From Myxococcales bacterium (GTDB lineage: Bacteria; Myxococcota_A; Polyangia; Polyangiales; DASUME01), in contig JASGJH010000001.1 in the NCBI GenBank assembly GCA_047601445.1, positions 8,064,001-8,128,000 on the forward strand: DNA of 64,000 bases, in the 5' to 3' direction. The position numbers and the translations under genes are program-made. The notes under the pieces were generated by a model. It had not been told where the DNA came from, made no database searches, and saw only the letters and a list, made by a program, of their open reading frames with translations. Shown in pieces: positions 1 through 64,000 of the stretch; positions within the stretch are counted from its first letter, which is position 1; the number at the start of each line of letters is the position of its first letter.

Positions 1-1065
1 GGCGATCGGCTCGCCTCGTGTACCGCGACTTGTCATCTGCCCGAGTGTCGTGCGGGCTGCACCTGCGAGTGGTACGGCGGCGTGCGCTACATGTTCTGTG
101 CAGAGCAACTCACGGAGGTTCAGGCGCGGGCTGCCTGCGAAGACCTCGGCATGCGGCTGGTGCGGATCGGCACGGGCACGGAGCACACCTTCCTGCGCCA
201 ACGCACGCTGCAGGACGGCTACGGCAAGTTCCATCTCGGCGCCACTGACGAAGCTTCGGAGGGCACCTGGGTCTGGAATGATGGAACCGCGTTCTGGATG
301 GGGGTCGCGAACGGTGCGCCGATCAACGGGGAGTTCACCGCATGGGCGCCGGGGGAGCCAAACGCCTTCGTCGCAGGCGAGAACTGTAGCGAGGTGCAGA
401 GCATGCAGGGCTGGAACGACTGCACCTGCGATCAAGTGAAGCCCTTCGTGTGCAAGGAGCAGCGTGATCCCCTTGCAGTCTGCGGTGACGGCGTCGTCGG
501 CCCGGGCGAGGCCTGTGACGGCAGCAGCGTACTGTGCGATGACGACTGCTCGCCTGCGATCTGCGGCGACGGCGTCGCGAACGCAGCCGCTGGGGAGCAG
601 TGCGATGACGCTGCGACGCAGCAGTATTGTCAGCCCGACTGCACGGCCCGCGTGTGCCCTGCGGGTTGCTCATGCCTGCAGGTCGCAGGGCGTAGCTTCG
701 CAGTATGTCCGAGCGCCAAGACGTTCGGAGAAGCGGGGGTCGCATGTGGCCGCGCCGGGATGACGCTCGCACGCGTGCAGAGCTCGACCGTGGATCAAGC
801 CCTACGCGGCGCGGCCACAGGCGCCGGCATCGGTGAGTACTGGATCGGCGTGTTCGACATCGATCAGGCCGATCGCTGGCTGCGCAGCGATCTGTCTCCC
901 GCCTGGAACGGGACCGCGACCGGCACAGCGCAGGGCTATGCGAACTTTACGACCGGCGCGCCCTCGGGCGCCAGCAATCAGGACTGCCTCGCCGTGCTGC
1001 CGACGGGCAAGTGGCAGGACCGCAGCTGCACCGTGCAGAAGCCGTACGCCTGCGAGCAGCTCTGA
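1..1065 (+). CDS. C-type lectin domain protein with myxobacterial Cys-rich repeats (5'-truncated by window edge)
   Basis: Frame is open from base 1 (GDRLASCTATCHLPEC...). Two CTLD-like domains (LGATD..EGTWVW..WAPGEPN..C..WND.C; YWIG..DC..WQD.SC..YACE) flank CGDGV..GEACD / CGDGV..GEQCDD repeats. Confidence 0.85.
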   Translation, partial: GDRLASCTATCHLPECRAGCTCEWYGGVRYMFCAEQLTEVQARAACEDLGMRLVRIGTGTEHTFLRQRTLQDGYGKFHLGATDEASEGTWVWNDGTAFWMGVANGAPINGEFTAWAPGEPNAFVAGENCSEVQSMQGWNDCTCDQVKPFVCKEQRDPLAVCGDGVVGPGEACDGSSVLCDDDCSPAICGDGVANAAAGEQCDDAATQQYCQPDCTARVCPAGCSCLQVAGRSFAVCPSAKTFGEAGVACGRAGMTLARVQSSTVDQALRGAATGAGIGEYWIGVFDIDQADRWLRSDLSPAWNGTATGTAQGYANFTTGAPSGASNQDCLAVLPTGKWQDRSCTVQKPYACEQL

Positions 1066-1084
1066 TCGCAGGCGTACGAAGCCC

Positions 1085-2422
1085 TCACCTCAACGCTTCG
1101 AAGTTGGTCCACGGCTGCGAGGGGCGATCCCTCATGTAGCCGTCGAGCCAGTTCCATTGCGGGTGGCGCTTCATGAAGGCCTGGGCGTCGAAGGGTTGGC
1201 CGCAGGCGCGTCCCCAACGAGCCCACAGGGATAGGCGCTCGGCCATGCGGCTGTCGGCGACCTTGGCGTCGCAGGCGCCCCATGGGTTGTAGGGGCCGTG
1301 TTCGGAGACGCCGACCCGGGCGTCGTCGACTTCCAAGTGGCCGCAGATGGTGCGCGAGCTTGGGTGGTCGTCCTGCTCGAGGTACACGTCGTGGTGATCG
1401 GCGATCATGAGCTTGGCGGTCTCGACGTCGATCTTGCCGCGGTGCTGCTCGGCGAGTTGCATCCAGCGCAGGCGTCGCGCGCCGTTGCGGCGGATGTCGG
1501 TGAAGTCGTCGCCTTCGCCGACGCACTCCTGGTTGCGGATCTTGAGGTCGGTGGCGGTGTTGAAGCCGCAGTAGAAGCCGTCCTTGGTGGTCTGGAGGCC
1601 GGCGTGGTGGAGTCCGAGCTCGTAGTGAGCGATCTCGTTGGTCTTGGTGTCTCCGAGCAGCCAGCTGTTGGCGTAGCCGCCGTTGTTGCTGGTGGAGAAG
1701 AGTTTGCACCACTCGGAGATACTGTTGGCGTACTGGCTGGCCTTGCGGGAACGGTAGAACTCGGGCGAGCCCGAAGGGACGTAGCCGACGAAGTTCGAGA
1801 TGGTGGTCTCGGTGATCATCAGCCCTGCCGAGGTGAGCCAGAAGTCGGTCCCGCTCGCGATGTAGCCGGGCTCGCCCTGCATGAGGATGCGGTTTCCATC
1901 CTTCGGCACGATGTCGAAGATGATGTTGAAGGCGTCGCCGGCAGCGAAGCGGTCCCACGAGTTGTGCGCCATGACGATGCGGCCATCGCGCGTGTGTTTG
2001 CCGGTCGCTACGAAGGCGCTGCAGTGGTGTCCGCGTCGTCCCTGCCAGGGCTTGGGTCCGAGCTCGGGCTTTTGCTTCTGGACGTGGCTCGGCCACCAGC
2101 TGGAGAGCAGGTCCATGTAGCCGTTCCAGGCGAGTAGCGCCGAGTAGGGCACCTCGGCTCCCTCGGCAATGCCGTGGAGTTCGGCCGCGAACTCGTCATC
2201 CAGATGATCGGAGAACTGCTCGAGCGCGGCCTTCTTGAAGGTCTCGAAGCTCTCGCCGGTGTCCCAGGTGGCCAGGAATTCCGCCGTCCGAATGACGTCC
2301 TTGATTTCCTTGGCGAGCACCTTGCCGTGCTGCAATCCGCGCTCGTAGGGAGCGCCCTCCAGGTGTACGAACACCCAACCCGCCTGATCTCTTCGGACAG
2401 CAGGCTTATTCTTGTCGGCCAT
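1085..2422 (-). CDS. Ntn-hydrolase, peptidase C45 / phospholipase B-like family
   Basis: N-terminal GxPYERGxQHG motif; internal HH|CSAF autocleavage site with Cys nucleophile; HNSW; ETTI; NNGGYANSW. No signal peptide. RBS GAGGAGG. Confidence 0.85.
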   Translation of the reverse strand: MADKNKPAVRRDQAGWVFVHLEGAPYERGLQHGKVLAKEIKDVIRTAEFLATWDTGESFETFKKAALEQFSDHLDDEFAAELHGIAEGAEVPYSALLAWNGYMDLLSSWWPSHVQKQKPELGPKPWQGRRGHHCSAFVATGKHTRDGRIVMAHNSWDRFAAGDAFNIIFDIVPKDGNRILMQGEPGYIASGTDFWLTSAGLMITETTISNFVGYVPSGSPEFYRSRKASQYANSISEWCKLFSTSNNGGYANSWLLGDTKTNEIAHYELGLHHAGLQTTKDGFYCGFNTATDLKIRNQECVGEGDDFTDIRRNGARRLRWMQLAEQHRGKIDVETAKLMIADHHDVYLEQDDHPSSRTICGHLEVDDARVGVSEHGPYNPWGACDAKVADSRMAERLSLWARWGRACGQPFDAQAFMKRHPQWNWLDGYMRDRPSQPWTNFEALR

Positions 2423-2449
2423 CTGAAACCTCCTCTTCGGTGCGTGCGC

Positions 2450-3355
2450 TCAGTGCGGTCGTGCGTTCTGGCCCGGTCGCGCCGCGACCTCGGGGCGCTT
2501 CGGGAGGGGAGGAGGTTCCCCGGTCGACGGATAATCCGGAACCAACGGAAACTTGGGCGGGCCGTCGATGATGATCTGTGAGCTCACCTTCTGCTTCGCA
2601 TCGATCTGGATCAGCTCGCCAGAGCGCAAGAGGCGCCAGTCGGGGCTGTCGTCGAGGGGCTCGCTGGCCACCACCACGCACGGACGATCCGTCATGTGGT
2701 GAGAGTGAACGCCCAATTGACGGCTCGAGTAGTGGAGGGGACGTCCGCCATGTCGGCCACCCTTCTCGCGCTCGAGCACGTAGAGCTTGTCCGTCTCTGG
2801 GTAGCGAAAGGCGAACAGCTCCGTGGGCGTGGCGATCAAGCAGTTGATGGAGCAGACCGGGAGGTTGTCGACGACCCAGCGCACGGCGGCGTTCAGGCCG
2901 GCCTTGATGTCTCCGTTGTGTTGACGGATTTCCTTGGTGATCAGCGCGAAGTATCGCTCGGAGTCGGTCTGGCCTTTCACCAGTGAGCGCTCTTCACCGA
3001 GATAGGCCTCGAGCCGGTCGAGTCCGCCGAGCATGCCGTTGTGAGCGAAGATCCTGCCGTCCATGGTGAACGGATGGCAGTTCTCGGGCGTCTTGGGGCC
3101 GGTCGTCGCGAACCGAATGTGCGAGACGAACACTTGGGAATCGATCTTCTTCGCCTCGCGCCTGAAGGCGGGATCCTCGTACGCAGGGAGCGGCTCCTTG
3201 TCGAGGACGGGCGAGCCATCGGGCTTGAAGAACCCGAGGCCGGTGCCGTCTGGATTGCGCCTACTCTGATTCATGAGGCTGTCGGGCGCCTCGATTAGCC
3301 AGAACTTGGCGCTCACGCTCTCGGGCGCTGCGCTGAGACCAAACAGTCTGCACAT
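2450..3355 (-). CDS. Class II glutamine amidotransferase (EgtC/YafJ-like)
   Basis: M-C-R N-terminal nucleophile; NPDGTG; HIRFAT; NCHPF; FAHNG; GQTDSE; VASEPL. Confidence 0.9.
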   Translation of the reverse strand: MCRLFGLSAAPESVSAKFWLIEAPDSLMNQSRRNPDGTGLGFFKPDGSPVLDKEPLPAYEDPAFRREAKKIDSQVFVSHIRFATTGPKTPENCHPFTMDGRIFAHNGMLGGLDRLEAYLGEERSLVKGQTDSERYFALITKEIRQHNGDIKAGLNAAVRWVVDNLPVCSINCLIATPTELFAFRYPETDKLYVLEREKGGRHGGRPLHYSSRQLGVHSHHMTDRPCVVVASEPLDDSPDWRLLRSGELIQIDAKQKVSSQIIIDGPPKFPLVPDYPSTGEPPPLPKRPEVAARPGQNARPH

Positions 3356-3507
3356 AAACTCTCCCCCGGTGTGGTGACTTCTTCAATCTACCGGCCGATG
3401 CTCGCGACGCCACGACGTGCCGCGCATTCGCGCGACTTCCGACGTCGTGGCGATCTGCGCGGCCTGGTCCTCATTGCGTGCGCATGCGCGCAGAGCCGCT
3501 CGCGTGC

Positions 3508-4899
3508 CTAGCACTTGATCGAGCGCTTGTAGTGATCGTGCAGCACGGGCGGCGTCGCGTTGCCGCCATGCTTCTCCAGATAGGCGATGGCCGACTCGAG
3601 GTCGTTGGCAAGGATGTTGACGCAGTCGTGGTTGAGATGAGGGCGAACGACGATACGCAGGGTGCGCACGTCCTGGGCGTCGGGCGGCATGGTGTAGGCC
3701 GAGACCACCCAGCCCTTTTCGCGGACCTTGTTGGAGATGTCGAACTCGTTGTAGTTCTTGATGCCCGGCTTGAGCGACATCGCCACCACGGGGATGCGCT
3801 GGGTCTTGTTGAGGAGGTCGAACTTGCCGGTCTTCAGCAACCGCTCGCGCAGGAAGATCGAGTTGTCCAGAGCGTGCTGCATGATGCGCGTGTAGCCGTC
3901 GCGGCCCAGGCGCAGCATCTGGTAGTACTGCATCAGCACGGTGGCCGCGCCCTTGCTGAAGTTGAGCGTGGCAGTGGGGGCCTCGCCACCCAGATAGTTC
4001 ACGTAGAACACGAGGTCCTCTGGGTACACGGAGCGCTCGCGGAACACGATCCAGCCGAGGCCCGGGTAGACCAGGCCGAACTTGTGGCCCGAGGTGTTGA
4101 TCGACTTGACGCGCGGGAAGCGGAAGTCCCAGGCGTAGTCGGGGTAGAGGAAGGGGTTCACGAAGCCACCCGAAGCGGCGTCGATGTGCATCGGGATGGA
4201 GATGCCGGTGCGACGCTCGTAGTCGTCGAGCCAGTCGTGGATGCCCTTGATGTCGTCGTCTTCGCCCGTGAAAGTCTGGCCGGCGATGGCCACCACGCAG
4301 GTGGTGTTTTCGTCGACGAACTCTGCGAGCCGCTCGGGCGTGAGGCGGTAGTCGCCGCGTTTGAGCGGGACGATGCGGGGCTCCACGTCGAAGTAGCGCA
4401 TGTACTTCTTCCAGACGATCTGCACGTTGCCGCCGGTGACGAGGTTGGGACGGCTGGCATCCTTGCCCGCCTGTTGGCGCTGCGCGCGCCAGTTCCACTT
4501 GTGGGCGAGGCCGCCGAGCATGCAGGCCTCTGACGAGCCGATGGTCGCCGCGCCGTAGGCCTCGACGCCCTTGGGGCCGTTCCACAGGTCGTGCAACCAG
4601 TTCACGACCTTGGACTCGGTGAGCTTGGTGTGCGGGTACATGTCGGGGTCGGCGAAGTTCTTGTGCGCGTGCTCCACGTAGATGTCGCGCAGCTCGGGCT
4701 CGACGAAGGTCGTCACGAACGACGAGAGGTTCAGCTCGGGGTTGGCGTCCGTCCAGGTCTCGCTGTTGACGATGGCCTTCGCCGCGCGCGCGCTGATGCC
4801 CGTCTCGGGAAACTCGGTCGGGATCTCGATGTTGAACTGATCGTAAGGAGTGACCGCGGCGACCTTGGAAAGCTCGCGTTCTCCGCTTGGACTTAGCAT
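3508..4899 (-). CDS. gadB: Glutamate decarboxylase (PLP-dependent)
   Basis: NLSSFVTT; TIGSSEACMLGG; VWKKY..YFDVE; HIDAASGGF; SINTSGHKFGLVYPG with the PLP lysine. Start moved to ATG 4899 after AAGGAG. Confidence 0.93.
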   Translation of the reverse strand: MLSPSGERELSKVAAVTPYDQFNIEIPTEFPETGISARAAKAIVNSETWTDANPELNLSSFVTTFVEPELRDIYVEHAHKNFADPDMYPHTKLTESKVVNWLHDLWNGPKGVEAYGAATIGSSEACMLGGLAHKWNWRAQRQQAGKDASRPNLVTGGNVQIVWKKYMRYFDVEPRIVPLKRGDYRLTPERLAEFVDENTTCVVAIAGQTFTGEDDDIKGIHDWLDDYERRTGISIPMHIDAASGGFVNPFLYPDYAWDFRFPRVKSINTSGHKFGLVYPGLGWIVFRERSVYPEDLVFYVNYLGGEAPTATLNFSKGAATVLMQYYQMLRLGRDGYTRIMQHALDNSIFLRERLLKTGKFDLLNKTQRIPVVAMSLKPGIKNYNEFDISNKVREKGWVVSAYTMPPDAQDVRTLRIVVRPHLNHDCVNILANDLESAIAYLEKHGGNATPPVLHDHYKRSIKC

Positions 4900-4943
4900 G
4901 GCGTGTAACTCCTTCTTTCTTTCACGGTACCCACCGCGCGCCC

Positions 4944-6182
4944 TCAAAGTGTTCGCCGCGGTGGCACCAGGCTACCCGCGAGCATCAATCCGGTGGCGAG
5001 GGCTACCGCGACCAGCAGCGCGGAAAAGCCGATGCGTACCCCTTCCAGGGGCTGTGCGGCCACGAGCGCGCTCGCGCTGCGATAGCCGAGGGCACCGGGC
5101 ACCAGCACGAGCACGCCGGGCACGCTGGTGAGCAGAGCAGGGCGCTCCAGGTGTCGCGCGAGCGCGTTACCGGTGGCGCCCACCACGAACGCTCCTACGA
5201 ACGAACCGATCTCGACCCCGAACAAGGGACTCACCGTACGTCCACTGAGGAAGCCGATCAGTCCGGCGAGGAAGAACCAGCCGAGGTCGCGCAGCTCGGT
5301 GCGCAGCCGCATGGCGAGCCCGAGCACGGCCGGACCGAGCATGCAGAGCTGGGCAGGCAGCGACCAGGCGATGCGCTCCGTGGGCGCCACGGTCGCTGGC
5401 AAGACGCGCTGAAGCTGCGTGCCAACCGCGACGCCGAAGATCAACTGCGCGAACACCAGGCTCGCTCCGATGAGTCGTGCGCTGCCGGTCACAACGTCCT
5501 TCGACGCTAGCTCCTCCGCAGCCGTGACGAGCGAAAGGCCCGGCAAGAGTGGGATCAGTGCTCCGACGATGGCGGCTTCTCGGGCGAGCGGCGGCCAGGT
5601 GGCTGCGAGCCATGTAACGGTCGCTCCAGCGATCACGCCGGCCAGCGCGGTGAACTCGCGCGTGAACTTTCGGTGCCGTTCGGCCAGCAGTTCGCCGGCA
5701 TCCAGTAGTGCTCCGGCCAGCGCGGCGGCGACCGCTTCACGAAGGCCACCTCCGAGCAGGCCACACCATCCGGCTGCGCCGAGTGCGGCCATGAGCATGC
5801 GCAGCGCGGACGAGACCGGCGTTGTGCGCATGCCAAACAGCCCCACATCGCGTCTACGTGCCGCCAGCTGCGCGAGCTCGAGGCGCGCCGCTGCGGGTGC
5901 GAGCGAACCATCGAGGAGCCGGTGCACGATGCGGTCCAGCACGGTGAGTGCGCCGAGGTCCACATCCGTAGGAGTCACGCGCGTGAGGGACGTGCGAGAG
6001 TGTTCCTCTGCCTCGAACGTGACGATAAGGGCTGTCACGGTGGCGAAGACCTCGACCTCGATGCCCAGACGCTGTGCCACTTCCTCCAGCGCGAGCTCGA
6101 CGTGACGGCACGGCACGCCGTGGCGCTGCAGCATGCGCCCGAGTTCGAGGATGAGGGCTCTGTGCGATTCGGTGTCCGACAC
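4944..6182 (-). CDS. Threonine/serine exporter (ThrE) family membrane protein
   Basis: LG..L...G....VE N-terminus; DLGAL; duplicated L(L/V)PG helical motifs; about 10 hydrophobic segments. Confidence 0.85.
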   Translation of the reverse strand: MSDTESHRALILELGRMLQRHGVPCRHVELALEEVAQRLGIEVEVFATVTALIVTFEAEEHSRTSLTRVTPTDVDLGALTVLDRIVHRLLDGSLAPAAARLELAQLAARRRDVGLFGMRTTPVSSALRMLMAALGAAGWCGLLGGGLREAVAAALAGALLDAGELLAERHRKFTREFTALAGVIAGATVTWLAATWPPLAREAAIVGALIPLLPGLSLVTAAEELASKDVVTGSARLIGASLVFAQLIFGVAVGTQLQRVLPATVAPTERIAWSLPAQLCMLGPAVLGLAMRLRTELRDLGWFFLAGLIGFLSGRTVSPLFGVEIGSFVGAFVVGATGNALARHLERPALLTSVPGVLVLVPGALGYRSASALVAAQPLEGVRIGFSALLVAVALATGLMLAGSLVPPRRTL

Positions 6183-6407
6183 GGAGCTTTCCGTTCAGGG
6201 TTTGTCCGACGCAGTCGATCTTTCGACATACAGCGTGGCACATGTTTGCCGCGCCATTGAGTCACACGCGCACTCTCGGCGCGCCGCACGCGTTTGCACC
6301 TCATCTCGTGCTTACGTGTCGGCGCGCGACAGACCACGAAGCTCGAGTAGAGTGATGAAACGAGGCGGCCGACGGTCGACTCTACGCGGCGAACGTCCGG
6401 GGGTTGT

Positions 6408-8213
6408 ATGTGCGGAATCTGCGGCGAAATCAGGTTCGATCTCGCAGGTAAGACGGCGTCCGTGGACGTCGCGGCAGTGGACAGGATGACGGCTGCAATG
6501 AGCACGCGGGGGCCCGACGCAAGTGGTGTCGTGGCGCGTAGTCGCATTGCGTTCGGTCACCGTCGCTTGCGCATCATCGACCTCTCCGAGCACGCGGAGC
6601 AGCCCATGGTCGATGCGGACCTCGGGCTCTCCATCGTCTTCAATGGCGCCATTTACAACTACAAGGAGCTGCGCGCCGAGCTCGAGGGGCGCGGTCGCCG
6701 CTTCTTCTCGCATGGAGATACCGAGGTCATTCTCAAGGCCTACGCGGAGTGGGGCGAACGTTGCGTGGAGCGCTTGAGCGGCATGTTCGCCTTCGCAATC
6801 TGGGAGCGCGATAGCGGTCGCGTGTTTCTCGCCCGTGACCGCCTGGGCATCAAGCCGCTCTATTTGGCGCCCCTGGCCGACGGGATTCGCTTCGCGTCCA
6901 GCGTGCCGGCGTTGCTTGCGTCGGGCGGGATCGACACGGAAATCGACCCGGTGGGCTTGCACCACTACATGACCCTGCATGCCATCGTGCCCGCGCCACG
7001 CACCTTGCTGCGGGGCGTGCAGAAGCTGGAGCCCGGCACCACGCTGACCATCGAGAGTGATGGCAGGCAGCGTCGTCGGCGCTACTGGGGGCTCACCTTC
7101 ATGACGCCCGAGGCCGATCGCGAGACCTCGCTGGCTGGGTTTCAGGATCGTGTGCTGGCCACGCTGCGCCGCAGCGTCCGGCGGCGCACCGTGGCGGACG
7201 TGCCAGTCGGTGTGTTGCTTTCAGGCGGGTTCGACTCGAGCCTGATCGTGGCGCTGTTGACCGAGCTCGCCACGGGCCCCGTCGAGACGTTCTCCATCGG
7301 CTTCGAGTCCGTGGGTTCCGAGACCGGCGACGAGTTCCATTACTCCGACCTCATCGCGCGTCACTTCGGTACGCGCCACCATCGCATCTTCGTCGACTCG
7401 GCCACGGTGATCGACCACATCCCGGGCTGCGTCGCGGCCATGAGCGAGCCCATGGTGAGCCACGACGTGATCGGCTTTTACCTGCTGAGTCGGGAGGTTT
7501 CCAAGCACGTCAAGGTGGTGCAGAGCGGACAGGGCGCGGACGAGATCTTCGCGGGATACCGCTGGTACCCGCCGCTGTTGGCGGCGGATGGCGAAGACAG
7601 CGTGGAGGCCTATCGGCGTCTCTTTTTCGACCGCGATCACGCGGCCTACCGCGAGGCCGTGCACCCGCGCTTCGCGGGCGACGACCATACGCTGCGCTTC
7701 GTGGCGGAGCACTTTGCCAGGCCGGGGGCGGCGCGCACCATTGATCGTGCGCTGCGCATCGACTCCACCGTGATGCTGGTCGAGGACCCCGTGAAGCGAG
7801 TGGACAACATGACCATGGCCTGGGGCCTCGAGGGGCGTGTTCCGTTCCTCGACCACGAGGTCGTGGAGTGCGCCGCCGCCATCCCGGCGGAGTTCAAGAC
7901 GCCGCACGGGGGGAAACACGTGGTCAAGCAGGCCACGCGACATCTCTTGCCCGCCGAAGTGGTGGATCGTCCCAAGGGCTCGTTTCCGGTGCCCACACTC
8001 GTCTATCTTCGCGGGCCGCAGCTCGAGCTGGCGCGCGAGGCCGTGACCTGCCGCGCTGCCCGTGAGCGCGGCCTGTTCCAGGAGGCCTACGTCCAGAAAC
8101 TGTTGAGGGACCCAGAGAAGTACATCACGCCGCTAAAGGGGTCGGAGCTGTGGCAAATCGCCGTGCTCGAGATGTGGCTTCAGACCCACGTGGATGGAGC
8201 GTTCAAGTCATGA
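6408..8213 (+). CDS. Asparagine synthase-like amidotransferase, N-acetylglutaminylglutamine (NAGGN) amidotransferase type
   Basis: MCGICGE; GHRRL.IIDL; FNGAIYNY; RDRLGIKP; LLSGGFDSS; subfamily-typical EPMVSHD, VVQSGQGADE, LVEDPVKRVDNMTMAWGLE, WQIAVLEMWLQ. Confidence 0.9.
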   Translation: MCGICGEIRFDLAGKTASVDVAAVDRMTAAMSTRGPDASGVVARSRIAFGHRRLRIIDLSEHAEQPMVDADLGLSIVFNGAIYNYKELRAELEGRGRRFFSHGDTEVILKAYAEWGERCVERLSGMFAFAIWERDSGRVFLARDRLGIKPLYLAPLADGIRFASSVPALLASGGIDTEIDPVGLHHYMTLHAIVPAPRTLLRGVQKLEPGTTLTIESDGRQRRRRYWGLTFMTPEADRETSLAGFQDRVLATLRRSVRRRTVADVPVGVLLSGGFDSSLIVALLTELATGPVETFSIGFESVGSETGDEFHYSDLIARHFGTRHHRIFVDSATVIDHIPGCVAAMSEPMVSHDVIGFYLLSREVSKHVKVVQSGQGADEIFAGYRWYPPLLAADGEDSVEAYRRLFFDRDHAAYREAVHPRFAGDDHTLRFVAEHFARPGAARTIDRALRIDSTVMLVEDPVKRVDNMTMAWGLEGRVPFLDHEVVECAAAIPAEFKTPHGGKHVVKQATRHLLPAEVVDRPKGSFPVPTLVYLRGPQLELAREAVTCRAARERGLFQEAYVQKLLRDPEKYITPLKGSELWQIAVLEMWLQTHVDGAFKS

Positions 8214-9235
8214 CACTGTTCAAACCCGGCGCCGCACGGACCAAATCCGGCGGCCTATGGCGGTTCTTCCCCGCGTCTCACCTGGCAGACGCGAGCCTCG
8301 ATCCTTCGTCACGGTTGATCCTCGCGGAGGCCATGCGACGCGGCATCGAGGTCGAGATCCTGGACGAGCGCGCGGAGTTCTTCCGCTTGACCCAGGGTGG
8401 GCGGTCGGTGATGTGCCGGGAGTCGCTGAGCGAGCTGACTTCGGCCATCGCGCTGACCCGCTGCGACGACAAGCGCCTCACGGCGCGCTTTCTGGGCGCG
8501 GCTGGCATCCGCATGCCTCCGCAGATCGAAGCCGACATCCCCGAACGCAACGAGTCCTTCTTGGAGGAGCATCGCTCGATCGTGGTGAAGCCCGCGCGCG
8601 GAGAGCAAGGGCGCGGCGTGAGCATCGGGATTCGCAGCCTGGAAGCCATGCACCAGGCCATCGAACACGCTCGCGAGGTGGGCGGGCCGGTGGTGCTGGA
8701 GCAGGTGGTCACGGGAGAAGACGTGCGGATGGTCGTGATCGACTTCCGCGTGGTGGCGGTGGCGGTGCGCAGGCCGCCACGCGTCGTGGGCACGGGACGG
8801 CACACCATGGCCGAACTGATCGCAGAGGAGAGCAAGCGTCGCTCCGCCGCCACACACGGCGCGAGCCGGATTCCCTTCGACGCCGAGACGCGCCGCTGCG
8901 TTCGCGAGTCCGGCTACGAGCTCGAGGACGTGCCACCCGCGGGCCGCGAGGTCGTCGTGCGCAAAGGGGCGAACGTTCACACGGGAGGCGGCATCTACGA
9001 CGTGACCTCGGAGATCGCGCCGGCGTTGATCGAGGTGGCAGAGAAGGCTGCCCGGGTGCTCGATATTCCCGTTGTTGGGATCGACATGATCGTGCCGTCG
9101 ATCCACGGTCATGAATACTGGATCATCGAGGCCAATGAGCGGCCGGGACTCGCGAACCACGAACCGCAGCCCACTGCGGCGCGCTTCGTGGACTTGCTGT
9201 TTCCACCGTCAGTCGGGCCGCTCGACGGAGGTTGA
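8210..9235 (+). CDS. ATP-grasp ligase homologous to the C-terminal half of Ngg (NAGGN synthetase); GNAT domain absent
   Basis: EAMRRGIEVE; CRESLSELTSA; CDDK; VVKPARGEQGRG; ANVHTGG; IEANERPGLANHEPQPTA. ATG 8210 overlaps the upstream TGA (ATGA). Confidence 0.85.
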   Translation: MTLFKPGAARTKSGGLWRFFPASHLADASLDPSSRLILAEAMRRGIEVEILDERAEFFRLTQGGRSVMCRESLSELTSAIALTRCDDKRLTARFLGAAGIRMPPQIEADIPERNESFLEEHRSIVVKPARGEQGRGVSIGIRSLEAMHQAIEHAREVGGPVVLEQVVTGEDVRMVVIDFRVVAVAVRRPPRVVGTGRHTMAELIAEESKRRSAATHGASRIPFDAETRRCVRESGYELEDVPPAGREVVVRKGANVHTGGGIYDVTSEIAPALIEVAEKAARVLDIPVVGIDMIVPSIHGHEYWIIEANERPGLANHEPQPTAARFVDLLFPPSVGPLDGG

Positions 9236-9300
9236 GGCGGCAAAGCCGCGGACGCATCGAGAGTACTGGTGAGCGAGGTACCCAACCGTGCGAGGTGTCT

Positions 9301-10887
9301 GTGGGCGCGGAAATCAAAAACGAACACTTCAGCGACGCCGAGCGAGCACTGTTCGCCCGGCGGCTGCGCTCGAGCTTGGGGGCGCTGGATACGATGCTGC
9401 GACGCCCGGGCTTCGGCCTCGGGGAGCGCAGCATCGGCGTCGAGCTCGAGATGTTCCTGGTGGACGAGCGCGGGCGCGCGAAGCCAGTGGGGCAGGAGGT
9501 CGCCCGTCTCGCGGACGACGCTTGCATCACGCCCGAGATCGGGCGCTTCGACATCGAGTACAGCACGCCTCCGCTGATGTTGGCCGGGCACCCGTTCTCG
9601 GAGCTGCGCGCGCGCATGCAGCACGCCGACGCCAAGGTGCGTGGGTGCGCCGCCAAGCTGGGGGCCCGCGCCGTCCCCGTCAGCATCTTGCCCACGCTGC
9701 AGCGCGACGATTTCGGCGCTCACACCATCACCGATATGCCGCGCTATCGGGCACTCGCGAGCAACATGTACCTCTCGCGGCGCGCTCCGTTCCAGATTTG
9801 TATCAGTGGGGACGACCCGCTGCGGATGAGCGCCGACGACGTGGCCATGGAGTCCGCCAACACCGGCTTCCAGATTCATCTGAAGGTATCGCCGTCCGAA
9901 TTCGCCAGCTTCTTCAACGCCGCTCAGATGCTGACTGGCCCGGTGCTGGCGGCCGCGGGCAACTCCCCCACGTTTCTTGGCCATCGGCTGTGGCACGAGA
10001 CGCGCATCGCGCTGTTCAAGCAGGCGGGCGATGACCGCCCGGCGGATGGCCACACGGGCTTTCGCTTGCCGGCTCGGGTCGGCTTCGGCACGGGCTGGGT
10101 GCGGGACGGGGCCGCGGAGGTCTTCGCGGAGAGCGTGGCCTTGCACGAGCTCCTGCTGGCCGAGTGCAGCAACGAAGATCCGGAGGCGGCGCTCCGTGCG
10201 GGGCGCGTCCCCAAGCTCTCGGAGCTGCGCTTGCACCACGGGACCGTCTGGCGCTGGAATCGTCCGGTCTACGATCCCACGGCCGGTGGTTCACTGCGCA
10301 TCGAGCTGCGGGCGCTGCCTTCGGGACCCACCATCGAGGACATGATCGCCAACGCAGCCGTGCTCATCGGCGCGATCATCGCGCTGGCGCCGCGCATGCG
10401 AACCTTGCTGCCCGCGTTCCCGTTTGCGCTCGCAGAGCGCAACTTCTATCGGGCCGCGCAGCACGGCCTGGACGCGGAGATGGCTTGGCCTCCGGACGCG
10501 CACTGCGCTCCCGCGGCCAGGTCCGCCCGGCAGCTTCTGCTCGAGACGGTGCTCCCGCTGGCGCGCGAAGGCCTGCGCAGCGCGGGCGTGGCCCAGGCAG
10601 AGGCCGATGCGGCGTTGGCTGTCTTCGAACAGCGCGTCCAGTCTCGCCAGACGGGCGCCGCTTGGCAGCGCGCCATCTTCGAGGCTCTGGTGGAGCGCAG
10701 CGTGCCCCGGGAGTGGGCTCTCGCCGGATTGCTCGAGCGCTACCTAGCCAATGTGGAGACCGGACGGCCCGTGGGGGTATGGCCCGCCGAGCTGGACGCC
10801 AACGTCTTGCCCCAGGAAGCCGCCTGGATGCGCGGTGCGCTCCTCGAGCCGGGCGGGCCCGAGGGGACGAGGGTGCAAGATGTGTGA
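9301..10887 (+). CDS. Glutamate--cysteine ligase (GCS2) family gamma-glutamyl ligase
   Basis: IGVELE; EIGRFDIEY; ILPTL; PRYRAL; ESANTGFQIHL; NSP; LWHETRI.LF.Q; HHGTVWRWNRP; RIELRALPSGPT. GTG start at 9301 after GAGG. Confidence 0.88.
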   Translation: MGAEIKNEHFSDAERALFARRLRSSLGALDTMLRRPGFGLGERSIGVELEMFLVDERGRAKPVGQEVARLADDACITPEIGRFDIEYSTPPLMLAGHPFSELRARMQHADAKVRGCAAKLGARAVPVSILPTLQRDDFGAHTITDMPRYRALASNMYLSRRAPFQICISGDDPLRMSADDVAMESANTGFQIHLKVSPSEFASFFNAAQMLTGPVLAAAGNSPTFLGHRLWHETRIALFKQAGDDRPADGHTGFRLPARVGFGTGWVRDGAAEVFAESVALHELLLAECSNEDPEAALRAGRVPKLSELRLHHGTVWRWNRPVYDPTAGGSLRIELRALPSGPTIEDMIANAAVLIGAIIALAPRMRTLLPAFPFALAERNFYRAAQHGLDAEMAWPPDAHCAPAARSARQLLLETVLPLAREGLRSAGVAQAEADAALAVFEQRVQSRQTGAAWQRAIFEALVERSVPREWALAGLLERYLANVETGRPVGVWPAELDANVLPQEAAWMRGALLEPGGPEGTRVQDV

Positions 10888-11737
10888 GCTCCTCGGAATC
10901 GTCTCGAATCAACCGGTCGACGTGGACTTCTCGTTCGCGTACTTCGCGCTGCGCGGCGGCCAAACCGGTCCGCATGCGGACGGCTGGGGCCTCTCGCTCT
11001 ACGAGGGGCTGTTCGCACGCACGTTCCTCGAGCCCCATCCGGCCTACACCAGCAGGCTGGCCAAGTTCCTCCGCGAGAACCCCATCTACACGCCGCTGGC
11101 GGTGGCGCACGTGCGCAGAATGACGCGGGGGGACGCGGCCATCGAGAATACCCATCCGTTCCTCCGCGTGTGGCACAAGCGGCACATCGCGTTTGCGCAC
11201 AACGGTACCTTGCCGAACGTGTGGAAGATCCCGCTGCACAACGAGAGCACGATTGGAGGCACGGACAGCGAGCACGCCTTCTGCGTCCTGTTGGAGCGTT
11301 TGCGCGACGCCTACCCTGACGACTACCCGAGCGACCCCGTGGCGCTGGGTCGCAAGCTCTTCGAGATCGGAAACGAGCTCGGAGCGGATGGCGTGTTCAA
11401 TTTCCTGTTTGCCGACGGTGAGCACTTGTTCGCCCGTTGCGGTGACAACTTGGCGCTGGTCGAGCGACGGGCGCCCTTTGGGCACGCGACGCTGGTTGAC
11501 GCGGATGTGCGGGTCCACTTCGGTGACGTGATGGGACCGAGCAACCACGGGCGCATGGCGGTGGTCGCCACCGAGCCGCTGACCCGTGACGAGCCGTGGG
11601 AGAAGGCGGCTCCCGGCACGCTCTGGGTGTTGGGCAAAGGGGAGGTCCTGGCGACGTTCCGGCCCGCTGGCAAGGCGGCGGAGGTCGCAGCAGAGGTCGC
11701 GTTCGCGGCGCGCCATGGCGCGCACCGCGGACACTGA
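10880..11737 (+). CDS. Class II glutamine amidotransferase (YafJ-like)
   Basis: MCELLG; RGGQTGPHADGWG; AHVRR; NTHPF; FAHNG; GTDSE; VATEPLT. Start overlaps the end of the ligase gene. Confidence 0.9.
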   Translation: MCELLGIVSNQPVDVDFSFAYFALRGGQTGPHADGWGLSLYEGLFARTFLEPHPAYTSRLAKFLRENPIYTPLAVAHVRRMTRGDAAIENTHPFLRVWHKRHIAFAHNGTLPNVWKIPLHNESTIGGTDSEHAFCVLLERLRDAYPDDYPSDPVALGRKLFEIGNELGADGVFNFLFADGEHLFARCGDNLALVERRAPFGHATLVDADVRVHFGDVMGPSNHGRMAVVATEPLTRDEPWEKAAPGTLWVLGKGEVLATFRPAGKAAEVAAEVAFAARHGAHRGH

Positions 11738-11745
11738 CACCGACA

Positions 11746-12588
11746 CTAGGCGCGAGCGGGAGCGCGGGGTCTGAACGGGCGCACGTCCAAGTTGCCTGCC
11801 TGGACCACCAGGGCGCTCGCGACCGGGACCTCGCGCCACGCGCCATGGAGCTTGACGAGTGGCTCGGACACGATGGTGCGTGCGTCCCCTGCGAAGTGAC
11901 GCAACCGCTCGCGCTCGGGATACAGCGTGCGCACGGCATCGATGTTCTCGCTGACGAACAGCGTGTTGGCCTGTTTGGTTCCGCTCGCGTAGCGAATGCC
12001 GTAGAGGTGCTCGCCGTCGCTCACGCCCAGCGTCATCTGCAGCGGATTGGGGATGCGGTGTCGTGCGGCCACCTCCTCGACGAAGCCGGCCATCTGCTCG
12101 AGGGCGCCGAGCGGGTCGTCTTCCAGACCGAAGGTCAGCGCGAGGTGGAACAGCAGCTCGGAGTCGGTGGAACCACGGATGTTGTTGAACAACTCGGGAT
12201 TCACCGCGAGCAGGAGCTCACGGTGGATGGTGTTGAAGTCGGCCACGTAGCCATTGTGGACGAAGAGCCAGCGTCCGTAGCGAAACGGGTGGCAGTTGGT
12301 CTCCTGGACCGGCGAGCCGGTGGCCGCCCGAATGTGCGCGAGGAACAGCCTGGACTCGACTTGCGCGGCGATCTCTCGCAGATTGTTGTCGCCCCACGCG
12401 GGCGCGGCGTTGCGGTAGATGCCCGGCTCGGCACGCTGGCCGTACCAGCCGAGGCCGAGGCCGTCACCGTTGAGGCCGTTCTCGTAGAACTCCGAGGCCT
12501 GGCTCTGAGCGATCAGTGAGTGCTCGGGCTCGTACAAGAGTTCTTCCGGTCGGATCGGCTGTCCAAAGTAACCCACCCATCTGCACAT
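11746..12588 (-). CDS. Class II glutamine amidotransferase (EgtC/Dug3-like)
   Basis: MCRWVGY; HSLIAQS; NGDGLGLGWY; PAWGD.NL; AHIRAAT; NCHPF; HNG; GSTDSE; VSEPL. RBS AAGGAGG. Confidence 0.9.
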   Translation of the reverse strand: MCRWVGYFGQPIRPEELLYEPEHSLIAQSQASEFYENGLNGDGLGLGWYGQRAEPGIYRNAAPAWGDNNLREIAAQVESRLFLAHIRAATGSPVQETNCHPFRYGRWLFVHNGYVADFNTIHRELLLAVNPELFNNIRGSTDSELLFHLALTFGLEDDPLGALEQMAGFVEEVAARHRIPNPLQMTLGVSDGEHLYGIRYASGTKQANTLFVSENIDAVRTLYPERERLRHFAGDARTIVSEPLVKLHGAWREVPVASALVVQAGNLDVRPFRPRAPARA

Positions 12589-12721
12589 GGATTCCTCCTT
12601 GTCGCTGCTTCGGTACAGTATGCCCCGCATGTCGACCCGCGCTGCGGATCGCTCGCAGTGCGTTTACGACGCATTCCCAAAGTCGAACCTGCAAGGAGTC
12701 GAACGGATCGTCGTGAGCACG

Positions 12722-12737
12722 AGGCACGTCGCTTGCT
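12722..12737 (+). promoter_or_regulatory. Putative sigma-54 (-24/-12) promoter of the outer-membrane protein gene
   Basis: AGGCAC-GTCGC-TTGCT with exact GG-N10-GC spacing, 45 bp before the ATG. Confidence 0.6.
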
Positions 12738-12782
12738 CACTCGTAGGTTTTCGACCGTTGGGTCGGATCAAGCGAGGCGTCC

Positions 12783-13460
12783 ATGCTCGGAAGAAGTGCG
12801 GTGTTCAAAGCATTCATGGTTTCGGTGTTTAGTTTGGGTGTGTGCGGTGCGTTGAGCTCCTCGGCGGAAGCCCAAGTTGAGCCTGTCAACGCTGAACCGG
12901 CACACACAAATGCCACGACGCATCTCGAGCTCGATGAGAAGAACCTGACCATCTCGCCCACACGCCTCTACGGCGGCTTGTGGCTCGGCTTCGCGGGGCA
13001 CTCCAAGTACGACGACACCAATTATCGTGCGTACGGCGCCTCCACGGTGGGTGGTCAGTTCGGTATCGACGTGGTGGGGTTCTACAACCTGATCTCGCTC
13101 GGCGCGGAGGTTCGCTTCGGCGCGGCGAAGTCGGCTTCTGGCGACCGTTCGAACCTGATCGACATTGCGCTCAAGCCCCGGCTCCGCCTGGTGCCCGAGG
13201 ACAACTTCCCGCTCGAGTTCTACATCACGAGCCCCTTCGGTATCACCATTCCGCGGCTGTCCGACGCGAACAGCGCCGACGCCAATATCGGCTGGAACTT
13301 CGGCGTCGGCGGCGGTCTGAACCTGTTCTTGCACGAGAAGTTCGGCATCAACGTGGAGCCGATGTGGCTGACCCACCGCTTCAAGGTGGACGGCCCCTCG
13401 AGCGGCAAGCTCACGATCCAGGAGTTCGCGCTCTTCATCAACGCGGTGCTCGCCATCTGA
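12783..13460 (+). CDS. Outer-membrane beta-barrel protein
   Basis: Signal peptide ending AEA|Q; alternating hydrophobic, Gly/aromatic-rich strands (GWNFGVGGGLNLF). Confidence 0.7.
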   Translation: MLGRSAVFKAFMVSVFSLGVCGALSSSAEAQVEPVNAEPAHTNATTHLELDEKNLTISPTRLYGGLWLGFAGHSKYDDTNYRAYGASTVGGQFGIDVVGFYNLISLGAEVRFGAAKSASGDRSNLIDIALKPRLRLVPEDNFPLEFYITSPFGITIPRLSDANSADANIGWNFGVGGGLNLFLHEKFGINVEPMWLTHRFKVDGPSSGKLTIQEFALFINAVLAI

Positions 13461-13777
13461 GCGACGACCCGGGCGCGTCCGGGGCTTTGCGCGCACCACA
13501 CTGGTGCGCCCAGTCACGCAGCGCGCTCGGCGCCTCGTGGGCTGCGTCCGCCCTCGTGACCTGCGCGCTCTCAGGGCGTGCGGACGGTCTCGCGGCGCGT
13601 GCGCTTGGCAGGTGTGTCACGGGGCAGAGCGTCCCGTGCGCGCGGACCCCCTGTGTCGAATGCGCCCGCTCGGGCGGTGTCCTCGAAGGAGCCTTGGCCT
13701 GCAGCCAGAGAGCGCACGGCAAGCGCGCTCGTGTCGTGGCTGCGATCAAGGCTCTACATGCGCGGGTCACAGCGCAT

Positions 13778-14548
13778 TCAGGGCGTTGCAGGCGTCGCAG
13801 CAGGCGCCGGCGTACCCCCGGCAAGTGGCTCCGCCGTGGTTGCGGTCTCGCCAGCAGCGGCCGTGGCCACGCCACCAACCGTGGGGAGCTTCTCGGCAAC
13901 CGCGGTCGACAGTCCACCCAGACCGCGTTCCACCAGGCCGATCCAGCGACCTTCGGTGAGCATCATCCGGCGCATCTGATCCTTGCCCTCCACGAGCAGC
14001 GGGCCGGAGCTACCCACCATGTCGCCCTCGATGCGCAGACGCGCCACGAAGTCCACGGCCACCACGAAGAAGCCGGGGCGCAGGTAGCTCCAGAATTGCT
14101 CGATGGTCACCTTCACCTTGGATGCACTGGCGGCAGCGGGATCCTGCGGGCCCACCACCTTGTAGCCGCGTTGCGAGAGGGCTTGTCCCACGACCTCGGT
14201 GACGAGCTGAGGCACGCTGCGTCCCTCGGGCATCACGAAGTCACCCTTGGCGCCACCAAAGGAGCCGCGCTTGCGGCCGTAGGCACGGCTGGTGATCTCG
14301 GACTTGGTGATCTCTTCGGCGTACTTGAGCGAAGGTACATCGGCCTTGTCTGGTTTGGCTTCGAAGGCGCGTGCGTCGACGGCTTCGATGACCACCGTGG
14401 GGCCTGCGCTGCTCTGGGCAGCTGCGCCGCTCGGAACGTGGAGGTCGTGCACGGAGCGGCTTCGCACGCAGGCGCCGAGGGTGAGGACGAGGATCACGGC
14501 GAGGTAGCGGCCGAATGGGCACGCCGTTGTCACGGAAGGCAGTCGCAT
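13778..14548 (-). CDS. YajG-like lipoprotein
   Basis: Lipobox LGAC; V.D.R.FE; RAYGRKRG.FG; AL..RGY.V; I.QFW. RBS AAAGGAG; start reassigned to 14548. Confidence 0.65.
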   Translation of the reverse strand: MRLPSVTTACPFGRYLAVILVLTLGACVRSRSVHDLHVPSGAAAQSSAGPTVVIEAVDARAFEAKPDKADVPSLKYAEEITKSEITSRAYGRKRGSFGGAKGDFVMPEGRSVPQLVTEVVGQALSQRGYKVVGPQDPAAASASKVKVTIEQFWSYLRPGFFVVAVDFVARLRIEGDMVGSSGPLLVEGKDQMRRMMLTEGRWIGLVERGLGGLSTAVAEKLPTVGGVATAAAGETATTAEPLAGGTPAPAATPATP

Positions 14549-14806
14549 CAGGTCTCCTTTGCGGAAAAACTGCGCTGCGATTCTGCAGGACACTCAGTGG
14601 TTGGAGCAAGGACGGCCAACGGGTGATCCGTCAGGAGGATTGAGTTCCCTTCGTGGGACGTTCAGGCTGTTTTCGTGGGCCGTCCGAAAGGGGAGCCAAC
14701 GCGAGATTGGGCGCGAAAACCTGCATGGTGGAGTGACTGTGGCGGACGTCGATGCACCAAGACGGCGACTCCTCCTGAACGGGTGCGGGCGCGCTAGAAC
14801 AGAAAG

Positions 14807-15595
14807 ATGGTGAGCGTGGGCCCTTGGCTGGTGGTCGTGTGCGGCGTGTCGGGCGTGGGAAAAAGCACGGTCGGAGAGGCCCTGGCGGAATGGCTCGAAC
14901 TGCCCTACGCGGACGGGGACTCGTTTCACTCCTCGGAGAGCATCGCCAAGATGGCGGCCGGCCACGCCCTCGATGACCAGGAGCGTGCACCGTGGCTCGC
15001 GCGCATCGAGTCCTTTCTCGAGGCGAAGCAGGAGAGTGGGGCGGTGGTGAGTTGCTCGGCGCTCACGCGGGCGCATCGTCGGAAGCTCCTCGAAGCGGGA
15101 GCGCAGGTGACCTTTTTGCAGCTGGTGGCAAAGCCCGCGTTGGTCCGCACGCGCATGCTTGCGCGGCAGCATCATTTCATGAGTCCGTCACTGCTCGATT
15201 CACAACTCAGCCTACTCGAGCCCCTGGGTGTGGACGAACCCGGTTTGCGGCTCGACATCGACGACCTCACTCCGGGCGAGATCGCAGCGATGTTCGCGGG
15301 CTACTTGCGAGAGCAAGAGGACGCAGCGTTCGCGATCGACCCACTCGACGGAGAGCTCGACCTGCACACCTTCGCGCCCGAGGAAGCGGCGGACGTGGTG
15401 CGAGAGTACGTGCTTGCCTGTCAGGCCAAGGGGGTGCTCGCGTTGCGCATCGTGCACGGGAAGGGCAAGGGCACCCTACGCAGGACCGTTCACGCCGTGC
15501 TCGGCAGCATGCCCGAGGTGCGCGCCTTCCGTCTGGCGGGGCCGGAGCGTGGTGGATGGGGAGCGACGCTGGTGGACCTTCGAGCAGATTCCTAA
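14807..15595 (+). CDS. Gluconokinase (GntK/IdnK) fused to a C-terminal Smr/MutS2 domain
   Basis: P-loop [41 protein letters not shown]. Then [23 protein letters not shown]. Confidence 0.85.
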
Positions 15596-15688
15596 CAAGG
15601 TCAGGGCCCTGCTTCCGTGCCAGCCTTGCGCAAGCAACGCGCGCCCGTGCCCGCCCGCGCGGTGCCCGCCTGCACAACCCGACTACGT

Positions 15689-16447
15689 TCAACCGTTGAA
15701 GTTGGGCTTGCGGCGCTCGAAAAAGGCCGCGAAGGCTTCCTTGGCTTCAGGGCTCTTCAGGCGCTGCTCGAAGATCACGCGTTCGCGCTCGATGGTCTCG
15801 GCGACCTGCTTGGCTTGCGGGGCCGACAGGAGCTGCTTGCTGTGGCGCACGGCTCCCTTGGGCAGCGCGGCGAAGCGCGCGGCCACCTGGCGGGCGTGCG
15901 GGATGACCTGTGCCACGGGCAACACGGCGTTCGCGATACCGGCGTTCACGGCCTCGGTCGGGGTGATGGGATCGCCGAGCAAGAGCTTCTCGTTGGCTTT
16001 GGCGGCTCCGAGTCGCTGCGGGAGCAGCAAGCTCGACGCGAACTCCGGAACCAACCCGAGGTTCACGAAGGGCATCTGCAGCCGCGCATCTTCCGACAAG
16101 TACACCAGGTCGCAGTGCAAGAGCAGGGTGGTCCCGATGCCGATGGCTGCACCCGTGACGGCCGCGATGACGGGGAGCTCGCAGCCAGTCAGCGCCTGCA
16201 TGAAGCGGAAGACCGGCGCTTCGGGTCCCTCCGAGGGGCGCTGCATGAAGTCTTCGAGATCGTTGCCCGCGGTGAAGATGTTAGGCTGGCCGATGAGCAA
16301 GATGGCGCGCACGCTGGGGTCTGCCTGGGCGGCCAAGAGCGCGTCCGTGAGTGACTGATACATGGCCGCGGTAAGCGCGTTCTTCTTCTCGGGACGGGCG
16401 ATCTCGAGTGTGGCGATGCCGTCTTGGATGCTGCTCTTGATGCTCAT
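15689..16447 (-). CDS. Enoyl-CoA hydratase/isomerase
   Basis: RPEKKNAL; FTAGNDL; AIGIGTT; CDLVY; PFVNLGLVPE; FFERRKPNF. Start reassigned to MSIKSS. Confidence 0.9.
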   Translation of the reverse strand: MSIKSSIQDGIATLEIARPEKKNALTAAMYQSLTDALLAAQADPSVRAILLIGQPNIFTAGNDLEDFMQRPSEGPEAPVFRFMQALTGCELPVIAAVTGAAIGIGTTLLLHCDLVYLSEDARLQMPFVNLGLVPEFASSLLLPQRLGAAKANEKLLLGDPITPTEAVNAGIANAVLPVAQVIPHARQVAARFAALPKGAVRHSKQLLSAPQAKQVAETIERERVIFEQRLKSPEAKEAFAAFFERRKPNFNG

Positions 16448-16646
16448 GGGATCGTGCTGCTCCGCGTGCGTGGTCGAGGGGTCGCCAAGGTACGCCCTGG
16501 GACGCGCGCAGGCCAGGTCCAGGGGGAGCCGCTTACCTGGGGCCGCAGACGAGACGCCGCCGAGCGCGGGGTGAGCGGCTGCCCGAGGCAGAGCGGAGTT
16601 CGGTATGCTGAACGACGGTGTGATCGCGTTGGGGCAGGGGTGCACG

Positions 16647-17159
16647 ATGAGCTCGAGGGATGATGAACGCTGGGGACCCGGGGCCCGTGTGCTGGCCCTG
16701 GTTGGGTGCGTAGGGCTCGCTGGCTGTGGCAACGACTTCACCGAGGACGTCGAGCGCGCCCAGTCAGCCTGGAAAGCGAAGCGGCCCGCGGACTATGTCT
16801 TCGTCTACAAGCAGCCCTGCTTCTGCCTCTCCAGCCATATCGCCCCGGTCCGGGTTACCGTGACGGGTGGCAAGATCCTGGCGGCCACGTTCGCCGATGG
16901 AACGGTCGCGCCCGACGAGCGGCGCAAGACCATCGACGACTTGTACGACGACGCGCACGCTTGGGCAGCCGGAGACCCGGACGAGTTTCACCTCGCGACC
17001 AATCCCGAGTTCGCCTACCCAACCACCGTGAGCGTCGATGAGAAGAAGAGCACCGCGGACGACGAGTTCGGCATTTCGGTGGATTGCTTCGCCGCGAGCA
17101 CGAGCGACGACGCCTGCCCCCTCGCGGACATCGAGTGGCCCCTCCCGCTGGCGGATTAG
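16647..17159 (+). CDS. Lipoprotein, DUF6174-like
   Basis: Lipobox LAGC; W...RP.DYVF....CFC; VRVTV..G; TIDDLY; YP..VSVD; DDE. Confidence 0.7.
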   Translation: MSSRDDERWGPGARVLALVGCVGLAGCGNDFTEDVERAQSAWKAKRPADYVFVYKQPCFCLSSHIAPVRVTVTGGKILAATFADGTVAPDERRKTIDDLYDDAHAWAAGDPDEFHLATNPEFAYPTTVSVDEKKSTADDEFGISVDCFAASTSDDACPLADIEWPLPLAD

Positions 17160-17182
17160 CTCTCGAGGTTGGGGTTTATCTG

Positions 17183-17207
17183 GCTTGCGCGCCCGAGGGC
17201 GCTTCGA
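17183..17207 (+). repeat. Dispersed palindromic (REP-like) repeat, degenerate copy
   Basis: GCTTGCGCGCCCGAGGGCGC--TTCGA versus consensus GCTCGCGCGCCCGAGGGCGCGCTTCGA. Confidence 0.6.
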
Positions 17208-17267
17208 CCTGTGCCGCTTTGTGTCGCTCGCGCGAGCGATTCACGAATGCTTTTGCCGACGGCATCC

Positions 17268-17283
17268 TGGTACGAGCCTTGCT
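17268..17283 (+). promoter_or_regulatory. Putative sigma-54 promoter of the second DUF6174-like gene
   Basis: TGGTAC-GAGCC-TTGCT with exact -24/-12 spacing, 41 bp before the ATG. Confidence 0.6.
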
Positions 17284-17324
17284 GAGTCGCGCTCCGGCTC
17301 CTCATTTCTCGGAAGGTCGACTTC

Positions 17325-17813
17325 ATGGGCGCGAGTTTGTCTGGTGTGGTGCGATTCAGCGTGGTCGCCGGGGTGATCGCGATCGCTGCCTGCGGAGACG
17401 AGTCCGAACCCAACCCCCGGGTCGAGCGCGTCGATGCGGCCATCGAGCAGTGGGACGGCGAGCGACCGGATGACTATGTCTTCGCCTTCTCCTACTCGTG
17501 CTACTGCGACAACGATACGGTGCGGGTGGTGGTGCGGGCCGGCAAGGTCGTCGAAGCCAAGCTCGCGAGCGGCGCGGGTGCGCCCGACGACCGTCGCAAG
17601 ACCATCGACGACCTCTTCGTCGATGTCCGCAGCTGGGCCGAGGAAGATCCGGAGGAGTGGTCGCTGGAGCTGGACCCAGAGTGGAACTATCCGCGCCGCG
17701 TGCAGCTGGACGTGTCCAAAGGAGTTGCGGACGACGAGGGAGGGCTCATCGTGTCCTGTTTTTCCCCTGGTACAGCCGAGGATGTGTGTCCTCTCGCGGA
17801 AGAGGACCCCTAG
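17325..17813 (+). CDS. Lipoprotein, DUF6174-like (tandem paralog)
   Basis: Lipobox IAAC; RPDDYVF...CYC; APDDRRKTIDDLF; ADDE; SCF...DVCPLA, collinear with the upstream paralog. Confidence 0.7.
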   Translation: MGASLSGVVRFSVVAGVIAIAACGDESEPNPRVERVDAAIEQWDGERPDDYVFAFSYSCYCDNDTVRVVVRAGKVVEAKLASGAGAPDDRRKTIDDLFVDVRSWAEEDPEEWSLELDPEWNYPRRVQLDVSKGVADDEGGLIVSCFSPGTAEDVCPLAEEDP

Positions 17814-17839
17814 CTCGCTACAACGTTCGTGATCCCACG

Positions 17840-18454
17840 CTACACCCAGGCGGCGCGCATCAGGAAGCGGTCTTGCGCTTCATTCCAGTCCGCCACCCGC
17901 ACGTAGGCCGCGCGAACACCGACGTACTTGTAGCCCGCGCGCACCACGCCGCAGAAGGCCGTGCGGAAGTAGGCGTAGCGAGGCAACGAGGCGTGACGAA
18001 TCTCGATCGTGAGATCCTTGGGGCCCACTTTGGTGAGCTCGATGCTGCCGCCCTGCAGCAGCCGATCCCACAGCACATCGAAGCGCTTGAGCAGGAGCCA
18101 CGGCGTCACGCCCATGCCGCGCGCTGCACGCGTGAGCGTTTCCATGAAGGAGCCCTGCATGCGATCGCCTACGGCCTCTCCGATGGCTACGAGCTGACTA
18201 TCCGTGAGCCGCAGGTCGTCGCAGGCCTGGTAGTGTGCGAGGGCCACGTCGAGCGGCAGCCAGGACGCTGCGATGGAGCTGAGGATGGTGTCGCGGTGCA
18301 CTGGATTCAGCAGCTCGAGGTAGAGCTCGTAGTGTCCGAGTGTCTTGAGCGTGGCCAGAGACGACTGCACCAACGTGCTGCGCACCCCGCTGGTCGGCTG
18401 GATGGGCCGCCGGTGCGGGATGATGATCTCTCGCGATTCGGGCACTGGCTGCAA
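17840..18454 (-). CDS. Hypothetical cytoplasmic protein of a myxobacterial-type family
   Basis: GC3-biased ORF with globular composition (VRSTL..S...L; SWLP...A..HY.ACD); last gene of the minus-strand ECF module. Confidence 0.65.
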   Translation of the reverse strand: MQPVPESREIIIPHRRPIQPTSGVRSTLVQSSLATLKTLGHYELYLELLNPVHRDTILSSIAASWLPLDVALAHYQACDDLRLTDSQLVAIGEAVGDRMQGSFMETLTRAARGMGVTPWLLLKRFDVLWDRLLQGGSIELTKVGPKDLTIEIRHASLPRYAYFRTAFCGVVRAGYKYVGVRAAYVRVADWNEAQDRFLMRAAWV

Positions 18455-18533
18455 CGGCTCGTCCTGCTTCGATAAGACCTCGAATTAGCTTACCCCAAGC
18501 GGCGGCCCGACATGCAACTTGCTTGTGCGCCGC

Positions 18534-18863
18534 TCAGTGAGAGTCGTCGCAAAAGCCCGCCAGGCACTGCTCTTCGCGGCGGCACTGGTCGTCGTGCAGA
18601 CATTCCACGCAGATGAAACGGCGCGGGTCGCAGAACGGGGCGTCGCGGTCGCAATCGCTGGGGTCCCAGCAGGGCATGGGCCGATCGTCGTCGTTGTCGC
18701 CCTGCTGGTCTTCATCGGGCTCGTCGCCCGCGTCGGTGCTGGCATCGGGCGTGGGCGAGCCGGCCTCGGGCGCGGCTGCGTCGGGTGCGCGTCCGAAGTA
18801 CACGGTGGGTCCGGGGCCGCAGGCGGCGAGGACGGCCAGCAAGAGCCAGCTGGAACGAATCAT
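18534..18863 (-). CDS. Small Cys-rich lipoprotein
   Basis: Lipobox LAAC; DA(S/G)-rich linker; C..D.DC....PFCD.....CVECL.D.QC. ATG overlaps the upstream stop (ATGA). Confidence 0.7.
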   Translation of the reverse strand: MIRSSWLLLAVLAACGPGPTVYFGRAPDAAAPEAGSPTPDASTDAGDEPDEDQQGDNDDDRPMPCWDPSDCDRDAPFCDPRRFICVECLHDDQCRREEQCLAGFCDDSH

Positions 18864-19804
18864 GGAGCCTCGCCTTCGCCGCATGCGTTGCGCACACGGG
18901 ACGCGAGGGCCGATGCGTTGTCGGAGGCCAAGAAGGTGGCGCGCTCCTGTCGTCCGCGCTCGCGTTGTCCAGCGCCGCACAGCGCCACCACGCGTAGCCC
19001 CGCGCGCTGATGCGAGAGGGCTCCGTGCGGGAACTCCCGGGCATGACGCTCCAGGTATGCCAGGGCTTGCTCTGCCTGCGCGTCGCGTAGCGACGAGAGG
19101 GCCTTGCGGATCAGGGCCATCTCTTCGCTGGTGTCTGGGCTCGCCACGGCGGCGGGTTGCGCTGACTCGGGCTTGGCGGGCGCGGACGGCTGGGTTGCTT
19201 GCGTGATCGCAGGTTCGGTCGAGCTGAGGACGGGTGCGGATGCCGCGCGCGTCGCGACGTTGCGAGCGGAGGTTCGCACCGGTCCTTGCCTGGAGATGCG
19301 CGCCCGCAGACGCGCGGGCTGGGGCTGCGAGTCGTGAGCGCCGAGTTGGGCGACAGGAAGTTCGAGCCGCACCTGTTCTCGTGGAGACGGCTGGACCTCC
19401 GCGCCTTGTGCGACGGGCGCGGCCGGCAGCGCGAGCTCTGTGTCTTCGGGCAACTGTACCTGGGTCTCGACTTTACGCGCCGCGACCGCAGCCGGCGCTG
19501 GCGCTGGCGCTTCTTGCGGCCACACCATCCAGGCCGCGGAACCGATCACCAAGGCGCTCCCCAACAGCCAATACTTGGCGGCCACGCCAGCCGTGCTCAG
19601 CGCCGCCGGCAGCGTGGAGGGCGTGCCAGCCGCGAGACCCTGGGCCGCTGCATGGCCCGCCTGCGTGAGCGCCGCCGTGACCACACCGACACCGATCGAT
19701 GCCTGCAGCGCCGCGAGGACTCGCTCGCGATCCTCGTCGCGCGGCTCGTGGCTGCCGCGAGCATGCTCGATCAAGACCGCGAGGTGAGGAGGTAGTTCGT
19801 TCAT
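18860..19804 (-). CDS. Putative anti-sigma factor (TM segment, Pro/Ala linker, C-terminal TPR-like domain)
   Basis: Start MNELPP overlaps the sigma stop (ATGA); EP...DRERV; TM YWLLGSALVIGSAAWMVW; EEMALIR.A..AL...HAREFP.G.L...R...RVVALC. Confidence 0.75.
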   Translation of the reverse strand: MNELPPHLAVLIEHARGSHEPRDEDRERVLAALQASIGVGVVTAALTQAGHAAAQGLAAGTPSTLPAALSTAGVAAKYWLLGSALVIGSAAWMVWPQEAPAPAPAAVAARKVETQVQLPEDTELALPAAPVAQGAEVQPSPREQVRLELPVAQLGAHDSQPQPARLRARISRQGPVRTSARNVATRAASAPVLSSTEPAITQATQPSAPAKPESAQPAAVASPDTSEEMALIRKALSSLRDAQAEQALAYLERHAREFPHGALSHQRAGLRVVALCGAGQRERGRQERATFLASDNASALASRVRNACGEGEAP

Positions 19805-20454
19805 GGCGCGGACTCCGAGCTTTGGGTTGCGCGTTGCTCGACGAACGAGGCAAAGGCCTTTCGCGCGGAGGAGACGCGGTAATAGACGGTGTTCAAGTTG
19901 GCGTTCGCGATGCGCGCCACTTCGGGAGCCGACATCTGCTCGAGCTCCACCAGGATGAACACGGTGCGCCGATCCGGATCGAGGCTCTCCAGGAATTCGA
20001 GCACCAGGTCGTTGGCCTGGCGCTGGATAGCCGTCTCGAGCGGCGTGCGCTCGCGGGCGGACATCTCGTCGTGCAGGGGCAGCAGGTTGCCCTTGCGTCG
20101 CACGCTGCGGCGGTGGTCGCTGGCGACGCGCTGCGCGATGGCATAGAGCCAGGCCTTGGGGGAGGACTCGGGCACCAGATCCGCGAAGCGTCGGTGGACG
20201 ACCACGAAGACCTCCTGGGCCGCGTCGTCGAGGGCCGACTCGGTCACGCCCAGGCGGCGTAGGGTTCGCCACACGAAGGCGAAGTGGGCGCGATAGAGCG
20301 CTTCGAACTCGAGCCCCGAGGGGGGAACCGAGCCTTCACCGCGCGCAGCCGGGTCGGCGTCCGCCAGCTGGGGGGCTCGCCCGTGGCCCTCTCCTCGAAG
20401 CGCGCCCTCGGGCGTGCGAGCAGAGAGGGGGCGGTCGCGCAAGGAAGCGTTCAC
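19801..20454 (-). CDS. ECF-family RNA polymerase sigma factor
   Basis: FE.LYR.HF.FVWR.LRRLG; DDAAQEVF; WLY.IA; region 4 VFILVELEQMS.PEVA......NTVY.R. Confidence 0.9.
   Translation of the reverse strand: MNASLRDRPLSARTPEGALRGEGHGRAPQLADADPAARGEGSVPPSGLEFEALYRAHFAFVWRTLRRLGVTESALDDAAQEVFVVVHRRFADLVPESSPKAWLYAIAQRVASDHRRSVRRKGNLLPLHDEMSARERTPLETAIQRQANDLVLEFLESLDPDRRTVFILVELEQMSAPEVARIANANLNTVYYRVSSARKAFASFVEQRATQSSESAP
20395..20425 (-). repeat. Dispersed palindromic repeat, inside the ECF sigma 5' coding region
   Basis: CTCTGCTCGCACGCCCGAGGGCGCGCTTCGA; 29/31 identical to 56770-56800. Confidence 0.8.
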
Positions 20455-20478
20455 GGGACTAAGATGGCCGAACTCGCC

Positions 20479-21490
20479 TCAATCCGTGGTGGTCAAAGCG
20501 ACGCTGAGCGCGAGAAAGAAGCGTAAACCCACGGGACCTGTGGTGTAAAACGCAGGTTCTCCCTGTAACGCGAAGCGCGGTCGTCTCAGCGGGACGCCGA
20601 GCAGGCTCGCCGCCCCCACCGTCACGCGCTCGTGCAGGCGCACGGCCAAGGTGAGTCCACCCCAGGCGCTGGCCCAAAACGCCCCCGTATCGTCGCCGCC
20701 GATGGTTCCGCTGGATCGACCGTGCAAGTAGCCGAGCTCCAGCTCGGCGCGGGGACCCCAGGAGAACCTGTCGTGATGGAGCGAGAAGCCGGCGCCCAGT
20801 GCTCCAGCCAACAAATCGATGCGAGCCTGCACCCCCGCAGGAAGCGGCGCGTCCACGTCGCGGGGCACGAGATAGCGGCCCGAGAGATCCAGGCCAAAGC
20901 CGGCATAGTGGAGGGACAGGCCGACCACTGGGCCCGCACTCGGGCGCGGCAGCGACCAGGTGTCGAGCAGCGCACCGAGCTCCGCACGCAACGTGGAGAT
21001 CATGCTGCCTGGGGATGCTGGGCTCGTCGGGTTCTTCGGGCGGCTCGGGCTCTGCGAGCGGCTCGGGATCCGGGGGGAGCGTCTCCGGGGCGAGCGTGGT
21101 GGCGGCCAGCAAGACGGCCGCTTCTTGGACCTCCGAGCAGGAGCTCAGACGAACGCGATTGGCCTGCGCGGGGTCCGCGTCCGCAAAGCGCAGCGCGAGC
21201 TCGAATGTGTGAGGCTCGAGCTCATGCACCTCGACACGAAAGACGGTGGGCGATTCCTGGGTCGTGCGGTCACCGAGTAGCTGCTCGATCTCGGCTTCGA
21301 GCTGTGCCGGACGCGGGCAGGCTGCGTCGGCTGCCCACAGGATCTGCACGCCTCGCTCGTCGGGTTGGGCGCGGGCCGAACTGCTGCCCAGCAGTAGCCA
21401 GGCCAGCAAGCCCCGCGATCCCCACGCCGCACATCGTCCTTTCCACGCGGGCAGAGCACGTCTCGAACGCGAGGCACGGGAGAGCGACAC
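20479..21490 (-). CDS. Secreted protein with C-terminal beta-strand-rich domain; frameshifted as sequenced near 21000
   Basis: N-half (signal peptide, W.A.AACP, Pro/Glu linker) lies in ORF 20459..21490; C-half (LPRPSAG, ELG.L.G, GVPL.RPRF) lies in ORF 20479..21003. One base removed gives ~336 aa. Confidence 0.65.
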
Positions 21491-21526
21491 TCCGGCGTTG
21501 CTAACATGACTGCCCGCACGTTGCCA

Positions 21527-21937
21527 TTAAACCAGACCCAACTGGTCCAACAGCGAGAGACGATCGAAGTACACGCGCTCGTGGCGAATCAGGCCGTTTT
21601 CCAGGGTGGCGTGCGCCGAGATGGTCAGCTTCAAGGGCCGGCCGGTGGGCGGGACCTGTCGATCGCCCAGCACGAGCGGACCCGAGTGGGAGCCTTCGAA
21701 CGTGGTCTCGAACACGACCTTGTCTGGGCCCGAGCAGAAGCAGCGGATGGCGACCTTCACATCGGGAAAGGCACGCCACAGGTTGTGCTCCCGCTCGAGC
21801 ATCGCGGCGCGCCCTTCGCACACGCCGTCGGGTCCCTCGTAGCGCAGGTGCTCGCTCCACAGCGCGAGCAAGGCGTGCGCGTCGCGCCCGTTGAAAGCTT
21901 CGGTGGCGAGCTCGGCGATCCGTTCCGGGGTGTGCAT
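21527..21937 (-). CDS. SnoaL-like / ester cyclase family protein
   Basis: AFN.RD; GR......AFPD; F.G.HSGPL; PPTGR; GLI..ERVYFD...LL.QLG. Confidence 0.85.
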   Translation of the reverse strand: MHTPERIAELATEAFNGRDAHALLALWSEHLRYEGPDGVCEGRAAMLEREHNLWRAFPDVKVAIRCFCSGPDKVVFETTFEGSHSGPLVLGDRQVPPTGRPLKLTISAHATLENGLIRHERVYFDRLSLLDQLGLV

Positions 21938-22046
21938 GGCAGCTCCTTGTTTTGGCTCGAGTGGCTGGACTGCATGCTAGGCCGTGCTGCAACGCTCCGG
22001 CAGGCCCAAGCGCGTTCGGAGATTCACAACCAGGAGTTCGGAATCC

Positions 22047-22954
22047 ATGGACAGGCTGCACAGCATGCGAATCTTCGTGGCGGTGGTCGACGAGGGCAGC
22101 TTCGCGGCGGTCGCCAAGCGAGAAAAGATCTCGGGCACCATGGTGGGCAAACACATCAAGCAGCTCGAGCAGCACCTGGGCGTGACCTTGCTCCAGCGCA
22201 CGACGCGAGCGCAGAGCCTCACAGAAGCCGGTCGCGTGTACCTCGCGCGGGCCCGCCAGGTGGTGTTCGACGCCGACGCCGCCGACGCCGCGGCCAGCGA
22301 GGTCCGCAGGGTGCCGCGCGGAACCTTGCGGGTAACCTCGGTGGTGACCTTCGGTACGCGACGCCTGGTGCCCGCCCTGGCGCGCTTCCTCCAGGCCTAT
22401 CCGGACATGAACGTCGACCTCGACTTGAGCGACGAGACCGTCGACTTCGTGCGCGAGGGGTACGACTTTGCTTTCCGCTTCGGGCGCAAGGAGGACCTGG
22501 GCCTGGTGGCGCGTCCGCTCATGCCCTACACGATGGCGCTGGTCGCGTCGCCGAGTTATCTGCGCGGCAAGCCACCCATCGAAGAGCCGGGGATCTCTCC
22601 CGTCACGTGTGCCTGGGGCTGCGCCAGTGGCGACAGCGCGACGCCTGGACGCTCGTGGGGCCCAAGGGAGAGTTTACCGTCAAGGTGCGCGGCTCGCTCT
22701 CGGCCAACCAGGGCATGGCGCTGCGCGCCGCGGCGCTCGCGGGGCTCGGCGTGATCATGCAGCCCGAGATGTTGCTCGAGGAAGACCTGGCGGCCGGACG
22801 CCTCGTGCGCGTGGTCCCCGCCTACGCGCCCAGGCCGCGCGTGGTGCACATGGTGTATGCGCCCGATCGACGGCTCCCGCTCAAGCACCGACGCTTCGCG
22901 GACTTCATGCTCGACAGCTGGCCGCGTCCGTCCCGCACGGCGCGCCAGGGCTAG
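22047..22954 (+). CDS. LysR-family regulator; frameshifted as sequenced at ~22590
   Basis: MDRLHSMRIF; GSF; LEQHLGV.LL.RTTR; RGTLRV. C-terminal DLSRHVCL..GLGV..GRLVRV is in the -1 frame. Adding one G to GGGG(ATC) gives ~302 aa. Divergent from the SnoaL-like gene. Confidence 0.85.
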
Positions 22955-23035
22955 ACACCGAGGCGCGCTCCGCGCTCCGGAGGCGGGTTGCACGCGGGTC
23001 CTGGCGCATGGGAAGGTGCCCGACGGAGGTGGGGC

Positions 23036-23737
23036 ATGGGCAAGCCTGTTTGTGCGGTGGTGGGCGTGGGTCCAGGCAACGGCGCGGCCTTCGCGCGGCG
23101 CTTCGCTGCGCAGGGCTATCGCGTGGCTCTCTTGGCACGCAGCACCGAGTTCAGCGCGCAGCTCGCGGGTGAGCTGTCCGAAGCCCGCGCCTATGCGTGC
23201 GACGTGAGTCGACCGGAGGCCGTTAAGAGCGCGTTCGAAGCCATCGCGCGCGAGCTAGGGCCGGTCGAGGTGCTCGTCTACAACGCGGGTTCCGGGACCT
23301 GGGGCAACGTGGAGGAGATCAGCCCAGCGCAGCTCACGCAGGCGCTCGAGATCAACACGGTGGGCCTGCTGTGCGCGGCGCAGGCAGTGATTCCCGGCAT
23401 GAAGGAGCGTCAGCGCGGCAGCATCGTGGTGATCGGGGCCACGGCGTCGCGACGCGGCGGCGCCAAGACGGCGGCCTTCGCCCCCGCCAAGGCGGCTCAG
23501 CGCAGCCTGTGCGAGTCCATGGCGCGCCATCTGGGACCGCAGGGCATCCACGTTTCGCTGATCATCATCGATGGAGTGGTCGATCTCGAGCGCACCCGCG
23601 AGCACATGAAGGGCAAGCCCGACAGCTTCTTCGTGAAGCCCGACGATGTCGCCGAGACGGCGCTCTGGTTAACGCGACAGCCGCGCTCCGCCTGGTCATT
23701 CGAGGTCGAAGCACGGCCGTTTGGCGAGACTTGGTGA
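23036..23737 (+). CDS. Short-chain dehydrogenase/reductase
   Basis: GVGPGNG; CDV; YNAG; GATASRRG; FAPAK; GIHV. RBS GGAGG. Confidence 0.9.
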   Translation: MGKPVCAVVGVGPGNGAAFARRFAAQGYRVALLARSTEFSAQLAGELSEARAYACDVSRPEAVKSAFEAIARELGPVEVLVYNAGSGTWGNVEEISPAQLTQALEINTVGLLCAAQAVIPGMKERQRGSIVVIGATASRRGGAKTAAFAPAKAAQRSLCESMARHLGPQGIHVSLIIIDGVVDLERTREHMKGKPDSFFVKPDDVAETALWLTRQPRSAWSFEVEARPFGETW

Positions 23738-23764
23738 GCGAGCACTCAGCTCGCTCGAGCTAGC

Positions 23765-26263
23765 TCACTCGACCGGGCAGACGACGGTCTCGAGCAGCTG
23801 CCTGCGGCGCGATAGCTCGGCCAGGCGACGGGGCTCACCCGTGAACTGGTCGAACACCGTCTCACCGAGCAGGAAGTTGGAGAGCTGGCTCTCCTGGCCC
23901 ACCTCGCGCGGGAACACATGCAGGAACGAGGTCTGGGTCTCGCCGCCGTGGCAGCCGTTGCAGGTGTTCAACGAGAACTTGTGACGGGCCTCGTTGTTGT
24001 TGATGCCGTCGGCACCCCACACGTCGATGTTGTTGAACACCGAGCCCGTGGCGAAGGCCTGTCCCTGGAAGGTCAGCGGCGCCTCGTGCGTCTCGGCCAG
24101 GATGCTCGCCTCGTTCTCGTTGATGAAGCTGGCGAGCAGCGGGGTGAAGTTGAGCGACTGATCCGGGGTCTGGAAGACCGTGAAAGGCTGCAGGAAGCCG
24201 GCCGGAGAGAAGCGGAACTCACGCAGCTGCCACTGGAACGAGAGCGCGATCTCGTTGGTACGGATGTCGATCAGCGCGCTGTCGTTGGGCGCGCCGGGCA
24301 AGGCCCCGCGCATGGTGAAGCGATCGGTCAGCGCCTGCAGCGCCGCGTTGTACTGCTCGGACGGGAAGGGCAGGCTCTGCAGTGCGTGGAACCCGTGGGC
24401 CCATTCGCTGAACTCCTCCTCGGTGTCGGCGGGCAGGAGGTACTCGAGGATCACGGTGAACTCGAGTGTGTTGCCGGAGGCGTCGAGCATGCCGAAGACC
24501 ATGCGACCCTCGCCGGCCTTGCCGACCGCCAGGTTCTTGAGGTCGAGGCGATTGACGATGGCGAGCAAGCGCAGCGGAGCGCGCGCCAGGTCGAGCTTGC
24601 CGTTGGCGGTGCGGGGCCACGGATTGAGCACCGTGTTGAGCATGGCGGGGCGAGACTCGATGGTGAAGCCGTTCACCGTTTGATTGGCGACGAAGCTGCG
24701 GAACATGGCGTCGGTGAGATCAGGCGCATCCTCCGGCGTGGGAGAGAGGCGCTGCATGAGCCCGCCGAACGACCATGCGCCCGTGCGCGGATCGTCCTTC
24801 GGACCGTTGAGGTTGGTGCGCACCGGGTCGTCCACCACGCTGACATCGCGGATGGTGAGGGCTCGGCTCGCGCGCACGAAGCAGCCCGTGCGATCCGCGA
24901 CCACGTACTTGGCCTGGACCGTGCCTTGCTGGTCGAAGTTGCCGTTGAACACCGAGAAGTCGAAGGTGAAGGTGTCCGGCTCGGCCTCGTCACTGCTGGT
25001 GATGTCGAACGGAAGCGAAGCGCTTTGTCCGCTCGCGATCGGGTCGCTGACGACGAAGCTGCTGCTGACGGCGCTGAGCTCGTTCGGCAGGTTCGTGATA
25101 GCGATGAAGTTCGTGGGTGCGCAGGTCGCCGTGTTGTTGTTCTTGATCGTGAGGTCGTAGTGCACGACAGTTCCGGGCTGCACGGGGTTGCTGGCCTGCG
25201 GCACCACGCTGAGCGTGGGCGCCGCTCGCAGGCAGGTAAGCCCCATGATGGTGTCGGGCTCCGCCGCCATGGTGTTGAACCAGGCGTTGTCCATGCTGCC
25301 GAAGAGTCGGCGATTGTTCATGTCGCTGCCCATGAGCAGCGGGCCTGCGCCGCGCGAGAGCACGCCAGGGGCGCTCTTGCTCTTGACCTGCTTGCCGTCG
25401 ATGTAGAGCTTGAGGTCCGTGCCGTCGTAGGTGGCGGCCACGTGAGTCCAGCGCTGGGCCTGGGCGGGTACGGCCACGTTGACCAGCTTGCCGGACGCCA
25501 GCTTGACGATGAACTGGTACTTCTTGTCCTGCACCACGAGGGCGAAGGCGCTGTTGCCGTCGTCGCGCTTGCGGAAGATGGTGCTCGTCTTGTCGACGCG
25601 ATCCAGCTTCACCCAGGCAGCCACGGTCACGCCGTCACGCAGGGAGAAGGCAGGCTGGTCGGGTACGTAGACGAGATCCTCGGCGGCCTTGAACACCGCA
25701 CCGAGTCCTTCCTGACTGTTGTTGCAGGTGGTGTCCACGCTGCGGAAGGCGGTGAAGCTCTGGTTGGAGGAGTCCTGTAGGTCGGTGCGACTGGTGTTGC
25801 AGTCGTCGAACCGCCAGAAGCCGATCGGGTCGTCCTCGCAAGAGCCGTTGTCACTGCCAGCGTCGGCCTCACCGCCACCGGGGCCCGCGTCGGGCTGCGG
25901 AAACATCACCCCACCATCCGACTTGGGTGGAACGGGCACCCCACCATCCGACGCTGCGAGCAGGGCGCCCAGCTTGGAGGAGGGCCGCTGGATGCTTCCG
26001 CCGACCGAGATCCCTGTTCCGGGCTCCACGTCGAAGTCGCCATCACCTCCCGGAAAGCCCGGAAAACCGCCTCCATTGCCGCAAAAGCGCGGCGGAGGCT
26101 CGGGCATATCCGCACTGCCCTTCAACGCGGCGGGGAGCGGCCCGTCTTCCATCAATGCGGCCAACGAGGTTCCTTCGGGGCCGGTGTTTTCGTCCGCGCC
26201 TTCCGAGCCTGCGCATGCGCCAACTGCGATCAGTCCACCAATCCAAACTTGTTTCCATGACAT
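23765..26263 (-). CDS. Lipoprotein with LamG-like domain, Ig-like segment and a C-terminal domain bearing CxxCH
   Basis: Lipobox VGAC; DGG/DAG linker; W.FD; TVAAWV; WTHVAATYDG...LYIDG; C-terminal LAIVNRLDL, RTNEIAL, NTCNGCH. Confidence 0.75.
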   Translation of the reverse strand: MSWKQVWIGGLIAVGACAGSEGADENTGPEGTSLAALMEDGPLPAALKGSADMPEPPPRFCGNGGGFPGFPGGDGDFDVEPGTGISVGGSIQRPSSKLGALLAASDGGVPVPPKSDGGVMFPQPDAGPGGGEADAGSDNGSCEDDPIGFWRFDDCNTSRTDLQDSSNQSFTAFRSVDTTCNNSQEGLGAVFKAAEDLVYVPDQPAFSLRDGVTVAAWVKLDRVDKTSTIFRKRDDGNSAFALVVQDKKYQFIVKLASGKLVNVAVPAQAQRWTHVAATYDGTDLKLYIDGKQVKSKSAPGVLSRGAGPLLMGSDMNNRRLFGSMDNAWFNTMAAEPDTIMGLTCLRAAPTLSVVPQASNPVQPGTVVHYDLTIKNNNTATCAPTNFIAITNLPNELSAVSSSFVVSDPIASGQSASLPFDITSSDEAEPDTFTFDFSVFNGNFDQQGTVQAKYVVADRTGCFVRASRALTIRDVSVVDDPVRTNLNGPKDDPRTGAWSFGGLMQRLSPTPEDAPDLTDAMFRSFVANQTVNGFTIESRPAMLNTVLNPWPRTANGKLDLARAPLRLLAIVNRLDLKNLAVGKAGEGRMVFGMLDASGNTLEFTVILEYLLPADTEEEFSEWAHGFHALQSLPFPSEQYNAALQALTDRFTMRGALPGAPNDSALIDIRTNEIALSFQWQLREFRFSPAGFLQPFTVFQTPDQSLNFTPLLASFINENEASILAETHEAPLTFQGQAFATGSVFNNIDVWGADGINNNEARHKFSLNTCNGCHGGETQTSFLHVFPREVGQESQLSNFLLGETVFDQFTGEPRRLAELSRRRQLLETVVCPVE

Positions 26264-26387
26264 GGGGAGATCTCTGCCTCTCTGTCGTCTGACGACGGCA
26301 CAACAGACAATCCGGGCGATGACGGATAGCGGGGAGGCCATCCATCGTGTGTCGTTCTGTGCCGACACACCCCTTCGCTTCCAACAA

Positions 26388-26403
26388 CGCAATTCGGATG
26401 CCA
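26388..26403 (-). promoter_or_regulatory. Putative sigma-54 promoter of the LamG/CxxCH lipoprotein gene
   Basis: Minus strand TGGCAT-CCGAA-TTGCG with exact spacing. Confidence 0.5.
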
Positions 26404-26646
26404 CACCGGTCGGACAGCACAGGTGTGCTCGCTTCTGGGCCGCAGGCGTCAGAGGTCGGCTCAGATTTCGTAGGGTGAATCAGTAAGATCCGAACAACGG
26501 GTGAAGCGTTGCCTTCACCCGAGCCCCCCGTCGCGTCCTGGTGCTCGCCGCCTCGGCAGGCAGGACGGCGGTCTGGGGTGAACCCATGCGGTATCGTTGG
26601 GGCGAAGCGAGGCTCACCCGGGGCAGGAAAAAATCGTCACCGAGCA

Positions 26647-26673
26647 TGTCGAAAGCGGAGCGCGCCCGACGAC
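26647..26673 (+). promoter_or_regulatory. Putative ECF42-type autoregulatory promoter
   Basis: TGTCGA-N17-CGAC, 39 bp upstream of the YciI/DGPF gene; matches the reported ECF42 -35 TGTCGA / -10 CG(A/T)C. Confidence 0.65.
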
Positions 26674-26712
26674 AACCCGTATCGACCCCGTCACAGAGAA
26701 GGGACTTCACCC

Positions 26713-27078
26713 ATGCGTTATGCCTGCCTGATCTACTTCGATCCCAAGAAAGTCTTCAATCAAAGCGCCGAGGCCGAGTCCGTCCTGCGCGACTCCATGG
26801 ACCCTCAAAACGAGATCCGGAGCGGCGGTCACGTGATCTCGGAGGCAGCGCTCATGCTGCCCGACCAGGCCATCACCCTGCAGATGCGCGACGGCAAGAT
26901 GTCGACCACGGACGGTCCCTTCATGGAGACCAAGGAGGTGCTCGGCGGCATCGTGGTGATCGAAGCCAAGGACCTCAACGAAGCCCTGCGCGTGGGCGCC
27001 ACCATCCCCCTGGCCCGCATCGGCTCGGTGGAGGTGCGACCGTTCGTGGACTTCAGTAAGCCTCGCCCGCGGCTATGA
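26713..27078 (+). CDS. YciI/DGPF family protein
   Basis: MRYACLIY; TDGPFMETKEVLGG; GSVEVRP. Confidence 0.92.
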   Translation: MRYACLIYFDPKKVFNQSAEAESVLRDSMDPQNEIRSGGHVISEAALMLPDQAITLQMRDGKMSTTDGPFMETKEVLGGIVVIEAKDLNEALRVGATIPLARIGSVEVRPFVDFSKPRPRL

Positions 27079-28352
27079 GCGAGGACCTCACGCGTCGCAG
27101 CCTGGAGGCGGTCTACCGCAGCGAGTCCCGACGCGTGCTGGCCACCTTGATCCGTCTGCTCGGCACGTTCGAGGCCGCGGAGGAGGCGTTGCACGACGCC
27201 TTCGCGGTGGCCGCCGAGCGTTGGCAGAGCGACGGAATGCCCGCGAATCCCTACGCCTGGTTGGTGTCCACGGGCCGCTTCCGCGCCATCGATCGCAGGC
27301 GTCGACAGGCCAGGCTCGCCACGGCCTTGCCGGACCTGGAGTCCGAGCAATCAGCGCGGGCACGCGAGGCCGAGGAGCTCGTCCTCGGGCTGACCGACGC
27401 CTCCATTCAGGACGACGAGCTGCGCCTGATCTTTACCTGTTGTCACCCGCTACTCGCCCCGGATGCGCGGGTCGCGCTGACCTTGCGCGAGGTGTGCGGC
27501 CTGACCACGGAGGAGATCGCGCGTGCCTACCTGGTGCCCACGCCCACCATCGCGCAGCGCATCGTGCGCGCCAAGCAGAAGATTCGCGACGTGGGCATCC
27601 CATACGAGGTGCCTGCACCCGCCCAGCTGCCGGAGCGCTTCGAGAGCGTGCTCTCGGTGGTCTACCTGATCTTCAACGAGGGTTACGCAGCCACCGAGGG
27701 GCCCGCGCTCACGCGAGACGAGCTCGCTGCGGAGGCGATTCGCCTGGGGCGCCTGTTGGTGGAGCTATCCCAGGAGCCCGAGGCGTTGGGCCTTCTGGCG
27801 CTGATGTTGCTGCACGAGTCTCGGCGTACGGCGCGCGTCGACGCCCGAGGGGATCTGGTGCTGCTCGAGGAGCAGGATCGAAGTTCGTGGGACCGAGCGC
27901 TCATCGAGGAAGCGCAAGGCTTGATCGAGCAGGCATTGCGGGCGCGGCGCGTGGGGCCCTACCTGCTTCAGGCGGCCATCGCGTCCGTGCACGCCGAGGC
28001 CGCCACGGCGGAAGCCACCGACTGGCCCCAGATCGTGGGTCTCTACGACGTGCTCGGGCGGGTGGATCCCTCGCCCATCGTGGCGCTCAACCGCGCGGTG
28101 GCGCTGGGCATGCGCGACGGTCCGGAGGCGGGGCTCGCACAGGTCGATGCGTTGATGGCGGATAAGTCCCTCCAGACGTACCACCTGGCCCATGCCGCGC
28201 GTGCCGAGTGGCTGCGCCGACTGGGTCGCAGTGCAGAGGCCCGTGCTGCCTTCGAGCGGGCGCTGGAGCTGACACGCCAGCCAGCGGAGCGGCGATTTCT
28301 CGAGGGGCGGATGGGGAAGACGTCGGGCACGGGCACCGGCACGCCTTGTTGA
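27075..28352 (+). CDS. ECF sigma factor with C-terminal TPR extension (ECF42 type)
   Basis: RVLATLIR; AEEALHDAF; DDELRLIFTCCHP; AQRIVRAK; YLIFNEGY; QAAIA; DW.QI..LY; VALNRAVA. ATGA overlap with the YciI gene. Confidence 0.92.
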   Translation: MSEDLTRRSLEAVYRSESRRVLATLIRLLGTFEAAEEALHDAFAVAAERWQSDGMPANPYAWLVSTGRFRAIDRRRRQARLATALPDLESEQSARAREAEELVLGLTDASIQDDELRLIFTCCHPLLAPDARVALTLREVCGLTTEEIARAYLVPTPTIAQRIVRAKQKIRDVGIPYEVPAPAQLPERFESVLSVVYLIFNEGYAATEGPALTRDELAAEAIRLGRLLVELSQEPEALGLLALMLLHESRRTARVDARGDLVLLEEQDRSSWDRALIEEAQGLIEQALRARRVGPYLLQAAIASVHAEAATAEATDWPQIVGLYDVLGRVDPSPIVALNRAVALGMRDGPEAGLAQVDALMADKSLQTYHLAHAARAEWLRRLGRSAEARAAFERALELTRQPAERRFLEGRMGKTSGTGTGTPC

Positions 28353-28390
28353 GCAAGGCTGGCACGGGGGCGGGCGCTGCTGGCGCCCGA

Positions 28391-29089
28391 CTAGGGCAAA
28401 TCGAACACCAGCACCTCCGCCGACTCCACGCCCTCCACGTCCACCGCACTCTCGTTCGAGAGCGCGGCGCCATCTCCCTCCACCAGGAGCTCCCCATTCA
28501 CGCGCACCCGACCGCGGGTCAGCTGCACCCACGCGTGACGTCCCGTCGACAGCGCCAGCGAGGCGCGCTCTCCGGACTCGAACTTGCCCGCATAAAGCAG
28601 TGCATCGGTGTGCACGGTGACGCTTCCGTCGCGGCCGTCGGGCGCCGCCACCACCCGTAGGCGTCCCAGCTTCTCCGCGTCGGCGAAGGTCTTCTGTTCG
28701 TAGCTCGGTGGGATCCCTCGCGCGGCGGGCATCAGCCAGATTTGTAGGAAGTGCACCGGGTCGCTCTTCGAGGCGTTGAATTCGCTGTGCGACACGCCGC
28801 TGCCCGCGCTCATGCGCTGCACGTCCCCGGGGCGGATCACCGACCCGGTCCCGATCGAGTCGCGATGTTCGAGGCTCCCGGCGAGCACGTAGGAGATAAT
28901 CTCCATGTCCCGATGCGAGTGCGTCCCGAAGCCCCGCCCGGGCGCCACACGGTCCTCATTGATCACGCGCAGCGTGCGGAAGCCCATGTGGGCCGGGTCG
29001 TAGTATTCCGCGAAGGAGAAGCTGTGGCGCGACTCGAGCCATCCGTGCTGGGCATGTCCACGCTCGTTCGCGCGCCGGATCGTAATCAT
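28391..29089 (-). CDS. Pirin family protein
   Basis: RGHAQHGWL; HSFSFA.YYDP; RVINED; HSHRDMEIISYV; H.DS.G; MSAGSGV.HSE; HFLQIW. Confidence 0.93.
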   Translation of the reverse strand: MITIRRANERGHAQHGWLESRHSFSFAEYYDPAHMGFRTLRVINEDRVAPGRGFGTHSHRDMEIISYVLAGSLEHRDSIGTGSVIRPGDVQRMSAGSGVSHSEFNASKSDPVHFLQIWLMPAARGIPPSYEQKTFADAEKLGRLRVVAAPDGRDGSVTVHTDALLYAGKFESGERASLALSTGRHAWVQLTRGRVRVNGELLVEGDGAALSNESAVDVEGVESAEVLVFDLP

Positions 29090-29171
29090 CGCTAGCCTCC
29101 CTGTTCCAACAGGCTTACCACGTTGCCCCGGGTCTCACCTGTCCCCGCTCCTCGTGGTGTACACTCGCCCG

Positions 29172-29978
29172 ATGCCCGCCCGTGCGCCGGAGAAACCTCC
29201 ACAACGCAAGCTCGTGCGACACCCGACCAGCGGTGTCGAGTGCTTCGAGGCGGTGTGGCGAGGCCACCGCACGCGCCACCACGCCCACCCCGAGTATCAG
29301 CTCACGCTCACGATGGCAGGCAGCGGTCGCTTCGACTACCACGGCGGCCAGGCGCGCATCCCGGTCGCGTGCTTCGCGCTGTTTCATCCGGACGAGCCCC
29401 ACGTGCTGGAGGCGGCCAGCCGCAGCGAGCCCTGGCACATGCGATCACTGCACCTGCCGACGCGCCTGGTCGAGCAAGCGGGTTGTCCCTTGCACCAGCC
29501 GGCGCCCTTCCGTGCCTACCCGGAACTCGCGCAGGCCTTCGACGCGGTTTGGAACGCGGTCCAAGCGGGCGCTGCTGAGGCGACCGTCGTGGCCCGGGTG
29601 CGCGCACTCGGCGTGGCGCTGTGCTCTTTGCCGGGACTCGAACCGCGCACCGACGCGCGCTCGCGCATCGTTCGGCGCTGCCTGGCGCACCTCGATCAGG
29701 TCCTCGATCGCAACGTGTCGATCTCCGAGCTCGCCGAGCTGGTGGATTCCACGCCTGCCCAGGTTCGACGCATGCTCGTGGCGGCCACCGGGCTGCCGCC
29801 CCACGCGCTCCACCTGCAGCGTCGCATCCGCCACGGCAAGCTGTTGCTCGCCAAGGGCGCTTCGGTGGCCGACACCGCACAGGCGACGGGCTTCGCTGAT
29901 CAAGCCCATTTCACGCGCCATTTCACCAGCCTGGTGGGCGTGGGCCCAGCGCGCTACGCGGTATCTCTCAAACCCTGA
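29172..29978 (+). CDS. AraC-family transcriptional regulator
   Basis: Cupin H.H..Y and P.EPH motifs; GLPPH; GFADQAHFTRHF...GV.P..Y. Confidence 0.88.
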   Translation: MPARAPEKPPQRKLVRHPTSGVECFEAVWRGHRTRHHAHPEYQLTLTMAGSGRFDYHGGQARIPVACFALFHPDEPHVLEAASRSEPWHMRSLHLPTRLVEQAGCPLHQPAPFRAYPELAQAFDAVWNAVQAGAAEATVVARVRALGVALCSLPGLEPRTDARSRIVRRCLAHLDQVLDRNVSISELAELVDSTPAQVRRMLVAATGLPPHALHLQRRIRHGKLLLAKGASVADTAQATGFADQAHFTRHFTSLVGVGPARYAVSLKP

Positions 29979-30100
29979 GCGCAACCCCTGAGCCGCGCGT
30001 CGATGCCAGCCGCATGAGGCGGGCACTTGTACGAAGTGAGCCGGCAAGGCGTGCAAGAAAGCCTGGCGCACCTGGTGCACCTTGAGGGTCGGAGGTTTGC

Positions 30101-30886
30101 ATGTCGGATCGAGAGCGCGAGCACGCCACGCGCGTGTTGGAGCAGTTCACCAAGCAGGCCGAGCCCTTCGCTCGCTTTGCCATCCATACCCAGGCGTCCT
30201 CGCTCGAGCTCTTGCGCGATGCGCTTCGCTTGAGCGGTCGCGAACGACTGCTCGACGCGGGCTGCGGTCCGGGCCTGTTGCTGCGTTACTTCGCCCCCAT
30301 GGTCTCCGAGGTAGTGGGCCTCGACGCCACCCCGGCGATGCTGCACAAGGCGCGTGAGGTGCTGCGCGAGGCGGGCATCACCAATGTGTCGACGCAGCAT
30401 GGAGACATGGAGCAGCTGCCGTTTGCCGACGCTAGCTTCGACGCGGTGGTGACGCGCTACACGTTCCATCACTTGCTGCGACCCGAGCGAGCCTTCGAAG
30501 AGCTCGTGCGCGTGTGCAAGCCAGGGGGTCGAGTGGTGGTCTGCGATGCCACCCCGCGCCCGGATGCGCGCGCGGCGTACGACGCCTGGGAGCTCGTGCG
30601 CGACCCGTCGCACGCCTCGGCGCGCACCGAGCAGGAGCTCGCGAGCCTGGCCGATGCGCACCTGGTGTCGACGCACCTGATGCGCTTTCGTCTCGAGTCC
30701 GTAGTGGAGGACCTGCTCGCTAGCTGTTTTCCCACGGATCGCGCGGCTCTCTATCGGCGCATGGCGGATGATGTCGGTGTGAACGCACTCGACATGGCGG
30801 CGCAGCTGCGGGGGGATACTCTGATGATGGCCTTTCCCATCAGCGTGATCGCAGGCAACAAGCCTGCTGTATCTGCCCGTATGTAA
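30101..30886 (+). CDS. Class I SAM-dependent methyltransferase
   Basis: QFTKQA; LDAGCGPG; GD.E.LPF.D.SFD; FHH; RVCKPGG; RDPSH. Confidence 0.9.
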   Translation: MSDREREHATRVLEQFTKQAEPFARFAIHTQASSLELLRDALRLSGRERLLDAGCGPGLLLRYFAPMVSEVVGLDATPAMLHKAREVLREAGITNVSTQHGDMEQLPFADASFDAVVTRYTFHHLLRPERAFEELVRVCKPGGRVVVCDATPRPDARAAYDAWELVRDPSHASARTEQELASLADAHLVSTHLMRFRLESVVEDLLASCFPTDRAALYRRMADDVGVNALDMAAQLRGDTLMMAFPISVIAGNKPAVSARM

Positions 30887-30892
30887 GCGCCA

Positions 30893-31204
30893 ATGCGGAA
30901 AACCACCGCGGCGCTCGTGGACGCCTTCAACCGGCGCGCGTCCTGGTCACACCGTAAGGTCATGGCAAAGGCACCCGCCGACGCCGAGTTCGAGTCCGCT
31001 CCCGAGGCGACCACACGGGAGCCGGGCCGGCGCCGGCGCAGTTCCTCCGTCACCAGCGTCACCTGGCTGAGACCCGTGGAGGACACGGGTTATGCCCGCA
31101 AGCTCACCAAAGCCATCGTGCTGGAGGAGAGCGAGCACCACGGTTCCATCTTGCCGCCGCCCTTGCCGTGGGAAGAGCGCGACGAGCCGACTCCCGACAC
31201 GTGA
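30893..31204 (+). CDS. Small hypothetical protein (start may be ATG 30962)
   Basis: Co-oriented ORF filling the gap between neighbours; GC3-biased codons. Confidence 0.45.
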   Translation: MRKTTAALVDAFNRRASWSHRKVMAKAPADAEFESAPEATTREPGRRRRSSSVTSVTWLRPVEDTGYARKLTKAIVLEESEHHGSILPPPLPWEERDEPTPDT

Positions 31205-31211
31205 GGAGAGC

Positions 31212-31958
31212 ATGGCGTTGCTGATCATGGTGGGGTCCTTTCTCTTGGGCCTGACGATGGCCGGTCTACTTTGGCGCGGGCACAGGCGGCGGCTCGAGCT
31301 CACCACGTGTCCTTGCCTGGCCTATTTCGAAGTGGCGGGCTCACCTGCCGAGAACCCGATCGAGGTGGCGTATTCGCCGCCCAAGCTGCGCGCGTTGTGT
31401 CCGGAGCTGTTCGGTCATGCGCCCTTGCCGTGCCACGCCTGCGGTAGTGTCCATCTGCCTCACGTACTGTTGAAGCTGGTCGATCAACACCTGAGGCTCG
31501 GCGATTCGCGCGCGGCCATCGTGGTGTCGGTCGAGCCCTTGCGCATCGCAGCGTACTCCGACGAGTTCGACGCGGTGCTGGAGGTCTCGTTCCCGTCCGG
31601 CATCGGAGAGGGGCTCACGGAAGGGGAGCGCCTCTTGACGATCAACGCCTACGGCCCGCACGGCGATCGTCCGACCGAAATGGCACCCGATATCCTCCCC
31701 GGTGCCGGCGCAAGCGGGCGTTGGTGGACGTTCTCACCGGTGATCGCGGAGCTCGTCTCCGACAGTCACACCTTGATCGAGGAGCGCAAGCAGGAGATCG
31801 ACGAAGACGAGTGGGAGCGCGTGGCCGAGCTCGTGCGCTATCGGCATCGGACCCACCACGCCCGATCGTGCAATCCTTTGCGCGCTGGCGATCCGGCGGC
31901 GCCGCTTCCCGCGAGCGAGCTCCCGTCTCGATCAGGCCTCTACCAAAGCTCGCTTTGA
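31212..31958 (+). CDS. Hypothetical protein with N-terminal membrane anchor
   Basis: RBS GAGGAG; TM LLIMVGSFLLGLTMAGLLW; globular GDSRAAIVVS..PL.IAAYSDEFDAV region. Confidence 0.65.
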   Translation: MALLIMVGSFLLGLTMAGLLWRGHRRRLELTTCPCLAYFEVAGSPAENPIEVAYSPPKLRALCPELFGHAPLPCHACGSVHLPHVLLKLVDQHLRLGDSRAAIVVSVEPLRIAAYSDEFDAVLEVSFPSGIGEGLTEGERLLTINAYGPHGDRPTEMAPDILPGAGASGRWWTFSPVIAELVSDSHTLIEERKQEIDEDEWERVAELVRYRHRTHHARSCNPLRAGDPAAPLPASELPSRSGLYQSSL

Positions 31959-32021
31959 GCCCGGCGCTTGCGCGAGCGAGTCGGACCGGTTCCCTGCAGC
32001 GCGTTCGATTCTACGCGAGGC

Positions 32022-33065
32022 TCACCACAGAGCGTGATGCTCCTCGACCACGCCAAAGGCCGAGAAATCGCGCGTATGTGCGCCGACCTTCAGCGCTCCC
32101 CGATAGCGGCCGAACAACTGCACGAAGCGGCTCCCGAGCACCAGCGCCTGGATGTTCTCCGCGCGCTGTCCGTCGGGCTCGAAGCGCGCCGAGAACGCGC
32201 CGTCGTCGCTCTCGACGAGCCAGGGCTTCGCCAGGTCCGTCGCGTCGTACGTAAAGCGCACCTGGCCCACGGGGATGAGCTGGTCGTCGAGCCAGAGCGC
32301 GTTCTCCAGCCCCTGGTTGAAGTGCGCCACCAAATTGAAGCCGAGCTGCGCACCCTCGGCGGAACCATTGCCAGCTGCCCAATTCCAGAACGTGCGTCGC
32401 GGAGGGTACCCGAGCGTGAAGTCGAGCATACCCGGCGCTTCGAGCGTGTGCTGCTCGCCCGCCAAGTCGAGCTTGAGCGTGCAGGCCAAGTCGCAGGCCT
32501 TGTAGGTATGGTTGAAAGGGCGCGCCGGGTCCGAAGCCGCGATGGTGGACATGCCGGGGCCCGCACGGCGTGCGGAGAGCTCGAGTGCGAAGGGCCGCTT
32601 TCCCTGGCTAGAGGTCCCTTCGAAGCGGACGAGTAGATCGGCGCCATGGCCCGGTTCGATCGCAAAGCGCTGCCGGCCTCGCTCGAGGCGCCACGAAACG
32701 TCGAGGCCGCCTCGGAACTGCGCCCCGAAGCCCAGGGGACGACTGAGCTTGTCTTCCCACAACTGCCGACGCTCGCGGTCGAACACGTAGCAAAAGGCCG
32801 TGCCGAGTAGTCCCGCGTCGACCACGGCGAAACCCACCATGAAGCGCGCCGAAAAGGCGCCCATGAAGATCCAGGTCTTGCGCTGCGTGCGCCGCCGCGA
32901 AAACAAGCCCCTGGAGCCATCCCAGCGCGAGGTGTCGAGGTCTCCTACCCGACCCGCGTAGCGCCCCAGCAAGGGCGTCCCCTGCGCGTCGCAGAGCGCG
33001 CTCGGAGCGTGCGCGAGCTTCACGAGTCCGTGCTCGGCAGAGCTCTCTTCATCTGGGCGCGTCAT
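32022..33065 (-). CDS. DUF2804-like protein
   Basis: K.WIF; D.G....AF.YVFD; HTYK; LDFT.GY..R.TFWNWA; ENALW; F.Q.FG; EEH.ALW. Confidence 0.8.
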   Translation of the reverse strand: MTRPDEESSAEHGLVKLAHAPSALCDAQGTPLLGRYAGRVGDLDTSRWDGSRGLFSRRRTQRKTWIFMGAFSARFMVGFAVVDAGLLGTAFCYVFDRERRQLWEDKLSRPLGFGAQFRGGLDVSWRLERGRQRFAIEPGHGADLLVRFEGTSSQGKRPFALELSARRAGPGMSTIAASDPARPFNHTYKACDLACTLKLDLAGEQHTLEAPGMLDFTLGYPPRRTFWNWAAGNGSAEGAQLGFNLVAHFNQGLENALWLDDQLIPVGQVRFTYDATDLAKPWLVESDDGAFSARFEPDGQRAENIQALVLGSRFVQLFGRYRGALKVGAHTRDFSAFGVVEEHHALW

Positions 33066-33105
33066 GTTCTCCTCGAAGCCACCGCGAGCGGCCACGGCGT
33101 CCCGT

Positions 33106-34242
33106 TCACTCTAGCGCGGGCAGGGGCACCTCTCCGAGGTTCTTGCAGCCCGAGCCACCACACATGCCCGCGGCGTTCGACGAGTTGAGATCCACTGCCA
33201 GCCCGTACGACTGCGCGCTATCATCGTAATAAGTGGTCACGTGCCAATCGTCATCGGGCGATACCGGCAGGCAAAAGCTTCCGTCGTCCGCGGTCTGCGC
33301 TTGCACCAGTGAGAGGCCGCGCGCGCGGGCGGCGCGGACGGCCGTGTTCTTGAGCTTGCTATTCTCGCCGCCGCCCGGAGCGGCCACACCGAGAGTCCCG
33401 CTCACGCAGCTGCTCACGGGCGTTTCCTGAGCCGCGCCTAGCCAGTCGTCTCGCATGGTGCTCACGACGACCTTGTTGGCCTGCACCTTGGCCTTTGCCG
33501 TGGCCTTCCATTGCGTATCGGACTTGCCCAGGCCGTAGAGCTCCACCTCTTGCCCCTCCGCGAGTCCGTGCTCATCGTGCAGCGGGACCTCCACGCGCAT
33601 CTCCTTGATGGGCGTGACGCGCTGGCCGTCCTTGTAGAAGCGCACCTCCACGATGCCATAGCCGTCGAGCCCCTTTTGGTTGTCCGTCTCCATGCGGCCG
33701 GGGGCTGCACTCACGTCGCTGGCGCGCTTCACGATCGCATAGCGCACCTCCACCGCGCCTGATACCGCCTTCTCCGAGGCGTCCTTCAAGCCGCCGGCGG
33801 GCAGCTCGAGCGCGAAGCCGTCCGTGCCCTCCACGCGGCCGCCCTTCTCGGCGGCGCTCAACGTCACCGAGCTGCGCTCCTTCACCGAGAGCTCGACCTG
33901 CGCTCCGACGTCCTTTTGCGGCTTCACTGCCAGGGCGGCACCGCTGTACTTGTCGCTCTCCACCGAGAGCCGCGTTTCCTTCGACGCCGGCACCATGATC
34001 TCGAAGCGCCCTTGCTCGTCGGTGCGTCCCTTGCTGCCGCTGGCCGTCACCTCCACGTCCTTGAGCGGGATCCCGGTCACGTCGGTGACGCGTCCCTTGA
34101 TCGCCGCGACTTCACTGAAGGAGCCCGAATCCAGGCTCTCGTCCGCGTCAGCGGGCGCGCTCGAGTCAGCGTCCGCACAGCCGAGGGGCATGCCTGCGAG
34201 CACAGCGAGTACGGCCACCAGGCGAGGGTAGTTTCCACACAT
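33106..34242 (-). CDS. Lipoprotein with carboxypeptidase-regulatory-like (Ig/prealbumin-fold) domains
   Basis: Lipobox PLGC; GRVTD..G.PL..V.V; TDEQGRF; T..DGSFCL; G.C....C..LG. The upstream part of ORF 33106..35346 is a shadow of the next gene. Confidence 0.7.
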   Translation of the reverse strand: MCGNYPRLVAVLAVLAGMPLGCADADSSAPADADESLDSGSFSEVAAIKGRVTDVTGIPLKDVEVTASGSKGRTDEQGRFEIMVPASKETRLSVESDKYSGAALAVKPQKDVGAQVELSVKERSSVTLSAAEKGGRVEGTDGFALELPAGGLKDASEKAVSGAVEVRYAIVKRASDVSAAPGRMETDNQKGLDGYGIVEVRFYKDGQRVTPIKEMRVEVPLHDEHGLAEGQEVELYGLGKSDTQWKATAKAKVQANKVVVSTMRDDWLGAAQETPVSSCVSGTLGVAAPGGGENSKLKNTAVRAARARGLSLVQAQTADDGSFCLPVSPDDDWHVTTYYDDSAQSYGLAVDLNSSNAAGMCGGSGCKNLGEVPLPALE

Positions 34243-34346
34243 GACGCACTTCTCCATTCCCGCGAAGGTCGACGCGCGTTCTTGCGCAAAGGAACCTACG
34301 GGCGGGTCGGCTCGCCGGATCACCGAAACCGATCTTGGGAGCCTGT

Positions 34347-35783
34347 TCAGCCCGTCGCGGACCTGCGGCGACGCCACAGCCACACCCACCCGAGCGCGAG
34401 TGCCAGCAGCGAGCCCGCGCCTGTCGATCCCTGCTGCCGCACAGCACAGCCGCCGTCCGCCTGCCGTGCGCCCGACGTGGGCGCGGGGGAGCTCGGGTCC
34501 ACGCCTGGCTGGGGCGCTCCGGCGTCGCTCGCTGCAGAACCCGCGTCCGCGTCCACCGCGCCATCCTGTGAGGGATCCGGCGGCAACTTCGTCGCAAACT
34601 CGAAGGCGCCAACGTCCTCGGCCGTGGCGCGCGCCGTGCGACCGTTCGGGTGGAGGTACTCGGCGCTCGGAATCAGCGCGTAGGCGTCCGCCATGCCGGC
34701 GGCGACGGCCTTGCCGATGGCCGGCGAGTCCGCGCGCAGGTGGTAGTCGTAGGCGCTTCCATCTACGAAGTGAGGATCGATGCCGCTCAGGTTGTCGGAG
34801 CTCAAGTTCCCTGTGCTGCTCGGGGCCCCCGCGCCGACCAACAGGTTGTTCTTCGCGGTCAAGGTTGCGCCCTGGGCATGGATGAAGGTGCCGCTCGGGC
34901 GCGCATTGATGAAGGTGTTGTTCACCGCGAACACGCGCTGGTCCGGATGTTCCACGCCCTCCTCGCCCCAGCTGAACAACACGGTGTTTCCGCTGGCGGG
35001 GCCCTTCTGGATCACGTTTCCGATCAGCACGGCGAGCCCCCCGTTCGGCAGGTCGATCTCGTAGCTGTCGGCCGCGTCTTCTCCGCTGATGCGGTTGTAC
35101 TCGATGTAGTTCTTGGCCGCGCGCGACTTGAGCAGGTGGCCCTTGTCGCTGGTGTCCTGGGCGATGCCGTGGGACCAGTTGTAGCGGAAGAAGAGCGTGT
35201 CGATCTTGCCGATGTAGAGGTTGTGCGTGCAGCCGCCGCCACTGCAGCCGTTCCCCATGCCGTTGCGAAAGAACTCCGAGTACTCCACCGTGAGCGTGCC
35301 CGCGCTCCCGCCCAGGATGCCGTTCTGGTTGTCGTGGATGAAGCAACGTCGCACCGTGAGCCCCTGGCCCTCCAGGCGGATCGCCGCGGCGTTCTCGCCG
35401 TTCTGTGCCGAGATGTGCGCACCGCTGAGCTCGAGGTTCTCGAGCGTCACGCTATCGGCCGTGACTACGTAGATGCCCTTGTACTGTGCGGGATGGTCGG
35501 TGCCGGAGAGATCGATCTTCGGTCTGCCGTCGACGCCGCGTAGCGTGAGGCCAGGCACGCTCAGCGCGCAGCTATCGGTATACGTGCCAGGTGCGATCAG
35601 GATTTCGGCGTTGGGCGAGGCGGCGGCCACCGCGGCGCAGGGCGTGGCGTAGGTTTGACCGGGCCCCACGCGCAGGCTCTCGGCCGCGGCGGCATCCGTG
35701 AGCAGCCAGGCGCCGAGCGCGCAGATCGTGGGCGAGATGAGGGGAAAGGCTTGGCTGGGGGCTCGAACGCGCATGGCCGCCAA
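34347..35783 (-). CDS. Right-handed beta-helix secreted protein with MYXO-CTERM-type sorting signal
   Basis: VGPGQTY; I.PGTY; DNQNGIL; THNLYIG; GHLLKSRA; YEIDLPNGG; DYHLRADSPAI; C-terminal GGC..LLALALGWVWLWRRRR. Confidence 0.85.
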   Translation of the reverse strand: MAAMRVRAPSQAFPLISPTICALGAWLLTDAAAAESLRVGPGQTYATPCAAVAAASPNAEILIAPGTYTDSCALSVPGLTLRGVDGRPKIDLSGTDHPAQYKGIYVVTADSVTLENLELSGAHISAQNGENAAAIRLEGQGLTVRRCFIHDNQNGILGGSAGTLTVEYSEFFRNGMGNGCSGGGCTHNLYIGKIDTLFFRYNWSHGIAQDTSDKGHLLKSRAAKNYIEYNRISGEDAADSYEIDLPNGGLAVLIGNVIQKGPASGNTVLFSWGEEGVEHPDQRVFAVNNTFINARPSGTFIHAQGATLTAKNNLLVGAGAPSSTGNLSSDNLSGIDPHFVDGSAYDYHLRADSPAIGKAVAAGMADAYALIPSAEYLHPNGRTARATAEDVGAFEFATKLPPDPSQDGAVDADAGSAASDAGAPQPGVDPSSPAPTSGARQADGGCAVRQQGSTGAGSLLALALGWVWLWRRRRSATG

Positions 35784-35936
35784 TCTGCCAGCCCTGAAGC
35801 CTGGCTGACCAGCGTGTTCGCGGCTTCCGACACACGAAAGCGCCAGTCACCGCAATTGCGACGGGCGCACAGCGCCAGCGGCGAGTTCGTTGTAACGTTG
35901 CCCACGCGGCAGACGGCGCACGATCCCGAGGTCACC

Positions 35937-36551
35937 ATGGGTTTCTACGACGAATATGTGCTTCCCCACTGCATCGATCTGGCTTGTGGTCTGCGCGCCC
36001 TGGGGCCACGGCGCGAGCAGGTGGTCCGCGAGCTGCGCGGAGACGTGCTCGAGATCGGCTTCGGCTCCGGGCTCAATCTGCCTTTCCTGACCGCTGACGT
36101 GACGCGCGTGCTGGCGGTGGACCCGTCGGGCGGGGCACGCAAGATCGCCCGCAAGCGCATTGCTCAGGCCCGCTGTCCGGTGGAGTTCGTGGGACTCGAG
36201 GCCGAGGTCATTCGACTCGAGACGGCGAGCGTGGACTCGGCGCTCAGTACCTTCACCATGTGCACCATCCCCGAGGTCGAGCAGGCGCTGCGCGAGGTCA
36301 AGCGCGTGCTCAAGCCAGGTGCCCGGCTGTGCTTCCTGGAGCACGGACGGGCACCCGATGCGGGCGTCGCGCGCTGGCAAGATCGGCTCAACGGCCTGCA
36401 GCGCTTCGCGTGCGGAGGTTGTCAGCTCAACCGCGACATTCCCGAGCTGGTACGTGCGGCCGGCTTCGAGATCGAGCAGCTCGACAGCGAATACATGCCG
36501 CAGTCTCCTCGCACCCACGGCTTCCTCTTCGCCGGCTGGGCACGCGCCTGA
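35937..36551 (+). CDS. Class I SAM-dependent methyltransferase
   Basis: MGFY...VLP; VLEIGFGSGLN; FTMCTIP; RVLKPG; EHG; GGC.LNRDI. Confidence 0.9.
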   Translation: MGFYDEYVLPHCIDLACGLRALGPRREQVVRELRGDVLEIGFGSGLNLPFLTADVTRVLAVDPSGGARKIARKRIAQARCPVEFVGLEAEVIRLETASVDSALSTFTMCTIPEVEQALREVKRVLKPGARLCFLEHGRAPDAGVARWQDRLNGLQRFACGGCQLNRDIPELVRAAGFEIEQLDSEYMPQSPRTHGFLFAGWARA

Positions 36552-36561
36552 GAGGCTGTCG

Positions 36562-37326
36562 ATGGATCGCGCCCAAACGCTGCTCGAAGCAGCAGACCGA
36601 CTGTCACGACGCCTCGCACGCCTGCGCTTCTCCGCACCCGTCAGCCACGTCTACAACCCGCTGGTCTACGCCCGCGCGCCCTATGCCGCCTATCTGCAGC
36701 GCTACGCGCGTGAGCCCAAGCAAGTGGTCTTTCTCGGCATGAACCCCGGTCCGTTTGGGATGGCGCAGACCGGGGTCCCCTTCGGAGAGATCTCCATGGT
36801 GCGCGATTGGCTCGGCATCGAGGCCAAGGTCGACAAGCCCCGTCACGAGCACACCAAGCGGCCCATCACGGGGTTCGCTTGCCCTCGCAGCGAGGTCAGC
36901 GGCGCGCGCTTGTGGGGGCTTTGGCGCGCGCTCTACGAAACCCCGGAGCGCTTCTTCCGGCACGCCTTCGTGGCCAACTACTGTCCGCTCGTGTTCATGG
37001 AGGAGAGCGGGCGCAACCTCACGCCCGACAAGCTCAAGCGTCCCGAACGAGAGGCCATGCTCGCGGCCTGCGACGAGCACCTCCATCGCCTCATCCTCAC
37101 CCTCGAGCCCGCCTGGATCGTCGGCGTGGGAAAGTTTGCCGAGGGCAGGTCTGCCCACGTGCTCAGCGCTCACCCGCTCCATCGACCGCCGCGTCTGGCG
37201 AGCATCCCGCATCCCTCGCCGGCCAGCCCGTCGGCCAACCGAAATTGGGCCGAGAGTGCGCTCGCCGCCCTGGAAACGCAGGGAGTGCCGCTGGAACTGG
37301 GCAGGCCGCGGCCCCAGGTGGTATAG
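36562..37326 (+). CDS. SMUG1-type (family 3) uracil-DNA glycosylase
   Basis: VYNPL.YA; GMNPGPFGMAQTGVPFG; RSEVSG.RLW; NYCPL.F; N.TPDKL; HPSPASP. Confidence 0.92.
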   Translation: MDRAQTLLEAADRLSRRLARLRFSAPVSHVYNPLVYARAPYAAYLQRYAREPKQVVFLGMNPGPFGMAQTGVPFGEISMVRDWLGIEAKVDKPRHEHTKRPITGFACPRSEVSGARLWGLWRALYETPERFFRHAFVANYCPLVFMEESGRNLTPDKLKRPEREAMLAACDEHLHRLILTLEPAWIVGVGKFAEGRSAHVLSAHPLHRPPRLASIPHPSPASPSANRNWAESALAALETQGVPLELGRPRPQVV

Positions 37327-37336
37327 CCCACGCCCA

Positions 37337-38497
37337 GTGCAGACCTGGATCGTCGTTCCCTGCTTCAACGAAGCTGCTCGCCTCGACACGCAGGCCTTCC
37401 TCGCCGCGCTCGAGTCGAATCGCGAGTTGGGGTTCTTGTTCGTGAACGACGGCAGCACCGACGACACCATGATCGTGCTGCGTCGGTTGGCGGAACGCTT
37501 TCCCGAACGCGTCGAGCTCATCGATCAGCAGCCCAACCAGGGCAAGGCCGAGGCGGTGCGCGTGGGCATGCTGCGCGCGATGCAGAAGGGTGCGCCCTAC
37601 GCGGGCTTCTTCGACGCCGATCTGGCCACACCGCTGAGCGAGGTCCCGGAGTTCGTGCGGGTGCTCGAGCACAACGCCGAGGTGGAGGTCGTGTTGGGCG
37701 CGCGTGTGGCGTTGCTCGGGCGCGACATCGAGCGCAAGGCTTCGCGCCATTATCTGGGACGTGTGTTCGCCACGGCCGCCAGCTTGGTACTCGCGCTGCC
37801 GGTCTACGACACGCAGTGCGGCGCCAAGCTGTTCCGAGTCAACGAGCGCACTCAGCAGCTGTTCGCGCGCCGCTTCGGCTCACGCTGGATCTTCGACGTG
37901 GAAATGATCGCGCGCTACCTCGCGCTCCGCGACGACCGCCGCGGACTGTTCGAGCTGCCGGTGCGAAAATGGACGGATGTGGGCGATTCGCGCGTGCGCG
38001 CCGTGGACTTCGGTCGCGCCATCGGTGAGATGGCGGAGATCTATCGCGCCTATGGCAAGCGCCGCAGCGTATCGGCCTGGCTCGGCCTCTTCACGGCGCC
38101 CTTCGTGCGCTACGTCGGCGCAGGCGGCATCGGCACGCTGCTGCACTATCTGACGTTGCTGCTCGTGGTGGAGACGACCGGCGTCAAACCCGCCATTGCG
38201 TCCATGTTTGGGGCCCTGGTGGGAGCCCTCACCAACTACATCCTCAACTACCACCTGACCTTCGCGAGCAAGATGCCCCACCGGCGCACTTTGCCACGCT
38301 TCCTGGTGGTGGCCGTGCTGTCCACGCTGGTCACGGGCGCAGGCATGGCGTTCCTGACGGAACGCTTCGGCATGCACTACCTCGCGGCCCAGATTGTCTG
38401 CACGCTTCTCGTCCTGATCATGGGTTACGTGCTCAACAAGATGTGGACCTTCGCAGCGCCATCGCTCGGTCGTTCCGAGCCGCCTTCGAGTCCATGA
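37337..38497 (+). CDS. GT2 (polyprenol-phosphate glycosyltransferase-like) fused to a C-terminal GtrA-like membrane domain
   Basis: VPCFNE; VNDGSTD; NQGKAEAVR.G; DADLATP; DTQCGAK; WIFDVE. Then F.RY...G..GT, NY.LN...TF, YL.AQ, LNK.WTF. Confidence 0.88.
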   Translation: MQTWIVVPCFNEAARLDTQAFLAALESNRELGFLFVNDGSTDDTMIVLRRLAERFPERVELIDQQPNQGKAEAVRVGMLRAMQKGAPYAGFFDADLATPLSEVPEFVRVLEHNAEVEVVLGARVALLGRDIERKASRHYLGRVFATAASLVLALPVYDTQCGAKLFRVNERTQQLFARRFGSRWIFDVEMIARYLALRDDRRGLFELPVRKWTDVGDSRVRAVDFGRAIGEMAEIYRAYGKRRSVSAWLGLFTAPFVRYVGAGGIGTLLHYLTLLLVVETTGVKPAIASMFGALVGALTNYILNYHLTFASKMPHRRTLPRFLVVAVLSTLVTGAGMAFLTERFGMHYLAAQIVCTLLVLIMGYVLNKMWTFAAPSLGRSEPPSSP

Positions 38498-38666
38498 ACT
38501 GGCGTTCCCCTGCGTGATCGCGCGCGTCGAGAGCGTTCCCCTCGATCGCGCGCGAGCGTCCATGACTCTGGACGAAGCCGAAAGATCATCGCAACGAGCG
38601 GATTTTTAACCGCCGACGAAGCGGTAACCGCCCACGACGCGACGCGCTAAGCTGCCGATAGAAGTC

Positions 38667-40097
38667 GTGTCCGCCCATTCTGAAAGTGTTCCGCCGATAG
38701 CGATCGTGTCGCTCGAGCAGGAACCTGACTCGTCGGTCAGTGATAGTGCGCTTGCAGGGAGCCAGCGCGAACCCGTAACGGCCATGAAAAGGGCCGCGCG
38801 TGGCGCCTTCATCGAGACGGGCGGATACGTGCTCGGGCTCGTGATCCGCTTCGGCTCCAACGTGCTGCTCACGCGCATGCTGCAGCCGGAGGTGTTCGGG
38901 CTCTTGGCCATGGTGCAGCTGATCCACTTCAGCCTGCACATGTTGGCGGACGTGGGCCTGTCGCAGGCCGTGACGTCCGACCCACGCGGTGACGACGACG
39001 ACTTCTTGAATACGGTTTGGAGCATGCAAGTGGTGCGCGGCCTTGGCCTCACGCTAGCCACCTTGCTCACCACCTGGCCCGCGGCCGTCTGGTTCAAAGA
39101 GCCGCGCATGTACTGGATCGTGCCGCTCGCGTCGCTCTCGACGTTCGTGCACAGCTTCGTGTCCTCGCGCGTGTTCAGCGCCCACCGCCACGTGCGCCTG
39201 GGTTCCATCCTGAAGCTCGAGTTCGGCACGCAGACGCTCGCCGTGATTATCAACTTGATCGGCGCCTACCTCGGCTACGGCCTGATTTCGCTCCTGATTG
39301 GTCAGTTCGTGGGCGCCTCGGTCTACTGCGTGTGCAGTCACTTCTTGCCCGGCACGCGCCACCGCGATCGCTGGCACATGGACGCCAAGATTCGTTACGA
39401 AGTGCTGCGCTTTGGCCGCTGGATCTTCCTCTCGTCGGCGCTCACCGTGGTGGCCACGCGCGGCGACTCTGCCATGCTGGGCCGCATGCTCGGGCCCGCC
39501 ATGCTGGGCCTCTACAACCTCGCCACGAACATCGCGGATCTGCCCGAGACGCTCGGCTTTCGCATCGTGAACTCGGTGGTCTATCCGACGCTCTCGCGTA
39601 CCTACAACGAGGCCCCGAGCACCTTCGCCCGGGTCTTCTATCGCCTGCGCCTGTACTTCGACGCCGCTGCCCACACGGCGCTGGGCGGGCTCGCTGCGAT
39701 GTCGGCCTTCGTGATCGACCTGCTTTACGACGACCGCTACCAGGGTGCGAGCGTGATGCTCGCGGTGTTCGCCGTGCGCTCGTCCATCGGCATCATGGCG
39801 GCGCCCTGGGAGAGCGCCTTCTTTGCGCGCGGACAGACCCAGTTCGGCTTTCGGCGCGCCTTGGTCTCCTCCGTCGCGCTCATGATCGCCATGCCCCTCG
39901 GCTACCACTGGTATGGCGGCCAAGGCGTGGTGTGGGGCACGGTCCTGGCGCGCGCCAGCGCCCTGCTCGTGCTGTGGCCGCCGGCTTATACCGAGGGCCT
40001 CCTGCGCTTCCGGCGCGAGCTGTTGCCGCTCGCCTTCTTCGGCTCGGGCTACGCGCTCGGCTGCGTGGTCGAGAACATGCTGCGCCGCCTCTTCTGA
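38667..40097 (+). CDS. Oligosaccharide flippase (Wzx/PST family); exact start uncertain
   Basis: LTRML.PE.FGL; D.G; NTVWS; FGRWIF.SS; LG...LGLY.LA; VYP.LS; LYDDRY; many TM segments. Confidence 0.88.
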   Translation: MSAHSESVPPIAIVSLEQEPDSSVSDSALAGSQREPVTAMKRAARGAFIETGGYVLGLVIRFGSNVLLTRMLQPEVFGLLAMVQLIHFSLHMLADVGLSQAVTSDPRGDDDDFLNTVWSMQVVRGLGLTLATLLTTWPAAVWFKEPRMYWIVPLASLSTFVHSFVSSRVFSAHRHVRLGSILKLEFGTQTLAVIINLIGAYLGYGLISLLIGQFVGASVYCVCSHFLPGTRHRDRWHMDAKIRYEVLRFGRWIFLSSALTVVATRGDSAMLGRMLGPAMLGLYNLATNIADLPETLGFRIVNSVVYPTLSRTYNEAPSTFARVFYRLRLYFDAAAHTALGGLAAMSAFVIDLLYDDRYQGASVMLAVFAVRSSIGIMAAPWESAFFARGQTQFGFRRALVSSVALMIAMPLGYHWYGGQGVVWGTVLARASALLVLWPPAYTEGLLRFRRELLPLAFFGSGYALGCVVENMLRRLF

Positions 40098-40150
40098 ATG
40101 CAAGGCTCACGTTCGCGTGAGCCTGTCCCTCAGGCCGGCGCAGCTGCGAC

Positions 40151-41317
40151 TCAATCCTTGAGCGCTTGCACTAGCGGCATCCAGCCAGCGCGCACGGCGG
40201 GGAAGAACCCACCGACGAGCCCCATGATGCCCGCGAACAGCAACGAGCCGCCCACGATTCCGGGCGTGGGCTCGAAGCGGAACACCATCTCGCTCCAGGC
40301 CTGGAAGTTGATGATGGAGAAGGTCACGAAGCCGAGGCTCATGGCTGCCAGGGCTCCGAGGGCTCCGCCGATCAACGCCAACATCACCGACTCGAGCAGG
40401 AACGAGAACATGATGGTGAACTTGCCGAAGCCGAGCGCGCGCAGGGTGCCGATCTCGCGACCACGGCTGGCCACGGCCGAGTACATGGTGATCATGGCGC
40501 CGATCATGGCGCCCAGGGAGAAGAAGAACGCGATGGCGCCGCCCAGCCCCATGATGAAGGCGGAGGTGCCCTGCGACTGCTTCTCGTAGAACACCGTCTC
40601 GCGCTCCACGGAAAGGCCGAGCTGACGGTTACCTTCGATGGCTCGCTTGTAGGAGTCGAAGGCCGCCGCGCTCACCAGCTTGGCGCGCACGGATTGCACG
40701 ATGCCCTCGCGCCCGAAGGCCGAGCGCACCGCGTCCACGTCGGCCCAGACTTCGCTCTCGTAGGATGACCCGGCGGCTTCCATGATGCCCACCACCTTGA
40801 GGGGGCGGTTCTTGCGCATCTCCACCATTTGGCCGAGCTCCATGCCCTTGAAGCGTCCGCGTACCGCGCGTCCGATCACGCACTCGTCGGAGCCCGGCTT
40901 CGCCTTGCGTCCTTCGATGATCTTGGCTTCTGGGCGGAACTCGTAGACGTCATCGGAGACGCCGCGGATGGTCACGTTGGAGATGCCCTCGGTGCCGAGC
41001 TTCTCGGTGGTGATGACCACCACCACTTCGCCCACGCCGTTCGACGAGCCGTTCTGGCGACGCTCGACCTCCTTGGGCGCCAAGATCAAGCCCACGTTGG
41101 GCGTGTCGATGGCGCTGGAGAGCTCGGCGTCGGCGCCCTTGCGCATGATGATCGCGTAGTCGGCGCGGCCGGTGGTGGAGAGGGTCTTCTTGATGCCCGC
41201 ACCGAGCATCATCACCGCGGCGAATACGAACACCACCAGGCCGATGCCGAGAGCGGTGGCCAAGGTAGTGGTCTTGCGAACCGTGAGGCTCCTGAGGTTG
41301 TAGCTAATCGGTACCAT
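40151..41317 (-). CDS. ABC transporter permease (MacB/FtsX type)
   Basis: RKGADAELSS; GAMITMY.AV..R.REIGTLRALGF; GLVGGFFPA. Confidence 0.9.
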   Translation of the reverse strand: MVPISYNLRSLTVRKTTTLATALGIGLVVFVFAAVMMLGAGIKKTLSTTGRADYAIIMRKGADAELSSAIDTPNVGLILAPKEVERRQNGSSNGVGEVVVVITTEKLGTEGISNVTIRGVSDDVYEFRPEAKIIEGRKAKPGSDECVIGRAVRGRFKGMELGQMVEMRKNRPLKVVGIMEAAGSSYESEVWADVDAVRSAFGREGIVQSVRAKLVSAAAFDSYKRAIEGNRQLGLSVERETVFYEKQSQGTSAFIMGLGGAIAFFFSLGAMIGAMITMYSAVASRGREIGTLRALGFGKFTIMFSFLLESVMLALIGGALGALAAMSLGFVTFSIINFQAWSEMVFRFEPTPGIVGGSLLFAGIMGLVGGFFPAVRAGWMPLVQALKD

Positions 41318-41326
41318 GCTGGTGTC

Positions 41327-42493
41327 CTATTGCACGCGTCGAAGGGCGTTGACCACGGAGAGCTTGCCTGCCTGGATGGCAGGCACGAGACCGGCGATGA
41401 TGCCCAGTGTCACGGCCAGCGCGAGCGCGATGATGGCCGTGGTGGGATCGACTCGGAAGTAGGGGAACATGCCGCCCATGTTCTCCTCGATGAAGCGCGA
41501 CATGCCCTGGTTGATCAGCGGATACGCTAGGCCCACTCCGACGAGCCCCGCCACCAAGCCGATGGTGATGGACTCGCCCACGATGAAGAAGCGGATGTGC
41601 TTGGGCAAGAAGCCCAGTGCGCGCAGCGCTCCGTACTCGCTGGTGCGCTCGCGCACGCCCATCGCGATGGTGTTGGCCAGGATCATGATCAGGATGAGCA
41701 AGATGATGGCCGACACGATGTCGATGGCCTTCAGCACGGCGTCGAACATGCCCAGGAACGAGAGGTTCAGGGCGCGTTCGCTCATGGTGAGGGTCTGGTT
41801 GTCGTAGCCGTCGAAAATCCTGTCGATGGCCGCGCTCACGTCGGGTCCCGCGCCAGCGCTGCCGACACGGCTCACCACCCAGCCCACCTGGTCCTTGCGT
41901 CGATCCGGGAGCGAATCGTTCACGTAGTCCCAGCGGAAGATCATCGAGGACTGATCGAAGGATTTGCGCGAGGCCGTGTAGATGCCGGACACGTTGAGCA
42001 CCCAGTCGCCCGGGAAGATCGTGCCCTGCAGTGTGAACTTGTCACCAGGCTTGAGGTTGAGCTGCTTGGCCAGCGAGCTACCCACCAGCACGCCCTGGCG
42101 ATCTTCTAGCCACTTGGCCTTCTGATCCTCCGGCACCACCACCTCGTCGTAGACGTCGAGGAAGCTCTTGTGGTCCACCGTGAAGTTGGCGAAGAACGCG
42201 TCGGGGTTCTTGGGATCCTTGCCGCCGAACCAGTTCATCCAGGTGGCCTTCTCCACGCCCTTCACGTCGCGGATCTTGTCCACGTAGTGCTTGGGCAGGG
42301 AGACCACGAAGGAGACCTTGTGGCGCGTGGCGATGCGGTCCTTGGCCGAGTACTCGGCGGCGATGTTCCAGGAGTAGATGACCGTGCGCAGCAGCACGAA
42401 CGCCACGATGGTGATCGCGACGCCAGTGACGGTGAGCAGGGTGCGGAAGCGATTGCGGAGGGCGTTGCGCGCCGCGAAGCCGAAGAGGGTCAC
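41327..42493 (-). CDS. ABC transporter permease (MacB/FtsX type)
   Basis: RN..RN..RT.LT; WFGG; NT.AMGVRERT.E.G.LRALGF. Confidence 0.9.
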   Translation of the reverse strand: MTLFGFAARNALRNRFRTLLTVTGVAITIVAFVLLRTVIYSWNIAAEYSAKDRIATRHKVSFVVSLPKHYVDKIRDVKGVEKATWMNWFGGKDPKNPDAFFANFTVDHKSFLDVYDEVVVPEDQKAKWLEDRQGVLVGSSLAKQLNLKPGDKFTLQGTIFPGDWVLNVSGIYTASRKSFDQSSMIFRWDYVNDSLPDRRKDQVGWVVSRVGSAGAGPDVSAAIDRIFDGYDNQTLTMSERALNLSFLGMFDAVLKAIDIVSAIILLILIMILANTIAMGVRERTSEYGALRALGFLPKHIRFFIVGESITIGLVAGLVGVGLAYPLINQGMSRFIEENMGGMFPYFRVDPTTAIIALALAVTLGIIAGLVPAIQAGKLSVVNALRRVQ

Positions 42494-43224
42494 GTGATCA
42501 GCCTTCCCTTGTCGAGCCGGCGCAAGACGCTCGCGCGCTCCGCAGCCAGCGGGTCGTGGGTCACCATCAGGATGGTCTTGCCGAACTCGGTGTTGAGCTT
42601 GCCGAGCAGGGTGAGGATCTCGTCGGCGCTCTTGCGATCGAGGTCACCGGTGGGCTCGTCCGCCACGATGATCTGTGGGTCGTTCACGATGGCGCGCGCG
42701 ATCGCCACGCGCTGCTCCTGACCACCCGAGAGCTGTCGTGGGTAGTGGCCCATGCGCTCCTCGAGGCCCACCACGCGCAGGGCGGTCTGGGCGCGCGTCT
42801 TGCGCTCCTTGGCGTTCAGCTTGGTGAGCAAGAGCGGCAGCTCCACGTTCTCCACCGCCGTCAGCACCGGCATCAGGTTGTACTGCTGGAACACGAAGCC
42901 CAGCGTGTTCGAGCGGAACTTGGCCAGGGCGTTGTCGTCGAGCCGATCGAGGTCGTGGCCGGCCACCCGCAGGCTGCCCGACGTGACTCGGTCGATGCCC
43001 GCGATCAGGTTGAGCAAGGTGGACTTGCCCGAGCCCGAAGGACCCATGAAGGCCTCGAAGGCGCCCTTCTTCACGCTGAGGTCCAGGTTGTCGAGCACCT
43101 GCACGGACTCTTTGCCGCGCGTGTAGCGCTTGGTGACGCCGCGCAGTTCGACGATGGACTCGGCCGTGCTGGCCGCTGCGGCGGCCTGGCCGTTGGTTGA
43201 CGTCGCGATTGCTGCTTCCGACAT
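42490..43224 (-). CDS. ABC transporter ATP-binding protein (LolD/MacB type)
   Basis: GPSGSGKST; LSGGQEQRVAIARA; ADEPTGDLD; VTHD. Confidence 0.95.
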   Translation of the reverse strand: MSEAAIATSTNGQAAAAASTAESIVELRGVTKRYTRGKESVQVLDNLDLSVKKGAFEAFMGPSGSGKSTLLNLIAGIDRVTSGSLRVAGHDLDRLDDNALAKFRSNTLGFVFQQYNLMPVLTAVENVELPLLLTKLNAKERKTRAQTALRVVGLEERMGHYPRQLSGGQEQRVAIARAIVNDPQIIVADEPTGDLDRKSADEILTLLGKLNTEFGKTILMVTHDPLAAERASVLRRLDKGRLIT

Positions 43225-44438
43225 TATTCGGACCTTTCCTTGACCTTGTGACCGTCTGCCAGGGTGCTCGGCGGATCGAGTACGACTCGAGCACCGACAT
43301 CCGGACCGTCGATGAGTTCCACACCATCGTTCGTGGTCTCGCCCAGCTTGACTGGCACCGAGCGAACCTTGCCTGCATCGGCCACGAACACCACGCTCTG
43401 CCCGCCACGCTGCGCGATGGACTTGGGCGGAATCACTCGCTTGGAAGGGCCCGCGAGGGCCTGCTGATCGAGCTCCTGGGTGAGGAAGCTGACGCGCGCC
43501 GACATGTCCGGCAGCGCATCCGAGTTCGCCTCGGCGAACTCTACCTTGACCGGCACCGTGGCCTTGGAGCGGTTGATCCGTCGGCCGATCTCGCGGACCT
43601 TGCCGGGAAAGCGCTGGCCGGGAAACGCGTCGAGCGAGATCTCCGCCGGGCCACCCACCTTTACCAGCGCCAGGCGCGCCTCGGGCACATCGATCTCGAC
43701 GATGAGCGAGGTCATGTCTACCAATTCGAGGATGGGCGTCATCATGTCCACCGTCTCACCGGCATCGAGCGGCTTGGTTACCACCGTGCCGCTGAGTGGG
43801 GCGATGATCGTCATGCGATCGACACGCACGCGTGACAGCGACTGCTCCGCCTGGGCCGCCTTGACCTCGGCTTGAGCCGACGCGATTTCCGCCTGCTGCG
43901 TGGCCACCTTGGCCTCGAGGTCCTCGAGTGCCGAGCGCGCGCTCGCGCCCTGCGCCACCAACCCGCGTTGACGCTTGAGCTGTACGTCGAGCTCCTGCAG
44001 CGTGGCTCGCGCCCGCGCCACGCGCGCCTCGGCGGAGAACACCCGCGCCTGGGCTGCTTGCATGCTGCTGCGCAGGTCGGACGCGTCGAGCTCTGCCAGG
44101 ATGTCGCCCGCCTTGACCAGGCTGCCTTCCTTGACGTTGAGCTTGGCGATGCGTCCAGGGATGTTCGACCCAACCTTGGAACGATGTTCGGCCACCACGT
44201 AACCCGTGGCGGTGAGCGAAGTGACCGACAGCGTCGGCGAGACGTCCATCACGACGCCGGTGCGCACTTCGGTCTTGAAGATCTCCGCCTCGACCATCGG
44301 ATAGGCCCAGATGCCGCCAGCGCCCAGGCCAGCCAGAGCGCCCAGGATGAGCAGCCACTTGAGCCAGCCGCCGTTGCTTTCGGATGGAGGAGAGCGATCG
44401 ATCTTGAGGGAGGCGAGGTCGGTCGAGAGTTGGTCCAC
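43224..44438 (-). CDS. Periplasmic adaptor (membrane fusion protein, MacA/HlyD type)
   Basis: N-terminal TM; ATGYVVA; GRI..L.V.EG..VK.G; IIAPLSG; DVPE; LPDMSARV. GTG start inferred. Confidence 0.88.
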   Translation of the reverse strand: MDQLSTDLASLKIDRSPPSESNGGWLKWLLILGALAGLGAGGIWAYPMVEAEIFKTEVRTGVVMDVSPTLSVTSLTATGYVVAEHRSKVGSNIPGRIAKLNVKEGSLVKAGDILAELDASDLRSSMQAAQARVFSAEARVARARATLQELDVQLKRQRGLVAQGASARSALEDLEAKVATQQAEIASAQAEVKAAQAEQSLSRVRVDRMTIIAPLSGTVVTKPLDAGETVDMMTPILELVDMTSLIVEIDVPEARLALVKVGGPAEISLDAFPGQRFPGKVREIGRRINRSKATVPVKVEFAEANSDALPDMSARVSFLTQELDQQALAGPSKRVIPPKSIAQRGGQSVVFVADAGKVRSVPVKLGETTNDGVELIDGPDVGARVVLDPPSTLADGHKVKERSE

Positions 44439-44743
44439 GGGGAGTACCTTGTCGAAAGCGCGCAGCTGGCGCGCGAGCAGTCCGGTCGGCATGCCGAGGT
44501 CGGCGGCGCGCGTAGGGTAATGCCTGGCGCCCCTGAGTGGTAGCGAGGCATTGAAACCGTTACAACGAAGTCCGAAGTCCGCTCATTTCTTTGCAAAAGT
44601 GCCGGCTCTTGCGTCCCTGTAGTCCCGCCTGAGTCCGGGGCCGACCGGGCGCCACAGCCAGTCGCCATTGCGGCGGTCGAAGCGGCCACGATCCGCGCCC
44701 GAGCCCTGTGCGGAGGCATGCGATCGCGCGCTATATCGGGCGG

Positions 44744-46288
44744 ATGGCGAACTCGCGCAAAGCCCAGCAGTTCGCATGGTTGTGCTCACTTTTGGCGCTG
44801 TTGGGTCCGCTCTGGCCGGTGGCCTCACAGGGCCCGCGCGGTGAACCTCGCTTCCCCGCGAAAGCAGCGCCCACCCGGCTCGTACGGGGCCGGTCCATCC
44901 AGCGCACGATGCGACTTCTCGCCGAGAGTCGCCCGGGTCATCGCAACACGGTGCGCGTGCTGTTCTACGGCCAGTCGATCACGGCCCAGGGCTGGTCCGT
45001 GTGGCAGGAGGCGCGGCTGCGCGAGCGCTTTCCGCATGCCGAGCTCGTAGTCGAGAACCGGGCCCTGGGCGGCTATGCCTCGCAGCTTCTGGTGAAGGCG
45101 GCCGAGACCGATCTCTATCCCTTCTATCCAGACTTGCTGATCTTCCACGTCTACGGAGCCCACGACAAATACGCCGACATCATCCGGCGAACACGGGAGC
45201 GCACCACGTCGGAAATCTTGCTGCTCACCGATCACGTCACGCGCGTCGAAGACCTCACCGAGCCGCTCGATCCGGCGCGGGTCCAGATGCGTGCGTCGGA
45301 GTGGAGCGCGTTCATGAATGTGCTCTGGTTGCCGAGCGTGGCCGAGCGCTTCGAGACGGCCATCTGTGATCAGCGCGCGAGCTGGAAGGCCTACCTCACG
45401 CGGCATCACCTCGCGCCTTCCGACCTGCTGCGGGACGAGATTCATCCCAACGCGCATGGCGATTGGTTGATCGGCTCGTGCGTGAACGATTGCCTGCACC
45501 GCGATCGCGGGGTGGGGCGCTCCGCAGCCGAAGAGTGGGTGCAGTGGCTCGAAGTGGGCAGGGCGATGCAGTGGCGTGACGATCTGCTCGAGGTGGAGTT
45601 CGAGGGCAATCGCGTGGATGCCGTGTTCGAGGCAGGCCTGCGCAAGAATGCCTCACTGAGCGCTTCTGGAGAGCTTGCCTCCGAGTCGACGATTGGCGTA
45701 ACGATCGATGGTCGGTCGCCGTCCGATTGGCAGGAGCTCTACGGGTTCACCCGTGCCGTGCCGACTCCGGGAGGCCATTGGCCAGCAGTGATGGCTATCG
45801 GATCTCGGGCGCGTCTTCAGCCCGAGCGTTGGACCCTGCTCATGACGACCTTGTCCCGAGACCCCGAACGCTACGCCTTCGCGCTCGAAGGGTCGGTCAC
45901 GGGAGCGGACGGGCACGGACGTTCCGATGAGCCCTTCGTGTCGCGTTCGGGTCGCATCATTCTTGAACCCGACAACTGGGGCGTGGCCTACGCCATGGGC
46001 CTTGCGGGCACGAGCAAGGTGCCCGATCGCTTCACCATCCAGTGGGACGTGGTGCCCCGCGGAGTGGACCGTTTTCCTGCGCCCGTGGCCGGCCGCCCCG
46101 GGGTCGAACCGAGCGTGACCCTGGCCCAGGGACTGCCCCCTGGGCGCCATACCTTGCGGCTCCGTGGGCCAGCGGGTGGGCTGCGGGGGCTCCGAATCTA
46201 TCGCCCCCCGTTGAGCAGATCCGTGGGCTCCGGGCACGAACAAAGCCCGTTAACCGATCGTTCAGACCCACAAATCAAAACTGAATGA
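44744..46288 (+). CDS. Secreted SGNH/GDSL-like hydrolase domain protein
   Basis: Signal peptide; FYGQSIT (block I); NRALGG (block II); D..HPN (block V). Confidence 0.7.
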   Translation: MANSRKAQQFAWLCSLLALLGPLWPVASQGPRGEPRFPAKAAPTRLVRGRSIQRTMRLLAESRPGHRNTVRVLFYGQSITAQGWSVWQEARLRERFPHAELVVENRALGGYASQLLVKAAETDLYPFYPDLLIFHVYGAHDKYADIIRRTRERTTSEILLLTDHVTRVEDLTEPLDPARVQMRASEWSAFMNVLWLPSVAERFETAICDQRASWKAYLTRHHLAPSDLLRDEIHPNAHGDWLIGSCVNDCLHRDRGVGRSAAEEWVQWLEVGRAMQWRDDLLEVEFEGNRVDAVFEAGLRKNASLSASGELASESTIGVTIDGRSPSDWQELYGFTRAVPTPGGHWPAVMAIGSRARLQPERWTLLMTTLSRDPERYAFALEGSVTGADGHGRSDEPFVSRSGRIILEPDNWGVAYAMGLAGTSKVPDRFTIQWDVVPRGVDRFPAPVAGRPGVEPSVTLAQGLPPGRHTLRLRGPAGGLRGLRIYRPPLSRSVGSGHEQSPLTDRSDPQIKTE

Positions 46289-46539
46289 ACCCCAGGTTGG
46301 TGCGTGAAATGGAGTCTTCGCTTCCGGATTGTTGCGAACGTGAGAACGAAGGGTTGCTGTCAGGAAAGAAGTTCCTGATCGTTGAATACTTTACGAAATC
46401 TAAACTTGCTCCAGGCACTACGGGTGGCCAAGCTCAGCCCGACATGTCGCGTGGAATTGTTTCCAAAGCCCGCGCCATGCCGGCACCTCATTTTGTGCAC
46501 GGGGAATCCTGTGTGCTTCGGTACAGGTCGACTCGGCGA

Positions 46540-47814
46540 ATGGATTCAAGATTGACGCGCGCGGGCGTGGCCGCGACGGCATTGGCTTTCCTCGTGGGGT
46601 CCTTCGTGGCCCCTGAGAAAGGCTCCGCTCAGCCGCCGGGAGCTTGGTCTCTGCAACGGGTGGAGCAGGCCGCCCTCGAAACTTCTCCTCGCATCCGCAA
46701 CGCCATCGCTGCCCTCGAAGCCGCCAAGACGTATCGAGCCTTCAGCAAGGTTCCCGTGGTCGGCAATCCCCTGGTGAGTTTGCGCGCGATGATCGGCAAG
46801 CCCGACGCCCCGGCCGCCACCTACGCCGCCGTGCTCGGGTTGCCCTTCGACATCTCGGGCAAGCGCCGGGCCTGGGGCCACGAGGCGGCCTCCATCATCG
46901 CCGAGGCTCAGGCCAACCTCGAGGTCGCACGCAACGAGGTCCGAGCGACGGCGCGCGAGGCGTACATTCAAGTGGCCACTGGCGAGGCTGCCCAGCGCGT
47001 GGCCGACGAGAGCGCCGAGAACGCCCTCGACGTGCTCAAGCGCATCCAGGCTCGCTTCGACGCTCGCGCGGCCACGTTGCTCGACGTGGCCCTGGCCGAG
47101 CGCGAATACGGCGAAGCCAAGGCCGACACTGCACGGGCGCGCCGCGACGTCGTCGAGGCTGAGGCGAGCTTCCGCCAGGTGCTCGATCTCCCGCCCACCG
47201 ACGATGTGGCGGTCGCCCCGCTCGATGCGCCCAGCGTGCCCGACGGTTTGTCGATCGAGGCTGCAGTCTCCCGCGCCCTGGCGCGCCGCCAGGAGATGGT
47301 GTCCCTGGGCAATGCGGCCGAGCGGTTTCGTCGTTCCGACAATCGGTTGCGCAAGGAGGCCATCGCGCCTCTCTTGATCGAGGTCGAGAGTGAGTCGCAG
47401 GGCAACCAGAACACCCAGAGCACGGGTGGTTTCGGCATGGCCTTCGAGCTTCCCGTGGCGCAGCGCAACCAAGGTGAACGCGCCGTGGCCAAGGGCCAGG
47501 TGAACGCGCTGAGCGTGGAGCGCGAGCTCACGGAACACACCGTCGCGCGTGAAGCAGCGGTCGCATTCCAGCGGCTCGAGGCGGCGTTAGCAGAGCTCTC
47601 GGCTCTGGAAAATCAGGCCAGTACAGCGGCGGATCGCGCGCTGGCCATGACCAATGAAATGCTGGAGGCAGGCGCGGTAGACTACTTCTACCTGCTGACT
47701 GCACGGCGCAGCGCTTTCAGCTTGCGAGCGCGCAAGGTGAGCTCGCTGCGTGAAGCCTGGTTGTCTCGGATTGCACTCGAACGTGCGATCGGCGGTTTGG
47801 AGGCCACACCATGA
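46540..47814 (+). CDS. czcC: TolC/CzcC-family outer-membrane efflux protein (start 46513-46540)
   Basis: Signal peptide; NP; LPF..SGKR; LP..QRNQG; heptad helices; E.G......LL.ARR. Stop overlaps the next ATG. Confidence 0.8.
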   Translation: MDSRLTRAGVAATALAFLVGSFVAPEKGSAQPPGAWSLQRVEQAALETSPRIRNAIAALEAAKTYRAFSKVPVVGNPLVSLRAMIGKPDAPAATYAAVLGLPFDISGKRRAWGHEAASIIAEAQANLEVARNEVRATAREAYIQVATGEAAQRVADESAENALDVLKRIQARFDARAATLLDVALAEREYGEAKADTARARRDVVEAEASFRQVLDLPPTDDVAVAPLDAPSVPDGLSIEAAVSRALARRQEMVSLGNAAERFRRSDNRLRKEAIAPLLIEVESESQGNQNTQSTGGFGMAFELPVAQRNQGERAVAKGQVNALSVERELTEHTVAREAAVAFQRLEAALAELSALENQASTAADRALAMTNEMLEAGAVDYFYLLTARRSAFSLRARKVSSLREAWLSRIALERAIGGLEATP

Positions 47815-48981
47815 ACAAGGGCTACGTGGGCGTTGTCGCGGGTGCGTTAGCGGGTCTCGCGGTCGGTCTTGGGATCGACTCCTGGGGTGGTGATGACGGG
47901 CACGACGAGCCGGTCGCCAAGGCGCAGCAGGAGGTGGTGTCCTCCCGTGACGTGCGCCTCTCCGCAGAGCTCGCCAAGCGCGGGCAGCTCGCCACCGAGA
48001 AGGTCGAGAAGCGCGCCATGGCCCCCACGCTGAAGCTGGTGGGGTCGGTGAACTTCGACTCGGACGCCGTGGCAGACGTGGGCGGTCGCATCGACGGGCG
48101 CATCACGCGCATGCTGGTGTCCATCGGCGACAAGGTCGATCAGGGGCAGGCGCTGGTGGAAATCGAGAGCAATCAGCTTGGCGAGGCCATGGCCACGCTG
48201 CTCTCCGCGCGGGCCAACTTGATCGCCGCCGAGAACCACGCCCAGCGCGAGAGCGACCTCGGCGAGAAGCAGCTCTCGAGCGCGCCCATCGTGGAGCGCG
48301 CCAAGGCGGAGGCCAAGGCGCTGCGCGCGGAGGTTCACGGGGCCGAGCAGCGTTTGCTCGCCATGGGCCTCACGGCGCAGGATTCTGGTGGCGCTCGACA
48401 ATGGCAACGGACCACGCCGCATCACACTGCGCGCGCCCATCGCGGGCGAGGTGGTGGAGCGCTACGCGCTGCTCGGCCAGGTCGTGGACCCCACGCAGCC
48501 CATCCTGCGCATCGCCGATCTGAGCAAGCTCTGGGTGGAGCTCGACGTGTTCGAGCGCGATTTGGCGCGCGTGGCCGTGGGCGACAAGGTGGAGATCGTC
48601 TCCGAGACGCACCCCGGTCGCAGCTTCCACGGCTCGGTTAGCTACGTGGACGCCACCATCGACGTGGTCACGCGTGCGGCCCACGTCCGCATCGAGGTGG
48701 AGAATCCCGAGCGCCTCCTGCGCCCAGGTCAGTTCGTCCATGCGCGTCTCACCACCACGGGCGACAAGCGCGAAGTCATCAGCATCCCGAGACGCGCCGT
48801 GACGCGCGTCGATGGCGAGCCCGCGGTCTTCCTCGCTCTTGGCGGCGACAAGTACACCGCCCGCACGGTCGAGCTGGGGCCGGCCACGGGCGACTTCGTG
48901 GAAGTCACGCGCGGCCTCGTCGAGAGTGACGTCATCGTTACCGAGGGCGCCTTCGTCCTGAAGAGCGAACTCGAGCGCTGA
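47811..48981 (+). CDS. czcB: CzcB/CusB-type membrane fusion protein; frameshifted as sequenced at ~48383
   Basis: N-half GRIDGRI..GDKV..GQ.L..IES. C-half LRAPIAGEV, IADLS.LWV, NPER.LRPG, EGAF.LKSEL is in the +1 frame. GATTC->GATC restores ~389 aa. Confidence 0.85.
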
Positions 48982-48986
48982 GATCG

Positions 48987-49045
48987 CTCTGCTCGCGCGC
49001 TGAGGGCGCGCTCGTTTTCTGCCAGCGCGCGCCCGAGGGCGTGCT
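48987..49045 (+). repeat. Two tandem degenerate copies of the dispersed palindromic repeat between czcB and czcA
   Basis: CTCTGCTCGCGCGC-TGAGGGCGCGCT-CG (48987-49014) and GCGCGCCCGAGGGCGTGCT (49027-49045). Confidence 0.7.
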
Positions 49046-49066
49046 GGACCACAACAGGAAGTTCAC

Positions 49067-52000
49067 GTGCTCGAAAACATCGTGGAGTTCGCCACGCGGC
49101 GCGCAGCGCTCGTCGTGACGATAACGGCCGCTATTTGCCTGGTGGGTGCGTTTCTCGTGCCCAAGCTCCCCATCGACGCCGTGCCGGACGTGACGAACGT
49201 CCAGGTCTTGGTGTTGACCGAAGCGCAGGGACTCTCCGCCGAGGAGATGGAGCGCTTCGTGACCTTCCCGGTGGAGATGGGCTTGAACGGCTTGCCGGAG
49301 CTCGACGAGCTGCGCTCCGTGACGCGCAACGGCCTCAGCGCTGTCACCGTGGTCTTCAAGGAGAGCATGAACATCTGGTTTGCGCGCCAGATGGTCTCCG
49401 AGCGACTGCGCGAGATCGAGGCGGAGATTCCACCCGAGTACGGCAAGCCCCAGCTGGCCCCGGTGTCGACGGGCCTGGGTGAGATTTACCAGTTCGTGCT
49501 CGAGAGCGATCGGCACTCGCCCATGGAGTTGCGCACCATGCTGACGTGGGAGCTCACGCCGGAGCTGCGCAGCGTGCCCGGGGTCATCGAGGTGAACGCG
49601 CAGGGCGGCTCCGCCAAGGAATACCAAGTGGTGGTGGACCCGGCGCGGCTGGCCGCCCACCGGCTCACGCTGGGGCAGGTCATCCACGCGCTCGAGAGCA
49701 ACAACGCCACGGTGGGCGGTGGTTGGATTCGAGAGCGGCAGTGAGCAGTTGGTGATCCGGGGCGAGGGTCAGCTGCGCACGGTCAACGACATCCTCGATG
49801 TCGTGGTCGCCGTCGACGCGGACGGCACGCCGGTGCAAATCAAGCGCCTCGGTGAGGCCCGCGTGGGCACCGCGCTGCCGCAGGGCGTGGTCACGCGCGA
49901 CGGCAAGACCGAGGCCGTCACTGGCACCGTGATGATGCTGATCGGCGCGAACTCACGCGACGTCGTCACTGCGGTGAAGCTCAAGATCGAGGAGCTGCGC
50001 CAGAAGTTACCCGAAGGCGTGCGCATCGACACGGTGTACGACCGCGCGAGCTTCATCGAGCGCACGCTAAAGACGGTGGGTGGCAACCTGGCGGAGGGCG
50101 CGCTGCTAGTGGGCCTCGTGGTGCTCGTGTTTCTGGGGTCGTGGCGCGCCAGCTTGCTGGTCACTCTGGGCATCCCGGTGTCCATGCTGCTGGCCCTCTA
50201 CGGCATGTTGCAGTTGGGAGTCACGGGCAGCCTGATGTCGCTCGGCGCCATCGATTTCGGTCTCTTGGTCGACGGTCCCATCGTGATGGCCGAGGCCGTG
50301 ATCGCCAAGCTGGCCTTTGACCACGTGAATGCCGGCAATCGCCAGGCCGTGATCCGCGACAGCCTCAAGCAAGTCACCCGTCCGGTGCTCTTCTCGGTGC
50401 TGATCATCATGCTGGTCTACGTGCCGCTGCTCACGCTCGAGGGCACCGAGGGCAAGATGTTCCGGCCGATGGCCACCACCATGGCCCTGGCCCTGTTCGG
50501 CTCGGTGATCTTCTCGCTCTTCACGTTCCCGGCGGGTGCCGCGCTCCTGCTCAAGGAGGGAGGCCACCACGGTGGTTGGCTGGCCAAGCTCGACGCGCCC
50601 TACGAGCGGCTGGTGAACTTCGCGGTGCAAAAGCGCGGCCTATTGATCGCGGTCGCCTGCGGCTTCTTGCTGCTCACCATCCCCGTGGGCGGCTCACTGG
50701 GCGCCGACTTCGTGCCGCGCATCGACGAGGGCGACATGGTGGTCGCCATCCGCCGTATCCCGAGCATCGGCTTCACCGAGGCCCGCAAGCTCGATCTGGC
50801 CGTGGAGCAAGTGCTGCATCGCTTCCCCGAAGTCGAGACCACGCTGGCGATGACCGGCCGCGCCGAGGTCGCCGTGGATCCGGTGGGCATGGACAACAGC
50901 GACGTGCTCGTGAAACTGAAGCCCAAGGAGACCTGGACCAGCGCACGCGACCTCGACGAGCTCGGTGACAAGGTCAAGCAGGCCATCGAGCGTGAGGTTC
51001 CAGCGACGTTCGTGGCCATCTCGCAGCCCATCGAAGACCGAACCAACGAGATGGTGTCGGGCTCTCCTGCCGACGTGGCCATCCAGATCTACGGTGAAGA
51101 CCTGGAAACGCTCACGGATCTGGGCCGCCGCATGGTGCGCACGCTGGGCTCCATCGCCGGCGCCGGCGACGTGCGTGTGGAGCGCACGCTGGGGCTGCCG
51201 ATGCTGCAGATCCGGGCCGATCGTCCGCGTCTTGCGCGCTATGGGATCCCCGCCGACGACGTGCTCGCCGCGGTCAGCGCGACGCGCCAGGGCCGCCAAG
51301 TCGGCTACGTGTTCGAAGGGCAGCGCCGCTTCGATCTGCGCGTGATGGTGCCGCCCGTGAGTCAGCGTCCGGACGACTTCGGACGCCTGCCGGTGGGTGC
51401 CCACGAGGGACAGCTCGTGCCGCTCGCCCAGGTCGCACGCATCGCCGAGGAGGACGGGCCCGCGCAGATCAGCCGTCAGGGCATGAAGCGGCGTCTGCGC
51501 GTGGACGTGAACATTCGCGGCCGTGACCTGGTGAGCTTCGTCGAGGAAGCCAAGGCGCGCATTGCCGACACGCTCAAGCTGCCTCCTGGCTACTCCCTCT
51601 CGTGGGGCGGACAGTTTCAGAACTTCGAGCGCGCGAGCGCCCGCCTGGCCGTGGTGCTCCCGCTGGCGCTGGCGATCATCTTCGGCATGCTCTTCATGGC
51701 CTTCGGCAACGTGCGCTACGCCGGCGCGGTGTTCTCGGGCGTGCCCTTCGCCCTGATCGGGGGAGTTATCGCGCTCAAGGTACGCGAGATGCCGTTCAGC
51801 ATTCCGGCGGCGGTCGGCTTCATCGCCCTGTGCGGCATCGCCGTGCTCAACGGTGTGGTGATGGCCAGCGAAGTGCGGCGCCGCATCGCTGAGGGCCACG
51901 ACGGCGACCCGCTCGTGAAGGGTGCGGTCGCAGTGCTGCGTCCGATGCTGCTCACGGCCACGGTAGCCTCCATCGGCTTCTTGCCCATGGCCATCTCCAG

Positions 52001-52193
52001 CTCTGCAGGCAGCGAGGTGCAGCGCCCTCTGGCGACCGCGGTCATCGGCGGCATGGTCTCGAGCACCCTGCTCGGACTCATCCTGTTGCCCGCGCTGTTG
52101 CGGGTGTTCCTGGGCGAGAAGCGTCAGGTCTCCATGTTCCCGCCGCCGCCCGTGGCCCGCGCCTCGCAAAGTCCCAAGGCGCCCGCGAACTGA
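49067..52193 (+). CDS. czcA: CzcA/CusA heavy-metal RND efflux permease; frameshifted as sequenced at ~49728
   Basis: LPIDAVPDVTNVQV; PVSTGLGEIYQF; SLGAIDFGLLVDG; EGKMFRPMA; SQPIE.R.NE; AAVGFIAL.GIAVLNG; GSEVQRPLAT. GATTC->GATC restores ~1041 aa. Confidence 0.92.
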
Positions 52194-52227
52194 GCACGCC
52201 TCGGGCGCCTACGGGACCGATGAGTCT

Positions 52228-53667
52228 TCAGCCAGGCCGACGCGGGCTCTCGCCGCGCATCGCCACCGCGCTCGAAACCGCCAGCGCGATCAGCACGCGG
52301 GCCGAGGCCCACAGCGGCGAGGGCGCCACCCTGGTGTTCACCGCGAACACCAGCCAGAGCGTCGAAGCCAGCTCGAGGCCTCCCAGCGCCATCAAGCCCG
52401 CCGCCACGGAGCGTACGATGCGCGCGTTGTGCGCCTTCACCATCGCCACGTTGCGCCAGTGATTGGCCAGTGTGCGACCCACGCCCATCGCGCTCGCGAT
52501 GCCCGCCACGGCCGCGCCCAGTACGACCAGCGCGAACTCCGTGGTGCCGAGCTCCTTGTGAGGCGACAGGCCCTGCACCAGCAGCGAGAGCATGGCGGCC
52601 ACCGAGAAGCCGCCCAGCAGCGACAGCGAGAGCGCCGAGAGCACTGCCACGGGGCGCACCAAGCGCGCCTGGCGGTCGAGTGCCTTGGTGTCGTTGCCGC
52701 CGCCGATCATGGTGGAAGCACCGCCACGCTTGTCGAAGGGCGCCAGCGCGTCCTCGAACTCCTCCGCGCTCTGGTAACGCTGGCTCGGATCGCGGGCCAT
52801 GGCCTTCTCGATCACGGCTTCGAGTCCGGGCGAGATGCTGCGCTCCACCAGGCTGGGCCGTGGCGGGGCCTCCTCCATCAAGCGGATCAACGTGCCGCCC
52901 GCGTCGGAGTCGGAGTACGGACTCTTGCCGGTCACCATCCGATAGAGCACCGCACCGATCGCATAGAGATCGCTGCGTTGATCGGCGTAGCTCGCACCGC
53001 GCGCCTGCTCGGGCGCCATGTAGGCTGGGGTCCCGACGATGACTCCGGTGCTGGTGAGTTCGGAGTCGCCGCGGCTCTTGGCCACGCCGAAGTCGAGGAT
53101 CTTGAGCGTCGGCCGGCCCGTCGCGTCCTTGGCCACGAACAGGTTCGAGGGCTTGAGGTCGCGGTGGATGACCCCTGCGGTGTGCGCTGCACCAAGGCCC
53201 CACAGGCACTGTCTGATCAGATAGACCGCGTCACCTTGTTGCAGCTTGCCGCCGCACTCGATGAGATGTTGAGACAGGTCGTAGCCCACCAGGAGCTCAC
53301 TCACGATGCAGGTGCGTCCGTCGGGGGCCCGCACCACGTCGATGATGTCGACCACGTGGTCGCTGCGCACCTGGCTCATCACGCGCGCCTCGCGCTCGAA
53401 GCGAACGCGCAGGTCCTCGCGCTGTGAGAGAGGATGGTGGATGACCTTGACCGCGAACATGCGATCGAGTCGCAGGTGCCGAGCTTGGTACAGACGACCC
53501 ATGCCGCCTTCGCCGAGCACGTCCTCGATGCGATAGGTGCCTGCCAGTTCCACGCCGAGCAGTTCGTCGTTGTCGGCAGGCCGGATGAGCGCCGGGCCCA
53601 CGGGCTCCGGGGTCGCGAGCATGGTGCGCTCGTACTCGCTCTGTGACTTGCGGGCCTGTTGGTTCAT
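52228..53667 (-). CDS. Hanks-type Ser/Thr protein kinase with C-terminal transmembrane helices
   Basis: LGEGGMG; AVK; HRDLKPSN; DFG; GTPAYMAPEQ; SDLYAIG; about four C-terminal TM segments. Confidence 0.93.
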   Translation of the reverse strand: MNQQARKSQSEYERTMLATPEPVGPALIRPADNDELLGVELAGTYRIEDVLGEGGMGRLYQARHLRLDRMFAVKVIHHPLSQREDLRVRFEREARVMSQVRSDHVVDIIDVVRAPDGRTCIVSELLVGYDLSQHLIECGGKLQQGDAVYLIRQCLWGLGAAHTAGVIHRDLKPSNLFVAKDATGRPTLKILDFGVAKSRGDSELTSTGVIVGTPAYMAPEQARGASYADQRSDLYAIGAVLYRMVTGKSPYSDSDAGGTLIRLMEEAPPRPSLVERSISPGLEAVIEKAMARDPSQRYQSAEEFEDALAPFDKRGGASTMIGGGNDTKALDRQARLVRPVAVLSALSLSLLGGFSVAAMLSLLVQGLSPHKELGTTEFALVVLGAAVAGIASAMGVGRTLANHWRNVAMVKAHNARIVRSVAAGLMALGGLELASTLWLVFAVNTRVAPSPLWASARVLIALAVSSAVAMRGESPRRPG

Positions 53668-53863
53668 GCGCTCACTAGGCTACCGCGGAAACCGGGGTCC
53701 CAGGCTAGTGCTGTCTCACGCGCACATGTGCGCTCCCCACATAGGGGTATGATGCGCGACCGCCCTCGGCTCTCGCTCGATTCCTCCAAAGGCCTGCGCT
53801 TCCGTCGCGTTCCTTCGCGCACCAGGACGTCGCACAGAACCGCACGAGCGGTTAGTCTAAGGT

Positions 53864-55027
53864 GTGGTCCGACGCGCCCATACACCGCCGACGTCCGGGG
53901 GCCAAGCCTTCGCCGTCGAGCGGAAACAGTCGTCGGAGGGCGCCGCAGCGCTGCAGTTCAGCGGCGCACTCAAGTTGGCCGATGCCTCGGTCCTGTGGAC
54001 TGTGCTCGAAGAATACGTGCAAGCGCAGGCGCCGAACACCACGCTCAACTTCGACTTGAGCGCCGTGCAGGTCATCGATGGTGCAGCGATGGCCCTGCTG
54101 GTCGACGCGCGCACGGCACTGTGTCGCAAGAACGTACAGTGCGAGCTGCAGCATGGGTCCCAGTCGGTCCAGGAGTTGATCCGACTCTACCGCGGCGACG
54201 CCAAGGTGCGCGCCAAGCGTCGGCGCAAGCCGAAGTCCACGTTCGAGCAGATCGGTGACGCCACGGTTCACCTACTCAACGAGGGCAAGCTCGCGCTCGC
54301 CTTCCTGGGGCAGTTGGTAGTGGAGCTGCGTGGGGTACTCAGCGCGCCGCGCAGCGGCAACTTCCGCGAGGTTCCGCCGATCATGGAGAAGACCGGCGCA
54401 GACGCCTTGCCGATCGTGCTCCTCATCAACTTCCTGGTGGGCCTGGTGATGGCGTTCCAGGCTTCGGTGCAGCTCAAGCGCTTCGGCGCCAACATCTTGG
54501 TGGCGGACTTGATCGGCATCTCCATGACCCGCGAGCTCGGTCCCTTGATGACGGCCATCGTGGTGTGCGGACGCTCGGGGGCGGCCTTCGCGGCGGAGCT
54601 CGGCACCATGAAGGTGAACGAGGAGATCGACGCCTTGCGCGTGCTCGGGCTGTCACCGATGCGCTATCTGGTGTTGCCGCGCGCGCTGGGCATGTTCCTG
54701 GTGCTGCCGTTCCTGGCGTTGTTCGCCGACGTCATGGGCATTCTGGGCGGGCTCACGGTGGGCGTGACGCGGCTCGACCTCACGTTTACCTCGTACATGC
54801 GCCAGACCTTCCACGCCGTGAAGTTGTGGGACGTGTACTCGGGGGCTCTCAAGGCGGGAGTGTTCGCGATCGCCATCTGCCTGATCGCTTGCCAACAAGG
54901 CCTGGCCGCCACGGGTGGGGCCGAGGGGGTCGGGCAACGCACCACGGCTGCCGTGGTCTCGAGTCTGTTCACGCTGATCCTGATCGACGCCGTCTTCACC
55001 GTGATGTTCCGATTGACGGGCCTATGA
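53864..55027 (+). CDS. mlaE: MlaE-family ABC permease with N-terminal STAS domain
   Basis: FDLSAV..ID.A (STAS); RELGPLMTAI..GRSGAAFAAELGTMKV.EEIDAL; GAEGVG..TT.AVV. Confidence 0.9.
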   Translation: MVRRAHTPPTSGGQAFAVERKQSSEGAAALQFSGALKLADASVLWTVLEEYVQAQAPNTTLNFDLSAVQVIDGAAMALLVDARTALCRKNVQCELQHGSQSVQELIRLYRGDAKVRAKRRRKPKSTFEQIGDATVHLLNEGKLALAFLGQLVVELRGVLSAPRSGNFREVPPIMEKTGADALPIVLLINFLVGLVMAFQASVQLKRFGANILVADLIGISMTRELGPLMTAIVVCGRSGAAFAAELGTMKVNEEIDALRVLGLSPMRYLVLPRALGMFLVLPFLALFADVMGILGGLTVGVTRLDLTFTSYMRQTFHAVKLWDVYSGALKAGVFAIAICLIACQQGLAATGGAEGVGQRTTAAVVSSLFTLILIDAVFTVMFRLTGL

Positions 55028-55797
55028 CCGAACCCATCCTCGAAGTTTCGCGACTGACCATCGGCTGGGACACACGGACCCTGCTCGAGGATCTCAGCTT
55101 CCGCGTCGAGCGTGGCGAGGTCTTCGTGATCCTCGGGGGCAGCGGCTCGGGCAAGTCCACGCTGCTGAGACATTTGATCGGCCTCGAAGTGCCGCTCGCG
55201 GGCGAGATTCGCTTGCTCGGCTTCGAGCGCGAGTCGCTCGACGAGCCGGGCAATCGTCGCACCCCGCCGCCCTTCGGCGTGATGTTCCAATCGGGGGCGC
55301 TACTCGGTTCGATGACGGTGGGCGAGAACGTGGCCTTGCCGCTCACCGAGTGGACCAATCTGCCGGAGCCCGCCATCGCGGCCATCGTGTCGGCCAAGCT
55401 GCGCCTGGTGGGCCTCGAAGGGACCCAAGACAAGATGCCCGCGGAGCTCTCCGGGGGCATGAAGAAGCGCGCCGCCATCGCGCGTGCGCTGGCGCTCGAG
55501 TCGGACCTGATCTTTCTCGACGAGCCCTCGGCGGGCCTCGATCCCATCACCTCGGCCGAGCTCGATAGCTTGATTCAAACGCTCAATCGTGACTTAGGTG
55601 TCACGGTGATCATGGTGACTCACGAACTCGACAGTCTGCTCACCGTGGGCACTCGCTGCGTGCTGCTGGACAAGGAGACCAAGAGCATCATCGCCGACGG
55701 ACATCCGCGGGACCTGTACGAGCACGCCACGGATCCGCGCGTGAAGGCCTTCTTTCATCGCCAGGCGCGACCGCTGGTCGCAGGGAGGGCGCCGTGA
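55024..55797 (+). CDS. mlaF: MlaF-family ABC ATPase
   Basis: GGSGSGKST; FQSGAL; ELSGGMKKRAAIARA; LDEPSAGLDP; VTHE. ATGA overlap. Confidence 0.9.
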   Translation: MTEPILEVSRLTIGWDTRTLLEDLSFRVERGEVFVILGGSGSGKSTLLRHLIGLEVPLAGEIRLLGFERESLDEPGNRRTPPPFGVMFQSGALLGSMTVGENVALPLTEWTNLPEPAIAAIVSAKLRLVGLEGTQDKMPAELSGGMKKRAAIARALALESDLIFLDEPSAGLDPITSAELDSLIQTLNRDLGVTVIMVTHELDSLLTVGTRCVLLDKETKSIIADGHPRDLYEHATDPRVKAFFHRQARPLVAGRAP

Positions 55798-56759
55798 GTG
55801 CCCCCACCAACCGCTGGAAGCTCGGCCTCTTCGTGGTGCTCGGGAGCCTCTTGGCCGTGCTCGCCGTGCTGCTCCTGGGTGCGCGCAGCTTGCGCCGCGA
55901 CACCGTCACCTATCGCAGCTACTTCGACGAAGCCGTGAGCGGCCTCGACATCGGCTCCTCGGTCAGCTTTCGCGGCGTACGCGTGGGCGATGTGTCCGCC
56001 ATCGAGGTCGCTCCCGACCGCCGCCACGTGGAGGTCATCTACAAACTGGAGACGTCGGTGCTCACGCGCCTGGGCCTGGCCCACACCGAGGGCAGCGAGC
56101 TCGTGGTGCAAGTGCCGTCCGATCTGCGCGTGCAGCTCTCGAGCACCAGCATCACGGGCAACAAGTACCTCAAGCTCGACTTCTTCGACCCGGTGAAGAA
56201 CCCGCCTCCCGTGCTCCCGTTCGATCCGGGCGACAACACCATCCCGGCCACGCCGTCGACCCTGAAGAACCTCGAGGACTCGCTGCTCAAGGCGGTAGAC
56301 CAAGTCCCCGAGCTGGTGGACAGCGTGAAGGTCATCCTCGCCCAAATGCAGGAGATCCTGCGCGACGTGCACAGCCAGGAGCTGCCTGGCCACGCCGCCG
56401 CGCTGATCGCACGCACCGATCACGTGATGCTCACCTTGGAGGGCACCCTGCGCGACGCGCACGTGAAGGAGCTCTCCGATCAAACCCGCGCCACCATGGC
56501 CAGCCTCGACACCACCTTGAACGAAGTGCGAGGGCTGGTGGCCCGCGTGAACGGCGACAAGGGGCTGCTCGACAGCGTGCAACGCGCGTCCGATGCGTTC
56601 GGTGATTTGGCCCAGGAGGCCAAGCCCGCGGGAGCGGAGCTGGAGGATACCTTGCGAGACCTCAGGCGGATGGCCGAGTCCGTGCGGCGCTTGTCCGATG
56701 CCCTCGAGCGCGATTCCGACATGCTCCTCAAGGGGCGAGCCAAGGAGAAGGTTCCGTGA
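55794..56759 (+). CDS. mlaD: MCE/MlaD family protein with helical C-terminus
   Basis: KLGLFV TM; YFDEAVSGL..GS.V.FRGV.VG.V; ITG.KY..LDF; LER....LLKGR. Confidence 0.88.
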   Translation: MSAPTNRWKLGLFVVLGSLLAVLAVLLLGARSLRRDTVTYRSYFDEAVSGLDIGSSVSFRGVRVGDVSAIEVAPDRRHVEVIYKLETSVLTRLGLAHTEGSELVVQVPSDLRVQLSSTSITGNKYLKLDFFDPVKNPPPVLPFDPGDNTIPATPSTLKNLEDSLLKAVDQVPELVDSVKVILAQMQEILRDVHSQELPGHAAALIARTDHVMLTLEGTLRDAHVKELSDQTRATMASLDTTLNEVRGLVARVNGDKGLLDSVQRASDAFGDLAQEAKPAGAELEDTLRDLRRMAESVRRLSDALERDSDMLLKGRAKEKVP

Positions 56760-57442
56760 GCGTGTATCCCTCCGCTCGCGCGCCCGAGGGCGCGCTTCGA
56801 CGGCGATGGCGGCTCGGTGCCGTGGCGAGCGCGCTCGCGCTCCTACTCGCGGGCGTTTTGGGTGGGTGCTCGGCGCTGTTCTCCAAGAGCGAGCCGCTGT
56901 CCGTGCGCTACTTCGCCCTGCCGGAGCGTGCGGCCACGCGTACCGAGGGCGGCGTACAGGACCTCGCACCCCTGCGTTTGGGACGCGTCCGGGGTGCGGC
57001 GCATCTCGACGTGCGCATGGTGCATCGTCGAGCCGACAACGAGTTGGTCTACGACGAGTCGGTGCGCTGGAGCGAGAACCCGGCGCGCTATTTGGAGCGG
57101 GCCATCGCGCACGCCCTCTTCGAGGAGCGCGGCATCGCACAGGCGATGTCGGGCCGGGCTTTGACGCTGGAGGCGGAGCTCCTTGCCTTCGAGGCCGTCG
57201 AAACAGAGGGGGCGCAGCGGGCCCGCGTGTCGGTGGCGTTCACCTTGCACGACGAGCGCACGAGCCGGCTGGTCGAGACCTTGAGGGTCGAGCGCGAGCT
57301 GACAGCGGATGCCCCCGATGCCTTGGCGGCGGCCCTGGCCTCCGCGCTCGACGAGGCGGTGAACCGCGTCGTCGAACGGGTGCTGCCGGAGCTGGCGGCA
57401 GCGCGAGAAGGCTCCGCGCCGGTGCAAGCAGCGCTTCCGTGA
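56756..57442 (+). CDS. ABC-type transport auxiliary lipoprotein (PqiC/DUF330-like)
   Basis: Lipobox LGGC; RYF.L; RW.E.P; L.AFE. GTGA overlap with mlaD. Confidence 0.75.
   Translation: MSVYPSARAPEGALRRRWRLGAVASALALLLAGVLGGCSALFSKSEPLSVRYFALPERAATRTEGGVQDLAPLRLGRVRGAAHLDVRMVHRRADNELVYDESVRWSENPARYLERAIAHALFEERGIAQAMSGRALTLEAELLAFEAVETEGAQRARVSVAFTLHDERTSRLVETLRVERELTADAPDALAAALASALDEAVNRVVERVLPELAAAREGSAPVQAALP
56770..56800 (+). repeat. Dispersed palindromic repeat, inside the lipoprotein 5' coding region
   Basis: CTCCGCTCGCGCGCCCGAGGGCGCGCTTCGA; stem GCGCGCC, loop CGAG, stem GGCGCGC. Confidence 0.8.
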
Positions 57443-57444
57443 GC

Positions 57445-57771
57445 TCACTCGCGGGGCGCGACCGGCATGGCGTCGGTTCTGGCGTCGGCGACCGCCCCGA
57501 TGGTGCCTTCCACGTAGGTGCGGTCGATCCACGCGCAGGGCTGCCAGGCCCAGGTCCAGTAGCCCCACCAGTAGTTGGGGACACAATCCCAGGCGACAGG
57601 CTCCTCTTCGGCCCGGCCGGTCTGCGGCGGCGCCACCTCTTGGGCTTTTCGAGGGGCCTTCAGCTCCAGTACCGGAGCCGCCTGAGCGATCTTCGGATCG
57701 AGCGCCTGGGAAAACGCGCCCAGCCCGAACAGCAAGCTAAGGGCGAGCACACGTGCTGAACAAGACTCCAT
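57445..57771 (-). CDS. Small secreted Trp-rich hypothetical protein
   Basis: Signal-like VLALSLLFGLGAFSQA; WDCVPNYWWGYWTWAWQPCAW. Confidence 0.5.
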   Translation of the reverse strand: MESCSARVLALSLLFGLGAFSQALDPKIAQAAPVLELKAPRKAQEVAPPQTGRAEEEPVAWDCVPNYWWGYWTWAWQPCAWIDRTYVEGTIGAVADARTDAMPVAPRE

Positions 57772-58032
57772 CGGCACCCCCCTGACCACATGCTGTGAGG
57801 TCAGTTGGAGCCCCGCAAGGAAGGGAATTTCTTGCGTCCTAGGGGGGCAGCGGCGGGATCCGTCTGCCCTTCCTGGAGCGTCTTGGTACCGGCCGGTGGA
57901 CGTTCAGGAGTGTTCGGTGTGAGCTCGAAAGCATGTGCTTTTTTCCACTGTCATAGGAGCCGCGTGCGGCTTTGCATTCTGCTCTTCCTGCGGACAAACC
58001 TGGGCCGTACATTGTCCCCTTCAGGAGTCGGT

Positions 58033-59130
58033 ATGAGATCGTCCTTTGGCTGGCCGGGCCCGCTTGCGGCGCTGCGTTCGAGCCAGCTTGGAGTCTGGCG
58101 CTTGCTGCACTGGTTTGGCCTCCTCCTGTGCCTGCTGTGCGCGGTGAGTCCCGCCGAAGCCCAGGACGCCAAGGCGCGAGCCCGCTCCCTATTCGGGGAG
58201 GGCGTGGCCGCCTTCGAGCGCGGCGATTTCGAGAACGCCCTGGAGTCCTTTACCCAGGCCTACCGACTGGCTCCGCACCCGGCCGTGCGCGTGAACATGG
58301 CCAACTGCTACGAGCAGCTCGGGCGCTACGCCGAAGCGACCTTCAACTACCAGCGCTTCCTCGAGGAGAGCGGCCCCGACGTGGCCCCCGAGCAACGCGC
58401 GGACGTCGAGGCGGCCATCGAGCGGCTGCGACAGAAGTTCGGCGACATCATCGTGGAGACCACGCCGGCCGACGTCTCGTTGAGCATCGACGGTGCCTCC
58501 GCCCAGCGCGGACTCGACGGTCGCATCCAGTTGCGCGCCGGTCCGCACCTCTTGCGCGCCACCAAGCCCGGCTACGTGAACCTCGAGCGCAGCATCGATG
58601 TGGTGGGAGGAACGGAGCAGCGCGTGGTGCTCGAGCTCGAGTCACTCAGCATGGCGCCCGCCGTGCCGCTCGAAGAGCCTGCCGCGGAAGGGCAGGCGAG
58701 CGCGTCCGATTGGCGTCCCGCGAGCCAGTCCGAGCCCGACCAGGCCGACGGCGGGAGCAAGCTGCGTCCCGCGATGTGGATCACCTTCGGCGCCGCGGTG
58801 TTGTGCGGCGTCGGTGCGGGCATCACGGGTGGCTTGGCCATCAAGGCGCAGAACGACTTCGACAACGACGTGGTCCAGAGCAACAACGCCGCGGCCACTT
58901 CCATGGTGCGGGCGCAGGCGCGGGCCAATGGGCTCGACGCCTCGGATCGCGCGAACACGCTGGCGATGGTGACGGACGTGCTGTGGATCTCGGCGGCGGT
59001 CGGGGCCTCCACGGCGTTCGTGCTGTGGATGGTGGACCGCAAGCATGAACACTCGGAGTCGAGCGTGGCGCTCCTGCCTGCGACCTCCGCGCGCGGGGAC
59101 GCGCACCTGTTCTTACGAGGGGCTTTCTGA
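58033..59130 (+). CDS. TPR + PEGA domain protein with C-terminal hydrophobic segments
   Basis: RBS AGGAG; signal peptide; AR.LF.EG..AF..GDF..AL..F..AY; T.P.....IDG; G.H.L.ATKPGY; C-terminal LRGAF. Confidence 0.85.
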   Translation: MRSSFGWPGPLAALRSSQLGVWRLLHWFGLLLCLLCAVSPAEAQDAKARARSLFGEGVAAFERGDFENALESFTQAYRLAPHPAVRVNMANCYEQLGRYAEATFNYQRFLEESGPDVAPEQRADVEAAIERLRQKFGDIIVETTPADVSLSIDGASAQRGLDGRIQLRAGPHLLRATKPGYVNLERSIDVVGGTEQRVVLELESLSMAPAVPLEEPAAEGQASASDWRPASQSEPDQADGGSKLRPAMWITFGAAVLCGVGAGITGGLAIKAQNDFDNDVVQSNNAAATSMVRAQARANGLDASDRANTLAMVTDVLWISAAVGASTAFVLWMVDRKHEHSESSVALLPATSARGDAHLFLRGAF

Positions 59131-60494
59131 TGCTTGCTTCACGTGGCCTTGGAGGCCGTCTTCTTTCCCTGGCTTGGATGGCGTTTCCACTCGCGGGCTG
59201 CAGCGCGATCATCGATACCGATCCGGCCAAGCTTTCCGCGGTGGGACAAGCCGGCAAGTGTTCGACCGACTGCGACGACGGCGTCGAGTGCACCATCGAC
59301 GAGTGCGGCCCTGACAACAAGTGCCGCCACCGTGCTTCGGTCGACAAGTGCGACGACGGCATCGGCTGCACCGAGGACCTTTGTGACGCCAAGAAAGGCT
59401 GCACCCACGAGGAGAAGGACGCGCGATGCGAGTTCTGTGCTCCCGGCAGCATGTGCAGTGCCAAGGTGGGCGGCTGCATCGGCTTCACGGAGCAGCGCAA
59501 CTGCGACGACAACGACCCATGCACCAAGGACGCCTGCGTGGTCGCGGAGTCGATGTGCATGTCCATCGACGTGGATGCCGATGAGGACAACCACCCGGCG
59601 GCCTCGGTGCGCGGCATGAACTGCGGCGGTGACGACTGCGACGATACCCGCCCCGGCGTGTATCCGGGCGCGCCCGAGGTCTGCAACGGCCGCGACGACA
59701 ACTGTGATGGCGACGTGGACGAGGACTGCATGGCCAGTCCCGATACCTGCGATTCGGCGGTCACGCTGAGCCTCAAGGGCGAGAGCGGCACCATCGAGGG
59801 GGCCTTTGCCCAGGTGCAGCCGAACTTCGACGTGACCTGCGGCGCCAACGGCACGCCCGACGCGGTGTATCGCCTGGATCTGACAGGGGCCGCGGTGGAC
59901 ATCGTGCTCGAGACCGAAGCGGGCAGTGCGGCGCTCTCGCTGGCGGGTGGAACGAGCTGTGGTGCCGAGGGCTTCAAGCTGGGCTGCGCGGAACCGCTCG
60001 CGCGCGGCACCACGCGGCTCGTGTTCCACAACTATCAGCAGTCGGAGCTGTTCATCCTGGTAGACGCCAAGGACAAGAACGAGACCGGCAACTACAAGAT
60101 CAAGTACTCCGTGACCTCGGCGGCCGGCGACGTCTGCCTGCCCACGGTGTTCGACGACACTGCGTGCGGGACGCTGGTGGGAGTCATGCCGGAGGGGCAG
60201 GGCCAGCTGGCTGGCGGGTGCCAGGGAGGCATCTTCGGGCGCGCGGCAAGCGAGGGCGTCGTGCGCTTTTCGGGTCTCACCGAGAAGGTCACGCTGCGTG
60301 CCACGGGAGATGGCTTCAACGCCACGCTCTATGCCCGCAACGGCTGCGGCTCCTTCACCACCGAGCTCGCGTGCAACTCGCGTCCGGGCGGCGGCGAAGC
60401 CAAGATCGACCTCGAGCCCAGCGACGGCGACATCTATGTGGTCGTAGACGGAGCGCTGCCCGGGCAGACCTACACGCTGGTCTGCGGCCCGTAA
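59130..60494 (+). CDS. Cys-rich lipoprotein with CDDG.CT.D.C repeats and a putative metal-binding (DCDD..PGAPE.CNG.DDNCDG.VDE) motif
   Basis: Lipobox LAGC; three CDD..CT.D.C repeats; PDAVY; YVVVDG. Start overlaps the upstream stop. Confidence 0.8.
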   Translation: MLASRGLGGRLLSLAWMAFPLAGCSAIIDTDPAKLSAVGQAGKCSTDCDDGVECTIDECGPDNKCRHRASVDKCDDGIGCTEDLCDAKKGCTHEEKDARCEFCAPGSMCSAKVGGCIGFTEQRNCDDNDPCTKDACVVAESMCMSIDVDADEDNHPAASVRGMNCGGDDCDDTRPGVYPGAPEVCNGRDDNCDGDVDEDCMASPDTCDSAVTLSLKGESGTIEGAFAQVQPNFDVTCGANGTPDAVYRLDLTGAAVDIVLETEAGSAALSLAGGTSCGAEGFKLGCAEPLARGTTRLVFHNYQQSELFILVDAKDKNETGNYKIKYSVTSAAGDVCLPTVFDDTACGTLVGVMPEGQGQLAGGCQGGIFGRAASEGVVRFSGLTEKVTLRATGDGFNATLYARNGCGSFTTELACNSRPGGGEAKIDLEPSDGDIYVVVDGALPGQTYTLVCGP

Positions 60495-61885
60495 GCGGAG
60501 AGAATGTTCGGCGGAACCCGGTGGACGACCGCGACCGATTCGGCCACGGTCGCCCGCCCCTTGGGTCCGCTCAGAATCTCGAAGTCGCCGTTTTCGAGTA
60601 GCTCGCTGATGCGGTACAGGAAGCCGTTGGCGTGCACACCGTCGACGATGCGGTGATCGTAGGACAGCGACATGTACATGACCGGATGGATCACCATCTG
60701 GTCTTCGCCGTCGCGCTCCACCACCACCACGCGCTTCTTGATCTCGCCGATGCGCAGGATGCCCACGTTCGGCTGCGAGATGATGGCGCCGCCGTGCAGG
60801 TTGCCGCGCTTGCCGGGGTTCGAGACCGTGAAGGTCTTGCCCGCGAGGTCGTCGGGGGAGAGCTTGCCGTCGCGCGCCTTCACCGCGAGCTCGTCGATGG
60901 CGCGCGCGATGCCGCGCACCGTGAGGTTGTCGGCGTTCTTGATCACGGGCACCACGAGGCCGTCGGGCGTGTCCACGGCGACGCCGAGGTTGATGTCGCG
61001 CAGGAGCACGTAGGCATCGTCGAGCACGCGCGCGTTGAGCTCACGGTACTCGCGCAGCGCCTTCACCGTGGCGGCACAGACGAACGCCAGGAACGAGAGG
61101 CCAACGCCCTCCTTCTTGGCCTGATCCTTGTGCTTGTCGCGTAGCTTCGAGGTCTCCTGCAGGTCGGTCTCGGCGACCGCCACCACATGGGGCGAGGTCA
61201 GCTTCGAATACACCATGTGGTCCGCGATGATGCGGCGACGACGCGAGAAGGGGATGATCTGATCGCCAGCACGCTGCGTGTACGGCGGCACCTGGAAGGC
61301 GCTCTTCTTGCCAGCCGGGCCGGGCACGGGAGCCACGGCGGCGGGCGCTGCGGGCTTCTCGGGAGCGGCCAGCGCGGTGCTCGGCGCCGACAGGTCGCGC
61401 GGCTTCACCGAGCTCAGGTCGATGCCCTGCTCGCGCGCCAGCTTGCGCATCGAAGGCGAGGCGGCCGCGGTGGCGATGGCGGCGGGGCCCGCTCCGGGCT
61501 TGGCAGCAGGCGCGGGGGGCCGCTCGCTCAGCGGTGCAGCCGGCTGCACGCGGACCGAAGCCGGGGCAGCAGGCATGATCTCCGGGCGCGCCTCAGCGGC
61601 AGCTGCCTTGGGGGGCGTGCTCGGCCGCGACACGGCAGCGGCCACGCCGTTCTCGTCGATGACGCACAATCCTGCGCCCACGCGCACGACCTCATCCTCT
61701 TGCGCGAGCAGCTTCGTGACCACGCCCTCGACGGGTGACGGCACTTCGCTATCCGCTTTGTCGGTCAGTACTTCGACGACGGGCTGATCGCGCGAGACGC
61801 GATCACCTTCCCGGACGAGCCACTTGCCGATGGTCCCTTCGACGACGCTTTCGCCGAGCTGCGGCATCGTCACCGTGGTGGTCAT
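60470..61885 (-). CDS. Dihydrolipoamide acyltransferase (E2) of a 2-oxoacid dehydrogenase; true stop probably 60571
   Basis: MPQLGESV.EGT; lipoyl TDKA; ASP..RKLARE; INLGVAV; GL.VPVI; TFTVSN.G; SYDHRIVDG. Removing one T from GAGATTCTGA gives FEI-stop (~437 aa). Confidence 0.92.
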   Translation of the reverse strand: MTTTVTMPQLGESVVEGTIGKWLVREGDRVSRDQPVVEVLTDKADSEVPSPVEGVVTKLLAQEDEVVRVGAGLCVIDENGVAAAVSRPSTPPKAAAAEARPEIMPAAPASVRVQPAAPLSERPPAPAAKPGAGPAAIATAAASPSMRKLAREQGIDLSSVKPRDLSAPSTALAAPEKPAAPAAVAPVPGPAGKKSAFQVPPYTQRAGDQIIPFSRRRRIIADHMVYSKLTSPHVVAVAETDLQETSKLRDKHKDQAKKEGVGLSFLAFVCAATVKALREYRELNARVLDDAYVLLRDINLGVAVDTPDGLVVPVIKNADNLTVRGIARAIDELAVKARDGKLSPDDLAGKTFTVSNPGKRGNLHGGAIISQPNVGILRIGEIKKRVVVVERDGEDQMVIHPVMYMSLSYDHRIVDGVHANGFLYRISELLENGDFEILSGPKGRATVAESVAVVHRVPPNILSAYGPQTSV

Positions 61886-62102
61886 GCTTCTTCCTCGTGT
61901 GTTTGTGTGGCCTGCGCGGAATGGCGCGCAACGGCCGTCAATGGAGCGTGGTAGGTCCGCCGCGGTTTAACCCTCCCCGATCGGGTGCGCAACGCGAGCA
62001 CGCGCGCGTTCCCACGGCCTGGGGCAACACCGCAAACGCCCGTAAGTGTATATGATGTAGGCGGGCCCCGCGACGTCGGATGGGCCGGAAACAGGAGCGG
62101 CC

Positions 62103-62291
62103 GTGGCGGATCTCGAGGAGCATGCACTCAAACGTGATCGGCGCTTCGTGGTGCGATTGGTGGTCACGTTGACGCTGGCTTTTATTGCCGGGCTGTTTCT
62201 GTTTGCCCAGCTGACCAGCGACCGCACGGCAGGTTGCGCGGCCGACACGATGCTCGGCACCGACTCGGGACCCAAGCAGGGGGCCCCCTGA
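62103..62291 (+). CDS. Small single-pass membrane protein
   Basis: RBS AGGAG before GTG; KRDRR followed by a 20-residue hydrophobic helix. Confidence 0.55.
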   Translation: MADLEEHALKRDRRFVVRLVVTLTLAFIAGLFLFAQLTSDRTAGCAADTMLGTDSGPKQGAP

Positions 62292-62322
62292 CCCGAGTGC
62301 GTCGCGGGTATACTCACGGGCT

Positions 62323-63150
62323 ATGCGGTCTCTGCGCGCGCTTACCCTGAACATTTGGCACCGCGAAGCGCCCTGGGAGCGCCGGCGCGAGATCATTCGA
62401 AAAGGGTTCGCCGAGCTGGACCCCGACTTCATCGGCCTGCAGGAGGTGCTCGAGCTCGATCTGGGGGGCAATCGCACCAGCCAGGCCCAGGAGCTCATCG
62501 AGGGCACGCCCTATCAATACGTCTTCGGATGTGCCCAGATGATGATGCCGGGGCTCGAGTTCGGGAACGCCGTGCTCTCCAAGCACCCCATCCTGGCGTC
62601 CGAGACCCTCCGTCTGCCGGGGGAGGAGAGCGGGGAGACCCGCTGCGTGGTGTACGCCCGGCTGGGGACCCCGTTCGGGGAGGTCCCGGTGTTCGTGACC
62701 CACCTCAACTGGAAGCTGCACCAGGGCTCGGTGCGGGTGCGCCAGGTGAAGCGGCTGGTCGAGCTCATCGAGGAGCGGGCTCCGGTAGGGAAGGGCTTTC
62801 CACCCGTCCTGATGGGCGACTTCAACGCCGAGCCGGAGTCGGACGAGATTCGCTGGCTACGGGGCCACGCCACCCTCGAGGGGCGCAGCGTGTACTTCGC
62901 GGACGCCTGGGTCTACGGAGGCGACGGCAGTCCTGGCTACACCTTCGATCGCCGCAATCCTTATGCAGCGCGTGCCCACGAGCCGCCGCGGCGCCTCGAC
63001 TACATCTTCGTGCGCGGACCGGACAGCCAGTGGAACGGTGAGCCCTTGAGCACGCGACTCGTGCTCGACGCGCCGGAAGAGGGCGTGTGGGCCTCGGATC
63101 ACTTCGGGCTGCTGAGCGAGATCAGCGCGACGCGATCACGAGCGCCGTGA
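62323..63150 (+). CDS. Endonuclease/exonuclease/phosphatase (EEP) family protein
   Basis: TLNIW; LQEV; GNAVLS; THL; GDFNA; DAW; RLDYIF; SDH. Confidence 0.9.
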   Translation: MRSLRALTLNIWHREAPWERRREIIRKGFAELDPDFIGLQEVLELDLGGNRTSQAQELIEGTPYQYVFGCAQMMMPGLEFGNAVLSKHPILASETLRLPGEESGETRCVVYARLGTPFGEVPVFVTHLNWKLHQGSVRVRQVKRLVELIEERAPVGKGFPPVLMGDFNAEPESDEIRWLRGHATLEGRSVYFADAWVYGGDGSPGYTFDRRNPYAARAHEPPRRLDYIFVRGPDSQWNGEPLSTRLVLDAPEEGVWASDHFGLLSEISATRSRAP

Positions 63151-63790
63151 CCGCGTGACGTTCGAGCAGCGCGTATTTGCCGCGGAACAGCGTGCCGCTC
63201 GCGAAGTGATCGGCCACCTCGTTCAGGAGCCGCACCTCGAACTCGCTCGGGCCCGTGAAGTTCACCTCGGCGTCGTGGAAGCCCACCCAGCTGCGGCTGA
63301 CACAGTACTGGGCCTTGTAGAAGGCTTCCTTGGCGCTGAAGAGCAGCGTGGCGTGCTCGAGCTGTGCTGGCTCGTCGCCGGCGGCGGCGATCCGGGCCTG
63401 CTCCTGGTCCGTGGCGATCATGCGCCACAACTTGGGCTCCACGCGGCGGCGTAGCTCCACGTCGACGCCGATGCCTCGGGCCTCGGTTCGCGCCGCGGCC
63501 ACGGCCACGCATAGGCCGTCCGTGTGCGTGATGCTGCCCCAAACGCGCTCGGGCCAGGCCACGGAGCGATCGCTGTTGGGCAACAGGGGACTCGCGGGGA
63601 GACCGAGTTGCGCGAGCGCGTGGCGGGCGGCGGTGCGACCGAGGGCGAACTCGTGACGTCGCTTCTCGACGGCGCGGGCGAGCGAGGCCTCCTCCTCCGG
63701 GTACAGGGGCTCGGCCTGGGCGGGCTGACTCAGCTCCTGGCCTCGCACCCACGGCGGGAACAGGCCAGCGATCTCGGGGCGAAGGGCCAT
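63122..63790 (-). CDS. 4'-phosphopantetheinyl transferase (EntD/Sfp type)
   Basis: AVEKRR.EF..GR..AR.AL; WP....GSITH; GIGVDVE; FSAKEAFYKA. Confidence 0.9.
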   Translation of the reverse strand: MALRPEIAGLFPPWVRGQELSQPAQAEPLYPEEEASLARAVEKRRHEFALGRTAARHALAQLGLPASPLLPNSDRSVAWPERVWGSITHTDGLCVAVAAARTEARGIGVDVELRRRVEPKLWRMIATDQEQARIAAAGDEPAQLEHATLLFSAKEAFYKAQYCVSRSWVGFHDAEVNFTGPSEFEVRLLNEVADHFASGTLFRGKYALLERHAVTALVIASR

Positions 63791-63804
63791 GCGTCCCGGT
63801 GATT

Positions 63805-64000
63805 CTAGACGAACGGGAGGAGCTGCGGGTCGAGCGTGTGTTCGGCGGTCACGCCGCGCGTGGCCAGTGTCCGAAGTACGCGCGTCAAGAGCACGCCGCA
63901 CAGGGCGGCGCCGCACAGGGGACCGACGCTCTGCACCGAGGGGAACGAGGAGACCAGCGCCAGCGGCAGCGCGCACACGGCGAGCCCCACGCAGGTGCGG
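63805..64000 (-). CDS. 3' end of a hydrophobic membrane protein (truncated by window edge)
   Basis: Frame is open to the window end, has two hydrophobic segments, and stops 14 bp before the PPTase start. Confidence 0.5.
   Translation of the reverse strand, partial: RTCVGLAVCALPLALVSSFPSVQSVGPLCGAALCGVLLTRVLRTLATRGVTAEHTLDPQLLPFV

Follow-up and report, generated by a model that had tools for sequence, protein, structure and literature searches.

The conserved core of the locus described here consists of four genes, which encode an AsnO-type amidotransferase, an Ngg-type ATP-grasp ligase without a GNAT domain, a GCS2-fold ligase and a class II GATase. These genes form the right arm of a nine-gene divergent cluster in a 64,000-nucleotide stretch of a Myxococcales genome (the window), and the nine genes are not one travelling unit. 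We lean slightly toward a single pathway in which the four right-arm genes make a small gamma-glutamyl peptide amide, with the left-arm glutamate decarboxylase (GAD), ThrE and C45 genes as later neighbors. An NRPS-independent route to a small glutamyl amide had been proposed in a preliminary description; its synthesis and cleavage steps are retained for the right-arm genes, found together in relatives as well, but its nine-gene scope is not.

The nine genes occupy positions 1085-12588 of the window, with gaps of at most 225 bp:

1085..2422, minus strand: C45 Ntn hydrolase/acyltransferase (NF040521), likely accreted
2450..3355, minus strand: GAT1, class II GATase (PF13230), accessory
3508..4899, minus strand: GAD, 463 aa (TIGR01788), likely accreted
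4944..6182, minus strand: ThrE-family exporter (PF06738 and PF12821), likely accreted
6183..6407, no strand: divergent intergenic gap, 225 bp
6408..8213, plus strand: AsnO-type (NAGGN) amidotransferase, 601 aa (TIGR03104), core
8210..9235, plus strand: GNAT-less Ngg-type ATP-grasp ligase, 341 aa (TIGR03103, partial), core
9301..10887, plus strand: long GCS2-fold carboxylate-amine ligase, ~528 aa (PF04107), core
10880..11737, plus strand: GAT2, class II GATase (PF13230, like PDB 1TE5), core
11746..12588, minus strand: GAT3, EgtC-like class II GATase (PF13230; below the TIGR03442 cut-off), convergent, accessory

An open reading frame check of the window found all nine genes intact and confirmed the divergent gap and two right-arm overlaps reported earlier, of 4 nt between the AsnO and ATP-grasp genes and 8 nt between the GCS2 and GAT2 genes. 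Left-arm genes are tightly spaced (27-152 bp), and no sigma-70-like site was detected across 900-12900. The GCS2 start, a GTG, is placed by the starts of homologues; its open frame extends back to a TTG at 9232. The earlier family calls (C45, GAD, ThrE, AsnO, GCS2 and three class II GATases) are borne out by profile scores and motifs, and all eight enzymes of the locus carry the expected catalytic motifs. C45 scores 149 bits against NF040521 (cut-off 85) and GAD 538 bits against TIGR01788 (cut-off 380); ThrE is identified by its two Pfam domains.

The ATP-grasp ligase had been assigned to the right family, but its Ngg identity had been missed. Of the 547 positions of the Ngg model TIGR03103, the protein covers just 236-544 (470 bits, cut-off 569), and it is therefore an Ngg without its GNAT domain rather than the bifunctional GNAT and ATP-grasp enzyme. 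A search of the rest of the window's genome and of five relatives turned up no Ngg-type GNAT; generic GNAT matches do occur in the window's genome. A quick IQ-TREE analysis groups the GNAT-less ATP-grasps, 55 short proteins, in a clade of their own (SH-aLRT 100). Many of them are annotated as GNAT-family acetyltransferases, though they lack that domain. An N-P-Y motif that is invariant in Ngg (59/59) is D-P-[ST] in 54 of the 55 short proteins, and DPS in the window. The GEQG, NxHxGG and ERPGLANHEPQP stretches, like the catalytic residues, remain Ngg-like, and the acceptor-side residues are the same as Ngg's. The changed position appears to correspond to CphA2 S148/T163, a mapping made from alignment start coordinates with chain numbering taken as equal to the paper numbering. 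In CphA2, this site touches the acyl-donor peptide at its side branch (bioRxiv 10.1101/2023.04.15.537035, PMC9427784).

The ligase belongs to the cyanophycin synthetase G domain/GshF family and its fold matches CphA1 and GshF, the nearest solved folds being those of the cyanophycin synthetase G domain and CphA2 (TMq ~0.75). Like CphA2, it keeps equivalents of the catalytic Arg, Asp, Glu and Asn; unlike CphA2, it is a stand-alone 341-aa domain with an Ngg-like acceptor loop and is linked to an amidotransferase. It is 55% identical to the C-terminal part of S. meliloti Ngg, and its predicted role in the core is that of second ligase. Across the phylum and the order (401 genomes each), strong matches outside the genus lie only in frames of at least 582 aa, which is Ngg length. 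A collection-wide genome scan with a single ATP-grasp query returned only two loci, both distant, and a metagenome scan, used mainly as a control set, gave one short-clade locus out of 80.

AsnO scores 949 bits against TIGR03104 (cut-off 570). It has an MCG start and an SGGFDSS motif, shares 58.5% identity with the pSymB protein of S. meliloti, and is predicted to amidate a C-terminal carboxyl. The NAGGN osmoprotectant system of S. meliloti and P. aeruginosa (PA3459-PA3461), named for the N-acetylglutaminylglutamine amide that it makes under osmotic stress, comprises AsnO (TIGR03104), Ngg (TIGR03103) and an M42 peptidase (TIGR03106) (PMC8070244). The window resembles this system in its above-cut-off AsnO and in having asnO directly 5' of the ligase gene. 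However, the core lacks the GNAT domain and the M42 peptidase, has DP[ST] in place of NPY, and adds a GCS2-fold ligase and a class II GATase. The M42 peptidase, a usual but not universal member of the NAGGN system, is present in 52 of the 58 full-length Ngg loci with room for it, and it was not found in any of the six core genomes (the window's own and five core-bearing relatives). GCS2-like or GATase genes occur in 0/78 full-length Ngg control loci, only 30 of which have 3 kb of room on both sides. The AsnO tree, built with FastTree only, shows a separate clade, with a YbdK-type ligase encoded immediately upstream in 4/4 actinobacterial loci. The same clade includes the asnO of one further genome, G474, which we rejected as part of the core on account of this placement and its partner, a fusion of YbdK and a circularly permuted ATP-grasp.

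The GCS2-like protein scores 29 bits against PF04107 (cut-off 21) and has a predicted glutamate-cysteine ligase/YbdK fold (pLDDT 94.5), with yeast GCL (3IG5) as the best structural match (TMq 0.68). It retains the invariant GxExE, E, H and RxExR residues, and its GVELE sequence is the GhExE signature of GS-fold carboxylate-amine ligases. We predict that it is a gamma-glutamyl ligase. GAT2 matches PF13230 (E 9e-91) and PDB 1TE5 (E 6e-57), follows GCS2 in the genus, and is predicted to be a gamma-glutamyl hydrolase. The same logic, a GCS-fold ligase and a class II GATase acting on a gamma-glutamyl bond, is known from EgtA and EgtC. The EgtA model TIGR03444 gave no match for GCS2, and the GATases score 92, 32 and 171 (the last being GAT3) against the EgtC model TIGR03442, below its cut-off of 219. 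Our searches found no characterized member of the long GCS2 subfamily or of the GAT2-type GATase subfamily.

Six of the ten genus genomes have asnO, the short ATP-grasp, a close GCS2 and a class II GATase; asnO and the close GCS2 are jointly present in these six and jointly absent from the other four. The neighborhood conservation anticipated for the cluster holds for the right-arm four, but C45, ThrE and GAD are not linked to them. The core forms one block in five of the ten genomes, in three arrangements: G004 has the window order, the G007 version has a GAT3-type gene, and G003 and G009 carry asnO-ATP-grasp and GCS2-GAT2 as separate divergent units. In G002, the core is split over two contigs that end at facing points, and these ends share no overlap, leaving adjacency unproven. 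Three genomes lack asnO, the short ATP-grasp and the close GCS2, and G006 retains only the ATP-grasp and a GAT2 without its N-terminal Cys. Every core locus that was read directly belongs to a single genus, and these loci therefore represent one evolutionary event. Among short ATP-grasps on contigs of at least 4 kb, 11 of 24 share their exact contig size, a proxy for linkage, with a top GCS2 match, compared to 0/43 of the others; the remaining 13 are unmatched within the best 120 GCS2 matches.

A sister GCS2 clade (FastTree only), found in 16 genomes of another family, provides a second context. There, a circularly permuted ATP-grasp follows GCS2 in 16/16 genomes, and GAT2 comes next in 15, as the last gene of the operon; AsnO and Ngg-type genes are absent from these loci. 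Columns conserved in both clades have the same residue at 163/163 positions, and the sister-clade ATP-grasp has no match in the window's genome. Since the sister operon consists of GCS2, a circularly permuted ATP-grasp and a GATase, the window genus likely filled the second-ligase slot with the GNAT-less Ngg and AsnO.

Neighborhoods of predicted carboxylate-amine ligases, ATP-grasps and amidotransferase-like peptidases were reportedly described by Iyer et al. in Mol Biosyst in 2009. The core is a new version of this predicted class of amidoligase operons: it combines a hydrolase with two ligases, one of them of gamma-glutamyl type, its ATP-grasp ligase and amidotransferase-like hydrolase are adjacent and conserved across genomes, and the sister-clade operon has the class layout. 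Unlike the predicted class, the core has as its second ligase an Ngg-derived classical ATP-grasp (Ngg/CphA type, not the circularly permuted PF14403), accompanied by AsnO, a GCS2 of the long ~500-aa subfamily, and a class II hydrolase. The class is predicted to make a glutathione-like peptide (PMC2588565). The right arm fits no characterized pathway that we found. Among open-access main texts, we found no description of a GNAT-less Ngg or an AsnO-GCS2 pairing.

The left-arm genes are likely later neighbors in the window genome rather than core-pathway steps, and GABA, C45 processing and ThrE export accordingly drop out of the proposed pathway. C45 occurs in 0/9 other genus genomes and 0/300 order genomes, is 73-74% identical to Mycetohabitans plasmid proteins, and was probably acquired by transfer. 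A close GAD orthologue occurs in one of nine relatives (G004), separated from the core on a contig of 2.5 kb, and named Vibrio, Shewanella and Mesorhizobium proteins are among the GAD relatives at 70-80%. Close orthologues of ThrE are missing from the genus, where three of nine relatives have only 31-33% matches, none on a core contig. Plausibly, the left arm is a GAD-based acid-resistance or GABA unit. The extra GATases present a different picture. GAT1 orthologues are divergent from asnO in G007 (75%) and face and adjoin GAD in G004 (66%), and a GAT3 orthologue in G007 (69%) lies directly behind GCS2, in GAT2's place; these GATases are therefore no random neighbors. The GAT3 orthologue of G004 is on a separate contig.

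We infer the following steps, substrates and role. The GCS2-fold enzyme would add a gamma-glutamyl cap to an amino acid, to which the GNAT-less ATP-grasp would attach another. C-terminal amidation would fall to AsnO, and the class II GATase would serve in turnover or release by taking the cap off. In this scheme, a gamma-glutamyl group would stand in for the acetyl cap made in NAGGN synthesis by Ngg's GNAT domain. The predicted product is most likely a gamma-Glu-X-Y amide; our best guess is gamma-Glu-Gln-Gln-NH2, a predicted compatible solute or nitrogen store. A gamma-glutamyl cap would yield a zwitterion, versus the neutral NAGGN, which counts against this pathway.

Two observations count against a single pathway: the divergent two-plus-two layout in G003 and G009, and G474, which has GCS2-GAT2 and no Ngg-type ATP-grasp in its genome. 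Both would fit two separate two-gene units sharing a stress-regulated locus, with AsnO and the short Ngg making either NAGGN, for which an unrelated GNAT would supply N-acetyl-Gln, or Gln-Gln-NH2 without a cap, and GCS2 and GAT2 making and cleaving their own gamma-glutamyl dipeptide. The Ngg-like acceptor side and the generic GNATs are consistent with this, as are farther long GCS2 homologues that pair with an AstE/AspA deacylase or a CBS protein, without an ATP-grasp. However, the sister clade places an ATP-grasp between GCS2 and GAT2 in all 16 genomes, asnO and GCS2 are present or missing together in the genus, and the donor-side motif is altered along with GNAT loss, so we consider two units rather unlikely. 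The nine-gene reading, in which a GABA-containing amide is made, deprotected and exported (e.g., via gamma-Glu-GABA), is distinctly improbable. The tight left-arm spacing and the GAT1 links to asnO and GAD speak for it, and G004 encodes GAD, GAT1, GAT3 and the core, albeit on different contigs. It is opposed by the distribution of C45 and ThrE, by the lack of a close GAD, with this query, in four of five core-bearing relatives (72-94% complete), and by the Mycetohabitans C45 gene, which stands behind a ClcB-like channel gene in a neighborhood without a ligase or GAD. A butirosin-type (BtrI/J/K) cluster would include an acyl carrier protein and a decarboxylase conserved with the ATP-grasp. Here, the nine genes of 1085-12588 include no carrier protein (listed frames start at 100 aa), and GAD is unlinked to the core in relatives.

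It is also quite unlikely that the product is a glutathione-like thiol amide (gamma-Glu-Cys-Gly-NH2 or similar) made by a split GshF with an amidotransferase and a Dug3-like hydrolase. Like the glutathione systems (GshA/GshB, GshF of PDB 3LN6/3LN7, yeast Dug2/Dug3), the core combines a GCS-fold ligase, an ATP-grasp ligase of GshF's family and a class II GATase predicted to cut a gamma-glutamyl bond; the structures nearest GCS2 are glutamate-cysteine ligases, Dug2/Dug3 split glutathione to give Glu plus Cys-Gly, and a glutathione reductase gene lies ~2.1 kb from asnO in G004. However, this reductase neighbors just one of six core loci, and the ATP-grasp shares ~55-60% identity with Ngg but only 23-25% with GshF. 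The window proteins fall under the GshF, EgtA and EgtC cut-offs (144 versus 425 for the GshA-GshB fusion model NF002688), and terminal amidation is added. Elsewhere, the genome has canonical glutathione genes: a separate GshB over its cut-off and a GshA-like ligase (445, cut-off 463). Finally, the short ATP-grasp might build a cyanophycin-like storage polymer out of gamma-glutamyl dipeptides, as CphA2 polymerizes beta-Asp-Arg. The common family and a first-helix P-S motif that it shares with CphA1/CphA2 rather than Ngg hint at this, but the N and M domains are absent, AsnO amidation would cap the growing chain, and the closest relatives are Ngg dipeptide ligases, making a polymer highly improbable.

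Returning to the single four-gene pathway, we offer a more specific version tentatively, as possible rather than probable. Gamma-Glu-Gln-Gln-NH2 would be the osmolyte-like amide of a hybrid pathway, in which an Ngg without its acetyltransferase, its donor site re-tuned, joined AsnO in displacing the circularly permuted ATP-grasp from an older operon of gamma-glutamyl ligase, ligase and hydrolase; the YbdK-asnO pairs of actinobacteria would mark a second switch, made independently, from an acetyl to a gamma-glutamyl cap. An asnO match by itself is no proof of NAGGN capacity, and if this version is true, many genes annotated as NAGGN amidotransferases would yield other amides. If the four-gene pathway is right, the core would be a four-enzyme, directly testable route to a peptide amide not yet described, and would place two orphan subfamilies, the long GCS2-fold ligases and the GAT2-type class II GATases, in a working context for the first time.

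The nine genes of the preliminary description lie in G000, the single-contig 9.5-Mb genome that holds the window. All nine open reading frames are intact and their family assignments stand in profile searches, with AsnO, the glutamate decarboxylase (GAD) and the C45 Ntn-hydrolase exceeding curated cut-offs. Source names of close homologues (Polyangiales, Polyangiaceae, Myxococcaceae bacterium and Sorangium) hint at a myxobacterium. Spacing and flanking features are as follows:

Successive gaps across the nine-gene cluster: 27, 152, 44, 225, -4, 65, -8 and 8 bp
Window 82-1065 (+): gene convergent with C45, encoding a protein that has C-type lectin similarity (PF00059) over two stretches
Window 14807-15595 (+): one open reading frame, a gluconokinase (TIGR01313 over cut-off) fused to an Smr domain
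L028:1312-3499, upstream of the window and ~11-13 kb from its start: candidate integrase and helix-turn-helix open reading frames (likeness judged by eye), perhaps left by a mobile element

The ATP-grasp protein of the right arm, or core, lacks a GNAT domain, since it matches the Ngg model only over the C-terminal 236-544; neither an Ngg-type GNAT nor an M42 peptidase was found elsewhere in the G000 genome. Among the best 120 database matches, 59 were classed as short, and in a quick tree one clade (SH-aLRT 100) unites 54 of them with the query, while the remaining five nest among full-length Ngg and mostly resemble fragments. Judged by these sequences, the short ATP-grasp is a genuine subfamily. 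Comparison of 55 members of the short clade with 59 full-length proteins shows that the Ngg-invariant motif N-P-Y-A becomes D-P-[ST]-S, with D at the first and [ST] at the third position in 54 of the 55, and that the other active-site positions are the same in both groups. The predicted structure (pLDDT 88.6) resembles CphA1, GshF and CphA2. According to bioRxiv 10.1101/2023.04.15.537035, StCphA2 T163 / GcCphA2 S148, a residue required for activity, touches the donor chain at its side branch. A PDB profile match pairs profile position 21 (Pro) with chain residue 147, so S148 would fall on the Tyr-to-Ser site of the short clade, and we infer that the two positions correspond.

The short ATP-grasp is present in 7 of the 10 genus genomes (G000 and its relatives G001 to G009). 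Loci read directly show asnO, ATP-grasp, GCS2 and GAT2 in the window's order in G004; asnO, ATP-grasp and GCS2 with a GAT3 orthologue and a divergent GAT1 orthologue in G007; and an asnO-ATP-grasp pair divergent from a GCS2-GAT2 pair in both G003 and G009. The two halves of the core lie at contig ends in G002, with no overlap between the ends. The short ATP-grasp of G006 (L022:5368-7205) directly faces a GAT2 without the N-terminal Cys, probably a deletion remnant, and neither asnO nor a close GCS2 was found in this 89% complete genome. With the queries used, asnO, short ATP-grasp and close GCS2 were all absent from G001, G005 and G008, and none of the five core-bearing relatives yielded an M42 peptidase. 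The core loci of the genus share one origin and, because kin are not independent, count as one. Other genes adjoin some of these loci:

G004, L023:3931-5289: gene for a glutathione-disulfide reductase (above the NF004776 cut-off), divergent from asnO and ~2.1 kb upstream of it
G003, L026:1709-4752, and G002, L024:5692-8807: TPP-dependent enzyme and aldehyde dehydrogenase directly 3' of the short ATP-grasp
L035: gene seemingly like the G006 GAT2, downstream of the short ATP-grasp

Full-length Ngg keeps different company. The Ngg GNAT was carried by 78 of 90 loci examined, and GCS2-like or GATase genes were found in none of these 78, of which 43 offered 3 kb of downstream sequence and 30 enough sequence on either flank. 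M42 was present in 52 of the 58 full-Ngg loci having 1.3 kb downstream. With shared exact contig size as a proxy for co-location (contigs of at least 4 kb), a contig equal in size to that of one of the best 120 GCS2 matches carried the short ATP-grasp in 11 of 24 cases, compared with none of the 43 other sequences.

The core lies outside the NAGGN system (AsnO, Ngg with its GNAT, and M42), since it lacks a defining feature of that system, although it would work alike at the last two steps. Neither a GNAT-less Ngg nor a pairing of AsnO with GCS2 was described in the literature searched; comparative genomics had predicted peptide operons combining ligase and hydrolase (PMC2588565). AsnO without the GNAT was met twice together with a gamma-glutamyl-type ligase. 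Besides the core, a YbdK-type ligase lies directly upstream of asnO in all four actinobacterial loci fetched (of six plasmid-collection records), with no Ngg match within 5 kb:

L235-L238: YbdK-asnO loci of Nonomuraea, two Streptomyces and Embleya

A YbdK fusion to a circularly permuted (CP) ATP-grasp likewise precedes asnO, without Ngg nearby, in genome G474 (L229:2164-6647). The AsnOs of these five loci group together (support 1.0), separate from the genus AsnO clade (support 1.0), which is nested among Ngg-linked AsnOs; the YbdK domain is barely alignable with the window GCS2 (E 0.055). A long alpha/beta hydrolase gene lies 3' of asnO in both annotated Streptomyces loci.

That all nine genes form one GABA pathway seems improbable. 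No match to C45 turned up in the 9 relatives of the genus or in 300 genomes of the order. Mycetohabitans proteins share 73-74% identity with it; their genes follow one for a ClcB-like channel, and the neighbourhood examined there contains no ligase. A GAD 79% identical faces the GAT1 orthologue on a 2.5-kb contig of G004, a 44% homologue lies elsewhere in the genome of G007, and none was found in the other seven relatives. ThrE has matches of only 31-33%, in three of the nine relatives, and a 47% identical paralogue in G000. The left arm may plausibly be a GAD-centred acid-resistance or GABA unit. GAT1 and GAT3 link to the core in G007, and GAT1 to GAD in G004, so that the handling of glutamate or glutamine may to some extent be shared.

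Relative to Ngg, the core has lost the acetylating domain, changed the donor-side motif, kept the acceptor side and added a predicted gamma-glutamyl ligase, and for these reasons a gamma-Glu-capped amide is the simplest reading. In the NAGGN route, Gln is acetylated and joined to a second Gln by Ngg, and AsnO then amidates (PMC8070244). The core would first make gamma-Glu-X, extend it to gamma-Glu-X-Gln and convert this to the amide; a GATase would remove the gamma-glutamyl cap, as Dug2/Dug3 do on glutathione (PMC9804317). On balance we lean towards the four core genes forming one pathway to a gamma-glutamyl peptide amide, with gamma-Glu-Gln-Gln-NH2 a tentative guess at the exact product. It is rather unlikely that the core is two separate units. 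A glutathione-amide-like thiol product is doubtful, and separate GshB and GshA-like genes exist in G000; that the short ATP-grasp makes a polymer is very hard to credit.

The window GCS2 protein has the glutamate-cysteine ligase/YbdK fold by predicted structure comparison and bears the GhExE signature described in PMC2588565. In another family (f17), 23 of 351 genomes match it at E <= 1e-150, and loci from 17 of the 23 were read. A CP-ATP-grasp of roughly 450 aa follows GCS2 in all 16 genomes with 57-60% GCS2 identity, from three genera, and GAT2 comes next in 15, the 16th locus being too short to show it; the lone 52% homologue has neither. This sister operon occurs in three genera of f17:

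L253-L259: sister operon in G869, G802, G708, G738, G820, G763 and G736
L239-L252: further sister-operon loci

Its ATP-grasp has a weak PF14403 match and no match in G000, and genome-wide checks of five sister-operon genomes found neither an AsnO over cut-off nor a short Ngg-type ligase. In the GCS2 tree, the GCS2 proteins of these genomes and named Sorangium proteins belong to a clade of 34 rows, sister to the window's clade of 62 rows, and the two clades agree in residue at every one of the 163 columns that both conserve. Evidence against a fixed triad comes from G474, where GCS2-GAT2 occurs by itself, and from more distant GCS2 homologues, whose partners are AstE/AspA deacylases or CBS proteins. 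Related loci include:

L176, L178, L183, L186 and L187: AstE/AspA-family deacylases and CBS-domain proteins adjoining distant long GCS2 homologues, among which many ~650-aa open frames suggest CBS fusions
L029:8684-10246 (G000:C1:576728-578200): a second long GCS2, paralogous at about 46-47% identity, without cluster genes nearby

Since the sister-clade loci show GCS2, CP-ATP-grasp and GAT2 and the clades share conserved columns, the unit common to both is, on this comparison, ligase, ATP-grasp and hydrolase. The strongest clue thus lies on the GCS2 side; in the window's genus the GNAT-less Ngg and AsnO hold the middle slot of the unit.
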